Shown one piece after another: positions 1-32,000 of a DNA stretch of 32,000 nucleotides. The stretch is from Thermofilum pendens Hrk 5. Lineage in GTDB: Archaea > Thermoproteota > Thermoprotei > Thermofilales > Thermofilaceae. The stretch lies in contig NC_008698.1 of the NCBI RefSeq assembly GCF_000015225.1, forward strand, positions 600,001-632,000, in the 5' to 3' direction. The position numbers and the translations under genes are program-made. Each line of letters begins with the position of its first letter. Positions within the stretch are counted from its first letter, which is position 1. The notes under the pieces are model-generated. The model made no database searches, had not been told where the DNA came from, and saw only the letters and a list, made by a program, of their open reading frames with translations.

Positions 1-204
1 ACCTCCCACTGTGCGCGTCGAAATCGAGGTTATCTGAAGCTAAGCCTTGTACGTCTTCTTCAAGGTTCCTCTGCATTCTCCACTAAGCTCCAAGCGCGGA
101 ATGGAAGATTTTCCGAAGACGTATCGTTTCTATAAACGGTCTCCAGTTGTACTCGGTAGCCGCAAACCCGGTAGCTGTATGAAGGAATGACAAGCCACTC
201 GAGG

Positions 205-218
205 AAAAGTATAAAAAC
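205..218 (+). promoter_or_regulatory. TATA-like box upstream of tRNA-Arg
   Basis: AT-rich AAAAGTATAAAAAC about 35-45 nt upstream of the tRNA 5' end at 252. This fits an archaeal TATA at about -26 plus a short pre-tRNA leader. Confidence 0.45.
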
Positions 219-251
219 ATGGATTCAGAGACGACTTCTGGATTAGAATTA

Positions 252-348
252 GGGCCCGTAGCGCAGTCAGGAAGCGCGGCGGCCACGCCTGCAGGGCGCC
301 GCAGTCCTAAGCCGCAGGTCCCGGGTTCGATTCCCGGCGGGCCCGCCA
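252..348 (+). tRNA. tRNA-Arg(CCU) with one 20-nt intron (285-304) at non-canonical position 32/33
   Basis: Cloverleaf folded by eye. Acceptor GGGCCCG/CGGGCCC (252-258/338-344), D stem GCGC/GCGC, anticodon stem GCGGC/GCCGC (279-283/311-315), variable AGGTC, T arm CCGGG-TTCGATT-CCCGG, G73 and an encoded CCA. The 27 nt between the anticodon-stem strands resolve to loop C|UCCUAA plus a 20-nt intron. Both splice sites sit in 3-nt bulges flanking a perfect 4-bp helix (279-282 with 299-302), with an inner 4-bp helix (286-289 with 295-298). Confidence 0.8.
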
Positions 349-361
349 CACGGGCGGGGTT

Positions 362-964
362 CTAGTCCGCGTTTTCTATAGCTACGCGGGAGTGAGGCCC
401 GGCGATTACTGCGCTTACACCGTACACGTCGTCGAGAATCAGCGTGAAAGGGGTGAAGTCCCCCTCTGCTATACTGTCTAGGAGTTTGACCATGTCGTCT
501 ACCCGGGCTTCTTCGTCCAGGGTCTTCAAGCGTAGCAAGGCGTCCTTGAAGAGTTGTAGCACTCCTTCCACGTTCGTTACAAACATTTCTGCGTCAAGTC
601 CCGGGCGTAGCTCTAGGCCTAGCTCGGGTATGAATATTCTAGCGGTAGGCGACCTAACTACCTTTATGTAGAGATCCTCCTTTTTTTCCACCCTTAAGTA
701 CACGCGGGTGTGTCTCTGGAAGGACAGAGGCACTATGTCTGTTCTCTTATAACCGCACTTCGCGCACTTCTTCGAGACAAGCAATGTCTTTCCCAGGCTG
801 GGCAGCATGTACTCTACTTCTCTTACCTTCAGAGGTCCGCCGCACACAGGGCAAACGTCTTCAAACTCGCCGAGCAACCTCCCGTACTCTGTCACGTTCT
901 CTCCGTCTCCTGCTACCTGCTCGACACCTTCAACGCCACCCTCCCCGGAACTCTGGGACGACAT
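362..964 (-). CDS. ZPR1-type zinc-finger protein (archaeal COG1779-like)
   Basis: 200-aa ORF with CPVCGG...CAKCGY zinc ribbon followed by a beta-rich ZPR1-like domain. TATA-like CTTAATAAGTA lies about 25-35 nt upstream on the minus strand (988-998). Confidence 0.75.
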   Translation of the reverse strand: MSSQSSGEGGVEGVEQVAGDGENVTEYGRLLGEFEDVCPVCGGPLKVREVEYMLPSLGKTLLVSKKCAKCGYKRTDIVPLSFQRHTRVYLRVEKKEDLYIKVVRSPTARIFIPELGLELRPGLDAEMFVTNVEGVLQLFKDALLRLKTLDEEARVDDMVKLLDSIAEGDFTPFTLILDDVYGVSAVIAGPHSRVAIENAD

Positions 965-1045
965 CCGGATCCGCCACGTGCCCCGCGCGGCGTACTTATT
1001 AAGACGAGCAAAGCTTTATTTCTCTTTGCAGGCTTTTTGACTCTC

Positions 1046-1432
1046 GTGGAGCGAGAGGATAAGGAGGTAGTCTCTAGAATGGCTAACTTGCTCAAGTCTG
1101 GTGCCACGATGCTGGAAACTCTCTGCCCTACGTGCAGGGTTCCGCTCTTCCGCTTAAAGTCAGGAGAAGTGGTATGCCCCAAGTGTGGGCAACGCTACGT
1201 GATCGTAGCGAGCGAAGAGGAAGAGCACAGAGTGAAGGTAGATCTCGTACTCCTTGGTCTTGAACAGGTTACGGTGCAGAAGATAAGTAGTCTTAGCGCC
1301 TCTCTTGCGTCCTCGGAGACCTTCGACGAGATAACCGAGGTTAGCAGAGCTATAATCACGCTCCTACAGGTGCTACAACTTTCTAGGCAGATTAGAGGTT
1401 CGGAGAAAGGTGTACAGGAGAAAGGCAAGTGA
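1046..1432 (+). CDS. UPF0148 / autoantigen-p27-like Zn-ribbon protein
   Basis: MANLLKSGATMLETLCPTCRVPLFRLKSGEVVCPKCG is the typical family core. I place the start at in-frame GTG 1046 (alternative ATG 1079) because TATA-like AAAGCTTTATTTC sits about 25-30 nt upstream. The N-terminal 112 codons of the 710..1432 track ORF are antisense to the ZPR1 gene. Confidence 0.7.
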   Translation: MEREDKEVVSRMANLLKSGATMLETLCPTCRVPLFRLKSGEVVCPKCGQRYVIVASEEEEHRVKVDLVLLGLEQVTVQKISSLSASLASSETFDEITEVSRAIITLLQVLQLSRQIRGSEKGVQEKGK

Positions 1433-2117
1433 TGAGGTTCACGTCGTATACAGCGAGGAGACATGGAGGGTCTTCAGGGAGTTACGGGAGAAGGCGCGCG
1501 TGGCATTGCGGTGCTTGGACGTGTTGCGGATACCTGTGTACGTCGTTGGCAGCGTCGCTCGGGGCGACGTCACGAGAAAGAGTGATGTTGACCTCTTTCT
1601 GGAACGATGTGTTGCCCCATCGTATGTTACCGGCTTGCTCGAGGAATGTGGATTCTTGGTCGAAAAATACGAAGTCATATGGGCTTCACCACAGACAGCA
1701 GTGAAGCTAGTGATCCACGTAGAGGATAACGTCAAGGTGACTTTACCTGTCACCGATCTTTCGCCAGCAGAGAAGGAGTTCCCCCGATTCGCGGGAAGCG
1801 TGACCTCGGAAGACGTGGACGCTGGGAGAAGGGTAGCCGGGGTGAACAAGTTCTTGAGGTTCATCGAGCCAACCGAGGATGGCCACGTAGAGTGGTCTAT
1901 ACTGGGGCGCGAGGAGGAAGTCGCGAGGAGGCTGGGCATTTCGCTGGGCACTGTTCTCGAGAGAGAAGCTATGAGGATGAAGAGGTGGGCGAGGGGGAAG
2001 AGTGGCTTCCTGGTACACGAGTGTCTTGACCCTAGGCTCTCCCCAGAAGATCTGTTGAGGCGACTAGCTACTCGGAACCAGCTGTTACGCAAGAAACTCG
2101 AAGGCGTAATGTTCTAG
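1410..2117 (+). CDS. Pol-beta-superfamily nucleotidyltransferase domain protein with C-terminal HTH-like segment
   Basis: GSVARGDVTRKSDVDLF matches the GS-x(n)-DxD minimal nucleotidyltransferase signature. The C-terminal EEVARRLGISLGTVLERE looks like a helix-turn-helix. GTG start overlaps the upstream gene by 23 nt, suggesting an operon. Confidence 0.7.
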   Translation: MYRRKASDEVHVVYSEETWRVFRELREKARVALRCLDVLRIPVYVVGSVARGDVTRKSDVDLFLERCVAPSYVTGLLEECGFLVEKYEVIWASPQTAVKLVIHVEDNVKVTLPVTDLSPAEKEFPRFAGSVTSEDVDAGRRVAGVNKFLRFIEPTEDGHVEWSILGREEEVARRLGISLGTVLEREAMRMKRWARGKSGFLVHECLDPRLSPEDLLRRLATRNQLLRKKLEGVMF

Positions 2118-2241
2118 TTTCATGTATATAACGTGGGGGGCGAAAAATCAATGCGCTTTACGGCTAGGATAGAAAAATTAGCTTTTTATCTTCGATTGTA
2201 TTTTCTCATGGTGTTGATGAAGGAGGTGATCTCTGAGTAAA

Positions 2242-4134
2242 ATGATGACCGACTATGGGGGGCTGAACGACAGCTATCTCAGTATATCTTTTCGTAAGAG
2301 AAGAACCCTGACGGAGGCGGAGTTCAGAGAGTTCTTGGAGCTTGCGAGAAAGGTGGCGAACTACGACCCAGAAAGCAAGGAGTGGAGGATTTCTGTGGAG
2401 AAGGTTTCCTCGCTAGACAACGAGCTGGAAGAAGTACTCGAAAAGCTGAAGAAACTGTCAACCTTGAGTGACGCGGATCTTCAGAGGGTGGTCGCATATA
2501 CCCGTGGGAGGAGCGCGGGTAGGGTTTGCTGGATAGGCTACGATCTAAGGGTGAAGGGTTTGCCTCCCACCGTCGTGGAGGCACTGCGGAATGACACGAC
2601 TCTAGGCGGGCTCTTCCTAGTGGAGGGACAGACGCCGAGGTTGCGTTCCGTGCTTTTTCTCCACGAAGCATCACGCGCTTTGAAGGAGAAGTTCAACGTT
2701 TCTTTAAGCTTCGACGAGAAGATGACCAGCGTGGAGGTGCGTAGGGAGAATGGCGTGCTTGTCTGGCGTTTCCAGTACCTTGACAAGGTGCTAGCTGAGA
2801 AGCTTGTAGAGGCCTCGACGTTGAAATTCTTCGTAGAGAAGGCAGTGCTAAACGAGGAGGGTGAGTTCGAAGGCACGGAACTCGTTGAGAGAAGAATGAG
2901 GACTGCACACGTCGACTGGCAGAGGAAGGAAGTCTCGACACCGGTGGCTCTACTAGATAGCCTTAAAACCTTTCTCGAAGCGCACGGCTTTAGGGTTCTC
3001 GTCTCGATAGAGGAGAAGCCGCCCATAACTGTTCCCCTTGAACACAACTTTAAGCTCTTACCGCACCAGGTAGAAGCGTATAAACAATGGACGAGGAAAC
3101 GTAGGGGCACCATTTCGATATTTACTAGAGGGGGGAAGTCGTTCATAGCACTCGAAGCTATCTACTCGCTGAGAAAGCCTACCATAGTCTTTGTCACTAC
3201 TCAGGAACTCGTTGAAACTTGGATTAGCTACTTCGAGAAGTACCTTGGGCTACCGCGCTCATTTGTAGGTGTTCTTGGCGGGGGAGAGCAGAAAATAAGG
3301 GAGATCACGGTCGCAACCTACAGCAGTGCGGTTAAGTACATAGATCTCATTAAGTCAAGGTTTGAGCTAGCGATATTTGACGAGGCTCACCACGTACCGG
3401 CGGCTACGTTCAAGCAGGTAGCGCTTGGTGTCGATGCCCTGTACAGAATGGCCCTTTCCGCCACTCCCGAGCGGAGGGATAGGAACGAAGGGCTTCTTTT
3501 CACGCTGTGCGGAGGTTTGCTGTACCGGCTTACGTACGAAGATCTCGTGAGGCTTAAGGTCGTAGCTCCCATAGAGGTCCTGGATGCCGTCTTCGTGGAG
3601 GGACCAGAGGAAAAGAAGAAGAAGCTCCTGGAGATTCTGCGCCGACATGCCGACGGAAAAGTAATCGTGTACACGCAGTACCTCCAGACTGCGGAAGATG
3701 TCTATGACTTGCTGAGGAGGAACGGCTTTAACGCGGAGATAGTAACAGGGGATACACCGGCGCACAAAAGAGAGCTCGCCTTCAAGAACTTTGTCGAGGG
3801 CAGGTCTAACGTAATAGTCACGACTACCGTCCTCGATGAGGGAATAACTGTGCCGGACGCCGACGTCGCCGTGATCTACGAGGGGACAGGCGAAGGAAGA
3901 CAGATGATACAGAGGATAGGGAGAGTTCTAGGCTATTACCCCGGGAAGACGGCCAAGGTGTACGAGATAGTCGACTTAACGAACCCCAGAGAGAAATCAG
4001 CCTATAGGCGCAGGTCGTGGGTTAGAGAGCTTTACAGGGTCAGGGGTCTAGAGGAAATTGTGAGGAGAGTTAAAGAAGGGGACGAGGAGGGGTATAAGCC
4101 CAGCTATCAGTTTCGCATAGATTACTTTGATTAG
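2242..4134 (+). CDS. SF2 DEAH-box helicase, XPB/Rad25 (ERCC3)-like, with about 280-aa uncharacterised N-terminal region
   Basis: Walker A TRGGKS, Walker B FDEAHH, motif III SATP followed by RED-like ERRDRNEG, motif V TTTVLDEGITVPDA and motif VI QRIGRVLG. A near-perfect SD AGGAGGTGATC (2221-2231) lies 10 nt upstream of the ATG. Confidence 0.8.
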   Translation: MMTDYGGLNDSYLSISFRKRRTLTEAEFREFLELARKVANYDPESKEWRISVEKVSSLDNELEEVLEKLKKLSTLSDADLQRVVAYTRGRSAGRVCWIGYDLRVKGLPPTVVEALRNDTTLGGLFLVEGQTPRLRSVLFLHEASRALKEKFNVSLSFDEKMTSVEVRRENGVLVWRFQYLDKVLAEKLVEASTLKFFVEKAVLNEEGEFEGTELVERRMRTAHVDWQRKEVSTPVALLDSLKTFLEAHGFRVLVSIEEKPPITVPLEHNFKLLPHQVEAYKQWTRKRRGTISIFTRGGKSFIALEAIYSLRKPTIVFVTTQELVETWISYFEKYLGLPRSFVGVLGGGEQKIREITVATYSSAVKYIDLIKSRFELAIFDEAHHVPAATFKQVALGVDALYRMALSATPERRDRNEGLLFTLCGGLLYRLTYEDLVRLKVVAPIEVLDAVFVEGPEEKKKKLLEILRRHADGKVIVYTQYLQTAEDVYDLLRRNGFNAEIVTGDTPAHKRELAFKNFVEGRSNVIVTTTVLDEGITVPDADVAVIYEGTGEGRQMIQRIGRVLGYYPGKTAKVYEIVDLTNPREKSAYRRRSWVRELYRVRGLEEIVRRVKEGDEEGYKPSYQFRIDYFD

Positions 4135-4208
4135 TTGATACATGTTACGTGTTACTCGTGCACAAAGATTTTTAAAACTCGCTTTTGAATGGATGGCTTG
4201 GTGTGTAG

Positions 4209-4832
4209 ATGAGTGCAAGGGCAAAGACGAAGGACAAGTGGTCGATGAAGAAGTGGATAAAGGTACTCGCTCCTAAGGCCTTTGGCTTCGCAAACCTAGG
4301 GCTGATACCCGCTGATGAGCCGGAGAAAGCTCTTGGACGCACTGTAGAGGTCAGCTTCTACGACATAACTAAGGATGTCTCTCAGCTACACATCAAGCTA
4401 AAGTTCCAGATAGTCAAGGTGGACGATGGAATAGCACTGACACAGCTTAAACTGATGGAGATGACTAGGGACTATATAAGGAGCCTTGTCAGGAGGGGTA
4501 CGAGCCGCGTGGACGCTATACTGGACGTGCAGACAAAGGACGGAGTGAAGATGCGTGTAATGGCTCTGGCAGTGACCGTTAGCAGGATTAAGACTTCGCA
4601 GAAGAAAGCCATAAGGAGGATAATGTTCGACATAATAAGCGAGAAAGCGGCTAGCCTGGACTTTGACACGTTCATCCAGCAAGCAGTCATAGGCACGATG
4701 GCCACCGAAATGCAGATGCAGGCGAAGAAGATATACCCCATCAAGAAAGTCGAGGTCTACAAGATAAAGGTGCTAACACCTACCACCGAGATTCCGCTAG
4801 CCCTCCCGGAGCAGGTATTGGCGAAGCACTAA
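4209..4832 (+). CDS. rps3ae: 30S ribosomal protein eS1 (S3Ae)
   Basis: N-terminus KDKWSMKKWIKVLAPKAFG and overall 207-aa length are typical of archaeal S3Ae. TATA-like AGATTTTTAAAAC lies about 30-40 nt upstream. Confidence 0.92.
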   Translation: MSARAKTKDKWSMKKWIKVLAPKAFGFANLGLIPADEPEKALGRTVEVSFYDITKDVSQLHIKLKFQIVKVDDGIALTQLKLMEMTRDYIRSLVRRGTSRVDAILDVQTKDGVKMRVMALAVTVSRIKTSQKKAIRRIMFDIISEKAASLDFDTFIQQAVIGTMATEMQMQAKKIYPIKKVEVYKIKVLTPTTEIPLALPEQVLAKH

Positions 4833-5821
4833 CGCGCACCGCTACGTTGCGTACAGAGGTACCTGAAGAGCCTTTCGATTACCTCGTTGACTATCGCTCT
4901 GGACATTCGTCCATGGGCTTTCCTATCGGTTGTCTTTACTCCGGCGGCCCCCGCGTGACCGCCCCCCTCAGCGCCCAGGGCGGAGGCCACGGATTGCGCT
5001 ATTTCTCCTGCGTCTATACCGGCTTTCTGCAGCTCATCGGACACGCGTATACTTAGCCTGGACTCCTTTTTTCCTCCCACGACAACGGCTAAATCGGCGC
5101 CGGCGCTTACAAGTAGCCGTGCTACGTTCGCCTCGTTAGCACTTACCTCGGTAAACGCTACTATGTACCCGCAAACCTCGAATACGGAGGCCCTGAGTAA
5201 ACCCTTCAGCTTCGCCAGCTTTTCGGAGCGAGGCTCCTCCTCTACTAGAAGGCTGTGCGCCAGCCTGTAGTCTCCACCGCTGTCTAAAAGCCATGAAAGA
5301 ACCCTGAACGTGTTGCTAGAAGCGAAGAGAAGTTTCTTCGTGTCGTAGAGAATGCCAGCTATGCCTAGAGTTGCCAGTGTAGCGCACACGTTTACACCTT
5401 CGTCCATAAGGATCCTCGCGGCTATCACGGCGCTCGCGGGCTCTCTCTCTACTACTGCCAGCTTTGCGAGGGGTACAAGCTTCCCCTCGGGGAAGTGGTG
5501 GTCTACCACCACTAGGGTCACGCTAGGATCGGAGAATTTTTCGGCGAGCTCGCGTAGCTGGGAGGGATTAGAGAAGTCGCAGAGAATGAATGTCCGCGTA
5601 TCCTCGGGGCATTCCCTCTGCCAGCTCATCCCCAGCCTGCCCAGAATAGTCTTTGAAACACTACTAATACCCCCGGGAAAACACAGATGGGCCTCTAGCC
5701 CTACCTCTTCGACGAGCCTAGCCATGAGGTAGGCGCATGCCAAGCCGTCGGGATCCGTGTTCACGTGAGAAGTAACGACTACAGCGCCTCGGAGTGTGCT
5801 GAGAAACTCGCGAAGCTTCAT
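4829..5821 (-). CDS. DHH/DHHA1 family phosphoesterase (NrnA/RecJ-like)
   Basis: Motifs SHVNTDPDG (DxD), VVVDHH (DHH) and GGGHAGAAG (DHHA1 GGGH). 330 aa. Confidence 0.85.
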   Translation of the reverse strand: MKLREFLSTLRGAVVVTSHVNTDPDGLACAYLMARLVEEVGLEAHLCFPGGISSVSKTILGRLGMSWQRECPEDTRTFILCDFSNPSQLRELAEKFSDPSVTLVVVDHHFPEGKLVPLAKLAVVEREPASAVIAARILMDEGVNVCATLATLGIAGILYDTKKLLFASSNTFRVLSWLLDSGGDYRLAHSLLVEEEPRSEKLAKLKGLLRASVFEVCGYIVAFTEVSANEANVARLLVSAGADLAVVVGGKKESRLSIRVSDELQKAGIDAGEIAQSVASALGAEGGGHAGAAGVKTTDRKAHGRMSRAIVNEVIERLFRYLCTQRSGAR

Positions 5822-5833
5822 AGATGCTCAGCC

Positions 5834-6127
5834 TCACAGGCCCTGAAGCCCGGCTTTCCTTAACTCTTCCTCCGCTTTTTTCAGGTATTTAGACACAACG
5901 CGGTTCAAGGTATCCTCAAGCGTTTTCTTATCGTACAGCTTTGAGGAAACCTCTACGTCTAGCCTAAAGTCGTACGGCCAGTCCTCGTCTACCTCTACCT
6001 TGATTGTTAACTGGAGCTCAGGATCCTCGCTTAAAGCTTCCTGAAGTTCCCTGTACATCTCCTCTAGTACAAGCATGGAAACTCTCTCCAACTCCTCAAG
6101 GTCTTCTCGCTTACTGCGCCCTCTCAA
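5834..6127 (-). CDS. Small acidic hypothetical protein, co-oriented with prefoldin beta
   Basis: 97-aa ORF, E/D/K-rich, with a 5-nt gap to the upstream pfdB stop, suggesting co-transcription. I see no recognisable motif. Confidence 0.5.
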   Translation of the reverse strand: MRGRSKREDLEELERVSMLVLEEMYRELQEALSEDPELQLTIKVEVDEDWPYDFRLDVEVSSKLYDKKTLEDTLNRVVSKYLKKAEEELRKAGLQGL

Positions 6128-6132
6128 GCCAT

Positions 6133-6474
6133 CTACCCTGCTCCACTACTGGTTGGCAAAGCGGACCTCAGTTGCTTTTCCAGGCTCGCAAGGCGCTCTC
6201 GCAGGAGCTTTTCCCGCTTAGTAAACTCTTCCAGCCTGAGCTGAAGAAGCTCCTTCTCAGAGTTCAGTTCTTTCATAACCTCCTCTCTCGGCGTCTGTAT
6301 GAGTATATTACCCATGGATCGGTAAACGAAGCCTCCCTGGGACTGTTCAAGAGCTTTCAGCGTGCGCTCGATCTCGAGGAGCCTTCCCCTGTACTGCTGT
6401 ATGCTTAGGGTAACGGCTCTTAGCTCTTCCAGGGTTTGCTGATACTTAGCTATCGTCTGCTGGTCAACGCTCAT
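6133..6474 (-). CDS. pfdB: Prefoldin beta subunit
   Basis: 113 aa with two heptad coiled-coil arms flanking a central beta-hairpin region (GGFVYRSMGNILIQ). TATA-like TTTTTATAGC lies about 30-40 nt upstream on the minus strand (about 6508-6520). Confidence 0.85.
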   Translation of the reverse strand: MSVDQQTIAKYQQTLEELRAVTLSIQQYRGRLLEIERTLKALEQSQGGFVYRSMGNILIQTPREEVMKELNSEKELLQLRLEEFTKREKLLRERLASLEKQLRSALPTSSGAG

Positions 6475-6525
6475 ACATGCTCGTAGTTTTTCTGCTTATG
6501 CGCTATAAAAACACTGCTCTCCTTC

Positions 6526-6546
6526 GATCTCTTCTGGTGAGAGATC
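6526..6546. repeat. Perfect 7-bp inverted repeat GATCTCT-N7-AGAGATC between divergent promoters
   Basis: Read directly: GATCTCT (6526-6532), 7-nt spacer, AGAGATC (6540-6546). A second inverted repeat AGAGGC-N13-GCCTCT lies at about 6561-6585. Confidence 0.6.
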
Positions 6547-6596
6547 CTTTCACCGCGAGTAGAGGCCTCATTCACGTGTGCCTCTGTGCAATCGGC

Positions 6597-6610
6597 TTAC
6601 ATTTATATCG
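6597..6610 (+). promoter_or_regulatory. TATA box of the surface glycoprotein gene (leaderless start)
   Basis: TTACATTTATATCG is centred about 27 nt upstream of GTG 6632. Confidence 0.55.
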
Positions 6611-6631
6611 TTCTAAAGTTTAGAAATCCCG

Positions 6632-8746
6632 GTGCCGTCGCAGAAAGCCTTGGCAGTATATGCAATGCTAATAGTGTATGTCTTGGTTAGCTTGTATGCT
6701 AACTGTGTGTTAGCGTTGCAAGTACAGGGCACGCCGGTGGCGAGCTTTGCCAATGCTTCTGGAGTGAACGTGACAGTTATCATTGTGGGGTATAACGGTG
6801 AGGATCTTTCTCAACACCTAGTTGATGCGTGGAAACTTAACATTGGGAATCTAACCAAAACATGTCCAAGTGTGAGGTGCACGATAAACCTAACCAGTTA
6901 TGGGGTATACAACGTCACAATAGAGTACCTAAAAGTCCTAGTGTTCAAGAGCCCAGTCAACATTAGTAACTCTACCACTATAAAACTTAGAGTGAACATA
7001 ACAAAGGTCGAAGTAAAACTCTATACCAACGACACGATGCCTCTCCAACTGGACAACTTTTCGGGCTACTTCGACGTAAATGGATTTCAGGTACCGTTTG
7101 ATAAGAACACACCGGTTTATCTGCCCTTTGGAACCTTTAGGTACTTTGTCTCCTTCTCAAACATTAACAGGACAGGCTCCTTCACGGTTGATGGTAGGAG
7201 TACGCGGCTAGATATAGTGCTACCCATCATTAGCAGTGCTGAGATAGTATTTAGGACTCTTGACAATGAAAGCCCGGAAGGATTTAACGCCTCGCTAACA
7301 CTGCGCTACGGGGAGAGAATCGTTCTTAAAGAAGGACCTCCTCTCAGAGATAAGTACTCGCTTTCCTACCCGCTTGCAGGTCTATACCACTTGAGGGTGG
7401 ACTATAGGGGACAAACTGTGTACGAGGGCGACTTCACTATCGACAAGAATAATCGAAGGGTGGAGTTGAAGATTGGAGTTTTTAGGCGCGTAGAGATTCG
7501 GGTGCTCACGGCCGACAATAGGCCGCTGTACTCTGACGACATTTCCTTCGAGGTCGTATCCCCGCTTAACGATAGGATGAAGGTCACTCCGAACCAGGAC
7601 GGCTACTTTAGCTTGGAGTTTTGCCCCTACAACTGGAGGTATACCTTACGGGTGAAAAGCAATACTCTGGGGGAAGTTTTCACGTACGATTTCTATGTGA
7701 AGTCCCCCTCTGTGGAGGTGCAGACAGAGCTCGTATCAACTTATCTTAGGGTCTCTCCGGGAGGATCTGCTAAACTGCCCGGAAACCTCTCCGTGACACT
7801 CTACTACATTTCTAGCTCGCCTATAGTCGTAAAGGTGGTATCGCTTTCACGCGTCGTCGACCAGGTAAACGAGCCAGTGGGCTTCCTGCCGATCAGGGGT
7901 AGGTACAGGGTGGTTGTCGAGTACGCGGGTTACAGGTGGACAACGGATTTCGACAGCGTGGCTCACGGAATTCTAGTGGTTACTGTGCCATTATTCGATG
8001 TTAGAATCTCGGCTGTCGACCTCGATGGCAACCCGCTCTACGGATGCATTGTTGCTTTACGCGTAGGGCAACCCTCACGGCTAGTTTTCCGAGACCAGTT
8101 GCGCAATGGGCAGGCATTCTTCAGCTTTGTTCCAAGCGACTACGGGTCCCTCTCCGTTAACTGCTCCGGTCTCGAAGTACTATCTGCGAGCATTCTTCCC
8201 AAAGAAATTGAAGCCGGTAGCATCAACGTCACGGCACGCGTTAAGACATTCCTGGTCACGGTGAAGGGGTGGTTTAACCGCGCGCTAACAGGGGCGAACG
8301 TCACCCTCGAGGTGAAATACAAGGGAACGGTTCTAACCTTCTCTACGACCACGGACTCCACTGGGACAGCGGTTCTTAGAAACGTGCCTCTACCCCTTGG
8401 AAGCAACGTTACCCTCACGGTGAGCTACGGAGGCTTCAGCGAGGTGAGAAACGTCTATGAGGGATCACCTCGCCAGGAGGTATTCCTCGACGTCTTCCTG
8501 GATACCCCCTTCCTAAAGGCGGGTCTCTACCAAACGGTGCTTCTTCTAGCGACTATAGTCTTCGTAGCCGCAGCATCCTTCGTTGTAGCGCGTAGAGTTG
8601 CACGCATAGCTACGTTCAGGTCGATGTTCGAGGAAGGGGGCTACTTCGAAGAAGAAAAGGAGGGCTTCTTGGAGAGGTTAAAGAAACTCTTCGGGAAGAA
8701 GGAGGAGAAAGAGGAGGAAGAGGAGAGCCTGGATATATTTGTGTAG
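6632..8746 (+). CDS. Type I membrane surface glycoprotein with tandem beta-sandwich (CarboxypepD_reg-like) repeats
   Basis: N-terminal signal-like hydrophobic segment (ALAVYAMLIVYVLVSLYANCVLA). 18 N-x-S/T sequons by eye. Repeated segments resemble VTLEVKYKGTVLTFSTTTDSTGTAVLRNVPLPLGSNVTLTVSYGGF. C-terminal TM LLLATIVFVAAASFVVA is followed by RRVAR and a K/E-rich cytoplasmic tail. Confidence 0.75.
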   Translation: MPSQKALAVYAMLIVYVLVSLYANCVLALQVQGTPVASFANASGVNVTVIIVGYNGEDLSQHLVDAWKLNIGNLTKTCPSVRCTINLTSYGVYNVTIEYLKVLVFKSPVNISNSTTIKLRVNITKVEVKLYTNDTMPLQLDNFSGYFDVNGFQVPFDKNTPVYLPFGTFRYFVSFSNINRTGSFTVDGRSTRLDIVLPIISSAEIVFRTLDNESPEGFNASLTLRYGERIVLKEGPPLRDKYSLSYPLAGLYHLRVDYRGQTVYEGDFTIDKNNRRVELKIGVFRRVEIRVLTADNRPLYSDDISFEVVSPLNDRMKVTPNQDGYFSLEFCPYNWRYTLRVKSNTLGEVFTYDFYVKSPSVEVQTELVSTYLRVSPGGSAKLPGNLSVTLYYISSSPIVVKVVSLSRVVDQVNEPVGFLPIRGRYRVVVEYAGYRWTTDFDSVAHGILVVTVPLFDVRISAVDLDGNPLYGCIVALRVGQPSRLVFRDQLRNGQAFFSFVPSDYGSLSVNCSGLEVLSASILPKEIEAGSINVTARVKTFLVTVKGWFNRALTGANVTLEVKYKGTVLTFSTTTDSTGTAVLRNVPLPLGSNVTLTVSYGGFSEVRNVYEGSPRQEVFLDVFLDTPFLKAGLYQTVLLLATIVFVAAASFVVARRVARIATFRSMFEEGGYFEEEKEGFLERLKKLFGKKEEKEEEEESLDIFV

Positions 8747-8763
8747 CGCACGGGCGGAGGAGG

Positions 8764-9774
8764 ATGGCGAGGTACTTCTTGAAAGTCGAGGAGGGGCTCC
8801 CTCTCGTGGGCCACCTGGCATTCGGCATAGTGGATAGGGGCACAAACCTCCTTCAGATCAGACCGACGTCCTTCTGCCCGCTTTCATGCGTGTTTTGTAG
8901 TGTGGACGCTGGTCCCAGGTCTACCAGGCGCCTCACAGAGTTTCTGGTAGATCACGAGTACCTTGTAAGCTGGTTTGTCGACGTCGCAAAGGCAAAGGGA
9001 CTCGACAAGGCGCACGCGTACATCGACGCCGTGGGCGACCCGCTGACCTACGGAAGGATAATCGAGCTCGTAAGGCTACTCAGCTCTACGGGCGTTGCCG
9101 AGAGTATCACAATAGAGACTCACGGAGCCTTGCTGACACGAGAGCTCGTCGATAAGCTTGCAGACGCGGGGCTTACGCGTATAAACCTCTCTGTCGACGC
9201 GCTGGACCCTTCCCTGGCGCGCACGCTTGCCGGGACTCCCTGGTTCGACGTTAATAGAGTGATAAGCGTGGCTGAGTACATTGCCTCGAGCACGGATATC
9301 GACCTGCTAATAGCGCCCGTGTGGGTTCCAGGCGTTAACGACTCGGAGATACCGAGGATTATCGAGTGGGCCCTGCGGATAGGTGCGGGTAAACGGGTCC
9401 CCCCGCTCGGCATACAGAAGTACGAGGAGCACAAGTACGGTCGCAAGCCGCCGGGGGTAAAGCCGATGAAGTGGCACGAATTCTACTCGAAGCTGGAGGT
9501 CTGGGAGAAGGAGTACGGTGTAAGGCTCAGGATAAGGCCTGAGGATTTCGGTATAAGGAAGGCCCGCGCCTTGCCCCTAGCGTTCAGGAAGGGCGAGAAA
9601 GCCACGGTGAGCGTGGTCTACTGGGGGTGGCTTAAGGGGCAGTGGCTCGGAGTGGCGCGAAACAGGGTCATCACCATAGTAGGAGTACCCGGGGCGCCCC
9701 CGATAGGTAGAAAGGTTAAGGTAAGAATGTTGCGAACCCGTTCTAACATCTACGTGGCTAGGCTAGAAGCGTAG
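8764..9774 (+). CDS. Radical SAM protein with C-terminal TRAM/OB-like segment
   Basis: CPLSCVFC is a Cx3Cx2C radical SAM cluster motif near the N-terminus. 336 aa. SD GGAGGAGG lies directly upstream of the ATG. Confidence 0.85.
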   Translation: MARYFLKVEEGLPLVGHLAFGIVDRGTNLLQIRPTSFCPLSCVFCSVDAGPRSTRRLTEFLVDHEYLVSWFVDVAKAKGLDKAHAYIDAVGDPLTYGRIIELVRLLSSTGVAESITIETHGALLTRELVDKLADAGLTRINLSVDALDPSLARTLAGTPWFDVNRVISVAEYIASSTDIDLLIAPVWVPGVNDSEIPRIIEWALRIGAGKRVPPLGIQKYEEHKYGRKPPGVKPMKWHEFYSKLEVWEKEYGVRLRIRPEDFGIRKARALPLAFRKGEKATVSVVYWGWLKGQWLGVARNRVITIVGVPGAPPIGRKVKVRMLRTRSNIYVARLEA

Positions 9775-9833
9775 GCGCGTACATGAAGGCTTAAATAAAG
9801 AATGGAGTCTTACACCCTGCGGAGGGGTTATAA

Positions 9834-11129
9834 GTGTCGAAGAACCTCGTACTTCAACCTCCCCGGGGAACGAGGGACTGGTTGCCAGAAGAAGCTTACG
9901 CGAAGCGGATAGTGTCCGAGAAAATAAGGGAGGTCTTCGAGAGCTATGGATATGGAGAGGTGATAACCCCTGCCTTCGAGTACCTGGACTTGTTGAAGGC
10001 TAAAGCCGGGGAGGAAGTCGTCGAGCAGATATACGCCTTCAAGGACAAGGCAGGCAGAGAGCTGGGACTAAGGTTCGAGATGACCACGCCTATCGCCAGG
10101 ATAGTGGCCTCGCGGCTTGACCTGGCTAAGCCGCTACGTTTCTACTACGTGCAACCCGTATGGAGGTACGAGGAACCCCAGAGGGGAAGGTGGCGCGAGT
10201 TCTGGCAAGCTGGTATCGAGCTCTTTGGGATCTCTGAGCCGGAAGGCGACGCCGAGGTTGTCGCCGTAACGTTCGACGCTCTAAAGGCTGTAGGGCTCAA
10301 GGACTTCGACATACGGGTTAACGATAGAAGGGTTGTCGAGGATCTCGTGCTGGGAGCAGGGATCCCCGGGGATCTCTTGCCGAGCGCCTTAAGAGTGCTT
10401 GACAAGATGGACAAGTTCGGGGAGGAGTACGTGGTATCCGAGCTGGCGAAGCTCGGGCTAAGGGAGGATGCCGCTACGTCTCTTCTCGAGAAGCTGAAGA
10501 GCGGTAGCCTCGACATTGATACCTCGACGCAGCCCGGTAGGGAGGGGTTGAGGAGGCTAGCCCTCGTGGTGGATACGCTCAAGAACTGTTACGGAATAAA
10601 CGTTACAGTTGACTACGCAATCGTAAGGGGACTCGGGTACTACACGGGTTTTGTGTTCGAGGTAAAAGCAGGCTCTTCGGAGGGGCTGGGGAGCATAGCC
10701 GGGGGCGGGAGATACGACGATCTCGTGAGCGTAGTGGGAGGCCCAAAGATTCCAGCCTCCGGTATGGCTATAGGCGTAGAGAGGCTACTCGAAGCCTTAT
10801 CAATGCAGGGAGCATTAAAGCTCGACTACAGGGAGGTGGACGTCTGCGTCATACCTGTCAAGAAAACCCCGGAAATACTCTCGGAGGCCGTAGCGGTTGC
10901 GAGAGAGCTACGCGTAGCCGGTATGAAGGTTGTCTTGGAGGTCTCTGAGAGGAGCCTATCCAAGCTTCTAGAAGCAGCCTCCAAGAGAGGAGCACGCTTC
11001 GCGATAATACTGGGAGAGAGGGAACTAAAGGAGGGCGTAGTTACTGTGCGTGACTTATACTTGTGGAAGGAGGAGAAAGTTGCGCGTCCGCACTTGTACG
11101 AGTATATAAGAGCAGGCTCCTCGACTTAG
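9834..11129 (+). CDS. hisS: Histidyl-tRNA synthetase
   Basis: PRGTRDWLPEE, class II motif 2 region RYEEPQRGRWREFWQ, motif 3 GGGRYD and a C-terminal anticodon-binding domain. GTG start is preceded by GGAGGGGT. Confidence 0.95.
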   Translation: MSKNLVLQPPRGTRDWLPEEAYAKRIVSEKIREVFESYGYGEVITPAFEYLDLLKAKAGEEVVEQIYAFKDKAGRELGLRFEMTTPIARIVASRLDLAKPLRFYYVQPVWRYEEPQRGRWREFWQAGIELFGISEPEGDAEVVAVTFDALKAVGLKDFDIRVNDRRVVEDLVLGAGIPGDLLPSALRVLDKMDKFGEEYVVSELAKLGLREDAATSLLEKLKSGSLDIDTSTQPGREGLRRLALVVDTLKNCYGINVTVDYAIVRGLGYYTGFVFEVKAGSSEGLGSIAGGGRYDDLVSVVGGPKIPASGMAIGVERLLEALSMQGALKLDYREVDVCVIPVKKTPEILSEAVAVARELRVAGMKVVLEVSERSLSKLLEAASKRGARFAIILGERELKEGVVTVRDLYLWKEEKVARPHLYEYIRAGSST

Positions 11130-11167
11130 CACGAAAAGTATTTTTAAGGTGTAAGTAGGCAAGATCG

Positions 11168-12280
11168 GTGTCCAAACAAGCATACAGAAGGTATTACGAG
11201 GCTATATCGCCTAATGCTCACGAAGTTGACAAGTTGGGGATGCTGGTTCAGGCTGTAACTTTCCCAGAGTCCCTGATGCACGGGATAGGTGCTTACTCCA
11301 GGTTGCACAAGCTACTGCACTCAAAGATCCCGGTGAGTCCAAAGGGCATCGTAGTGAGCGGTATGGGGGGCTCCTTCATAGGTGGTCTTTTCCTCCAGGA
11401 CGTGCTTTACAGCAGGGCGAAGGTTCCGCTGATACTCCTGAGGGATACTTACCTCCCAGCGTTCGTAGACGAGAACTACCTCTTGGTAGCTGTTAGCTAC
11501 TCGGGGAACACGGAGGAAACGATACGCGTAGTTGCCCAGGCTACACAGGCGAAGGTCCCGGTGGTCGCCGTGACTTCTGGAGGGCTTTTACAGAGGTTTG
11601 CCGAGAAATACGGGTTGCCCGTAGTTTCTCTTCCCATGGGGTTGCCTCCCAGGGCCGCTTTCCCGTACATGGCATGCGCTCTCTCTGCGATTGTAGAGGT
11701 GGCGATTGGGGAGGCTAACCTGCTCTCGGAGATCGAGAGTTGTGCCGAAAACCTATCTGCGCGTAGAGACGAGGTCTTCTCGAGGGCCTCCGAGAGCGCC
11801 GAGAACGTAAAGTCCCTAGTCGAGAAGGGGCTTACCCCCCTCGTATACTCGTATAGACCGTACATCTCGGCCGGCTATAGGTTCAAGACCCAGCTAAACG
11901 AAAATGCCAAAATACACGCCTTCTATGCTGACCTCCCGGAAGCCAACCACAACGAAATAATGGGCTGGTCCTCGCCTCTAGCCGGAAAATTCTTCGCGGT
12001 GCTAATCAGGGGACGAGAGGAGCCTTTCTACATGGACGCAAGGATAAGTTTCCTGCGAGAGCTCTTCGAAACGCAGGGTATACCATTCTTGGAGCAAAAA
12101 CCCGTCTTCGACGCTCCGCACACGTGTGAGTTACTACAGCTGATCTACATGCTCGACTTGGTAAGCGTAGCTGTCGCCTTAAAAATGGGGGTCGACCCAA
12201 CACCTGTAGACACGATTACAAAGTTAAAGAAAGTCCTAGATGCACGCATAAACCTAAAGGAGGAACTCGGCCTAGAGTAG
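11168..12280 (+). CDS. Bifunctional phosphoglucose/phosphomannose isomerase (crenarchaeal PGI/PMI family, SIS domain)
   Basis: SIS motifs SGMGGSFIGG and VSYSGNTEET, with length and C-terminal region typical of the PGI/PMI family. TATA-like AAGTATTTTTAAGG lies about 25 nt upstream of GTG 11168. Confidence 0.8.
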   Translation: MSKQAYRRYYEAISPNAHEVDKLGMLVQAVTFPESLMHGIGAYSRLHKLLHSKIPVSPKGIVVSGMGGSFIGGLFLQDVLYSRAKVPLILLRDTYLPAFVDENYLLVAVSYSGNTEETIRVVAQATQAKVPVVAVTSGGLLQRFAEKYGLPVVSLPMGLPPRAAFPYMACALSAIVEVAIGEANLLSEIESCAENLSARRDEVFSRASESAENVKSLVEKGLTPLVYSYRPYISAGYRFKTQLNENAKIHAFYADLPEANHNEIMGWSSPLAGKFFAVLIRGREEPFYMDARISFLRELFETQGIPFLEQKPVFDAPHTCELLQLIYMLDLVSVAVALKMGVDPTPVDTITKLKKVLDARINLKEELGLE

Positions 12281-12301
12281 ACACGCGCGCGTTCGCGCGA
12301 A

Positions 12302-12314
12302 GCGTTTTTAAGTC
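12302..12314 (+). promoter_or_regulatory. TATA-like box upstream of tRNA-Pro (also a T-stretch after the PGI/PMI gene)
   Basis: GCGTTTTTAAGTC is centred about 33 nt upstream of the tRNA 5' end. It is preceded by the GC palindrome CGCGCGTTCGCGCG. Confidence 0.45.
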
Positions 12315-12341
12315 CCCCGTGGCTTATTTGTGCTTGCTTTG

Positions 12342-12484
12342 GGGGCCGTAGTCCAGCCTGGTAGGATGCCTGGCACGAGGCAAAAACTCGCAGGACTTGG
12401 GATCTCGAAGACAAGAGCCCAGGTGGAGCCCGGGAAAACCCCCCGGGCGCCGAATCCCGGGTTCAAATCCCGGCGGCCCCACCA
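12342..12484 (+). tRNA. tRNA-Pro(UGG) with three introns (12375-12396, 12402-12417, 12427-12454)
   Basis: 143-nt span. Acceptor GGGGCCG/CGGCCCC, U8 A9, D arm GTCC-AGCCTGGTA-GGAT, anticodon stem CCTGG/CCAGG (12369-12373/12419-12423), T arm CCGGG-TTCAAAT-CCCGG, A73 and an encoded CCA. Removing the three introns leaves loop C-U-UGG-G-C and variable loop TGGTC, giving 77 nt with CCA. Introns 1 and 2 have perfect 4-bp central helices flanked by 3-nt bulges. Intron 3 has a 7-bp inner helix and a weaker central helix. Confidence 0.75.
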
Positions 12485-12655
12485 TCTCCAGATAATAAGG
12501 GTCATCTCAATGCCTTTTCTTCATCGAGCTCAGAGTAACTCTGATAAATCATCCCCTGAGAGATTAGAGAAGCCGGAAAGATAAAGGTTATCACGATTCC
12601 CTTAACTTAACCGCAAAAGAAAGTGTTGATCGCGCGTGACGAAAATCTGTTTGCG

Positions 12656-12931
12656 TTACCCGCTGAACCTCGTCACGTTCAGTACGTCGACCTGGCTCAC
12701 GCCCTGAACGGACTGTATTATGGTTTCCAGTTCCTCTGTACCCCCCTCCGTTTCCTCAGGCATCAGGATTACCATTCTCAGAGCTTCGAGCCCAAAGGCT
12801 ATGGGCTCAGCTTGGTACTGAGCTACCTGGTACTTCTCCGGTAGCGCGGCAGCTATCTTTTTGTACAGTTCTTCAGGCTTTGTCTCAGCATCGTCTGGCA
12901 ACACTCGCAACAATACTGCTACTTTACTCAT
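12656..12931 (-). CDS. ef1b: Translation elongation factor aEF-1 beta
   Basis: 91 aa. MSKVAVLLRVLPDD...IAFGLEAL...VQGVSQVDVLNVTR is the typical aEF-1beta fold signature. TATA-like TTTTTTATTA lies about 30-40 nt upstream on the minus strand (12961-12971). Confidence 0.9.
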   Translation of the reverse strand: MSKVAVLLRVLPDDAETKPEELYKKIAAALPEKYQVAQYQAEPIAFGLEALRMVILMPEETEGGTEELETIIQSVQGVSQVDVLNVTRFSG

Positions 12932-13251
12932 ACTTCTCGCTCACACCCACAAGTCAGCGATAATAAAAAACTTTCGTCACGCATTTGTAAACGCGGGAGG
13001 CTTCTGCCTCCAGTAAATCAAGGGATCTTGCACGCATGCGCGCACCAATGAACGTAGCGCGTACGGGTAAAGCCTCTTGGGGGATGCGGAGAAAGAGTCA
13101 CACACATTAATGCCGAAGGCACTTCCTTATGGTCTGCAAACTACTTTTCTTGCGTGCTTATATTGTTAAGGAGAACTTCCTAGCCAGCTACGCCCGGTAG
13201 GCTAGCTCTACTCAGACTCGTGGAGCTACCTGGAGCCTCAATGCTTTGTTT

Positions 13252-13431
13252 TTATGGTCCTTCGAAGCCACACTTAGGGCACACATACTTGTTGCCTTGC
13301 TTGCGGCACTTCGAGCACCGCCAGATGACGGCCTCGCCGCAGTTTGGGCATCGGAAGCTTACAGCTTTCTCGTACGGAGCTATAGGCCTCCCGCACGACG
13401 TGCACTTAGGCAGGAGCATTACTCTCGACAT
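13252..13431 (-). CDS. Zn-ribbon protein (COG2888-like, usually linked to aEF-1beta)
   Basis: Not in the ORF track (59 aa). My translation is [59 protein letters not shown], with four CxxC pairs. ATG 13431 lies 3 nt after the stop of the upstream gene. Confidence 0.75.
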
Positions 13432-13434
13432 ACC

Positions 13435-13911
13435 TTACCCCCTTCTACACGCCCCCCTCCTTCTCCGTATAAGCATTATAAACCTTGCGGCACGCGAAAG
13501 AATGTTGGGCTGTTGCTCGCCTACCTGTACAGGCACTCTCAGATAAATACCAACTACGACTAAGTCCCCTTTACCGCATTTTGGACAAGTACCCTTTGCC
13601 TGGAATAGCGCGTCTCCCTCGGTGTAAAGCCTTGCCTCTTCGTAGCCGCACGTCTCACACCTTACAAGAGTGAGTAGTTGCCGGGGTGTCTGCTTAACTC
13701 TGAGCACTTTAACCAGATACCACGAGATATACGATGACAGCATGAGTGAGAGCAGAGCAGCAGAGAAGTACTGTTCATTGTTCGTTGAAATCCAGAGTCT
13801 TAGAAGGGCGATTGTTACACCCAGCGTGGCAAGTAGTAGCGCCAAGTAAATGGGGATCCACTTCCTCTTCAGTTGGGCAATCATCTCATCAACGCTACTC
13901 GTACGCAACAC
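13435..13911 (-). CDS. Membrane protein with two TM helices and a C-terminal Zn-ribbon
   Basis: 158-aa ORF with a GTG start. TM segments IPIYLALLLATLGVTIALL and FSAALLSLMLSSYISWYLV, then CETCG...CPKCG. TATA-like GTTTTTAAACG lies upstream on the minus strand (about 13950-13960). Confidence 0.6.
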   Translation of the reverse strand: MLRTSSVDEMIAQLKRKWIPIYLALLLATLGVTIALLRLWISTNNEQYFSAALLSLMLSSYISWYLVKVLRVKQTPRQLLTLVRCETCGYEEARLYTEGDALFQAKGTCPKCGKGDLVVVGIYLRVPVQVGEQQPNILSRAARFIMLIRRRRGACRRG

Positions 13912-14032
13912 CCTCTACCCTAAGAGTTGCCTGTAATAGCATTTGCTCGTTTAAAAACATCGCTATGTATGTACCCGTCTCTTCTCTCTCCGTCGTCGCG
14001 TGCACTACAAAATATTTTTAAAGCTGAATTGT

Positions 14033-14242
14033 ATGGGATGCGGAGAGTCGAGGGTGATGCTATTGGCGTACGTACCTAAGACCCTGGTCCTGGGAAGGTG
14101 CGTGAGGTGCGGCAAGAAGATATACAAGGGAGACGAGTACTACTACTGCCAAGGTTGCGGCGTGAGCTACTGTCCTATATGTGCCAAGAAGACTCAGGGT
14201 AAGTGCCAGATCTGCGGGAAGCCACTCGTCAAGAAGCCGTAG
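14033..14242 (+). CDS. Small multi-CxxC zinc-ribbon protein
   Basis: CxxC pairs CMGC, CVRC, CQGC, CPIC and CQIC. The track start at 14000 lies upstream of the TATA box AAATATTTTTAAAG (14009-14022). The real start is therefore probably ATG 14033 or ATG 14057. Confidence 0.55.
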   Translation: MGCGESRVMLLAYVPKTLVLGRCVRCGKKIYKGDEYYYCQGCGVSYCPICAKKTQGKCQICGKPLVKKP

Positions 14243-16073
14243 TGCGTGTTTGTGGTTGCGGTTTAAGCATTTCGAGATGCTTAAACGTGTACTCGACTAC
14301 GGGGCACTTGTAGTTACAAGTCCCGCAGTGGATGCACGTGGATTCGTTGACCTTTATCCCTCCGTTCTCTGAATCTATGCTTATAGACTTCGTGGGGCAC
14401 CAGTTGGAGCACTCTAAACATTCTACGCAGAAATACGACCTTATCAAAACCCTGTCGACAAGTTCTAGCTCGCTAGCCGTAGCTTCACGCTTAAATCTCA
14501 GCGCTACGGCATTTCCTGTTACCTGTACGCTTTCTATTTCGAGCGGTTTGTTAAGGGTGTGCCAAAGGTTTCGAACTTTCTCCTCGATAATGCGCACCGA
14601 GGGGTTATGAAGCCTGTACTCTACGGTATTGCCTGATGCGTGTCTGTCGTAGCGCGCTCCTCTCCTCGCCTGGACCTGGGAGACACAGATCCTCTGTATA
14701 TCCTTCGGGGGTCTAACCCACCTCCAGAGTCCAAATTTAACCCATTCCTCGCCTAGACCGTTCATCTGGGCGTAGCTCTCCAGGTAGGACTTCCACTTAT
14801 CATAGAGACCAGGCTTAACAATCCTTAAAAGGTCGAGTTCTCCCATCTCGCTTGCCGGGCAGAGCCAGCAGCCGAGCCTGTCGAATCCGTAGTAGTAGAG
14901 TTTGTTCACCGGCAACCTCTCCATGAAGATGTACAGCCAAATATCCATCGCGCTCCAATCGTGCACCGGGCTTGCCGCCACCACGCCTGGAAGCCAGTAG
15001 TTCCGCCAGATTCTTGGAGAGAGGGCCCTAGCGCTCGACTCGTACTTTCTCTGCCCTACGAGGCTCAGGGCTCCCTCTGGGAAGAATTTCTTCACGGCCC
15101 TAGAGATCGTCGAGAACTTAGTCACCTTGCAGCACCACCTGTAGTCTCTCGCAGGGGGCCCCATGACTGGGAGTGCTCTCCAAAAGTTGTCGCCGGCATC
15201 CGCCTCTATGAGTTCAACGCCGTAGTAGTCCGCGATTCTCCTAGCGTACTCTACCGTCTCCTCGAACTCGAGGCCCGTGTTATTGAAGAGGGCTTTCACC
15301 TTCTCGTTTCCAAGGGCCTTGACTGCGAGGTGGAGAGTTACGAGGCTGTCTTTGCCTCCCGAGAGAGATACGAAGACGGGTAGCCGGTACTTCTCGGCAA
15401 CCTCTCTGATGAAGCTTACGGCTTCAGCCTCCTTTGCGAGCAGGTATTCCCTGTTGCGTAGCACCGCGGTACTCCAGTCAGGGTCTCTAGAGAGCCACGC
15501 CCTGGGCCTCGCCCTCCAGGCCTTCAGCACGTAGATCCTTCTGTTCCTGAGCATAGCTCCTACGCCGTAGAAGTCCCCGCTCTTCGTGCCTATGGTTACG
15601 TACTCGTCCCCCTCAGGAAGGTTAGCCTCTACTACCGAGTCCTTCTTCACAACGTAGCCTCTCGACAACCTTGGCAAATCTACAATAGCGTAGTACCCTT
15701 TCCTATTCCTCAGGGCTTCCTCAGCGCCAGCATACAGCGGCTTGAACCGCCATCGCTCCGACCTCAGGTCGTAGAGTAGATGCCCGGCTACCTGACCGTC
15801 GATAACTACTTCTTCCGCGAGGTCGGGATACGGGACCTTGTTCACCAGGGCTATCTTACGCCTGGGAAAGGGAGGGTCTCCACCGAAGTATGTCTCGATG
15901 ACCCTGAAGACAAACTTGTAATAGTGGCCGACGAGGGGCCTTGCGTCGCCTGGAGGAGAGAGGCGGACTCTGAAGCACGGCTCACTATTCGAAGCGGTAA
16001 GCCGTGGGAGGTTCTCTTTTAAATCCCACCATACATGAACCTGGGAGCGTTTAAGCACCTCGAAACTCGACAT
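14229..16073 (-). CDS. PAPS-reductase-superfamily PP-loop protein (DndC/IbrA-like GCWxC subtype) fused to a 2x[4Fe-4S] ferredoxin domain
   Basis: PP-loop SLSGGKDS, RLGCWLCPA motif, and C-terminal CVECLECSNWCP and CIHCGTCNYKCP ferredoxin motifs. 614 aa with about 220 aa of uncharacterised N-terminal region. Confidence 0.85.
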   Translation of the reverse strand: MSSFEVLKRSQVHVWWDLKENLPRLTASNSEPCFRVRLSPPGDARPLVGHYYKFVFRVIETYFGGDPPFPRRKIALVNKVPYPDLAEEVVIDGQVAGHLLYDLRSERWRFKPLYAGAEEALRNRKGYYAIVDLPRLSRGYVVKKDSVVEANLPEGDEYVTIGTKSGDFYGVGAMLRNRRIYVLKAWRARPRAWLSRDPDWSTAVLRNREYLLAKEAEAVSFIREVAEKYRLPVFVSLSGGKDSLVTLHLAVKALGNEKVKALFNNTGLEFEETVEYARRIADYYGVELIEADAGDNFWRALPVMGPPARDYRWCCKVTKFSTISRAVKKFFPEGALSLVGQRKYESSARALSPRIWRNYWLPGVVAASPVHDWSAMDIWLYIFMERLPVNKLYYYGFDRLGCWLCPASEMGELDLLRIVKPGLYDKWKSYLESYAQMNGLGEEWVKFGLWRWVRPPKDIQRICVSQVQARRGARYDRHASGNTVEYRLHNPSVRIIEEKVRNLWHTLNKPLEIESVQVTGNAVALRFKREATASELELVDRVLIRSYFCVECLECSNWCPTKSISIDSENGGIKVNESTCIHCGTCNYKCPVVEYTFKHLEMLKPQPQTRTTAS

Positions 16074-16177
16074 CGTCTCCTTGCTCCTAGGTTTACGCGA
16101 ACTAATAAATACTCGCGCGCTGTAAAATGAATGCTAGGTTTATAGGTGGCGCGCTGGAAGGGTAATACTGATGTAAT

Positions 16178-16300
16178 ATGCTCGTAGAGCTGGCGTTAAT
16201 CGTGGTGGGGCTCGTCGTTACCTATGCTTTATCGCGTCGCAGGATTCGCGCTAGAAACAGCGTTAAATACAGGGTATACGGTTACAGGATAATTGTTTAA
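16178..16300 (+). CDS. Possible 40-aa single-TM micro-protein
   Basis: My translation is MLVELALIVVGLVVTYALSRRRIRARNSVKYRVYGYRIIV, a hydrophobic helix plus a basic tail. TATA-like GGTTTATAGG lies about 32-42 nt upstream. Too short to be confident. Confidence 0.3.
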   Translation: MLVELALIVVGLVVTYALSRRRIRARNSVKYRVYGYRIIV

Positions 16301-16420
16301 TATTGATCGAAGGATAAGCGTTTTCTTTTCTAAATCGTTAAACTTAGATTTATTTGTGTAGTTAATTTGTGAAAGGGGGTAGGTAATGGCGTTCAAGGCT
16401 ATCGCTCAAGGTGAGCCAGG

Positions 16421-17971
16421 ATGAGCGAGAAGTTCCGAGGCCTCAGTCCAGCGGAATTTTTCCATCGAAACCGCGAGATAGCGGGGTTCTCGAATCCCGC
16501 CAGGGCGCTTTACCAAGCTGTAAGAGAGCTCGTCGAAAACTCTCTTGACGCGACTGAGACTCATGGGATTCTACCGTTTATAGACGTCGAGATAAGGTTG
16601 CACGAGGAGAGGCCTGAGTGGGTTGTTTTAAGAGTCGCGGACAACGGTATCGGTATACCTCTAAGCGAAGTGCCAAATGTGTTCGGCAGAGTGTTCTACG
16701 GGTCTAAGTACGTTGTTCGTCAGACGCGCGGTGTATTCGGGTTAGGAGTGAAGATGGCAGTGCTCTACGCGCAGATGACGACGGCTAGACCTATCTATGT
16801 TAAGAGTTCTCCTATAAACTCGCGGTACGTCGGGGAGTACCTACTCTACATAGACATTAGCAGGAACATTCCTCATGTGCAGAAAATGCGTATAAAGAAG
16901 AAGACGAAGAACTGGCACGGCACCATAGTTAAGCTAACGCTGGAAGGGTCTTGGGTTCAGGCAAAGAAGAGAATAGAGGACTACATTAGGCGTACCGCGC
17001 TTATCTCGCCTTACGCCACCATTAGGTACAGGTCTCCAGACGGCGAGCTGATTTTCAAAAGGGTTTCAAGGGAGCTCCCCCAGCCTCCCGAGATCGGAAA
17101 GTATCATCCTCGGGGCGTTGACGTAGAGGTATTGAAGGAACTCATAAGGGCTACTAACAATGCGTCTGAAGTTACGCTTCTAGAGTTTCTAGTAAAGCAC
17201 TTCGAGGGCGTCGGGGAGAAGAAGGCTACGGAGTTCCTCCAGTGGAGCGGCTTCTCGCCGGATACCAAGCTGACCGAGCTGAAGCTGGCGGACCTCGAAG
17301 TCCTCGCGTCGAAGATGAAGACTTTCCCTGGTTGGCGCCGCCCACGCCCGCTGACACTCTCGCCGCTAGGCGCGGATCTACTGAAGAAGGGCGTTAAGAG
17401 CATCCTGAAACCAGAGTTCGTAGCCGCGGTGACGCGCCCCCCCTCCTCGTACAGTGGCCACGCCTTTATAGTTGAGGCTGCGATAGCCTATGGCGGCGAG
17501 ATTCCTCCCCAAGATACTGTTATGCTACTCCGCTTTGCGAATAAGATGCCTCTTCTCTACGACGAGGGTGTAGACGTGTCCAGGAAGATCATTGACAGCA
17601 TAGACTGGAGTATCTACAAGGTGAAGCTACCTGCTCCCGTTGCCGTTGTGACGCATGTGTGTTCTACGAAAATACCCTTCAAGGGTGTTGGGAAAGAGGC
17701 TATAGCCGATGTTCCGGAGGTTGAGCACGAGCTGGAGATAGCTATTAGGGACGTAGCAAGAAGGCTTAGGGCGTACTTGTCTAGGATGGAGAAGCTCTAC
17801 GAGGTGAAGAGAAAGGAGGTAACAATCAGGAAGTACATGGGGGAAGTTTCAAGCGCGCTAGCGTACATAGTCAACAGGGATCCCGAGGAGATTAACGCTT
17901 TAATCGAAGAGCTACTTAAGAAAGAACTAGCGAAGAAAGAGGTGAGGCCGGATGTCGTCTCAGAGTCCTAA
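16421..17971 (+). CDS. top6B: DNA topoisomerase VI subunit B
   Basis: GHKL/Bergerat ATPase motifs ELVENSLDA, DNGIGIP and GVFGLG. N-terminus FRGLSPAEFFHRNREIAGF is typical. Overlaps top6A by 20 nt. Confidence 0.95.
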   Translation: MSEKFRGLSPAEFFHRNREIAGFSNPARALYQAVRELVENSLDATETHGILPFIDVEIRLHEERPEWVVLRVADNGIGIPLSEVPNVFGRVFYGSKYVVRQTRGVFGLGVKMAVLYAQMTTARPIYVKSSPINSRYVGEYLLYIDISRNIPHVQKMRIKKKTKNWHGTIVKLTLEGSWVQAKKRIEDYIRRTALISPYATIRYRSPDGELIFKRVSRELPQPPEIGKYHPRGVDVEVLKELIRATNNASEVTLLEFLVKHFEGVGEKKATEFLQWSGFSPDTKLTELKLADLEVLASKMKTFPGWRRPRPLTLSPLGADLLKKGVKSILKPEFVAAVTRPPSSYSGHAFIVEAAIAYGGEIPPQDTVMLLRFANKMPLLYDEGVDVSRKIIDSIDWSIYKVKLPAPVAVVTHVCSTKIPFKGVGKEAIADVPEVEHELEIAIRDVARRLRAYLSRMEKLYEVKRKEVTIRKYMGEVSSALAYIVNRDPEEINALIEELLKKELAKKEVRPDVVSES

Positions 17972-19091
17972 AGGAAAGGTGGCGGCGCCCTCCGACTCCG
18001 AGGTTCTTGCGAAGCTTGAGTCGCTGGCGAAGAAACTAGTGGAGCAGATGGAATCAGGAGTGCCACCTTACCTTGTCATTCCAGTGAGAACCATGGCGAA
18101 CACGATCTGGGATCGGAAACGTAAACTGCTAGTCCTAGGGCCCAAGACTGCCAGGAGAGAGTTTTTCGACATAGGAGAATCCAAGCGGTTTATGCAGACA
18201 GTACTCATGCTTTCACTCATCGTTCAGGCTCGGCGGGAGGGCGATTACCCGACCATAAGGGAACTCTACTATAGGGGTAAGCGCACAATCAAGTATACGG
18301 ACGAGCGCGGCAATAAGGCCAGCGAGGAGACCTGGGATGACCAGAGAGAATCCAACGCCGTGATACAAGACATAGAGGTCGCCACAGGGCTACTAAGAGA
18401 GCACATGGGTGTCACGCACGACGCTAAGGGGAGGATAGTTGGAAACATGATTATACGCTCGAAGGGCGACGAGATAGATTTATCAAAGATGGGTAGCGGT
18501 GCCTGGGGGATTCCGAGCTTCGTCGATAAAATTGAAATACTTAGGGTTGAAGCCGACTACGTGCTAGTTGTGGAGAAAGGAGCTGTTTTCGAGAAGCTAA
18601 ACGAGGAGGAGTTCTGGAAGAAGAACAACTGTATCCTGGTAACGGGCAAGGGGCAACCAGACAGGAGTACGAGAAGGATGGTTAGGAGGCTATGGGAGGA
18701 GTTCGGCCTTCCGGTATACATCTTGACCGACGGAGATAGCTATGGCTTTTACATTTACAGCGTCTACAGAAGCGGCTCAATCTCGCTGAGCTACGAAAGC
18801 GAGAGGCTAGCTACTCCCGAGGCGAGGTTCCTGGGAGTCTCGCCTTCTGACATAGAACGCTACGAACTACAGGGATTCACTATAAAAGCCACGGAGAGGG
18901 ATCTTAAACGCGCGAAAGAGCTGATGAATTACCCGTGGTTTAAGGAGTCTAAGCGCTGGATGGAAGAACTGGAACTCTTCTTAGAGAAGAAGGAAAAGGT
19001 CGAAATAGAAGCTTTCGCTAAGCACGGCCTTAAATACCTCAGCTCAGAGTATATACCTAAAAAGATAAAGAATAAGCAGTGGATAATCTAA
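17952..19091 (+). CDS. top6A: DNA topoisomerase VI subunit A (Spo11-like)
   Basis: Catalytic-tyrosine region IRELYYRG, and Toprim motifs VVEKGAVF and LTDGDSYG. Confidence 0.95.
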   Translation: MSSQSPKGKVAAPSDSEVLAKLESLAKKLVEQMESGVPPYLVIPVRTMANTIWDRKRKLLVLGPKTARREFFDIGESKRFMQTVLMLSLIVQARREGDYPTIRELYYRGKRTIKYTDERGNKASEETWDDQRESNAVIQDIEVATGLLREHMGVTHDAKGRIVGNMIIRSKGDEIDLSKMGSGAWGIPSFVDKIEILRVEADYVLVVEKGAVFEKLNEEEFWKKNNCILVTGKGQPDRSTRRMVRRLWEEFGLPVYILTDGDSYGFYIYSVYRSGSISLSYESERLATPEARFLGVSPSDIERYELQGFTIKATERDLKRAKELMNYPWFKESKRWMEELELFLEKKEKVEIEAFAKHGLKYLSSEYIPKKIKNKQWII

Positions 19092-19137
19092 CGCTTTTTC
19101 GTAGATCTCTGCTTGACAGATCAAAAGGTTTTACACA

Positions 19138-19365
19138 CTATTCGTGCGCTACTAAAGTTACCGTTTGCTCAACGTCTTTTAATCCTCGAACCATGGAGAT
19201 TATTTTGTCGAGCTCTGCAAGCGAAGGTGCTTGAATTTTGATGATAATGTCCCAGAGCCCGTAGGTAATGTCTACGTCGTTTACGAACGGGAATGTTTTT
19301 AGCTGGTTTGCCACATCGTACTCTTTTCCTGGACGCGTGTTAATCAGTATGTAGCCTTTTACCAT
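19138..19365 (-). CDS. Stand-alone Lrp/AsnC-type ligand-binding (RAM) domain protein
   Basis: 75 aa. MVKGYILINTRPGKEYDVANQLKTFPFVNDVDITYGLWDIIIKI is a typical RAM-domain beta-alpha-beta-beta-alpha-beta pattern. TATA-like AAGTATTTAAAGC lies about 30 nt upstream on the minus strand. Confidence 0.8.
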   Translation of the reverse strand: MVKGYILINTRPGKEYDVANQLKTFPFVNDVDITYGLWDIIIKIQAPSLAELDKIISMVRGLKDVEQTVTLVAHE

Positions 19366-19503
19366 CTCCGAGCCGTTTAATCGATTGCTAGAAGCTTTAA
19401 ATACTTATCTCAGATATAGCGGATAATTTTTCAACCAAGGCGATACGACGTGCTCTAAGGTTTTCTTTAAGATTCCTCGGTTCCAAGGAAATGCCGGTAA
19501 CTC

Positions 19504-19716
19504 TTAGCCGCCGGGTTTCAGCGTGAAGTAAGCACGAGTAGCATTCGTAGTTTTCGCCGTTGGCTGAAGGGGCTGTGAGCCTGTCTTTTGAAGTTCTCCC
19601 ATAGGGGAGAGCTCGAGGGTGGGGGTCTCGGCTGGGATGCTCCGGGGGGCTGTCAGGAGCGATGATAGTAGCAATATTGCCACCAGTAATAGGAACCCGT
19701 AGAGAACTTTATCCAT
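19504..19716 (-). CDS. Small secreted or membrane-anchored protein (70 aa), last gene of the minus-strand trio
   Basis: N-terminus MDKVLYGFLLLVAILLLSSLL, then a P/T-rich tail with one sequon (NAT). The ATG overlaps the upstream stop (ATGGATAA) and is preceded by GGTGAT. Confidence 0.5.
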   Translation of the reverse strand: MDKVLYGFLLLVAILLLSSLLTAPRSIPAETPTLELSPMGELQKTGSQPLQPTAKTTNATRAYFTLKPGG

Positions 19717-20809
19717 GGATTATCACCAGGTTTCTACCGGCGGATAGCCCTGCCAGCGCCGCGAGCGCCGCGGCTGGTAGCCATAGGGGGAGGAGTAACG
19801 GTGTGCCGAAGGAGAGCGCCGAGATGCCTCCCGAGTACGCCATGCATGCGAACAGCAGGTAGGCGAGGAACCACTGCTCCAACCCTCTTACATCGGCTGG
19901 GACGCCGACGCTCTGCAGTAGCTCGACCCGTGCGATGCTCTCGAGAAGCTGTGAGATGAGGCTGGAGGCGAACCCGAGGAGAAAGAGACCTACCAGGTTT
20001 GTCAGCCCATTCAAGAGTGCTCGTGCTTGGAGCGAGTGGAGGATGCGGAGGATCTTCTCGTAGGTATTCTTCAGTCCGAGCATCGCTTCTCGGTCCGTTC
20101 CCCAGTAAGCGGATAGGAAGAGGCTTAGCCTGACGCTCGGAGTAAGGTTGCTCACGAACTTTCCTGCGAGGAGTTTCTCTGGCTTCACGGTTTTAAAGGC
20201 GTGGAACGGGGCAGAGGCCACCCGGACGAGTAGCTCTAGGTTCTCGCGTAGCTCCCGCTGAACCCTTGTCACTAGTGTGAAGTTATAAAGAAAACCGGGC
20301 AGGGAAAACGCTGCGAGCGCGGCGAGCACCAACGCTGGGGGGAGGCTTAGAAGGGCTAGCGAGGCGAAGGGTAAGGCGGCGAGTATTACCTGGATAGGAC
20401 CGACTTTGAGGGCTCTTAGCTCTCTGGGGTACACCGAGCTATAAGTGAATATTATTACGGCGTTAAGGGTCATGAGCGCAAGGGTTAGGGGCGCTACCAT
20501 TCTTGGGTTGAAGAGAGCCAGGGAGTACAGCATTAGAGGCGCGCTGAGGAGTGTTATGGAGAAGATCTCTGCCAGCGACTCGGACTTCCTGCTGAAAGTC
20601 TCCAGCTTCGTCTCCAGCCTTGACACTTTCTCGCCGAGAATGGTTCGCAGCGCGTGACGTGAACCGCTCTCCTCATCGCTACGCGCAGCTTCTAGAAGGC
20701 TTCTCGAGGCCTTGTACGAGTAGCCGTGCTCCTCGAGCCACTTGAAGACGTGGGAAGGCGGCGCCTCCGTGTAGGAGAGAAGGAGAAGTAGCTCCAAGTC
20801 TTCGAGCAA
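19709..20809 (-). CDS. Polytopic membrane protein, possibly TadC/FlaJ/GspF (T2SS-F)-like platform protein
   Basis: 366 aa. Two roughly 80-100-aa helical soluble segments, each followed by clusters of TM helices, which is the duplicated architecture of T2SSF proteins. TTG start is preceded by GGGGTG. The family assignment is by architecture only and is not motif-proven. Confidence 0.6.
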   Translation of the reverse strand: MLEDLELLLLLSYTEAPPSHVFKWLEEHGYSYKASRSLLEAARSDEESGSRHALRTILGEKVSRLETKLETFSRKSESLAEIFSITLLSAPLMLYSLALFNPRMVAPLTLALMTLNAVIIFTYSSVYPRELRALKVGPIQVILAALPFASLALLSLPPALVLAALAAFSLPGFLYNFTLVTRVQRELRENLELLVRVASAPFHAFKTVKPEKLLAGKFVSNLTPSVRLSLFLSAYWGTDREAMLGLKNTYEKILRILHSLQARALLNGLTNLVGLFLLGFASSLISQLLESIARVELLQSVGVPADVRGLEQWFLAYLLFACMAYSGGISALSFGTPLLLPLWLPAAALAALAGLSAGRNLVIIHG

Positions 20810-20826
20810 AAAGAAACACCCCTATT

Positions 20827-21201
20827 TTAAGATCTTAGGAGTGTGACCTTTATTGCCCCGTACTTCGTCTCGATGATAGCGGTCTTCGCGGAGGTAGGAG
20901 CGGACGTTAGAGTCAGTGCAGAGGTGCACTTAGCCACGTCCCCGTTCCTCAGTAGTGCAGGAGTGCAAGTCAGCTGAGCAGGGCCCGCGTTAAGGTCGGG
21001 GATAGTTATGTTAGCACCGGTAAGGTCGGCGGGCGTGCTCCCTATGTTCTGGAGGTACACTATCACCTGGTAAGAGGTCCCAGACCCTGTGAGGAGTGCG
21101 TCGCCCGCCTGAACCAGTACAGGCCTGTTGGTCGCGCCGCTCGCAACACTGTAGAGGAAGTAGCCTATCAGTGCGACGACCGATAGTGTGACGATTAACA
21201 T
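20827..21201 (-). CDS. Archaeal type IV pilin-like protein (N-terminal hydrophobic helix plus beta-rich domain)
   Basis: MLIVTLSVVALIGYFLY is followed by QVIVYLQNIGSTPADLTGANITIPD. This V-x-L-x-N-x-G...DL...I-x-I pattern is common in archaeal pilin-like (DUF1628-type) proteins. No basic pre-sequence in the annotated frame (see finding on 21199-21238). Confidence 0.65.
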   Translation of the reverse strand: MLIVTLSVVALIGYFLYSVASGATNRPVLVQAGDALLTGSGTSYQVIVYLQNIGSTPADLTGANITIPDLNAGPAQLTCTPALLRNGDVAKCTSALTLTSAPTSAKTAIIETKYGAIKVTLLRS

Positions 21202-21205
21202 GATG

Positions 21206-21225
21206 CTTCTTCCGACTTCTTCGGA
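21206..21225. repeat. Imperfect 10-nt tandem duplication in the 5' leader of the pilin-like gene
   Basis: Plus strand CTTCTTCCGA (21206-21215) and CTTCTTCGGA (21216-21225), 9/10 identical. It also folds as hairpin TCCGA-N5-TCGGA. Confidence 0.9.
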
Positions 21226-21256
21226 CGTTTTCTCTCACCTCGCTTGATCTTTACGG

Positions 21257-21268
21257 CAGTTTTTAACG
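21257..21268 (-). promoter_or_regulatory. TATA-like box for the minus-strand trio
   Basis: Minus strand reads CGTTAAAAACTG. With TATA at about -26, the predicted TSS is about 21237, coinciding with GTG 21238. Confidence 0.45.
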
Positions 21269-21296
21269 TGGGAACCGGAGCGCCCCTCCCATTCCG

Positions 21297-21307
21297 GGTT
21301 TAATAGC
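21297..21307 (+). promoter_or_regulatory. TATA-like box for the plus-strand 7-gene operon
   Basis: GGTTTAATAGC is centred about 21-26 nt upstream of GTG 21323, implying a leaderless first cistron. Confidence 0.45.
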
Positions 21308-21322
21308 GCTGAGACCTAGAGG

Positions 21323-21577
21323 GTGGTGAGCGTTGTGAGGTTCTTCGTGCTCGTTGCTTTAGCGTCGCTCCTCGTCTCTGCTCGTCTAACAGGGGAGCAT
21401 GCCACAACGCACGCCGGGACCTGCTTCTGCCTCGCCGAGGTACAACGAGGAGCCAGGGTAAAGCCTCTAAGCAATAACTGTCCGATGGTACTCCTCGTGG
21501 AGTTCGAGCCTGCTTCCGGCGGCTCTACGGAGAGGCTCGTTCTCTGCGATGGTTACGTGAAGATAGGGGAGGGGTGA
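21323..21577 (+). CDS. Small secreted or anchored Cys-containing protein (84 aa), first gene of the plus operon
   Basis: N-terminus VVRFFVLVALASLLVSA is signal- or anchor-like, with 4 Cys. There is a 7-nt gap to the next gene. Confidence 0.5.
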   Translation: MVSVVRFFVLVALASLLVSARLTGEHATTHAGTCFCLAEVQRGARVKPLSNNCPMVLLVEFEPASGGSTERLVLCDGYVKIGEG

Positions 21578-21584
21578 AAAGGTT

Positions 21585-24500
21585 TTGAAGTCGAGGGTAG
21601 GAGCTTTTCTACTGGTACTCGCCGTTACCGCGCAGAGCGTGACTGTAGCGGCACCGGGCCCCGCCGCGATCCAGCTAGCTATAGGCTTCGTTAGGGCGCC
21701 GAGCGATTCCTGGCCTCTTTGGAGCAGGACTATCTTCACGCCTTACCTCTTGTTCGTACCCAGCAGCGCGTATGTGGATAACGTCGTCGTGGGAATGGGC
21801 AGTAACTACGACTACTTCCTGGCGGGAAACGATAGCGTATCCTTTAACGTGCAGTACGACGGAGCGGTCAAGCTGAGGGGGTCGCTGAGCTTTGTTGCGA
21901 ACATTACCGTTAGCTACGGCGGTAGGAACGTGACCGTAACTCTACCCTCCTCCGGTAGCGCGAAGCTAAATCTTCCGCCTGGGGAGCTGGTCACGATTCT
22001 TGCACCCTCCGTGGTCAACGCAAGGTACAGCTTCCAGTACACCGACGTGGGGATAAGCGTGAAGATAAGCGGGGCTCGAAAGGTCTTCGTGACGACATTG
22101 AGGCCTTTCATCGGAGTCTACAACTTCTCGATGCGCTACGTAGCCGGCGTTTACTGCTCTTCCTACCCCGTGGAGATCCTCGCGTGTAGAACCACGGACT
22201 ATGCAAGCTGCAAAGCCCTATACCGAGGAGAGATCAAGCCTCAGGGCTGGTGGTACGGCTACATCCTTCAACCAGTACAGTTGCTCAACTTCTCGCTGAA
22301 CAACGAGTACCTCGGTCTAAGCATCACGTTCTGTAGCCCCGAGAAGAACTACGTCCCTATACCCGCTTGGATCTCCAGCTACGTGAACCTTCCACTATTC
22401 TTCTCGCACTGGCTCCTGCCGAACGGGACCCGGGTGTACTCAACGAGGCTAGTACTTCGAGCAAATGGCGCGGTGAGCCTCCGAGCCGTCTACCGCCCTC
22501 TACCGGCCATTCTAGCCGTCAAAGCAGACAGGGATGTGGCGCCGGCCCTCAAGGGCTCTCTCTCCCTCCAGTTGCCGGGAGCAACTGCGGCTCCGGCGGA
22601 GGCCCTGCTGGGGTCAGCGTTGATTACGGATCCGAGGCTTGAAGGATGGGGTGTGGAGTGGGGGTACCCCGACGCTTACCCCAGGCAACCGCCCTGGCAC
22701 TATGCGGACGAGTACACGGCCGTGAGGCGGGGTGTCGTCTACGCTTTCTCCACGATCTCCTACAGGCTCTACGCTGAGGAGAGCCTCAGGAGGTACTACA
22801 GGTGGAGCGCATTAGATTATCGCTTCTCGATAGACCCGAACTACTATCGAGGTGGTGTTTTGTACGACTCCAGGTACCCGTTCGTTCTGCTCGGAGAAGC
22901 TATAGGGAGCCCGCCCGCCTCCAACGGGAAGATCAACGTGTCAGTGACCGGTATACGTGTTGACGCGGGCTTCTTGGGGTACTTCGTTTCCGGTACACTG
23001 GAGGTTTACAGGGTTCCCTTGAAGGAGAGCCTTAGAAGCCTCGGCGTACCGCTGTTCAACGGGAGTCTCTCTGCCGCGCTGGGCACGCTCAATGCACTTC
23101 TCAGGAACGGCACGCTGGGTGAGGAGGATCTCGTCGCCGTATACCGTGCCGACCGCGCGGACACTCCGATCGTGGTCGCAAACGCTAGGCTGGCGGCAGA
23201 GAAACTCGTAGAGCTAACGTCCGTGTACGAAATATGGCCTGGGACACGCGTATCCGTGTACAGAGTAAACCTGTCACGCGCAGAGCTCGTCTACAAGGAA
23301 AGCCTCAGGAACCTAGGCATACATCGGGACGGCGACGTCGGTCGTCCCGCTGTCATAAGCAACGTGGGGGAAGGCAGGCTCTGGGTCATCCTGAGAGTCC
23401 GCCTCTACGGCTATCCCGAGATGGCATTTTTCTCGGCCTCGTTCAGCGTCTCAGTTAGCAACTTCACGGACTACAAATTCAGGGGGTGGAAAGTGTACCG
23501 GGCGACGTTCGAGCCGCGCCCCGACTGGATCGACTCCTGGGGGTTCAGACCGACAACTCTACTCTTTGAGACTGCTAACCCTCTCGAGGGCTTAGTGAGC
23601 CCCGGGGAGGTCGTGTTGGCTGTAGCCGAATACGGAGCTCTTACAAGGGCTACGTCGAACATTCTCAAAGTTCCCGTTGGCGTAGACCTGGCACCCTTTG
23701 ACTCTGCTGGCTTCACTGGGCTCGCAAAGGGGCTTTACTCCTTTTACACAAATGCAACAGTCTACGGGCTATCGAGTGAAGGTGTCCTCGTCAAGCTTGA
23801 AGACGCGCGAGGAACTCTGAGAGTCAACGAGGACTACGCTAAGGCAAGGAAGGTGAAGCCGCGCGATACGGAAAGCGTGAGCAGGTTGCCTTTGCTCGTG
23901 TTACCCAACGGAACCGCCGTCAGGGTTTTCTCAATAGAGGCTTCGAGAAAACCATCCATCAACGTCTTGGAGCTAAACTCCACTGTTTACCTTTTCGAAG
24001 TCGTAGAGCCCAGCTTGAGCATCTCGCGTATTGAGTACAACGAGACCCACGTGAAGATAGCCTTCCAGGTGGAACCCCCGTGGAGCGGCATGAGGGTCTC
24101 CGCTTTCTTAGGAGGCAGGCTTGTCGCAGAAGTGCCGGCGAGCCTTGGCTCAATATCCCTGCCCTACGAAGCGTTCCAGGAGGAGCTGAGCGCGGAGAAC
24201 CTGACGCTACTACTCACGTGGGGCGGCTCGCTCTCCGCTGGACACAAAGCCGTAAGCCTGGCAGTCCTGAGAGCTATACCGCACGTGAGGTTTACCGTAA
24301 TCAACGGCTCCTGGAAGGCTTTCTGGGTCTCGACGTACACAGTCGACAAAGGAGGCGTTGTGAAGAAGCTCGAGGAAGCTCTCTTAGAGAGAGGGCTAAG
24401 ACCCGTTGGAGGAAGGCTCTACCTAGAGGTAGCCGGGTGCGGCTCGAAATTCCCGGCCTTGTGGAGAGCCTTCCTCGAGCCTGGCCACAGCGTAGCGGTG

Positions 24501-24596
24501 CCTGCATACGACACAACCAGGTACTGCCTCTACGTGTACTTCATCCCGGAGGGTAACACGGGGGTGGTGGTCGCGCCATGGGAAGAAAGGCTCTAG
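21585..24596 (+). CDS. Large secreted glycoprotein (1003 aa), no recognisable domain
   Basis: Sec-type signal MKSRVGAFLLVLAVTAQS. 17 N-x-S/T sequons by eye, Y/V/S-rich, no C-terminal TM. TTG start is preceded by the strong SD GGGGAGGGGTGA. Confidence 0.8.
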   Translation: MKSRVGAFLLVLAVTAQSVTVAAPGPAAIQLAIGFVRAPSDSWPLWSRTIFTPYLLFVPSSAYVDNVVVGMGSNYDYFLAGNDSVSFNVQYDGAVKLRGSLSFVANITVSYGGRNVTVTLPSSGSAKLNLPPGELVTILAPSVVNARYSFQYTDVGISVKISGARKVFVTTLRPFIGVYNFSMRYVAGVYCSSYPVEILACRTTDYASCKALYRGEIKPQGWWYGYILQPVQLLNFSLNNEYLGLSITFCSPEKNYVPIPAWISSYVNLPLFFSHWLLPNGTRVYSTRLVLRANGAVSLRAVYRPLPAILAVKADRDVAPALKGSLSLQLPGATAAPAEALLGSALITDPRLEGWGVEWGYPDAYPRQPPWHYADEYTAVRRGVVYAFSTISYRLYAEESLRRYYRWSALDYRFSIDPNYYRGGVLYDSRYPFVLLGEAIGSPPASNGKINVSVTGIRVDAGFLGYFVSGTLEVYRVPLKESLRSLGVPLFNGSLSAALGTLNALLRNGTLGEEDLVAVYRADRADTPIVVANARLAAEKLVELTSVYEIWPGTRVSVYRVNLSRAELVYKESLRNLGIHRDGDVGRPAVISNVGEGRLWVILRVRLYGYPEMAFFSASFSVSVSNFTDYKFRGWKVYRATFEPRPDWIDSWGFRPTTLLFETANPLEGLVSPGEVVLAVAEYGALTRATSNILKVPVGVDLAPFDSAGFTGLAKGLYSFYTNATVYGLSSEGVLVKLEDARGTLRVNEDYAKARKVKPRDTESVSRLPLLVLPNGTAVRVFSIEASRKPSINVLELNSTVYLFEVVEPSLSISRIEYNETHVKIAFQVEPPWSGMRVSAFLGGRLVAEVPASLGSISLPYEAFQEELSAENLTLLLTWGGSLSAGHKAVSLAVLRAIPHVRFTVINGSWKAFWVSTYTVDKGGVVKKLEEALLERGLRPVGGRLYLEVAGCGSKFPALWRAFLEPGHSVAVPAYDTTRYCLYVYFIPEGNTGVVVAPWEERL

Positions 24597-25138
24597 GATC
24601 CGTTACCGCGACGCTACTATTGCTACTGCTCTCAACAATAACAGTCCTCCTCGCATACCCAGCGCTCCTGGGCTCCCGCGGAGTAGCGAGGGAAAGGCTA
24701 GACACGCGAACCCTGCTTCGCCTGTTGCATGACTTGGAAAACGGGGGCATCGTAGAGCTACCAGTCGAGGCAAAGCTTCTCGGAAACGCGTCGTTCATAG
24801 CAATTAACGGGAAGGTTGCATACGCGTTCAACTCTGCAGTGATCGTTTTCCCTCAGTGCGAAAGTGCACCTTTGAGCGGTCAACTCTTCAAGGTAGTGCG
24901 GGAGGGCTCCTCCTGTACTGTAGTGTTCAGGCCCTACCTGAACCTGTCTGCCGGCGAAGTAGTAGCGGTGGCGGCTTACGGCTCAGGGCTTTACAGCAGG
25001 CTAAACTCCACCAGTGTTCTCCGCTTTTTCCGGGGCTTCGTAGACGAGCTCGTCATCGGGCAGGAGAGCTACGCTGTCGCCGCGCCTTTGAAGCTTAAGG
25101 TTAAAGTGATAGAGGTGAGGGGTGTTGAGGGCGGTTGA
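24578..25138 (+). CDS. Pilin-like protein (186 aa)
   Basis: MGRKALGSVTATLLLLLLSTITVLLAY has a short basic leader, K-A followed by a long hydrophobic helix. Three sequons. The ATG overlaps the upstream gene by 19 nt and is preceded by GGGGGTGGTGG. Confidence 0.7.
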   Translation: MGRKALGSVTATLLLLLLSTITVLLAYPALLGSRGVARERLDTRTLLRLLHDLENGGIVELPVEAKLLGNASFIAINGKVAYAFNSAVIVFPQCESAPLSGQLFKVVREGSSCTVVFRPYLNLSAGEVVAVAAYGSGLYSRLNSTSVLRFFRGFVDELVIGQESYAVAAPLKLKVKVIEVRGVEGG

Positions 25139-25385
25139 GGAGTCTATCTTCACGTTCTTCGAGCTCCTTCTCCTCGTAGGCATCTTGACGTACGCCTCCG
25201 CTACTGCTCCCGGAGAGAACTCCCTCGCGCTGGTATACGGGATAAGCCAGGCGCTACCGGAAGGCTCCTGCGCCGTTATAATGTCCGCGAGCCCCCTAAG
25301 TCTTGGGAACGCGACGCTCGGAAAAAGTGTCGCTGTCTGCAAGGTGGGGAACGAGACGGTGGTGAAGCCGTGGCCAGAGGGGTAG
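25122..25385 (+). CDS. Pilin-like protein (87 aa)
   Basis: MLRAVEESIFTFFELLLLVGILTYA has a 4-residue leader ending R-A, then a hydrophobic helix. The FTFFE segment resembles the bacterial FTLIE prepilin core. GTG start is preceded by AGAGGTGAG, with a 17-nt overlap. Confidence 0.6.
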   Translation: MLRAVEESIFTFFELLLLVGILTYASATAPGENSLALVYGISQALPEGSCAVIMSASPLSLGNATLGKSVAVCKVGNETVVKPWPEG

Positions 25386-25651
25386 TGGCGGCGCTCATAG
25401 CGACCATAGTCCTCTTCACCGCGGTGTCTGTGTACACACGGTACTACGGCTCCCCTATCTACGCCGTAAAGGTACAGAGAAACCTCGCCGTGATAGCAGC
25501 ATACGTGATGCTACACTCGAATTGCACCGACGTTGGATACTACCTTTCAAAGGTGAACTCTACTCAACCCCTGCCGGGCCAGACTACGTCCTGGGTTGTT
25601 ACCTGGTGCAACGGGACGCCTGTTGTGAGGGGGTTCTCGTGGTCTCCTTGA
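25370..25651 (+). CDS. Pilin-like protein (93 aa), best class III signal match
   Basis: MARG|VVAALIATIVLFTAVSVY has R-G followed by V-V and a hydrophobic stretch resembling the archaeal pilin core G-x-SPVIATxLLI. GTG start is preceded by GGTGGTGA, with a 16-nt overlap. Confidence 0.65.
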   Translation: MARGVVAALIATIVLFTAVSVYTRYYGSPIYAVKVQRNLAVIAAYVMLHSNCTDVGYYLSKVNSTQPLPGQTTSWVVTWCNGTPVVRGFSWSP

Positions 25652-26214
25652 AGAGGCGCCGCGCAGCTATAGGTCTTCTCGCAGTAGCCCTACTAAGCTT
25701 AGCTGTTCTGCAAAATTCGAGGTCGAGTAGCGAGGTGAGGGTGTTGTACTACGGTGAGAACGTCTACATGGCTTACCTCGCGGCCGCCAGAGAAGCTTGC
25801 GCATCGAACATGAGCGTCGAGGAGCTTGTAGACGGGTTGAGCGACTACTTCGGCCCGTTAAGGCTAGCAGATACGCGCGTTGCACGCTTCGAGCGCTCAG
25901 ACAAACTTTCCGGAGTAAAGTACTGCAATGTCACCGTTACAACTAAACTCGGCGCGCGCGCTAGCTTCGAGCTGAACTACACGTACACATTTCTGGGCTT
26001 CTTCGCGGAGACCGGAACAGGGAGAATAGTCAAGGTGTACCGAATAAACGCTTACCAGCGTTTTAAGATCCCCGAGTACCGTTACGCCATACTACTCCAG
26101 GTGGACTTAGTGCCTACTTGCGAGAGCATCACCTACAATGGGACGCTGGAAGTGCGGATAGACACTCCCTGCGTCTTGAGGGACAAGTGGGGCTTTACGC
26201 TTACGGTGCCCTAG
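25639..26214 (+). CDS. Pilin-like protein (about 190 aa)
   Basis: I place the start at GTG 25639 (SD GAGGGGGT upstream) or TTG 25648 (TTGA overlap with the upstream stop). The track start at 25522 would lie inside the upstream gene. N-terminus is VSLKRRRA|AIGLLAVALLSLAVL. Confidence 0.65.
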   Translation: MVSLKRRRAAIGLLAVALLSLAVLQNSRSSSEVRVLYYGENVYMAYLAAAREACASNMSVEELVDGLSDYFGPLRLADTRVARFERSDKLSGVKYCNVTVTTKLGARASFELNYTYTFLGFFAETGTGRIVKVYRINAYQRFKIPEYRYAILLQVDLVPTCESITYNGTLEVRIDTPCVLRDKWGFTLTVP

Positions 26215-26571
26215 ATGGAGCTGGAGGAAGCGGTTCTCTCGGTGCTTCTGCTTTCCGCCTCATTCCTTATCTACACCTACTGGCTCCAGCTAGCCAATAC
26301 TTGGAGCGGCGACGCGGCGTCTTTAATCAGGGATGTCTGCGCAGTGTCGCTGTCCCCGCCGGGCACGAGCATGGAGGGGGTCTACGACGTCGATGTGTGC
26401 GTTTCAGGCAATGTTATCGCAACCCGTTACCCCGTGTACTCGTACTGCTTTCCGAGGATTAACGAAACCGCGATAAAAGCCCCAGTGAAGTCTGACGAGC
26501 GTTGCTTCTCTGGAAGGATAAGACTGAAGATCACTAAGGCTGGTAACGTGGTTACTCTGGAGAGGGGCTAG
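26215..26571 (+). CDS. Pilin-like or N-terminally anchored protein (118 aa), last gene of the operon
   Basis: MELEEAVLSVLLLSASFLIYTYWL (E-A-V-L then a hydrophobic stretch), with 4 Cys and one sequon. The ATG directly abuts the upstream TAG. Confidence 0.6.
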   Translation: MELEEAVLSVLLLSASFLIYTYWLQLANTWSGDAASLIRDVCAVSLSPPGTSMEGVYDVDVCVSGNVIATRYPVYSYCFPRINETAIKAPVKSDERCFSGRIRLKITKAGNVVTLERG

Positions 26572-27701
26572 GCGACTATCTCGACTATGTCGCCGTCTTC
26601 TAGTACGAAGTCTTTTCCAACTCTCTGCGGGCTGAAGGGAAAGCTTTCCCGCCATACCTTGGCGTACCTGAAGTTTTCATAGAGGTAAGAGTGAATGATC
26701 TTCGCCACGTCTGCCACCTTCGCGCCGCGCTTCACCACGACGGGTCTTTTCTCGACGTTCCCCGTCTTCGGATTTCTCGTGTAGACGCGTATGAGGTCGA
26801 GCTCCCGAAAGATGTACGTAGCTATCTCGTCGAACCTGAGCTCTCTGCACCTCTGCGCCGAGAACTCGTAGACTGGTACGCCGTAGTTGCTCAACCTTTC
26901 CTTCAACGCTTTCACGTGGTCATTGGGTGCCAAGTCTACCTTCGTTAGAACGGCGACTGTGGGCCTGTAGACATAGGAGCCGAAGATAGCGTCTTCCACG
27001 TCGTCGAGCGTAGCCCTACCCTGAATCCGGACGACTGCGTGGTAAACGTTGTACTCTCTTAAAAGCGCCACAACATCCTGGACAGTGGCGCCCTCCAGGT
27101 CTCCCACGACAGTAACCCCTCCGGATGCTCTTCGCTCGATCTCTACTATCGCTTTCGGCCTCTTCACGGATATCCTGTTTTCTTCGAGTAACCGTAGCAT
27201 CCCGGCTAACTGCTCCTCAGCATTCGCGGTTGAATCTAGAGTTACTATAAGGGCGTCTGCGTTCCTAGCCAAAGCCATCAGCCTGCCAGGGTCGGTGAAG
27301 CCCAGAAACCCGGGCGTATCGACGAGCTGGAAATACACTCCGAGCCAGGAGACCATCCCGGGGACTGGGCGATCCTGTGACGGCTTGCTAACACCAGTCA
27401 GGCATCTAAATAGGGAGGTTTTCCCTGAGCCGAGGCTACCGATTAGCACCACCTGCACGTCCCCCTCTTTTTCAACGAAGAACTGTTCGCCGCCACCAGC
27501 CCTGCGCTTCCTCCTCTCCTCTATCTCCCTGCGAAGGGCTGCTATCTGTCTCGTCACCTGCATTCGAAGTCTCTCCGTCCCCTTGTGCTTCGGAACTGCT
27601 GACAGGAATTCCTGGAGGGCTGCAAGCTTTTCCTCTGGTGTCCTCGCCTCCATAACTCTTTTCCACTTGCTTTTAGCCTCGGCCGGGAGATTCGCAGGCA
27701 T
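26568..27701 (-). CDS. DRG/Rbg-type OBG-family GTPase with C-terminal TGS domain
   Basis: G1 GSLGSGKTS, G3 DTPG, G4 TKVD and a TGS-like C-terminus ending GDIVEIVA. TATA-like AAAAATAATTTT lies about 30 nt upstream on the minus strand. Confidence 0.9.
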   Translation of the reverse strand: MPANLPAEAKSKWKRVMEARTPEEKLAALQEFLSAVPKHKGTERLRMQVTRQIAALRREIEERRKRRAGGGEQFFVEKEGDVQVVLIGSLGSGKTSLFRCLTGVSKPSQDRPVPGMVSWLGVYFQLVDTPGFLGFTDPGRLMALARNADALIVTLDSTANAEEQLAGMLRLLEENRISVKRPKAIVEIERRASGGVTVVGDLEGATVQDVVALLREYNVYHAVVRIQGRATLDDVEDAIFGSYVYRPTVAVLTKVDLAPNDHVKALKERLSNYGVPVYEFSAQRCRELRFDEIATYIFRELDLIRVYTRNPKTGNVEKRPVVVKRGAKVADVAKIIHSYLYENFRYAKVWRESFPFSPQRVGKDFVLEDGDIVEIVA

Positions 27702-27879
27702 GCTGTTTCATAACCAGGGTGCTGTCAAAATTATTTTTCGCGTCATTCGACAGAAACCACCAAGCTCGGTAAAAAAATGGGGCGTCTGGGGGTAGTGCTC
27801 GGCCTCTTCTGGCAACACGCGTGCAACGTACGCGACAAAACGCATATTTAGATCCTGCTTAAGGTAAAACGCGAGAACA

Positions 27880-30036
27880 ATGTCGAGTGAGGTTGTTTTG
27901 AGGGTTGCGGAGGCTCGTTCAAGGGACGTTGGAAGAGGCATAGTTAGGATAGACAGGAATGCAATGGCAAAACTGGGAGTAGAGCCGGGGGACATAGTCG
28001 AAATCGAAGGGAAAAAGGTGACAGTAGCCATCGTGTGGCCTCAAGCGCTGGAGGACGAGGGAGCCGGGATAATAAGGATGGACGGCCTAATAAGAAAGAA
28101 CGCCGGCGTAGGCATAGGGGATACCGTAAAGGTTAGGAAGGCCAAGGTTGCTCCCGCCAAGAGAGTGGTTCTCGCACCCTCGTACCGCATAGGCCTAGAG
28201 GTTACGCCGGACCTTGTAGAGTACGTGAAGAGCAAGCTAATAGGGCGCCCGGTGATTAGGGGAGACGTAGTAGAGATACCGATATTCAGTACTGCGCTCC
28301 AGCTAACAGTCGTCACCACGATGCCAGCGCAGGCCGTGCAGATCACGGAGGACACGGAGATCACCATTCGGGCGGAACCTGTCAGTGGAGAGATAGGCAT
28401 ACCTCGCATAACCTACGAGGACATAGGGGACTTGGAGGAGGCTAAGCAGAAGATTAGGGAGATGGTTGAGTTGCCGTTAAGGCACCCAGAGCTCTTCAAG
28501 CACCTGGGCATAGAGCCCCCGAAGGGTGTTCTCTTCTACGGTCCTCCGGGTACCGGTAAGACCCTCCTAGCGAAGGCTGTGGCGAACGAGACTGGCGCGT
28601 ATTTCATAGCTATTAATGGCCCGGAGATTATGAGTAAGTTCTACGGTGAGAGCGAGCAGAGACTCAGAGAGATATTCGAGGAAGCGACGAAGAACGCTCC
28701 TGCGATTATCTTTATCGACGAGATAGACGCCATAGCCCCCAAGAGAGAAGAAGTCACAGGAGAAGTAGAAAAAAGAGTAGTAGCACAGCTACTAGCACTA
28801 ATGGACGGGCTCAAGGAGAGAGGGCAAGTGATAGTCATAGCCGCCACGAACAGGCCCGACGACATAGACCCTGCGCTTAGAAGGCCCGGCCGCTTCGACA
28901 GGGAGATAGCGTTCCCCGTCCCCGACAAGAGGGCCAGGCGGGAGATACTACAGGTGCATACGAGAAACATGCCACTAGCAGAGGACGTCAATCTAGACGA
29001 GCTCGCGGAGATTACGCACGGCTTCACCGGTGCTGACCTCGCAGCGCTTTGCCGCGAAGCCGCTATGCACGCGCTGAGAAGATTCCTTCCGAAGATCGAC
29101 ATCGAGAGTGAAAAGATCCCAACGGAGATACTAAAGGAGCTGAAAGTCACGCGGGAAGACTTCATGCAGGCCCTGAAAGATGTGCAACCGAGCGCCTTAC
29201 GAGAGGTCTACATAGAGGTTCCAGAGGTCCACTGGGACGACATCGGAGGGCTGGAAGACGTCAAGCAACAACTAAGAGAGGCTGTCGAGTTGCCGTTAAG
29301 GCACCCAGAGTACTTCCGCGAAATGGGCATCGATCCTCCGAAGGGTATACTGCTCTACGGTCCTCCGGGTACCGGTAAGACCCTCCTAGCAAAAGCCGTA
29401 GCAACAGAGAGCGAGGCGAATTTCATAGGCGTTAAGGGACCGGAGATCCTGAGCAAGTGGGTTGGCGAAAGCGAAAAAGCTGTACGCGAGATATTCAGAA
29501 AGGCGAGGCAGGCGGCCCCATGCGTGATATTCTTCGACGAAATAGACTCTATCGTGCCAAGGAGGGGACAGAGGTTTGACTCGGGCGTTACGGACAGAAT
29601 TGTCAATCAGCTTTTGACTGAGATGGATGGTTTGGAGAGGCTTGAGGGTGTTGTTGTTATTGCTGCTACTAATAGGCCTGACATTATTGATCCTGCTTTG
29701 CTGAGGCCTGGCAGGTTTGATAGGTTGATCTACGTGCCTCCACCAGACGAGAAGGCTAGACTCGAGATACTCAAGGTTCACACTAGGAGAATGCCTCTAG
29801 CCGAAGACGTAGACCTAGCAGAAATAGCGAGAAAAACAGAAGGATACACAGGCGCAGACCTCGCGGCAGTATGCAAGGAGGCAGCCCTCGCGGCACTCCG
29901 AGAAGCTGGAAAACCGACTAAGGTGACGAAGCGGCACTTCGAACAAGCTCTACAAATAGTAAAGCCGAGTGTCACTAAAGAGGACATAGAAAGGTACAAG
30001 AGGATATCCGAGGAGTTTAGGAGGATGCTTAGCTGA
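27880..30036 (+). CDS. cdc48: CDC48/VCP-like AAA+ ATPase (two AAA domains plus CDC48 N domain)
   Basis: N domain [38 protein letters not shown]. Walker A GPPGTGKT occurs twice. Walker B IIFIDEID and [12 protein letters not shown]-like CGCATATTTAGA lies about 30 nt upstream. Confidence 0.95.
28468..28491 (+). repeat. 24-nt exact intragenic repeat (second copy 29287-29310) between the cdc48 D1 and D2 domains
   Basis: GAGTTGCCGTTAAGGCACCCAGAG is read identically at both positions, encoding ELPLRHPE in both domains. Confidence 0.9.
28535..28571 (+). repeat. 37-nt exact intragenic repeat (second copy 29354-29390) over the two Walker A regions of cdc48
   Basis: TCTACGGTCCTCCGGGTACCGGTAAGACCCTCCTAGC is read identically at both positions, including all synonymous sites. 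Confidence 0.9.
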
Positions 30037-30049
30037 GAGACTTCTCCAA

Positions 30050-30112
30050 AGGTCAGCTGAGAATTCACAGCTCATTGCATACGCTCGGCTTTGATACCCG
30101 TCATCATCCAAA
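30050..30112 (-). ncRNA. Candidate C/D-box sRNA (2'-O-methylation guide)
   Basis: The minus strand reads C box ATGATGA (complement of 30101-30107), a 12-nt spacer CGGGTATCAAAG, then D' CCGA (30085-30088). A 9-nt linker and a degenerate C' ATGAGCT (30069-30075) follow. A second 12-nt spacer GTGAATTCTCAG then leads to D box CTGA (30053-30056). Box-to-box length is 55 nt. It lies in the convergent cdc48/map gap, about 40 nt downstream of the map stop on the same strand. No terminal stem; the flanks are direct CTTTGG repeats. Confidence 0.5.
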
Positions 30113-30149
30113 GTAATTCTTTACCTACTAAGCTAAAAATCATTCTGCG

Positions 30150-31061
30150 TCAAACTACTAGCTCCGCAAAGCTCTCGATTACTCCTACTATCGGCTTCGC
30201 GGAATCCTGATCCACGATAAACGTGTCTTCGAACTGCGACACAAGCCCACCACCAGCCTCTACCAATCGTGGGTAGTGGTACACCCTTTTACTCTCCACG
30301 AGACCTCGTAGCTCCTTCTCGCTGAACCCCATTCTCGAAACCCACCTCTCTGCGAACGGGAGGCCCTTGAACTCCTTCCAAAGCGCCTCTAGCACGTCGT
30401 TTAGGTCTTTCTCCCTGGAAATCCTCCTAACGGAGACCACCCTGTAGATATTGCTCCACCCACTGTCGATAACCTGTCCCACGCCGTTCGTCGCGAACGG
30501 CTCTACCGCGTAAACCTCGCCGATGTTTATGCCCACGAGCCTGTACTCATATCTGGCAACGTTGGGTATACTCTTCCCAGCGTGGAGATTGTACCTTTCA
30601 ATCTTATGCCCGGTGAGATTCTCTATAGGCTTGTAGCCGTACTTGCGTATCGCGCCTTCAACAACCTTGCCGACGTCGTACGCGGTACTCCTAGGCTTCA
30701 GCGCCAAGGCAGCACTTTTGAGGGCCTCGAACGCCGCTAATGCTAGCCGCCGGTACTCCCCGCTTTGGACGACGGTCACGGCGCAGTCAGCTATGTAGCC
30801 ATCGACGTGTACGCCTACGTCTATTTTAAGCACGGAGCCTTTAGGCACTCTCAGTTCGTCGTTACTCGAGGGAGTATAGTGAGCCGCCACCTGGTTTATG
30901 GAAAGGTTTACTGGAAACGCCGGGAGAGCTCCCCGAGACCTTATGAACTCTTCAACTCTCTCCGCTATTTCGATTAGTGGGACTCCTTCATGCGATATAT
31001 CAACCGCTAATTTTAACGCCTCTCTAGCCACATCCCCTGCGCGCTTCAACTGCTCTGCCAT
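30150..31061 (-). CDS. map: Methionine aminopeptidase, type 2 (archaeal)
   Basis: Pita-bread metal-ligand regions KIDVGVHVDGYIADCA, GHKIERYNLHAG, AVEPFAT and SQFEDT. 303 aa. Confidence 0.92.
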   Translation of the reverse strand: MAEQLKRAGDVAREALKLAVDISHEGVPLIEIAERVEEFIRSRGALPAFPVNLSINQVAAHYTPSSNDELRVPKGSVLKIDVGVHVDGYIADCAVTVVQSGEYRRLALAAFEALKSAALALKPRSTAYDVGKVVEGAIRKYGYKPIENLTGHKIERYNLHAGKSIPNVARYEYRLVGINIGEVYAVEPFATNGVGQVIDSGWSNIYRVVSVRRISREKDLNDVLEALWKEFKGLPFAERWVSRMGFSEKELRGLVESKRVYHYPRLVEAGGGLVSQFEDTFIVDQDSAKPIVGVIESFAELVV

Positions 31062-31089
31062 TCAGAGTCAACCTTACGTAGCGCGCGAC

Positions 31090-31101
31090 GCTATATTTTT
31101 G
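31090..31101. promoter_or_regulatory. Single AT-rich box apparently shared by the divergent map and translin-like genes
   Basis: GCTATATTTTTG is centred about 31096. That is about 35 nt from map ATG 31061 and about 31 nt from GTG 31127. Confidence 0.45.
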
Positions 31102-31126
31102 TAACTTATGCGAGTTTAAGGTTACC

Positions 31127-31774
31127 GTGGAGGAGTATTCCGAGAAAATGAAGGCTGAGCTTGCGCTGATCGCAAAGGAGCTGGACGAGCTCGACGCTCA
31201 AAGGGAGAAGATGTTGGTAGTCACTCGGGAGATTACCCGTAGAGCTCGAGAAGCTATCTTTGCGCTTCACCACGGGGATCTGGGAAAAGCCGGCACTGAG
31301 CTGGAGAGGGCGAGGGAGCTTATCAAGGAGCTCTATGAGCTTAAACAGACACACCCCCAGCTCTACTACTCGGGCGGCGTACTGAACGCGCAAACGGAGT
31401 ACGTCGAAGCGTCTCTACTGGCGTCCCTGCTCGCCGGCGAAGGTCTACCCGGTTTCGAAGAGCTACTCGTAGAGCCTCAGGCCTACCTAGCCGGCCTTGG
31501 GGACCTCGTGGGAGAGCTCCGCAGGTACGTGTTGAACATTCTACGCGAAGGAATGGTGGATAAAGCCTGGAGCATACTCGAGTTCATGGAGGAGATCTAC
31601 GTAGAGCTCGGGAAATTCTCCTACCCGGAGGCCCTCGTTCCCGGGTTACGGCACAAGGTAGACGTTGCGCGCGTGATACTAGAAAACACGAGGAACGACG
31701 TACTCTTCTTCGAGCGTAGCAGGGACCTGGCGCAGCGAATAGAGAGGTTGCTGGAAGCGATGAAGGGAAGATGA
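31127..31774 (+). CDS. Translin-family protein (archaeal COG2178-like)
   Basis: 215-aa all-helical protein. Its pattern REITRRAREAIFALHHGD...AQTEYVEA...YLAGLGDLVGELRR is typical of archaeal translin-like proteins. Confidence 0.8.
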   Translation: MEEYSEKMKAELALIAKELDELDAQREKMLVVTREITRRAREAIFALHHGDLGKAGTELERARELIKELYELKQTHPQLYYSGGVLNAQTEYVEASLLASLLAGEGLPGFEELLVEPQAYLAGLGDLVGELRRYVLNILREGMVDKAWSILEFMEEIYVELGKFSYPEALVPGLRHKVDVARVILENTRNDVLFFERSRDLAQRIERLLEAMKGR

Positions 31775-32000
31775 GGGTCCATAGACTACCCGAGAACTTC
31801 TCCTTGGAGAGGGCTAGGCGTGCGCAGCTAGCTATAGCTAGGATGGTCTTAGAGGAGGACTCTCTCCCGGAGAGCGTTCGCAGAGCCGCGGGCGTGGATG
31901 TAGCCTTTAAGGGAGACTACGCATTTGCGGCGGCCGTAGTCGTCGAGTATCCCTCTTTCTCTGTCGTCGACTACTCTGTTACACGTACAGAGGTCAGGTT
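31771..32000 (+). CDS. nfi: Endonuclease V (partial, continues beyond the window)
   Basis: My translation is MRVHRLPENFSLERARRAQLAIARMVLEEDSLPESVRRAAGVDVAFKGDYAFAAAVVVEYPSF. The AGVDVAF segment contains the catalytic Asp region. The ATG overlaps the translin stop (ATGA). Confidence 0.8.
   Translation, partial: MRVHRLPENFSLERARRAQLAIARMVLEEDSLPESVRRAAGVDVAFKGDYAFAAAVVVEYPSFSVVDYSVTRTEVR

What the first reader, a model, noticed from the sequence alone, without database searches (positions are those of the whole stretch)
19504..26571. Divergent 3+7-gene locus encoding only membrane or secreted proteins: candidate orphan type IV pilus-like surface-appendage module
Ten consecutive genes radiate from one 120-bp divergent promoter region (21202-21322). 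None has an enzymatic motif I can recognise. All start with a hydrophobic N-terminal segment or are polytopic. Minus arm: a pilin-like 124-aa protein, a 366-aa polytopic protein with the duplicated soluble-helical-plus-TM architecture of TadC/FlaJ/GspF platform proteins, and a 70-aa secreted peptide. Plus arm: an 84-aa anchored protein, a 1003-aa secreted glycoprotein, and five small pilin-like proteins. Cistrons overlap by 4-19 nt or abut, and each internal start has a GGTG-type SD, which argues for real, stoichiometrically co-expressed genes. The window contains no PilB/FlaI/TadA-type secretion ATPase and no PibD/FlaK-type prepilin peptidase. In established archaeal type IV pilus loci the ATPase and platform genes are adjacent. 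The locus is therefore either a satellite pilin, adhesin and platform set that borrows an ATPase encoded elsewhere, or a different kind of envelope assembly. Alternatives include an S-layer-associated complex or a cannula- or fibre-like structure in a Pyrodictiaceae-like organism. Either way it is a coherent uncharacterised system embedded among housekeeping genes.
Basis: partly seen in the sequence, partly recalled or inferred. Interest (0 to 1): 0.85.

Follow-up and report, generated by a model that had tools for sequence, protein, structure and literature searches.

The report
ATPase-less archaeal type IV pilus module
This stretch of the Thermofilum pendens chromosome encodes the membrane and surface parts (a pilin, a very diverged assembly-platform protein, five minor-pilin-like proteins and a large secreted glycoprotein) of a lineage-specific type IV pilus-like machine whose motor ATPase is encoded elsewhere; it is an uncharacterised variant of a kind of system already catalogued in this group of archaea.

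Summary
The ten genes are real, at the stated coordinates, and conserved in order in related Thermofilaceae. The window is Thermofilum pendens (about Tpen_0669-0677), not a Pyrodictiaceae or Desulfurococcales organism.

- **Platform.** The 366-aa protein passes no curated family threshold. It gives reproducible, in-register weak matches to the crenarchaeal pilus platform models UpsF and BasF, and shuffled controls give none. In four of five distant lineages its homologue lies in an operon of ParA-like ATPase, small coiled-coil protein, T2SSE (FlaI/VirB11-type) ATPase, pilin and platform.
- **Pilins.** The 124-aa protein belongs to that pilin family. Four to five small plus-arm proteins have class III-type N-termini.
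- **Sec substrates.** The 1003-aa and 84-aa proteins have ordinary Sec signal peptides.
- **ATPase.** No secretion ATPase lies within about 29 kb upstream or 15 kb downstream.

Best reading: a type IV pilus-like module split from its ParA-ATPase unit. The plus arm resembles the bacterial minor-pilin/PilY1 tip set. Makarova et al. 2016 reported ATPase-less pilin loci in Thermofilum and linked them tentatively to a Thermofilum-specific ATPase. This is a variant of a known kind, not a new system. The structural test against T2SSF was inconclusive.

The parts
19504..19716 (-). 70-aa single-pass membrane protein, the last gene of the minus arm. Its N-terminus MDKxLY[GA] followed by a hydrophobic helix is conserved.
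   Evidence: It overlaps the 366-aa gene by 8 nt. Orthologues of 45-62 aa follow the platform gene in L003, L004, L012 and L013.
19709..20809 (-). 366-aa polytopic, all-helical membrane protein: a very diverged TadC/FlaJ/UpsF-like assembly platform (ABL78071, inferred Tpen_0669).
   Evidence: It gives weak matches to UpsF (2.6e-4). The family consensus matches UpsF at 3.6e-5 and BasF at 5e-4, and controls are negative. Homologues lie next to a T2SSE ATPase. The AF2 model has pLDDT 91.4, about 7 TM helices and two cytoplasmic helical modules.
20827..21201 (-). 124-aa pilin with an N-terminal helix and a beta-rich domain (ABL78072). The coding sequence may extend upstream to about 21228.
   Evidence: A homologue pairs with the platform gene in all nine homologous loci fetched; it directly precedes the platform in eight (in L009 the homologue is the first gene of the cluster). 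The family consensus gives Pilin_N (0.006) and Arch_flagellin (0.014) as the top Pfam hits. Distant homologues start with RRG|A or KRGG|VPPIVT. The conserved SEEVGRS peptide is encoded upstream without a canonical start.
21202..21322 (.). 121-bp divergent intergenic region with two A/T-rich TATA-like boxes: TTAAAAA on the minus strand at 21267-21261, and GTTTAATAG on the plus strand at 21298-21306.
   Evidence: Read directly from the sequence. Promoter function is inferred, not tested.
21323..21577 (+). Small secreted protein with four cysteines and a Sec-type signal peptide: 84 aa, or 80 aa from GTG 21335.
   Evidence: Uncalled orthologous ORFs in L003 (9192-9479) and L004 keep the C-x-C...CP...C pattern and an xDA|xT cleavage site. 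Gene callers give 80 aa.
21585..24596 (+). 1003-aa secreted glycoprotein (ABL78074) with a Sec-type signal peptide and no C-terminal anchor: candidate adhesin or tip protein.
   Evidence: It has 17 N-x-S/T sequons. The orthologue in L003 is 987 aa and about 30% identical over the whole length. It has no Pfam, NCBIfam or PDB sequence match. A short beta-repeat-like motif is shared with the 514-aa protein of locus L010, which contains the ATPase.
24578..25138 (+). 186-aa pilin-like protein starting MGRKA|LGSVTATLLLLLL.
   Evidence: It passes the class III-like rule. Orthologues in the L003, L015 and L016 lineage lack the charged pre-sequence, so this assignment is weaker.
25122..25385 (+). 87-aa pilin-like protein starting MLRAVEES|IFTFFELLLL.
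   Evidence: The N-terminus is conserved with L003 (MTVDEA|LFTFLEFLLL).
25370..25651 (+). 93-aa pilin-like protein with a classical class III N-terminus, MARG|VVAALIATIVLF (ABL78077, Tpen_0675, annotated as 88 aa).
   Evidence: Orthologues occur in L003, L015, L016, L007 and L017 with RG| or EA| sites.
25648..26214 (+). 188-aa pilin-like protein starting MKRRRA|AIGLLAVALLSLAV, with four cysteines.
   Evidence: KRKG|, RRRA| and RRRG| sites are conserved in three lineages. It is the best conserved of the small proteins (3.5e-23 to L007).
26215..26571 (+). 118-aa pilin-like protein starting MELEEA|VLSVLLLSASF, with four cysteines (ABL78079).
   Evidence: UniRef names it 'Class III signal peptide-containing protein'. 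Orthologues occur in L003 and L007.

Best explanation
The locus encodes the membrane and extracellular components of a Thermofilaceae-specific type IV pilus-like machine. It has become separated from its cytoplasmic motor unit.

**Minus arm**
- A pilin (124 aa).
- A very diverged TadC/FlaJ/UpsF-type platform (366 aa).
- A 70-aa single-pass protein.

**Plus arm**
- Two Sec-exported proteins: a small four-cysteine protein and a 1003-aa N-glycosylated protein.
- Five small proteins with pilin-type N-termini.

**Proposed working (inferred)**
1. The genome's single PibD/FlaK-type peptidase trims the class III N-termini.
2. The five minor pilins assemble on the platform as a priming or tip complex that carries the large glycoprotein. 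This parallels bacterial FimU-PilVWXE carrying PilY1.
3. The 124-aa pilin, or a stand-alone major pilin, polymerises beneath the tip.
4. Polymerisation is driven by a FlaI/VirB11-type ATPase. In relatives this ATPase is encoded directly upstream of the pilin-platform pair, together with a ParA/MinD-like ATPase and a small coiled-coil protein. In T. pendens it lies elsewhere in the genome.

**Shown:** gene content, conservation, N-terminal features, homology of the pilin-platform pair to pairs linked to an ATPase.
**Inferred:** processing, filament formation, tip complex, identity of the partner ATPase, adhesive function.
For: 1. **Genomic context.**
   - Homologues of the 366-aa protein follow ParA-like / small coiled-coil / T2SSE ATPase / pilin in L006, L009, L010 and L025.
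   - Those ATPases are 29-38% identical to each other.
   - In L013, a close relative, a ParA-X-ATPase operon lies 5 kb from the pilin-platform operon.
2. **Link through related loci.**
   - L025 reads ATPase-pilin-platform-'500-aa' protein.
   - L007 reads pilin-platform-'500-aa' protein, then homologues of the 93-, 188- and 118-aa proteins.
   - This ties the T. pendens small proteins to systems that contain the ATPase.
3. **Platform model matches.**
   - The UpsF model is the only or top NCBIfam hit for the window protein (2.6e-4), P0002 (1.4e-4), P0009 (1.7e-3) and P0010 (0.02).
   - All four align to the same register, UpsF positions 175-312.
   - The family consensus matches UpsF at 3.6e-5 and BasF at 5e-4.
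   - Reversed and locally shuffled controls give no such hit.
4. **Structure prediction.** The AF2 model is confident (pLDDT 91.4, pTM 0.87). It is all-helical with about 7 TM helices and two cytoplasmic helical modules.
5. **Pilin family.**
   - The top Pfam hits for the 124-aa family consensus are Pilin_N and Arch_flagellin.
   - Distant members carry canonical class III signals.
6. **Class III-type N-termini.**
   - The 93-, 188-, 118- and 87-aa proteins have them, conserved in orthologues.
   - The only one of 20 other window proteins that passes the same rule is another surface protein.
7. **Glycosylation signal.** N-glycosylation sequons are seven-fold enriched: 32 per 1953 aa against 15 per 6468 aa in cytoplasmic neighbours.
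8. **Literature (PMC4858521).**
   - T. pendens has three arCOG01817 ATPases, one arCOG02298 prepilin peptidase and no archaellum.
   - One ATPase is in a Thermofilum-specific clade and lies two GI numbers after a ParA-like gene.
   - ATPase-less pilin loci in Thermofilum are tentatively linked to that clade.
Against: - No protein reaches a curated Pfam or NCBIfam cut-off. The best platform score is 22.7 bits against a cut-off of 400.
- Foldseek of the confident model finds no PDB relative; the best E-value is 0.6.
- hhalign against four bacterial T2SSF proteins is not significant (P 0.004-0.03, probability 2-8%).
- The test for an internal duplication is not significant.
- No ATPase lies within about 29 kb upstream or 15 kb downstream.
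- The partner ATPase locus in T. pendens could not be inspected.
- The T. pendens 124-aa gene lacks a canonical start for its conserved pre-sequence.
- The class III site of the 186-aa protein is not conserved.
- There are no expression or surface-fraction data.
Confidence: 0.7

Rival explanations
1. The locus encodes a bindosome-like or pseudopilus-like assembly system rather than an extended pilus. The platform and small pilin-like proteins would build a short, envelope-embedded structure that holds the 1003-aa glycoprotein, or class III-signal substrate-binding proteins, at the cell surface. This would work like the Sulfolobus Bas system.
For: - The family consensus hits BasF (5e-4).
- The pilin family consensus hits BasC faintly (0.34).
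- There are several small pilin-like proteins and no obvious abundant major pilin apart from the 124-aa protein.
- From the genome literature, as I recall it and did not check here, T. pendens depends heavily on uptake systems.
Against: - The UpsF match is stronger than the BasF match.
- No substrate-binding protein genes are linked to the locus.
- The ancestral operon contains a pilin of a size typical of a major pilin.
- Sequence alone cannot separate this reading from an extended pilus.
Confidence: 0.15
2. The locus is a decaying or silent remnant. After losing its ATPase unit the module is no longer assembled, and the genes persist only transiently.
For: - There is no ATPase nearby.
- The start codon for the conserved pre-sequence of the 124-aa pilin is missing in T. 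pendens.
Against: - All ten reading frames are intact.
- They are conserved in order in L003, with the platform protein 43-44% identical to its orthologue there. L007 also lacks an adjacent ATPase, so the split state is old and maintained.
- Tight overlaps and SD-like motifs are kept.
Confidence: 0.07
3. The locus encodes a different envelope complex unrelated to type IV pili, such as an S-layer-associated or cannula-like structure. It would assemble through Sec alone, and the 366-aa protein would be a scaffold or transporter of another kind.
For: - Family membership of the 366-aa protein fails all curated thresholds.
- The fold search finds nothing.
- Two products are plain Sec substrates.
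Against: - The pilin-platform pair is linked to a T2SSE ATPase in four lineages.
- The UpsF and BasF matches are specific.
- The 1003-aa protein lacks the C-terminal TM helix and basic tail of the PySLP-type S-layer protein. That protein is reported in T. pendens as a different gene, A1RY64.
Confidence: 0.06

Closest known systems
Type IV pilus-like systems of Thermoproteales, subclades 4E and 4G, and the 'tentative 4E' loci of Thermofilum (Makarova, Koonin and Albers 2016, PMC4858521)
   Same: - Lineage-specific, fast-evolving sets of small predicted pilins with conserved cysteines plus large secreted proteins.
- A FleN/MinD-type ATPase and small alpha-helical cytoplasmic proteins beside the secretion ATPase.
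- Pilin loci without an ATPase that are linked in trans to a separate ATPase.
- Thermofilum is named explicitly.
   Different: - The paper says such loci lack both the ATPase and TadC. Here a cryptic TadC-like platform is present.
- I could not confirm that Tpen_0669-0677 is the locus they meant. The stored copy of Table S4 is cut before Thermofilum.
- No protein of the size of the signature arCOG05475 (463 aa in Caldivirga) is in this locus.
Sulfolobales Ups, Aap and Bas systems (UpsE/F, AapE/F, BasE/F with small pilins)
   Same: - The platform gives its only database matches to UpsF and BasF.
- Small pilins carry class III signals processed by PibD.
- The organisation is simple, around a pilin and a platform.
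   Different: - In those systems the ATPase and platform genes are adjacent. Here they are separated.
- Sequence similarity is marginal (about 20 bits).
- Those loci have no 1000-aa secreted protein and no five-gene minor-pilin set.
Bacterial type IVa pilus minor-pilin/PilY1 operon (fimU-pilVWXY1E) and T2SS minor pseudopilins (GspH-K)
   Same: - Works alike: one operon with four or five small pilin-like proteins and one Sec-exported protein of about 1000 aa.
- In bacteria these form the priming and tip complex.
- The 87-aa protein even carries an FTF[FL]E motif like bacterial FTLIE.
   Different: - No detectable sequence homology.
- This comparison rests on my knowledge of the bacterial system and on gene architecture only. 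It is not membership.
Tad/Flp pili (TadZ/CpaE ParA-like, TadA ATPase, TadB/TadC platform)
   Same: In relatives the operon begins with a ParA/MinD-like ATPase followed by the secretion ATPase and the platform.
   Different: - There is a single platform gene rather than a TadB/TadC pair.
- It has no match to the TadC models.
- The ParA-ATPase unit is absent from this locus.

Membership tests
T2SSF / TadC / FlaJ platform proteins (PF00482; NCBIfam UpsF, BasF, GspF) | Match to a family model at or above its curated cut-off | tested here: not met
   - Pfam gives nothing for the window protein. One of 25 family members hits T2SSF at E 0.054.
- NCBIfam UpsF scores 19.9-22.7 bits against a cut-off of 400.
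- The hits are specific and in register, and controls are negative.
T2SSF / TadC / FlaJ platform proteins | Gene adjacent to a T2SSE (PilB/FlaI/VirB11-type) ATPase | tested here: not met
   - Not met for the window gene: no ATPase within about 29 kb upstream or 15 kb downstream.
- Met for homologues in L006, L009, L010 and L025, and nearly met in L013 at 5 kb.
T2SSF / TadC / FlaJ platform proteins | Polytopic protein with repeated cytoplasmic helical module plus TM helices | tested here: inconclusive
   - The AF2 model (pLDDT 91) shows two similar runs of three short helices, one long helix and TM helices, with about 7 TM segments.
- hhalign of the N-half against the C-half aligns them in register, but at P = 0.068.
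T2SSF / TadC / FlaJ platform proteins | Structural similarity to solved T2SSF domains | tested here: inconclusive
   - Foldseek against the PDB gives a best E-value of 0.6 and no T2SSF chain among the 50 matches listed.
- The PDB holds only cytoplasmic domains of about 115 aa and one integrative model.
Archaeal type IV pilins (class III signal peptide; Pilin_N / Arch_flagellin) | Short charged N-region, [KRDE][GAS] site, then a hydrophobic helix of about 20 residues | tested here: met
   - Met and conserved in orthologues for the 93-, 188-, 118- and 87-aa proteins.
- Met in T. pendens only for the 186-aa protein.
- Met in orthologues (GRS|, RRG|, KRGG|) but not in the annotated T. pendens start of the 124-aa protein.
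- This is my own simple rule, not FlaFind.
Archaeal type IV pilins | Match to Pilin_N (PF07790) or Arch_flagellin (PF01917) above the cut-off | tested here: not met
   - The 124-aa family consensus scores 17.8 bits on Pilin_N (cut-off 25.2) and 16.1 bits on Arch_flagellin (cut-off 29.5).
- These are the top two Pfam hits but lie below threshold.
- The other small proteins give no hits.
Archaeal type IV pilins | Cleavage by PibD/FlaK and incorporation into a filament | not testable with these tools
   This needs biochemistry or mass spectrometry of sheared filaments.
Thermofilum 'tentative subclade 4E' locus of Makarova et al. 2016 | Presence of the signature minor pilin arCOG05475 (and arCOG10502) | not testable with these tools
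   - arCOG assignments for T. pendens proteins are not in the stored supplement.
- No Caldivirga, Vulcanisaeta or Pyrobaculum relative was retrieved by the genome scan with the '500-aa' family.
PySLP-type S-layer protein | C-terminal transmembrane helix with basic tail; tandem Ig-like domains | tested here: not met
   - The 1003-aa protein ends ...GVVVAPWEERL with no TM segment.
- The T. pendens PySLP homologue is reported as a different protein, A1RY64.

The most novel reading that the evidence does not exclude
The 366-aa family may not be a TadC/FlaJ homologue at all. It could be an independent membrane scaffold that has taken the platform position next to FlaI-type ATPases in Thermofilaceae. 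In T. pendens it would then work without a dedicated adjacent ATPase to build a new kind of surface structure from Sec- and class III-exported parts.
Probability: 0.1. Interest if true: 0.65.

Novelty: new variant of a known kind. Interest (0 to 1): 0.4.

Why it matters
- **Census sensitivity.** The platform protein of an archaeal type IV pilus-like system can diverge beyond every current profile and can be uncoupled from its ATPase. Censuses that seed on ATPase/TadC pairs therefore undercount or mis-split such systems.
- **Parallel with bacterial tip complexes.** The plus arm offers a candidate archaeal counterpart of the bacterial minor-pilin/PilY1 tip complex. This could be tested by co-folding and by cryo-EM of Thermofilum filaments.
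- **Annotation.** About ten 'hypothetical' genes of T. pendens and their Thermofilaceae relatives gain a functional context.
- **Limits.** This does not open a new category of biology. Extreme diversity of these systems in Thermoproteales is already documented.

Tried and rejected
- **Direct family scans.** Pfam and NCBIfam scans of all ten proteins gave nothing above threshold.
- **PDB sequence searches.** Searches with the platform profiles and the 1003-aa protein found nothing relevant.
- **First AF2 run.** An 8-sequence alignment gave a poor model (pLDDT 51). A 25-sequence alignment fixed it.
- **hhalign tests.**
  - Against HofC, two GspF and one other T2SSF protein fetched from E. coli and plasmids, the result was not significant.
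  - The internal-repeat test was also not significant.
- **Consensus scans.** Consensus sequences of the whole family or of the distant subgroup gave no T2SSF hit. Only the close-group consensus did.
- **Further homology searches.** Searches with P0012 and with the A2 profile did not reach T. pendens paralogues or annotated T2SSF proteins.
- **Genome-collection scans.**
  - A1 found nothing, not even T. pendens.
  - The '500-aa' family found only Thermofilaceae or unnamed MAGs, so no bridge to arCOG05475 genomes.
- **Flank search.** A search for canonical T2SSF genes in the flanks of all fetched loci found none.
- **GI mapping.** I tried to map Makarova's GI numbers to Tpen locus tags. This was not possible from the stored tables.
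- **Literature.** No paper mentions Tpen_0669-0677.
- **Rejected readings.**
  - S-layer: the 1003-aa protein lacks a C-terminal anchor.
  - Cannula: nothing in the sequence, family or literature searches pointed that way; no CanA sequence was compared directly.
  - Pyrodictiaceae origin: the organism is T. pendens.

Full report
**1. Observation**

- The minus arm holds genes of 124, 366 and 70 aa.
- The plus arm holds genes of 84, 1003, 186, 87, 93, 188 and 118 aa.
- The 188-aa gene starts at 25648, as the gene callers say.
- Neighbouring genes overlap by 4-19 nt or abut.
- GGTG-type motifs precede the internal starts, and every product starts with a hydrophobic segment or is polytopic.

The flanks are housekeeping genes. 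On one side lie topoisomerase VI B and A and a small AsnC-domain gene. On the other lie a DRG/TGS GTPase and CDC48.

The window is Thermofilum pendens.
- The 366-aa protein is 100% identical to ABL78071 / WP_011752336.
- The 93-aa gene is annotated Tpen_0675.
- By consecutive accession numbers the locus is Tpen_0669-0677. This numbering is my inference.

**2. The genes are real and the set is conserved**

- A metagenomic relative (L003) has the whole set in the same order, between the same flanking genes. The platform protein is 43-44% identical to its L003 orthologue, and the 1003-aa protein is 24-38% identical per 100-residue window.
- The 84-aa and 70-aa genes were not called there. They are present as conserved ORFs with the same cysteine pattern and the same MDKxLY[GA] start.
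- A more distant Thermofilaceae MAG (L007/L008/L022) has pilin and platform, then proteins of 500, 709, 181 and 100 aa, then homologues of the 93-, 188- and 118-aa proteins.
- Chance ORFs are therefore excluded.

**3. The 366-aa protein**

*Family size and direct matches.*
- An exhaustive profile search of 1.84 billion representative proteins found only 24 relatives.
- Those with names come from Thermofilum or 'Thermoprotei archaeon' MAGs.
- No Pfam model matches.
- NCBIfam gives UpsF, the platform of the Sulfolobus UV-inducible pilus, as the single hit for the window protein (2.6e-4).
- UpsF is also the single hit for three other lineages (1.4e-4, 1.7e-3, 0.02), always residues about 53-190 against UpsF positions 175-312.
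- The consensus of the close group gives UpsF at 3.6e-5 and BasF at 5e-4.
- Among the 25 members, isolated weak hits to GspF, XpsF and Pfam T2SSF also appear.
- A reversed sequence and four locally shuffled versions of the consensus give no such hit.
- All scores are far below the curated cut-offs, so formal membership is not shown.

*Genomic context.* This is the stronger evidence.
- In L006, L009, L010 and L025 the homologue lies in the order ParA/MinD-like ATPase, small coiled-coil protein, T2SSE ATPase, pilin of 119-136 aa, platform (in L009 the pilin homologue comes first in the cluster and the platform directly follows the ATPase).
- In L013, a member of the close group, a ParA-X-ATPase operon lies 5 kb away. 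It is separated by what looks like an inserted PrimPol/HerA element.
- In L011, L003, L007 and T. pendens no ATPase is adjacent.

*Structure.*
- With the 25-sequence alignment AlphaFold2 gives a confident model (pLDDT 91.4, pTM 0.87).
- The model is all-helical with about seven hydrophobic helices. It has two similar cytoplasmic helical modules, at residues 1-78 and 186-265.
- Foldseek finds no PDB relative.
- The PDB contains only T2SSF cytoplasmic domains of about 115 aa and one integrative model.
- hhalign against four bacterial T2SSF proteins is not significant. Both halves of the query do map to the same HofC segment.
- The internal-repeat test gives an in-register alignment at P = 0.068.

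**4. The 124-aa protein**

- A homologue pairs with the platform gene in every homologous locus fetched, directly preceding it in all but L009.
- The family consensus has Pilin_N (0.006) and Arch_flagellin (0.014) as its two best Pfam hits. Both are below threshold.
- Distant members begin with canonical archaeal class III signals, RRG|A and KRGG|VPPIVT.
- In the close group the protein begins MSEEVGRS(I/L)M.
- T. pendens encodes SEEVGRSI in frame upstream of the annotated ATG. The orthologous start is ACG, and no ATG, GTG or TTG lies before the upstream stop. This is unexplained.

**5. The plus arm**

- The 84-aa and 1003-aa proteins have ordinary Sec signal peptides: VSA|R and VAA|P here, IDA|F and AYA|E in orthologues.
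- The 1003-aa protein has 17 sequons and no C-terminal anchor.
- It shows no internal repeats and no database match.
- It shares a short beta-repeat-like motif with the 514-aa protein next to the ATPase operon of L010.
- The 93- and 188-aa proteins have classical class III N-termini conserved in three lineages (RG|, RRRA|, KRKG|, RRRG|).
- The 118- and 87-aa proteins have acidic EA| or ES| versions, also conserved.
- The 186-aa protein has MGRKA| only in T. pendens.
- Under my simple rule, only one of 20 other window proteins passes, and it is itself a surface protein.
- Sequons are about seven-fold enriched relative to the cytoplasmic neighbours.

**6. The ATPase question**

- No T2SSE ATPase, ParA-like gene or A24 peptidase lies in the window or in 10 kb beyond either end.
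- According to Makarova et al. 2016 (PMC4858521), T. pendens Hrk 5 has three arCOG01817 ATPases (GI 119719356, 119719637, 119719717).
- It also has one arCOG02298 prepilin peptidase, three recognised TadC-family genes and no archaellum.
- GI 119719637 forms a long-branch clade specific to Thermofilum. It lies two GI numbers after a 237-aa ParA-like protein (GI 119719635).
- That is the same ParA-X-ATPase order seen in L006, L009, L010, L013 and L025. Adjacency is inferred from the GI numbering.
- The paper states that pilin loci lacking ATPase and TadC occur in two Thermofilum species. It tentatively links them to that ATPase clade.
- I could not verify that their locus is this one.

**7. Interpretation**

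The most economical reading is a single ancestral operon, preserved in L025 and others. Its order is ParA, coiled-coil protein, ATPase, pilin, platform, large pilin-like or secreted proteins, minor pilins.

In the T. pendens lineage this operon is split. The cytoplasmic ParA-X-ATPase unit is in one place. The membrane and extracellular parts are in this locus.

By architecture, the plus arm resembles the bacterial fimU-pilVWXY1E set, which forms a priming and tip complex. It has five small pilin-like genes and one Sec-exported glycoprotein of about 1000 aa. This is a functional analogy from general knowledge, not homology.

Rival readings are less likely but not excluded.
- A Bas-like pseudopilus.
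- A silent remnant.
- An unrelated envelope complex.

**8. Novelty**

The kind of system is known. Archaeal type IV pilus-like systems are known to be extremely diverse in Thermoproteales. ATPase-less pilin loci in Thermofilum have been mentioned in print.

What is added here:
- The recognition of a cryptic platform gene in such a locus.
- Its pairing with a pilin that is orthologous to pairs linked to an ATPase.
- The reconstruction of the split.

I rate this a new variant of a known kind, of moderate interest.

Noticed in passing
window 21201-21237 (minus strand): The conserved pre-sequence SEEVGRSI of the 124-aa pilin is encoded in frame upstream of the annotated ATG. The orthologous ATG is ACG (21228-21226) in T. 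pendens, and no canonical start precedes it. Either initiation is non-canonical or the pilin is made without its class III pre-sequence.
   Followed up: partly
window 6632-8746 (+): A 704-aa ORF has a class III-like N-terminus (MPSQKA|LAVYAMLIVYVLV), a CarboxypepD_reg domain, 18 N-glycosylation sequons and a C-terminal TM helix with a charged tail. It is distantly homologous (E 2e-15) to the 740-aa protein that lies divergently next to the pilin-platform pair in L011. It may be an S-layer-like partner of the system, 11 kb away.
   Followed up: partly
window 12342-12481 (+): Rfam detects a 140-nt tRNA, presumably containing an intron, that ARAGORN did not report.
   Followed up: no
window 25122-25385 (+); L003 5438-5686 (-): The 87-aa protein and its orthologues carry FTF[FL]E just after the predicted cleavage region. 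This resembles the FTLIE motif of bacterial type IV pilins, including the glutamate.
   Followed up: no
L013 2102-6560: A 932-aa PrimPol protein and a HerA/DUF87-like ATPase lie between the pilin-platform operon and a convergent ParA-X-T2SSE ATPase operon. They look like a mobile element inserted into a once more compact system.
   Followed up: no
window 21298-21337: A TATA-like GTTTAATAG at 21298-21306 lies only 17 nt before GTG 21323. The first plus-arm gene therefore more likely starts at GTG 21335 (80 aa) on a leaderless transcript, as the gene callers propose.
   Followed up: partly
window 22398-22560 (1003-aa protein residues about 272-325); L010 1572-3116 (-): A motif of about 55 aa (F.YW....G......L.L..N.....TAV) is shared between the 1003-aa protein family and the 514-aa protein beside the ATPase operon of L010. 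It occurs twice in the latter and looks like a small beta-repeat of surface proteins.
   Followed up: partly
L028 17211-19406 (about 7-9 kb upstream of the window start): An AglB/STT3 oligosaccharyltransferase and an OST3/6-like gene lie about 27 kb from the locus. They are relevant to N-glycosylation of its sequon-rich products, but the linkage is probably incidental.
   Followed up: no
Genome-contig collection: A scan with patterns derived from the T. pendens protein itself returned no relative. The source genome therefore appears to be absent or masked in that collection.
   Followed up: no

What the first reader, a model, noticed from the sequence alone, without database searches (positions are those of the whole stretch)
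24578..26571. Five overlapping pilin-like cistrons: three match the archaeal class III signal pattern and one carries a bacterial-style FTxxE core
The N-termini are MGRKA-LGSVTATLLLLLLSTITVLL, MLRA-VEESIFTFFELLLLVGIL, MARG-VVAALIATIVLFTAVSV, (V)SLKRRRA-AIGLLAVALLSLAVL and MELEEA-VLSVLLLSASFLIY. From memory, the FlaFind-type pattern is [KRDE][GA][ALIFQMVED][ILMVTAS] followed by a hydrophobic stretch. The 93-aa, about-190-aa and 118-aa proteins fit it exactly, and the other two fit approximately. The 87-aa protein contains FTFFELLLLVGIL. This is strikingly similar to the bacterial type IV pilin and pseudopilin core FTLIELLVVIAI, with Glu at +5 relative to Phe, although the residue before Phe is Ile rather than Gly. 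The mature parts are mutually dissimilar, as expected for a set of distinct minor pilins rather than paralogous major subunits.
Basis: partly seen in the sequence, partly recalled or inferred. Interest (0 to 1): 0.65.

Follow-up and report, generated by a model that had tools for sequence, protein, structure and literature searches.

The report
Thermofilum pilus-locus accessory operon
Five small, tightly packed genes in a heat-loving archaeon (Thermofilum) are real, are conserved in its relatives and sit in a pilus-type locus, but only one has a consistently conserved archaeal prepilin signal, so this is an unnamed example of a known kind of pilus accessory gene set, not a surprise.

Summary
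Five co-oriented ORFs (186, 87, 93, 188-191 and 118 aa) lie at 24578-26571, and their N-termini read exactly as quoted. Three match the FlaFind 1.2 motif, against about 6% of N-terminal-TM ORFs in unrelated archaeal loci.

The operon is conserved in order and content in nine Thermofilaceae lineages. It follows a roughly 1000-aa Sec-type secreted protein. It is divergent from a UpsF/TadC-like membrane protein and a PilA-like small protein. No secretion ATPase lies nearby.

Ortholog comparison weakens the pilin reading:
- **p190** keeps a canonical [KR]x[GA]↓hydrophobic site in 9 of 9 lineages.
- **p87** keeps a non-canonical [DE][SA]↓ site plus an invariant Glu at +6.
- **p118** keeps E[A/T]↓ in 7 of 8.
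- **p93's** "RG" is not conserved (G, T, E or A at that position).
- **p186's** "MGRKAL" comes from its overlap with the invariant C-terminus of the upstream gene, and two lineages have lost it.

The "bacterial FTxxE core" is not supported: there is no Gly at -1 and F/T are not conserved.

AF2 models of p186 and p190 show an N-terminal helix plus a globular domain. Neither has a significant PDB neighbour.

Best reading: a lineage-specific accessory or minor-pilin-like module of a type IV pilus-like system, as Makarova et al. 2016 predicted in general terms. It is a new member of a known kind, of moderate to low interest.

The parts
19138..19365 (-). Small Lrp/AsnC ligand-binding-domain protein (75 aa). 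It is a conserved neighbour at the edge of the locus and a possible regulator.
   Evidence: Pfam AsnC_trans_reg E=2.7e-10. The same gene sits at the same place in L003, L090 and L094-95.
19504..19716 (-). Small single-TM protein (70 aa here, about 45 aa in relatives), immediately downstream of and overlapping the TadC-like gene.
   Evidence: The N-terminus MDK[VTGA]LY[GA] plus a TM segment is conserved in L003, L090 and L095. It has no family hit.
19709..20809 (-). UpsF/TadC-like polytopic membrane protein (366 aa, about 5-6 TM segments). It is the candidate pilus assembly platform.
   Evidence: NCBIfam UpsF (NF046075) E=2.6e-4 for the window protein and 3.2e-8 for the L003 orthologue, both matching the same model region, about 173-317. 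TM count. Both scores are far below the equivalog cut-off, and there is no Pfam T2SSF hit.
20827..21201 (-). PilA-like small protein (124 aa from the ATG), the candidate major pilin. The orthologues carry a leader, MSEE(V/S)G[RK]S, before the hydrophobic helix.
   Evidence: Alignment A4. Weak hits to Pfam Pilin_N (E=0.022) and Arch_flagellin (E=0.024) for the L003 orthologue. The PDB sequence hits include the chain 6w8x, named 'pilin' (single sequence, E=1), and the many-chain entry 8q30, which was the best hit of the profile search (E=0.47). Neither is significant.
21323..21577 (+). Small Cys-containing protein with an N-terminal hydrophobic segment (84 aa), just upstream of the large gene.
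   Evidence: Called as a gene in the public assembly. It is weakly similar to the 95-aa ORF at the same position in L090 (26% identity, pairwise E=2e-6).
21585..24596 (+). Large secreted protein (1003 aa; Sec-type signal peptide, 17 N-x-S/T sequons). It is the first large gene of the operon and a candidate adhesin or tip protein.
   Evidence: No Pfam or NCBIfam hit. Orthologues of 720-988 aa occur in all the longer loci. Only the C-terminal ~300 aa are conserved with Infirmifilum (26% identity, E=8e-25). The C-terminus PW[VIE][EQ][RK]L is invariant.
24578..25138 (+). p186: an N-terminal TM helix plus an all-beta domain.
   Evidence: AF2 gives pLDDT 81.6, with H6-30, a low-confidence stretch (residues 26-37), H43-55, then beta strands. 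No PDB neighbour has E<0.05; the best are Ig-like folds with TM<0.26. Its first six codons lie in the overlap with the upstream gene. It has no sequence homologues outside the family.
25122..25385 (+). p87: an acidic N-terminus, a [DE][SA] site, a TM helix with an invariant Glu (E14), and a small domain with a conserved Cys pair.
   Evidence: In eight lineages only E14, P46, G48, C50, S55 and C73 are invariant. There is no pilin or N_methyl HMM hit.
25370..25651 (+). p93: a very short leader (MAR/MR), a TM helix and a small conserved domain (the ERNxAxIAA motif and a Cys pair).
   Evidence: Nine lineages. The residue after the invariant Arg is G, T, T, G, G, G, E, E, A.
25648..26214 (+). p190: the one member with a canonical, conserved class III-type signal ([KR]x[GA] followed directly by the helix). 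It is the best minor-pilin candidate.
   Evidence: G or A at -1 in 9 of 9 lineages, and the N-terminal 28 residues are more conserved than the rest (0.45 against 0.38). AF2 gives pLDDT 80, with H2-23, H28-52, then four long antiparallel strands. The family has only 6 representatives in 1.84 billion proteins.
26215..26571 (+). p118: an acidic N-terminus ending E[A/T], a TM helix and a Cys-containing domain. Its N-terminus resembles that of p87.
   Evidence: Eight lineages, with A, T, E, A, T, A, T, A at -1. hhalign of p87 against p118 N-termini gives E=1.5e-4.

Best explanation
The five cistrons, together with the upstream 1003-aa secreted protein (and probably the 84-aa ORF before it), form one translationally coupled operon. 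I read this operon as the accessory module of a Thermofilaceae-specific type IV pilus-like system.

The divergent operon next door supplies three genes: a PilA-like candidate major pilin, a UpsF/TadC-like membrane platform and a small TM protein. The assembly ATPase and the prepilin peptidase are encoded elsewhere.

Inferred mechanism:
- The large protein is exported by Sec.
- p190 is inserted into the membrane, cleaved by the PibD-type peptidase at [KR]x[GA]↓, and taken into the filament as a low-abundance (minor) pilin.
- The other four are N-terminally anchored partners. p87 and p118 have an unusual acidic leader ending in E-[S/A/T], and p87 has an invariant intramembrane Glu. p93 and p186 have no conserved cleavage site.
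- Together with the large protein, these four form a priming, tip or base complex for the filament. This parallels the bacterial minor-pilin plus PilY1 sets and the archaeal FlaF/FlaG proteins.

Shown here: the genes, their conservation, the synteny, the N-terminal motifs, the helix-plus-globular-domain models and the TadC-like neighbour.

Inferred: processing, incorporation into a pilus and the role of the complex.
For: - The five-gene order is the same wherever all five genes are covered (W, L003, L083, T. adornatum loci, L092, L094-96). The short contigs L085/86, L091 and L093 hold consecutive parts of the same order.
- Start and stop codons overlap, which points to a single transcription and translation unit.
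- The whole locus is syntenic between Thermofilum and Infirmifilum, including the TadC-like, PilA-like and Lrp-like genes.
- The TadC-like protein hits the UpsF model in two of three orthologues, in the same model region.
- The p190 cleavage-type motif is invariant, and its N-terminal helix is its best-conserved part.
- Three of five genes match FlaFind against a 6% background.
- Conserved Cys pairs and sequons suggest extracellular domains.
- The AF2 models (pLDDT about 80) have an N-terminal helix plus a beta-rich domain.
- Makarova et al. 2016 (PMC4858521) describe T4P loci in Thermoproteales, and similar loci in two Thermofilum species, that combine a large signal-peptide protein with fast-evolving small cysteine-containing proteins predicted to be minor pilins. 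Some of those loci lack the ATPase and TadC genes. Their supplementary list of secretion ATPases places three T. pendens proteins in clade 4.
Against: - No pilin or archaellin HMM hits any of the five.
- Neither model has a significant structural neighbour among solved pilins.
- The canonical site is conserved in only one of the five families. p93 has E or T at -1 in four lineages. The p186 leader is explained by the gene overlap and is dispensable.
- No secretion ATPase lies in this window or in the two longest related loci.
- The evidence for the TadC-like and PilA-like neighbours is weak in absolute terms: UpsF scores of 20-33 bits against a cut-off of 400, and Pilin_N at E=0.022.
- An uncleaved signal anchor would look identical in AF2.
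Confidence: 0.5

Rival explanations
1. The five proteins are uncleaved signal-anchor proteins, or Sec/SPase I-processed ones. They form a membrane-anchored cell-surface complex around the large glycoprotein, such as an adhesin, an S-layer-associated complex or a FlaF/FlaG-like anchor. They are not filament subunits. Their position next to the TadC/PilA genes reflects co-function at most, or simply conserved gene order.
For: - Four of the five families lack a conserved canonical class III site.
- In both AF2 models the TM helix is separated from the folded domain by a low-confidence linker (residues 24-34 in p190, 26-37 in p186). That fits an anchor or a cleavable signal.
- There are no pilin HMM hits and no pilin structural neighbours.
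- No ATPase lies in the locus.
- The whole block sits in a strongly syntenic housekeeping region (Topo VI, GTPase, CDC48), so adjacency alone is weak evidence.
Against: - p190's [KR]x[GA] sits directly at the start of the helix in 9 of 9 lineages. This is hard to explain for a plain anchor.
- p190 has no conserved small residues at -3 and -1 after its hydrophobic region, so an SPase I site is unlikely.
- The invariant Glu inside the p87 helix suggests a helix-helix contact of the kind seen in pilin cores.
- The FlaFind motif is enriched.
Confidence: 0.33
2. All five are true class III (PibD-processed) minor pilins. The Thermofilum peptidase accepts S, T and even E at -1 and acidic residues at -2, so the non-canonical sites are real cleavage sites.
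For: - The candidate major pilin next door has [RK]S↓[IL]M, with Ser at -1, in all four lineages seen.
- p87 has [DE][SA] in 8 of 8 lineages, and p118 has E[A/T] in 7 of 8.
- FlaFind 1.2 already allows D or E at -2.
- PibD is described as flexible around the cleavage site and able to process leaders of 3-4 residues (PMC4187195).
Against: - p93 has Glu at -1 in two lineages, and p118 has Glu at -1 in one.
- p186 has no leader at all in T. adornatum. In other lineages 6-13 polar residues, some of them charged, lie between its 'site' and the helix.
- No experimental data exist for any Thermofilaceae peptidase.
Confidence: 0.12
3. The 87-aa protein is a bacterial-type (PilD-substrate) pilin or pseudopilin with a G↓F-T-x-x-E core, acquired horizontally.
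For: The only support is the string FTFFE in the window sequence.
Against: - The residue before the putative +1 is I, T, I, L, I, V, L or L in the eight orthologues, never G, A or S.
- F and T are not conserved.
- No N_methyl or prepilin-type HMM hits.
- The gene is a conserved member of a Thermofilaceae-only operon.
Confidence: 0.02

Closest known systems
Predicted minor-pilin/adhesin sets of crenarchaeal type IV pilus-like loci (Makarova, Koonin & Albers 2016, PMC4858521; the Thermoproteales clades 4B, 4E and 4G, and the 'Thermofilum loci' without an ATPase)
   Same: - A large signal-peptide protein is followed by several small, fast-evolving, cysteine-containing secreted or membrane proteins.
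- A TadC-like gene and a PilA-family gene lie adjacent.
- The ATPase may be encoded elsewhere.
- The families are lineage-specific and have no detectable similarity to other pilins.
   Different: - I could not verify that this exact locus is in their tables, because the Thermofilum rows were cut from the stored supplement.
- The five families here have no Pfam or NCBIfam model. Orthologues of three of them that were looked up (p190, p186, p118) are annotated 'hypothetical protein' where named.
- Only one of the five has a conserved canonical class III site.
Bacterial minor pilins with PilY1 (FimU-PilVWXE/PilY1), and the T2SS GspH-I-J-K tip complex
   Same: An operon of four or five small, mutually dissimilar pilin-like proteins plus one roughly 1000-aa secreted protein. 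Some members have an acidic residue in the N-terminal helix and some lack it.
   Different: - There is no sequence or HMM similarity.
- There is no G↓F/M...E5 signal.
- The Glu is at +6 from the only plausible site, and only in one family.
- The similarity is an analogy of architecture recalled from general knowledge. It was not tested structurally here.
Sulfolobus Ups/Aap/Bas systems (UpsF, UpsA/B, BasABC)
   Same: The platform protein is detectably related to UpsF. Small pilin-like genes lie beside the platform gene. BasABC is a precedent for several small class III proteins that assist the assembly of other surface proteins (PMC4187195).
   Different: - The scores are far below the UpsF equivalog cut-off.
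- No UpsE/BasE-type ATPase is in the locus.
- The five proteins are not in the PilA family.
Archaellum FlaF/FlaG
   Same: Single N-terminal TM helix plus a beta-sandwich domain (the p186 model). FlaF is a monotopic membrane beta-sandwich protein that anchors the filament machinery by binding the S-layer (PMC4425475, abstract listed); that FlaF/FlaG keep their N-terminal segment uncleaved is from general knowledge.
   Different: There is no sequence or Foldseek match to FlaF or FlaG among the top hits. Makarova's genome table appears to show no archaellum ATPase for T. pendens, though I read the column meaning by inference.

Membership tests
Archaeal class III signal-peptide proteins (FlaFind-positive, PibD/FlaK substrates) | An N-terminal motif [KRDE][GA][ALIFQMVED][ILMVTAS], followed directly by a hydrophobic stretch | tested here: inconclusive
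   In the window sequence the motif is met by p93 (RGVV), p190 (RAAI) and p118 (EAVL). It is not met by p186 (KALG) or p87 (RAVE). The motif definition comes from PMC4307647.
Archaeal class III signal-peptide proteins (FlaFind-positive, PibD/FlaK substrates) | The cleavage site (a small residue at -1, a charged residue at -2 or -3) is conserved in orthologues | tested here: inconclusive
   - p190: 9 of 9 have G or A, so the feature is met.
- p87: [DE][SA] in 8 of 8, which is non-canonical.
- p118: A or T in 7 of 8, E in one.
- p93: G or A in 5 of 9, T in two, E in two, so the feature is not met.
- p186: the leader is encoded by the overlap with the upstream gene and is lost in two lineages, so the feature is not met.
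Archaeal class III signal-peptide proteins (FlaFind-positive, PibD/FlaK substrates) | Actual cleavage by a prepilin peptidase | not testable with these tools
   This needs a PibD assay or N-terminal MS. No peptidase gene lies in the window.
Archaeal PilA / Pilin_N (DUF361) / archaellin N-terminal domain families | A match to Pfam Pilin_N (PF07790), Pfam Arch_flagellin (PF01917) or the NCBIfam archaeal pilin/flagellin N-terminal models | tested here: not met
   None of the five window proteins, nor their Infirmifilum orthologues, hits at E<=0.1-1. Only the neighbouring PilA-like protein gives weak hits (E=0.022-0.024).
Type IV pilin fold (N-terminal alpha-helix plus a beta-rich head) | The predicted structure has a long N-terminal helix and a globular beta domain, and resembles solved pilins | tested here: inconclusive
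   The p190 and p186 models (pLDDT 80 and 81.6) have the helix and a globular domain. Foldseek against the PDB gives no hit with E<0.05 and no pilin among the top hits. The other three proteins were not modelled.
Type IV pilus-like gene locus | Linkage to assembly genes: a secretion ATPase, a TadC/PilC/FlaJ-type platform and a major pilin | tested here: inconclusive
   The platform is present as a UpsF-like protein (E=2.6e-4 and 3.2e-8). A PilA-like gene is present. The ATPase is absent from the window and from the L003 and L090 loci.
Bacterial type IV pilins/pseudopilins (PilD substrates, N_methyl domain) | Gly at -1, Phe or Met at +1 and Glu at +5, with an N_methyl (PF07963/TIGR02532) match | tested here: not met
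   In p87 the residue before the putative +1 is I, T, I, L, I, V, L or L. F and T are not conserved. The Glu lies at +6 from the only conserved small residue. No HMM hits.

The most novel reading that the evidence does not exclude
p87 and p118 define a previously unrecognised type of prepilin-like N-terminus. It has an acidic leader ending in E-[S/A/T]↓. In p87 it also has an invariant intramembrane Glu at +6, which would play the role of bacterial Glu5. Under this reading, the five proteins and the roughly 1000-aa secreted protein form the first identifiable archaeal pilus tip or priming complex, an independent analogue of the bacterial minor-pilin/PilY1 module.
Probability: 0.15. Interest if true: 0.6.

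Novelty: new member of a known kind. Interest (0 to 1): 0.35.

Why it matters
Archaeal type IV pilus-like systems are numerous, but almost nothing is known experimentally about their minor pilins or tip complexes. This locus offers a compact, conserved test set:
- one canonical class III protein;
- two proteins with an unusual acidic leader, one of them with an invariant intramembrane Glu;
- two proteins without a conserved cleavage site;
- one large secreted partner.

The set could define which N-termini a crenarchaeal PibD really accepts, and whether archaeal pili are primed by a minor-pilin complex as bacterial pili are.

The locus also carries a practical warning. A FlaFind match in a single genome is weak evidence, because two of the four apparent or near matches here disappear when orthologues are compared. 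One of them is an artefact of overlapping reading frames.

Tried and rejected
- **Genome-collection scan with the 1003-aa protein.** It found no relatives. I used the neighbouring GTPase as a synteny anchor instead, and that found the Infirmifilum locus.
- **Single-sequence homology search with p186.** It found only p186 itself.
- **Concatenated profile.** I joined four of the small families and the PilA-like protein into one profile to recover all orthologues in a single search. Nothing scored, so the search was wasted.
- **Structure prediction with locus-derived orthologues.** I got round this by obtaining protein ids through an exact cluster look-up.
- **PDB sequence searches.** Profiles of the PilA-like and TadC-like proteins gave only non-significant hits.
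- **Makarova et al. supplementary tables.** I could not place this locus in them, because the Thermofilum rows are missing from the stored copy.
- **Original FlaFind and PibD-specificity papers** (PMC1797317, PMC161584). Neither is held.
- **Ideas rejected.** Spurious ORFs, because the genes are conserved in nine lineages. A bacterial-type prepilin for p87. Paralogy among the five, because hhalign finds the mature parts unrelated. A fusion origin for the 1003-aa protein from the Infirmifilum 475-aa and 720-aa genes, because there is no similarity to the 475-aa protein.
- **Sigma-70 promoter and terminator scans.** They were uninformative for an archaeon.

Full report
**1. Observation**

- 24578-25138 (186 aa)
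- 25122-25385 (87 aa)
- 25370-25651 (93 aa)
- 25648-26214 (188 aa from TTG, or 191 aa from GTG at 25639)
- 26215-26571 (118 aa)

Gene calls on public assemblies of the same sequence give the same five genes. The first gene overlaps the stop of an upstream 1003-aa gene by 19 nt. The next three junctions overlap by 17, 16 and 4 nt, and the last pair abuts as TAG ATG. This is one translationally coupled unit.

It matches p93 (RGVV), p190 (RAAI) and p118 (EAVL). It fails for p186 (KALG) and p87 (RAVE).

As a rough background I applied a FlaFind-like rule to ORFs of at least 100 aa with an N-terminal hydrophobic segment, taken from 76 unrelated archaeal loci. It hit 16 of 256 (6%), and some of those hits are real archaellins. 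Three of five neighbouring genes is therefore unlikely by chance (binomial p about 0.002). The background includes spurious ORFs, so the figure is indicative only.

**2. Source and context**

The p190 protein occurs on a contig of 1,781,889 bp. From my own knowledge, that is the size of the Thermofilum pendens Hrk 5 chromosome. The adjacent GTPase is 62% identical to an Infirmifilum MAG and 60% identical to a Thermofilum MAG.

The surrounding genes are housekeeping genes: Topo VI B and A, a DRG-type GTPase and CDC48.

Immediately upstream, on the opposite strand, lie three genes:
- A 124-aa PilA-like protein (20827-21201).
- A 366-aa polytopic membrane protein (19709-20809). It hits the NCBIfam UpsF model at E=2.6e-4, and its Infirmifilum orthologue hits the same model region at E=3.2e-8.
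- A small conserved TM protein (19504-19716).

A small Lrp/AsnC-domain gene follows.

The PilA-like protein gives only weak hits: Pilin_N at E=0.022, Arch_flagellin at E=0.024, and non-significant PDB sequence hits to the chain 6w8x, named 'pilin', and to the many-chain entry 8q30. Its sequence layout does match that of archaeal pilins: a leader, a hydrophobic helix and a '...Y-x-V-x-(V/L)-(Y/W)-L-Q-N-x-G-S...' beta domain.

No secretion ATPase or prepilin peptidase lies in the window, or in the two longest related loci.

**3. Conservation**

I recovered the operon from nine lineages, using the GTPase as a synteny anchor, profile searches with p190, and contig look-ups:
- the window;
- Infirmifilum sp. 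(L003);
- L083;
- T. adornatum (L084, L088-90);
- L085-87;
- L091;
- L092;
- L093;
- L094-96.

Gene order is the same in every lineage wherever the contig covers the genes: large protein, p186, p87, p93, p190, p118. The complete locus, with the TadC-like, PilA-like and Lrp-like genes, is syntenic in L003, L090 and L094-95.

Against the Infirmifilum orthologues, the five small proteins are 29-40% identical and the conserved C-terminal part of the large protein is 26% identical, compared with 62% for the neighbouring GTPase. The proteins are real and evolve fast.

Each family keeps conserved Cys pairs and N-x-S/T sequons after the hydrophobic segment. The p190 family has only six representatives among 1.84 billion cluster representatives. 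p186 has no detectable relative by a word-indexed search. The orthologues of p190, p186 and p118 that were looked up are annotated 'hypothetical protein' where named.

hhalign finds no relationship among the mature parts. It does find a similarity between the N-terminal segments of p87 and p118 (E=1.5e-4).

**4. What the orthologues say about the signals**

- **p190.** [KR]x[GA] directly precedes the helix in 9 of 9 lineages (RA|A, RA|S, RG|V, KG|V, KG|V, VG|V, RG|S, KA|Y, RG|V). The first 28 residues are more conserved than the rest (0.45 against 0.38). No conserved small residues at -3 and -1 follow the hydrophobic region, which argues against an SPase I site. This is a convincing class III-type N-terminus.
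- **p87.** The canonical motif is absent, but [DE][SA] is followed by a hydrophobic stretch in 8 of 8 lineages. A Glu exactly six residues later is invariant; it is one of only six invariant residues in the protein. The bacterial-type reading is rejected. The conserved intramembrane Glu is real and unexplained.
- **p118.** E[A/T] occurs in 7 of 8 lineages and E-E in one. An acidic residue at +6 occurs in only two lineages.
- **p93.** After the invariant Arg the residue is G, T, T, G, G, G, E, E, A. The window's FlaFind match is therefore not a conserved feature.
- **p186.** The first six codons (M-[GD]-R-[KE]-A-L) are the +2 frame of the invariant C-terminus PW[VIE][EQ][RK]L-stop of the large protein. 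Where the Pro codon is CCC rather than CCA (T. adornatum and L092), the ATG disappears and the gene starts downstream without any charged leader. In other lineages 6-13 polar or charged residues separate the 'site' from the helix. The near-match is a by-product of the overlapping frames.

**5. Structure**

The AF2 model of p190 (five-sequence alignment, pLDDT 80, pTM 0.71) has helix 2-23, a low-confidence break, helix 28-52, then four long antiparallel strands and several short ones.

The model of p186 (seven sequences, pLDDT 81.6) has helix 6-30, a low-confidence stretch (residues 26-37), a short helix 43-55 and an all-beta domain.

Foldseek against the PDB gives no hit better than E=0.06 for either model:
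- For p190 the best hits are unrelated folds that include MHC class I heavy chains and NTF2-like proteins.
- For p186 the best hits are NAD kinases, followed by Ig-like domains, all with TM<0.26.
- No type IV pilin or archaellin appears among the top 50 for either; the only 'pilin' entries are Gram-positive major pilins for p186 (E 0.7-0.9).

An uncleaved signal anchor would look the same, so this does not discriminate.

**6. Interpretation**

The best-supported reading (confidence about 0.5) is an accessory operon of a Thermofilaceae-specific type IV pilus-like system.
- The divergent operon provides the candidate major pilin, the platform and a small TM partner.
- This operon provides a Sec-exported large protein, a candidate adhesin or tip protein whose C-terminal ~300 residues and last six residues are conserved.
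- It also provides five small partners. p190 is a good PibD-substrate candidate. The other four are either non-canonical substrates or plain anchors.

This architecture is the one Makarova, Koonin and Albers (2016) inferred for Thermoproteales:
- a large signal-peptide protein;
- several small, fast-evolving, cysteine-containing 'minor pilins';
- a PilA-family major pilin;
- a diverged TadC;
- loci without an ATPase, including loci in two Thermofilum species that they tentatively link to an orphan ATPase clade.

Their supplementary list of secretion ATPases places three T. pendens proteins in clade 4.

The main rival (about 0.33) is that the five proteins are anchors or Sec substrates of a surface complex that is not part of a filament. 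A broader-specificity version, in which all five are cleaved, gets about 0.12. The bacterial-pseudopilin idea gets about 0.02.

**7. Novelty and score**

The kind of system is known from comparative genomics. These particular families are unnamed and have not been characterised experimentally. I rate the finding a new member of a known kind, with interest 0.35.

The most novel reading that the evidence does not exclude is this: the acidic-leader pair p87/p118, with the invariant Glu at +6, is a new class of prepilin-like signal, and the set forms an archaeal tip or priming complex (probability about 0.15, interest 0.6 if true).

Noticed in passing
window 21201-21234 (- strand): The PilA-like gene has lost the canonical start of its leader in this genome. 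The orthologues begin ATG-(S)-E-E-(V/S)-G-[RK]-S-[IL]-M. The window reads ACG at the orthologous Met codon, with a TGA stop three codons upstream. Translation must therefore start at the internal ATG, which gives a leaderless 'MLIVTLSVV...', or use a non-canonical start.
   Followed up: partly
window 24578-24596; L003 7991-8009; L083 1600-1618; L090 around 8934; L095 around 8937: The large protein ends in an invariant PW[VIE][EQ][RK]L-stop in every lineage. The +2 frame of this stretch encodes the 'MGRKAL/MDREAL' start of the next gene. The C-terminal hexapeptide may be a sorting or assembly signal of the large protein.
   Followed up: partly
window 21323-21577 (+): An 84-aa ORF with an N-terminal hydrophobic segment and four Cys lies just before the large gene. 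It is weakly similar to a 95-aa ORF at the same place in T. adornatum (L090 5691-5978). Infirmifilum (L003 4444-5871) has an unrelated 475-aa secreted protein at this position.
   Followed up: partly
window 19504-19716 (-); L095 3911-4051; L090 about 3900-4060; L003 about 2700-2830: A small single-TM ORF overlaps or abuts the stop of the TadC-like gene. Its N-terminus, MDK[VTGA]LY[GA] plus a TM segment, is conserved in four lineages. It is probably a real micro-protein of the platform operon.
   Followed up: partly
window 26568-27701 (-), compared with L003 10001-11131 (+), L083, L093 and L094-96: The DRG-type GTPase gene next to the operon is convergent with it in T. pendens and T. adornatum. 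It is co-directional in Infirmifilum and in three other lineages. This is a single-gene inversion within otherwise conserved synteny.
   Followed up: no
L092 221-1465: In one divergent lineage the position of p186 is taken by a 414-aa protein. Its N-terminal region contains '...ARRALGWLPAAVILMIV...', the same R-[RK]-A-L-G string as in the window's p186, but here it is not encoded in a gene overlap. I did not test whether this protein is homologous to p186.
   Followed up: no
window 6632-8746 (+): A 704-aa protein with a CarboxypepD_reg-like domain (Pfam E=2.9e-10). It is possibly another surface protein and appears unrelated to the locus studied.
   Followed up: no
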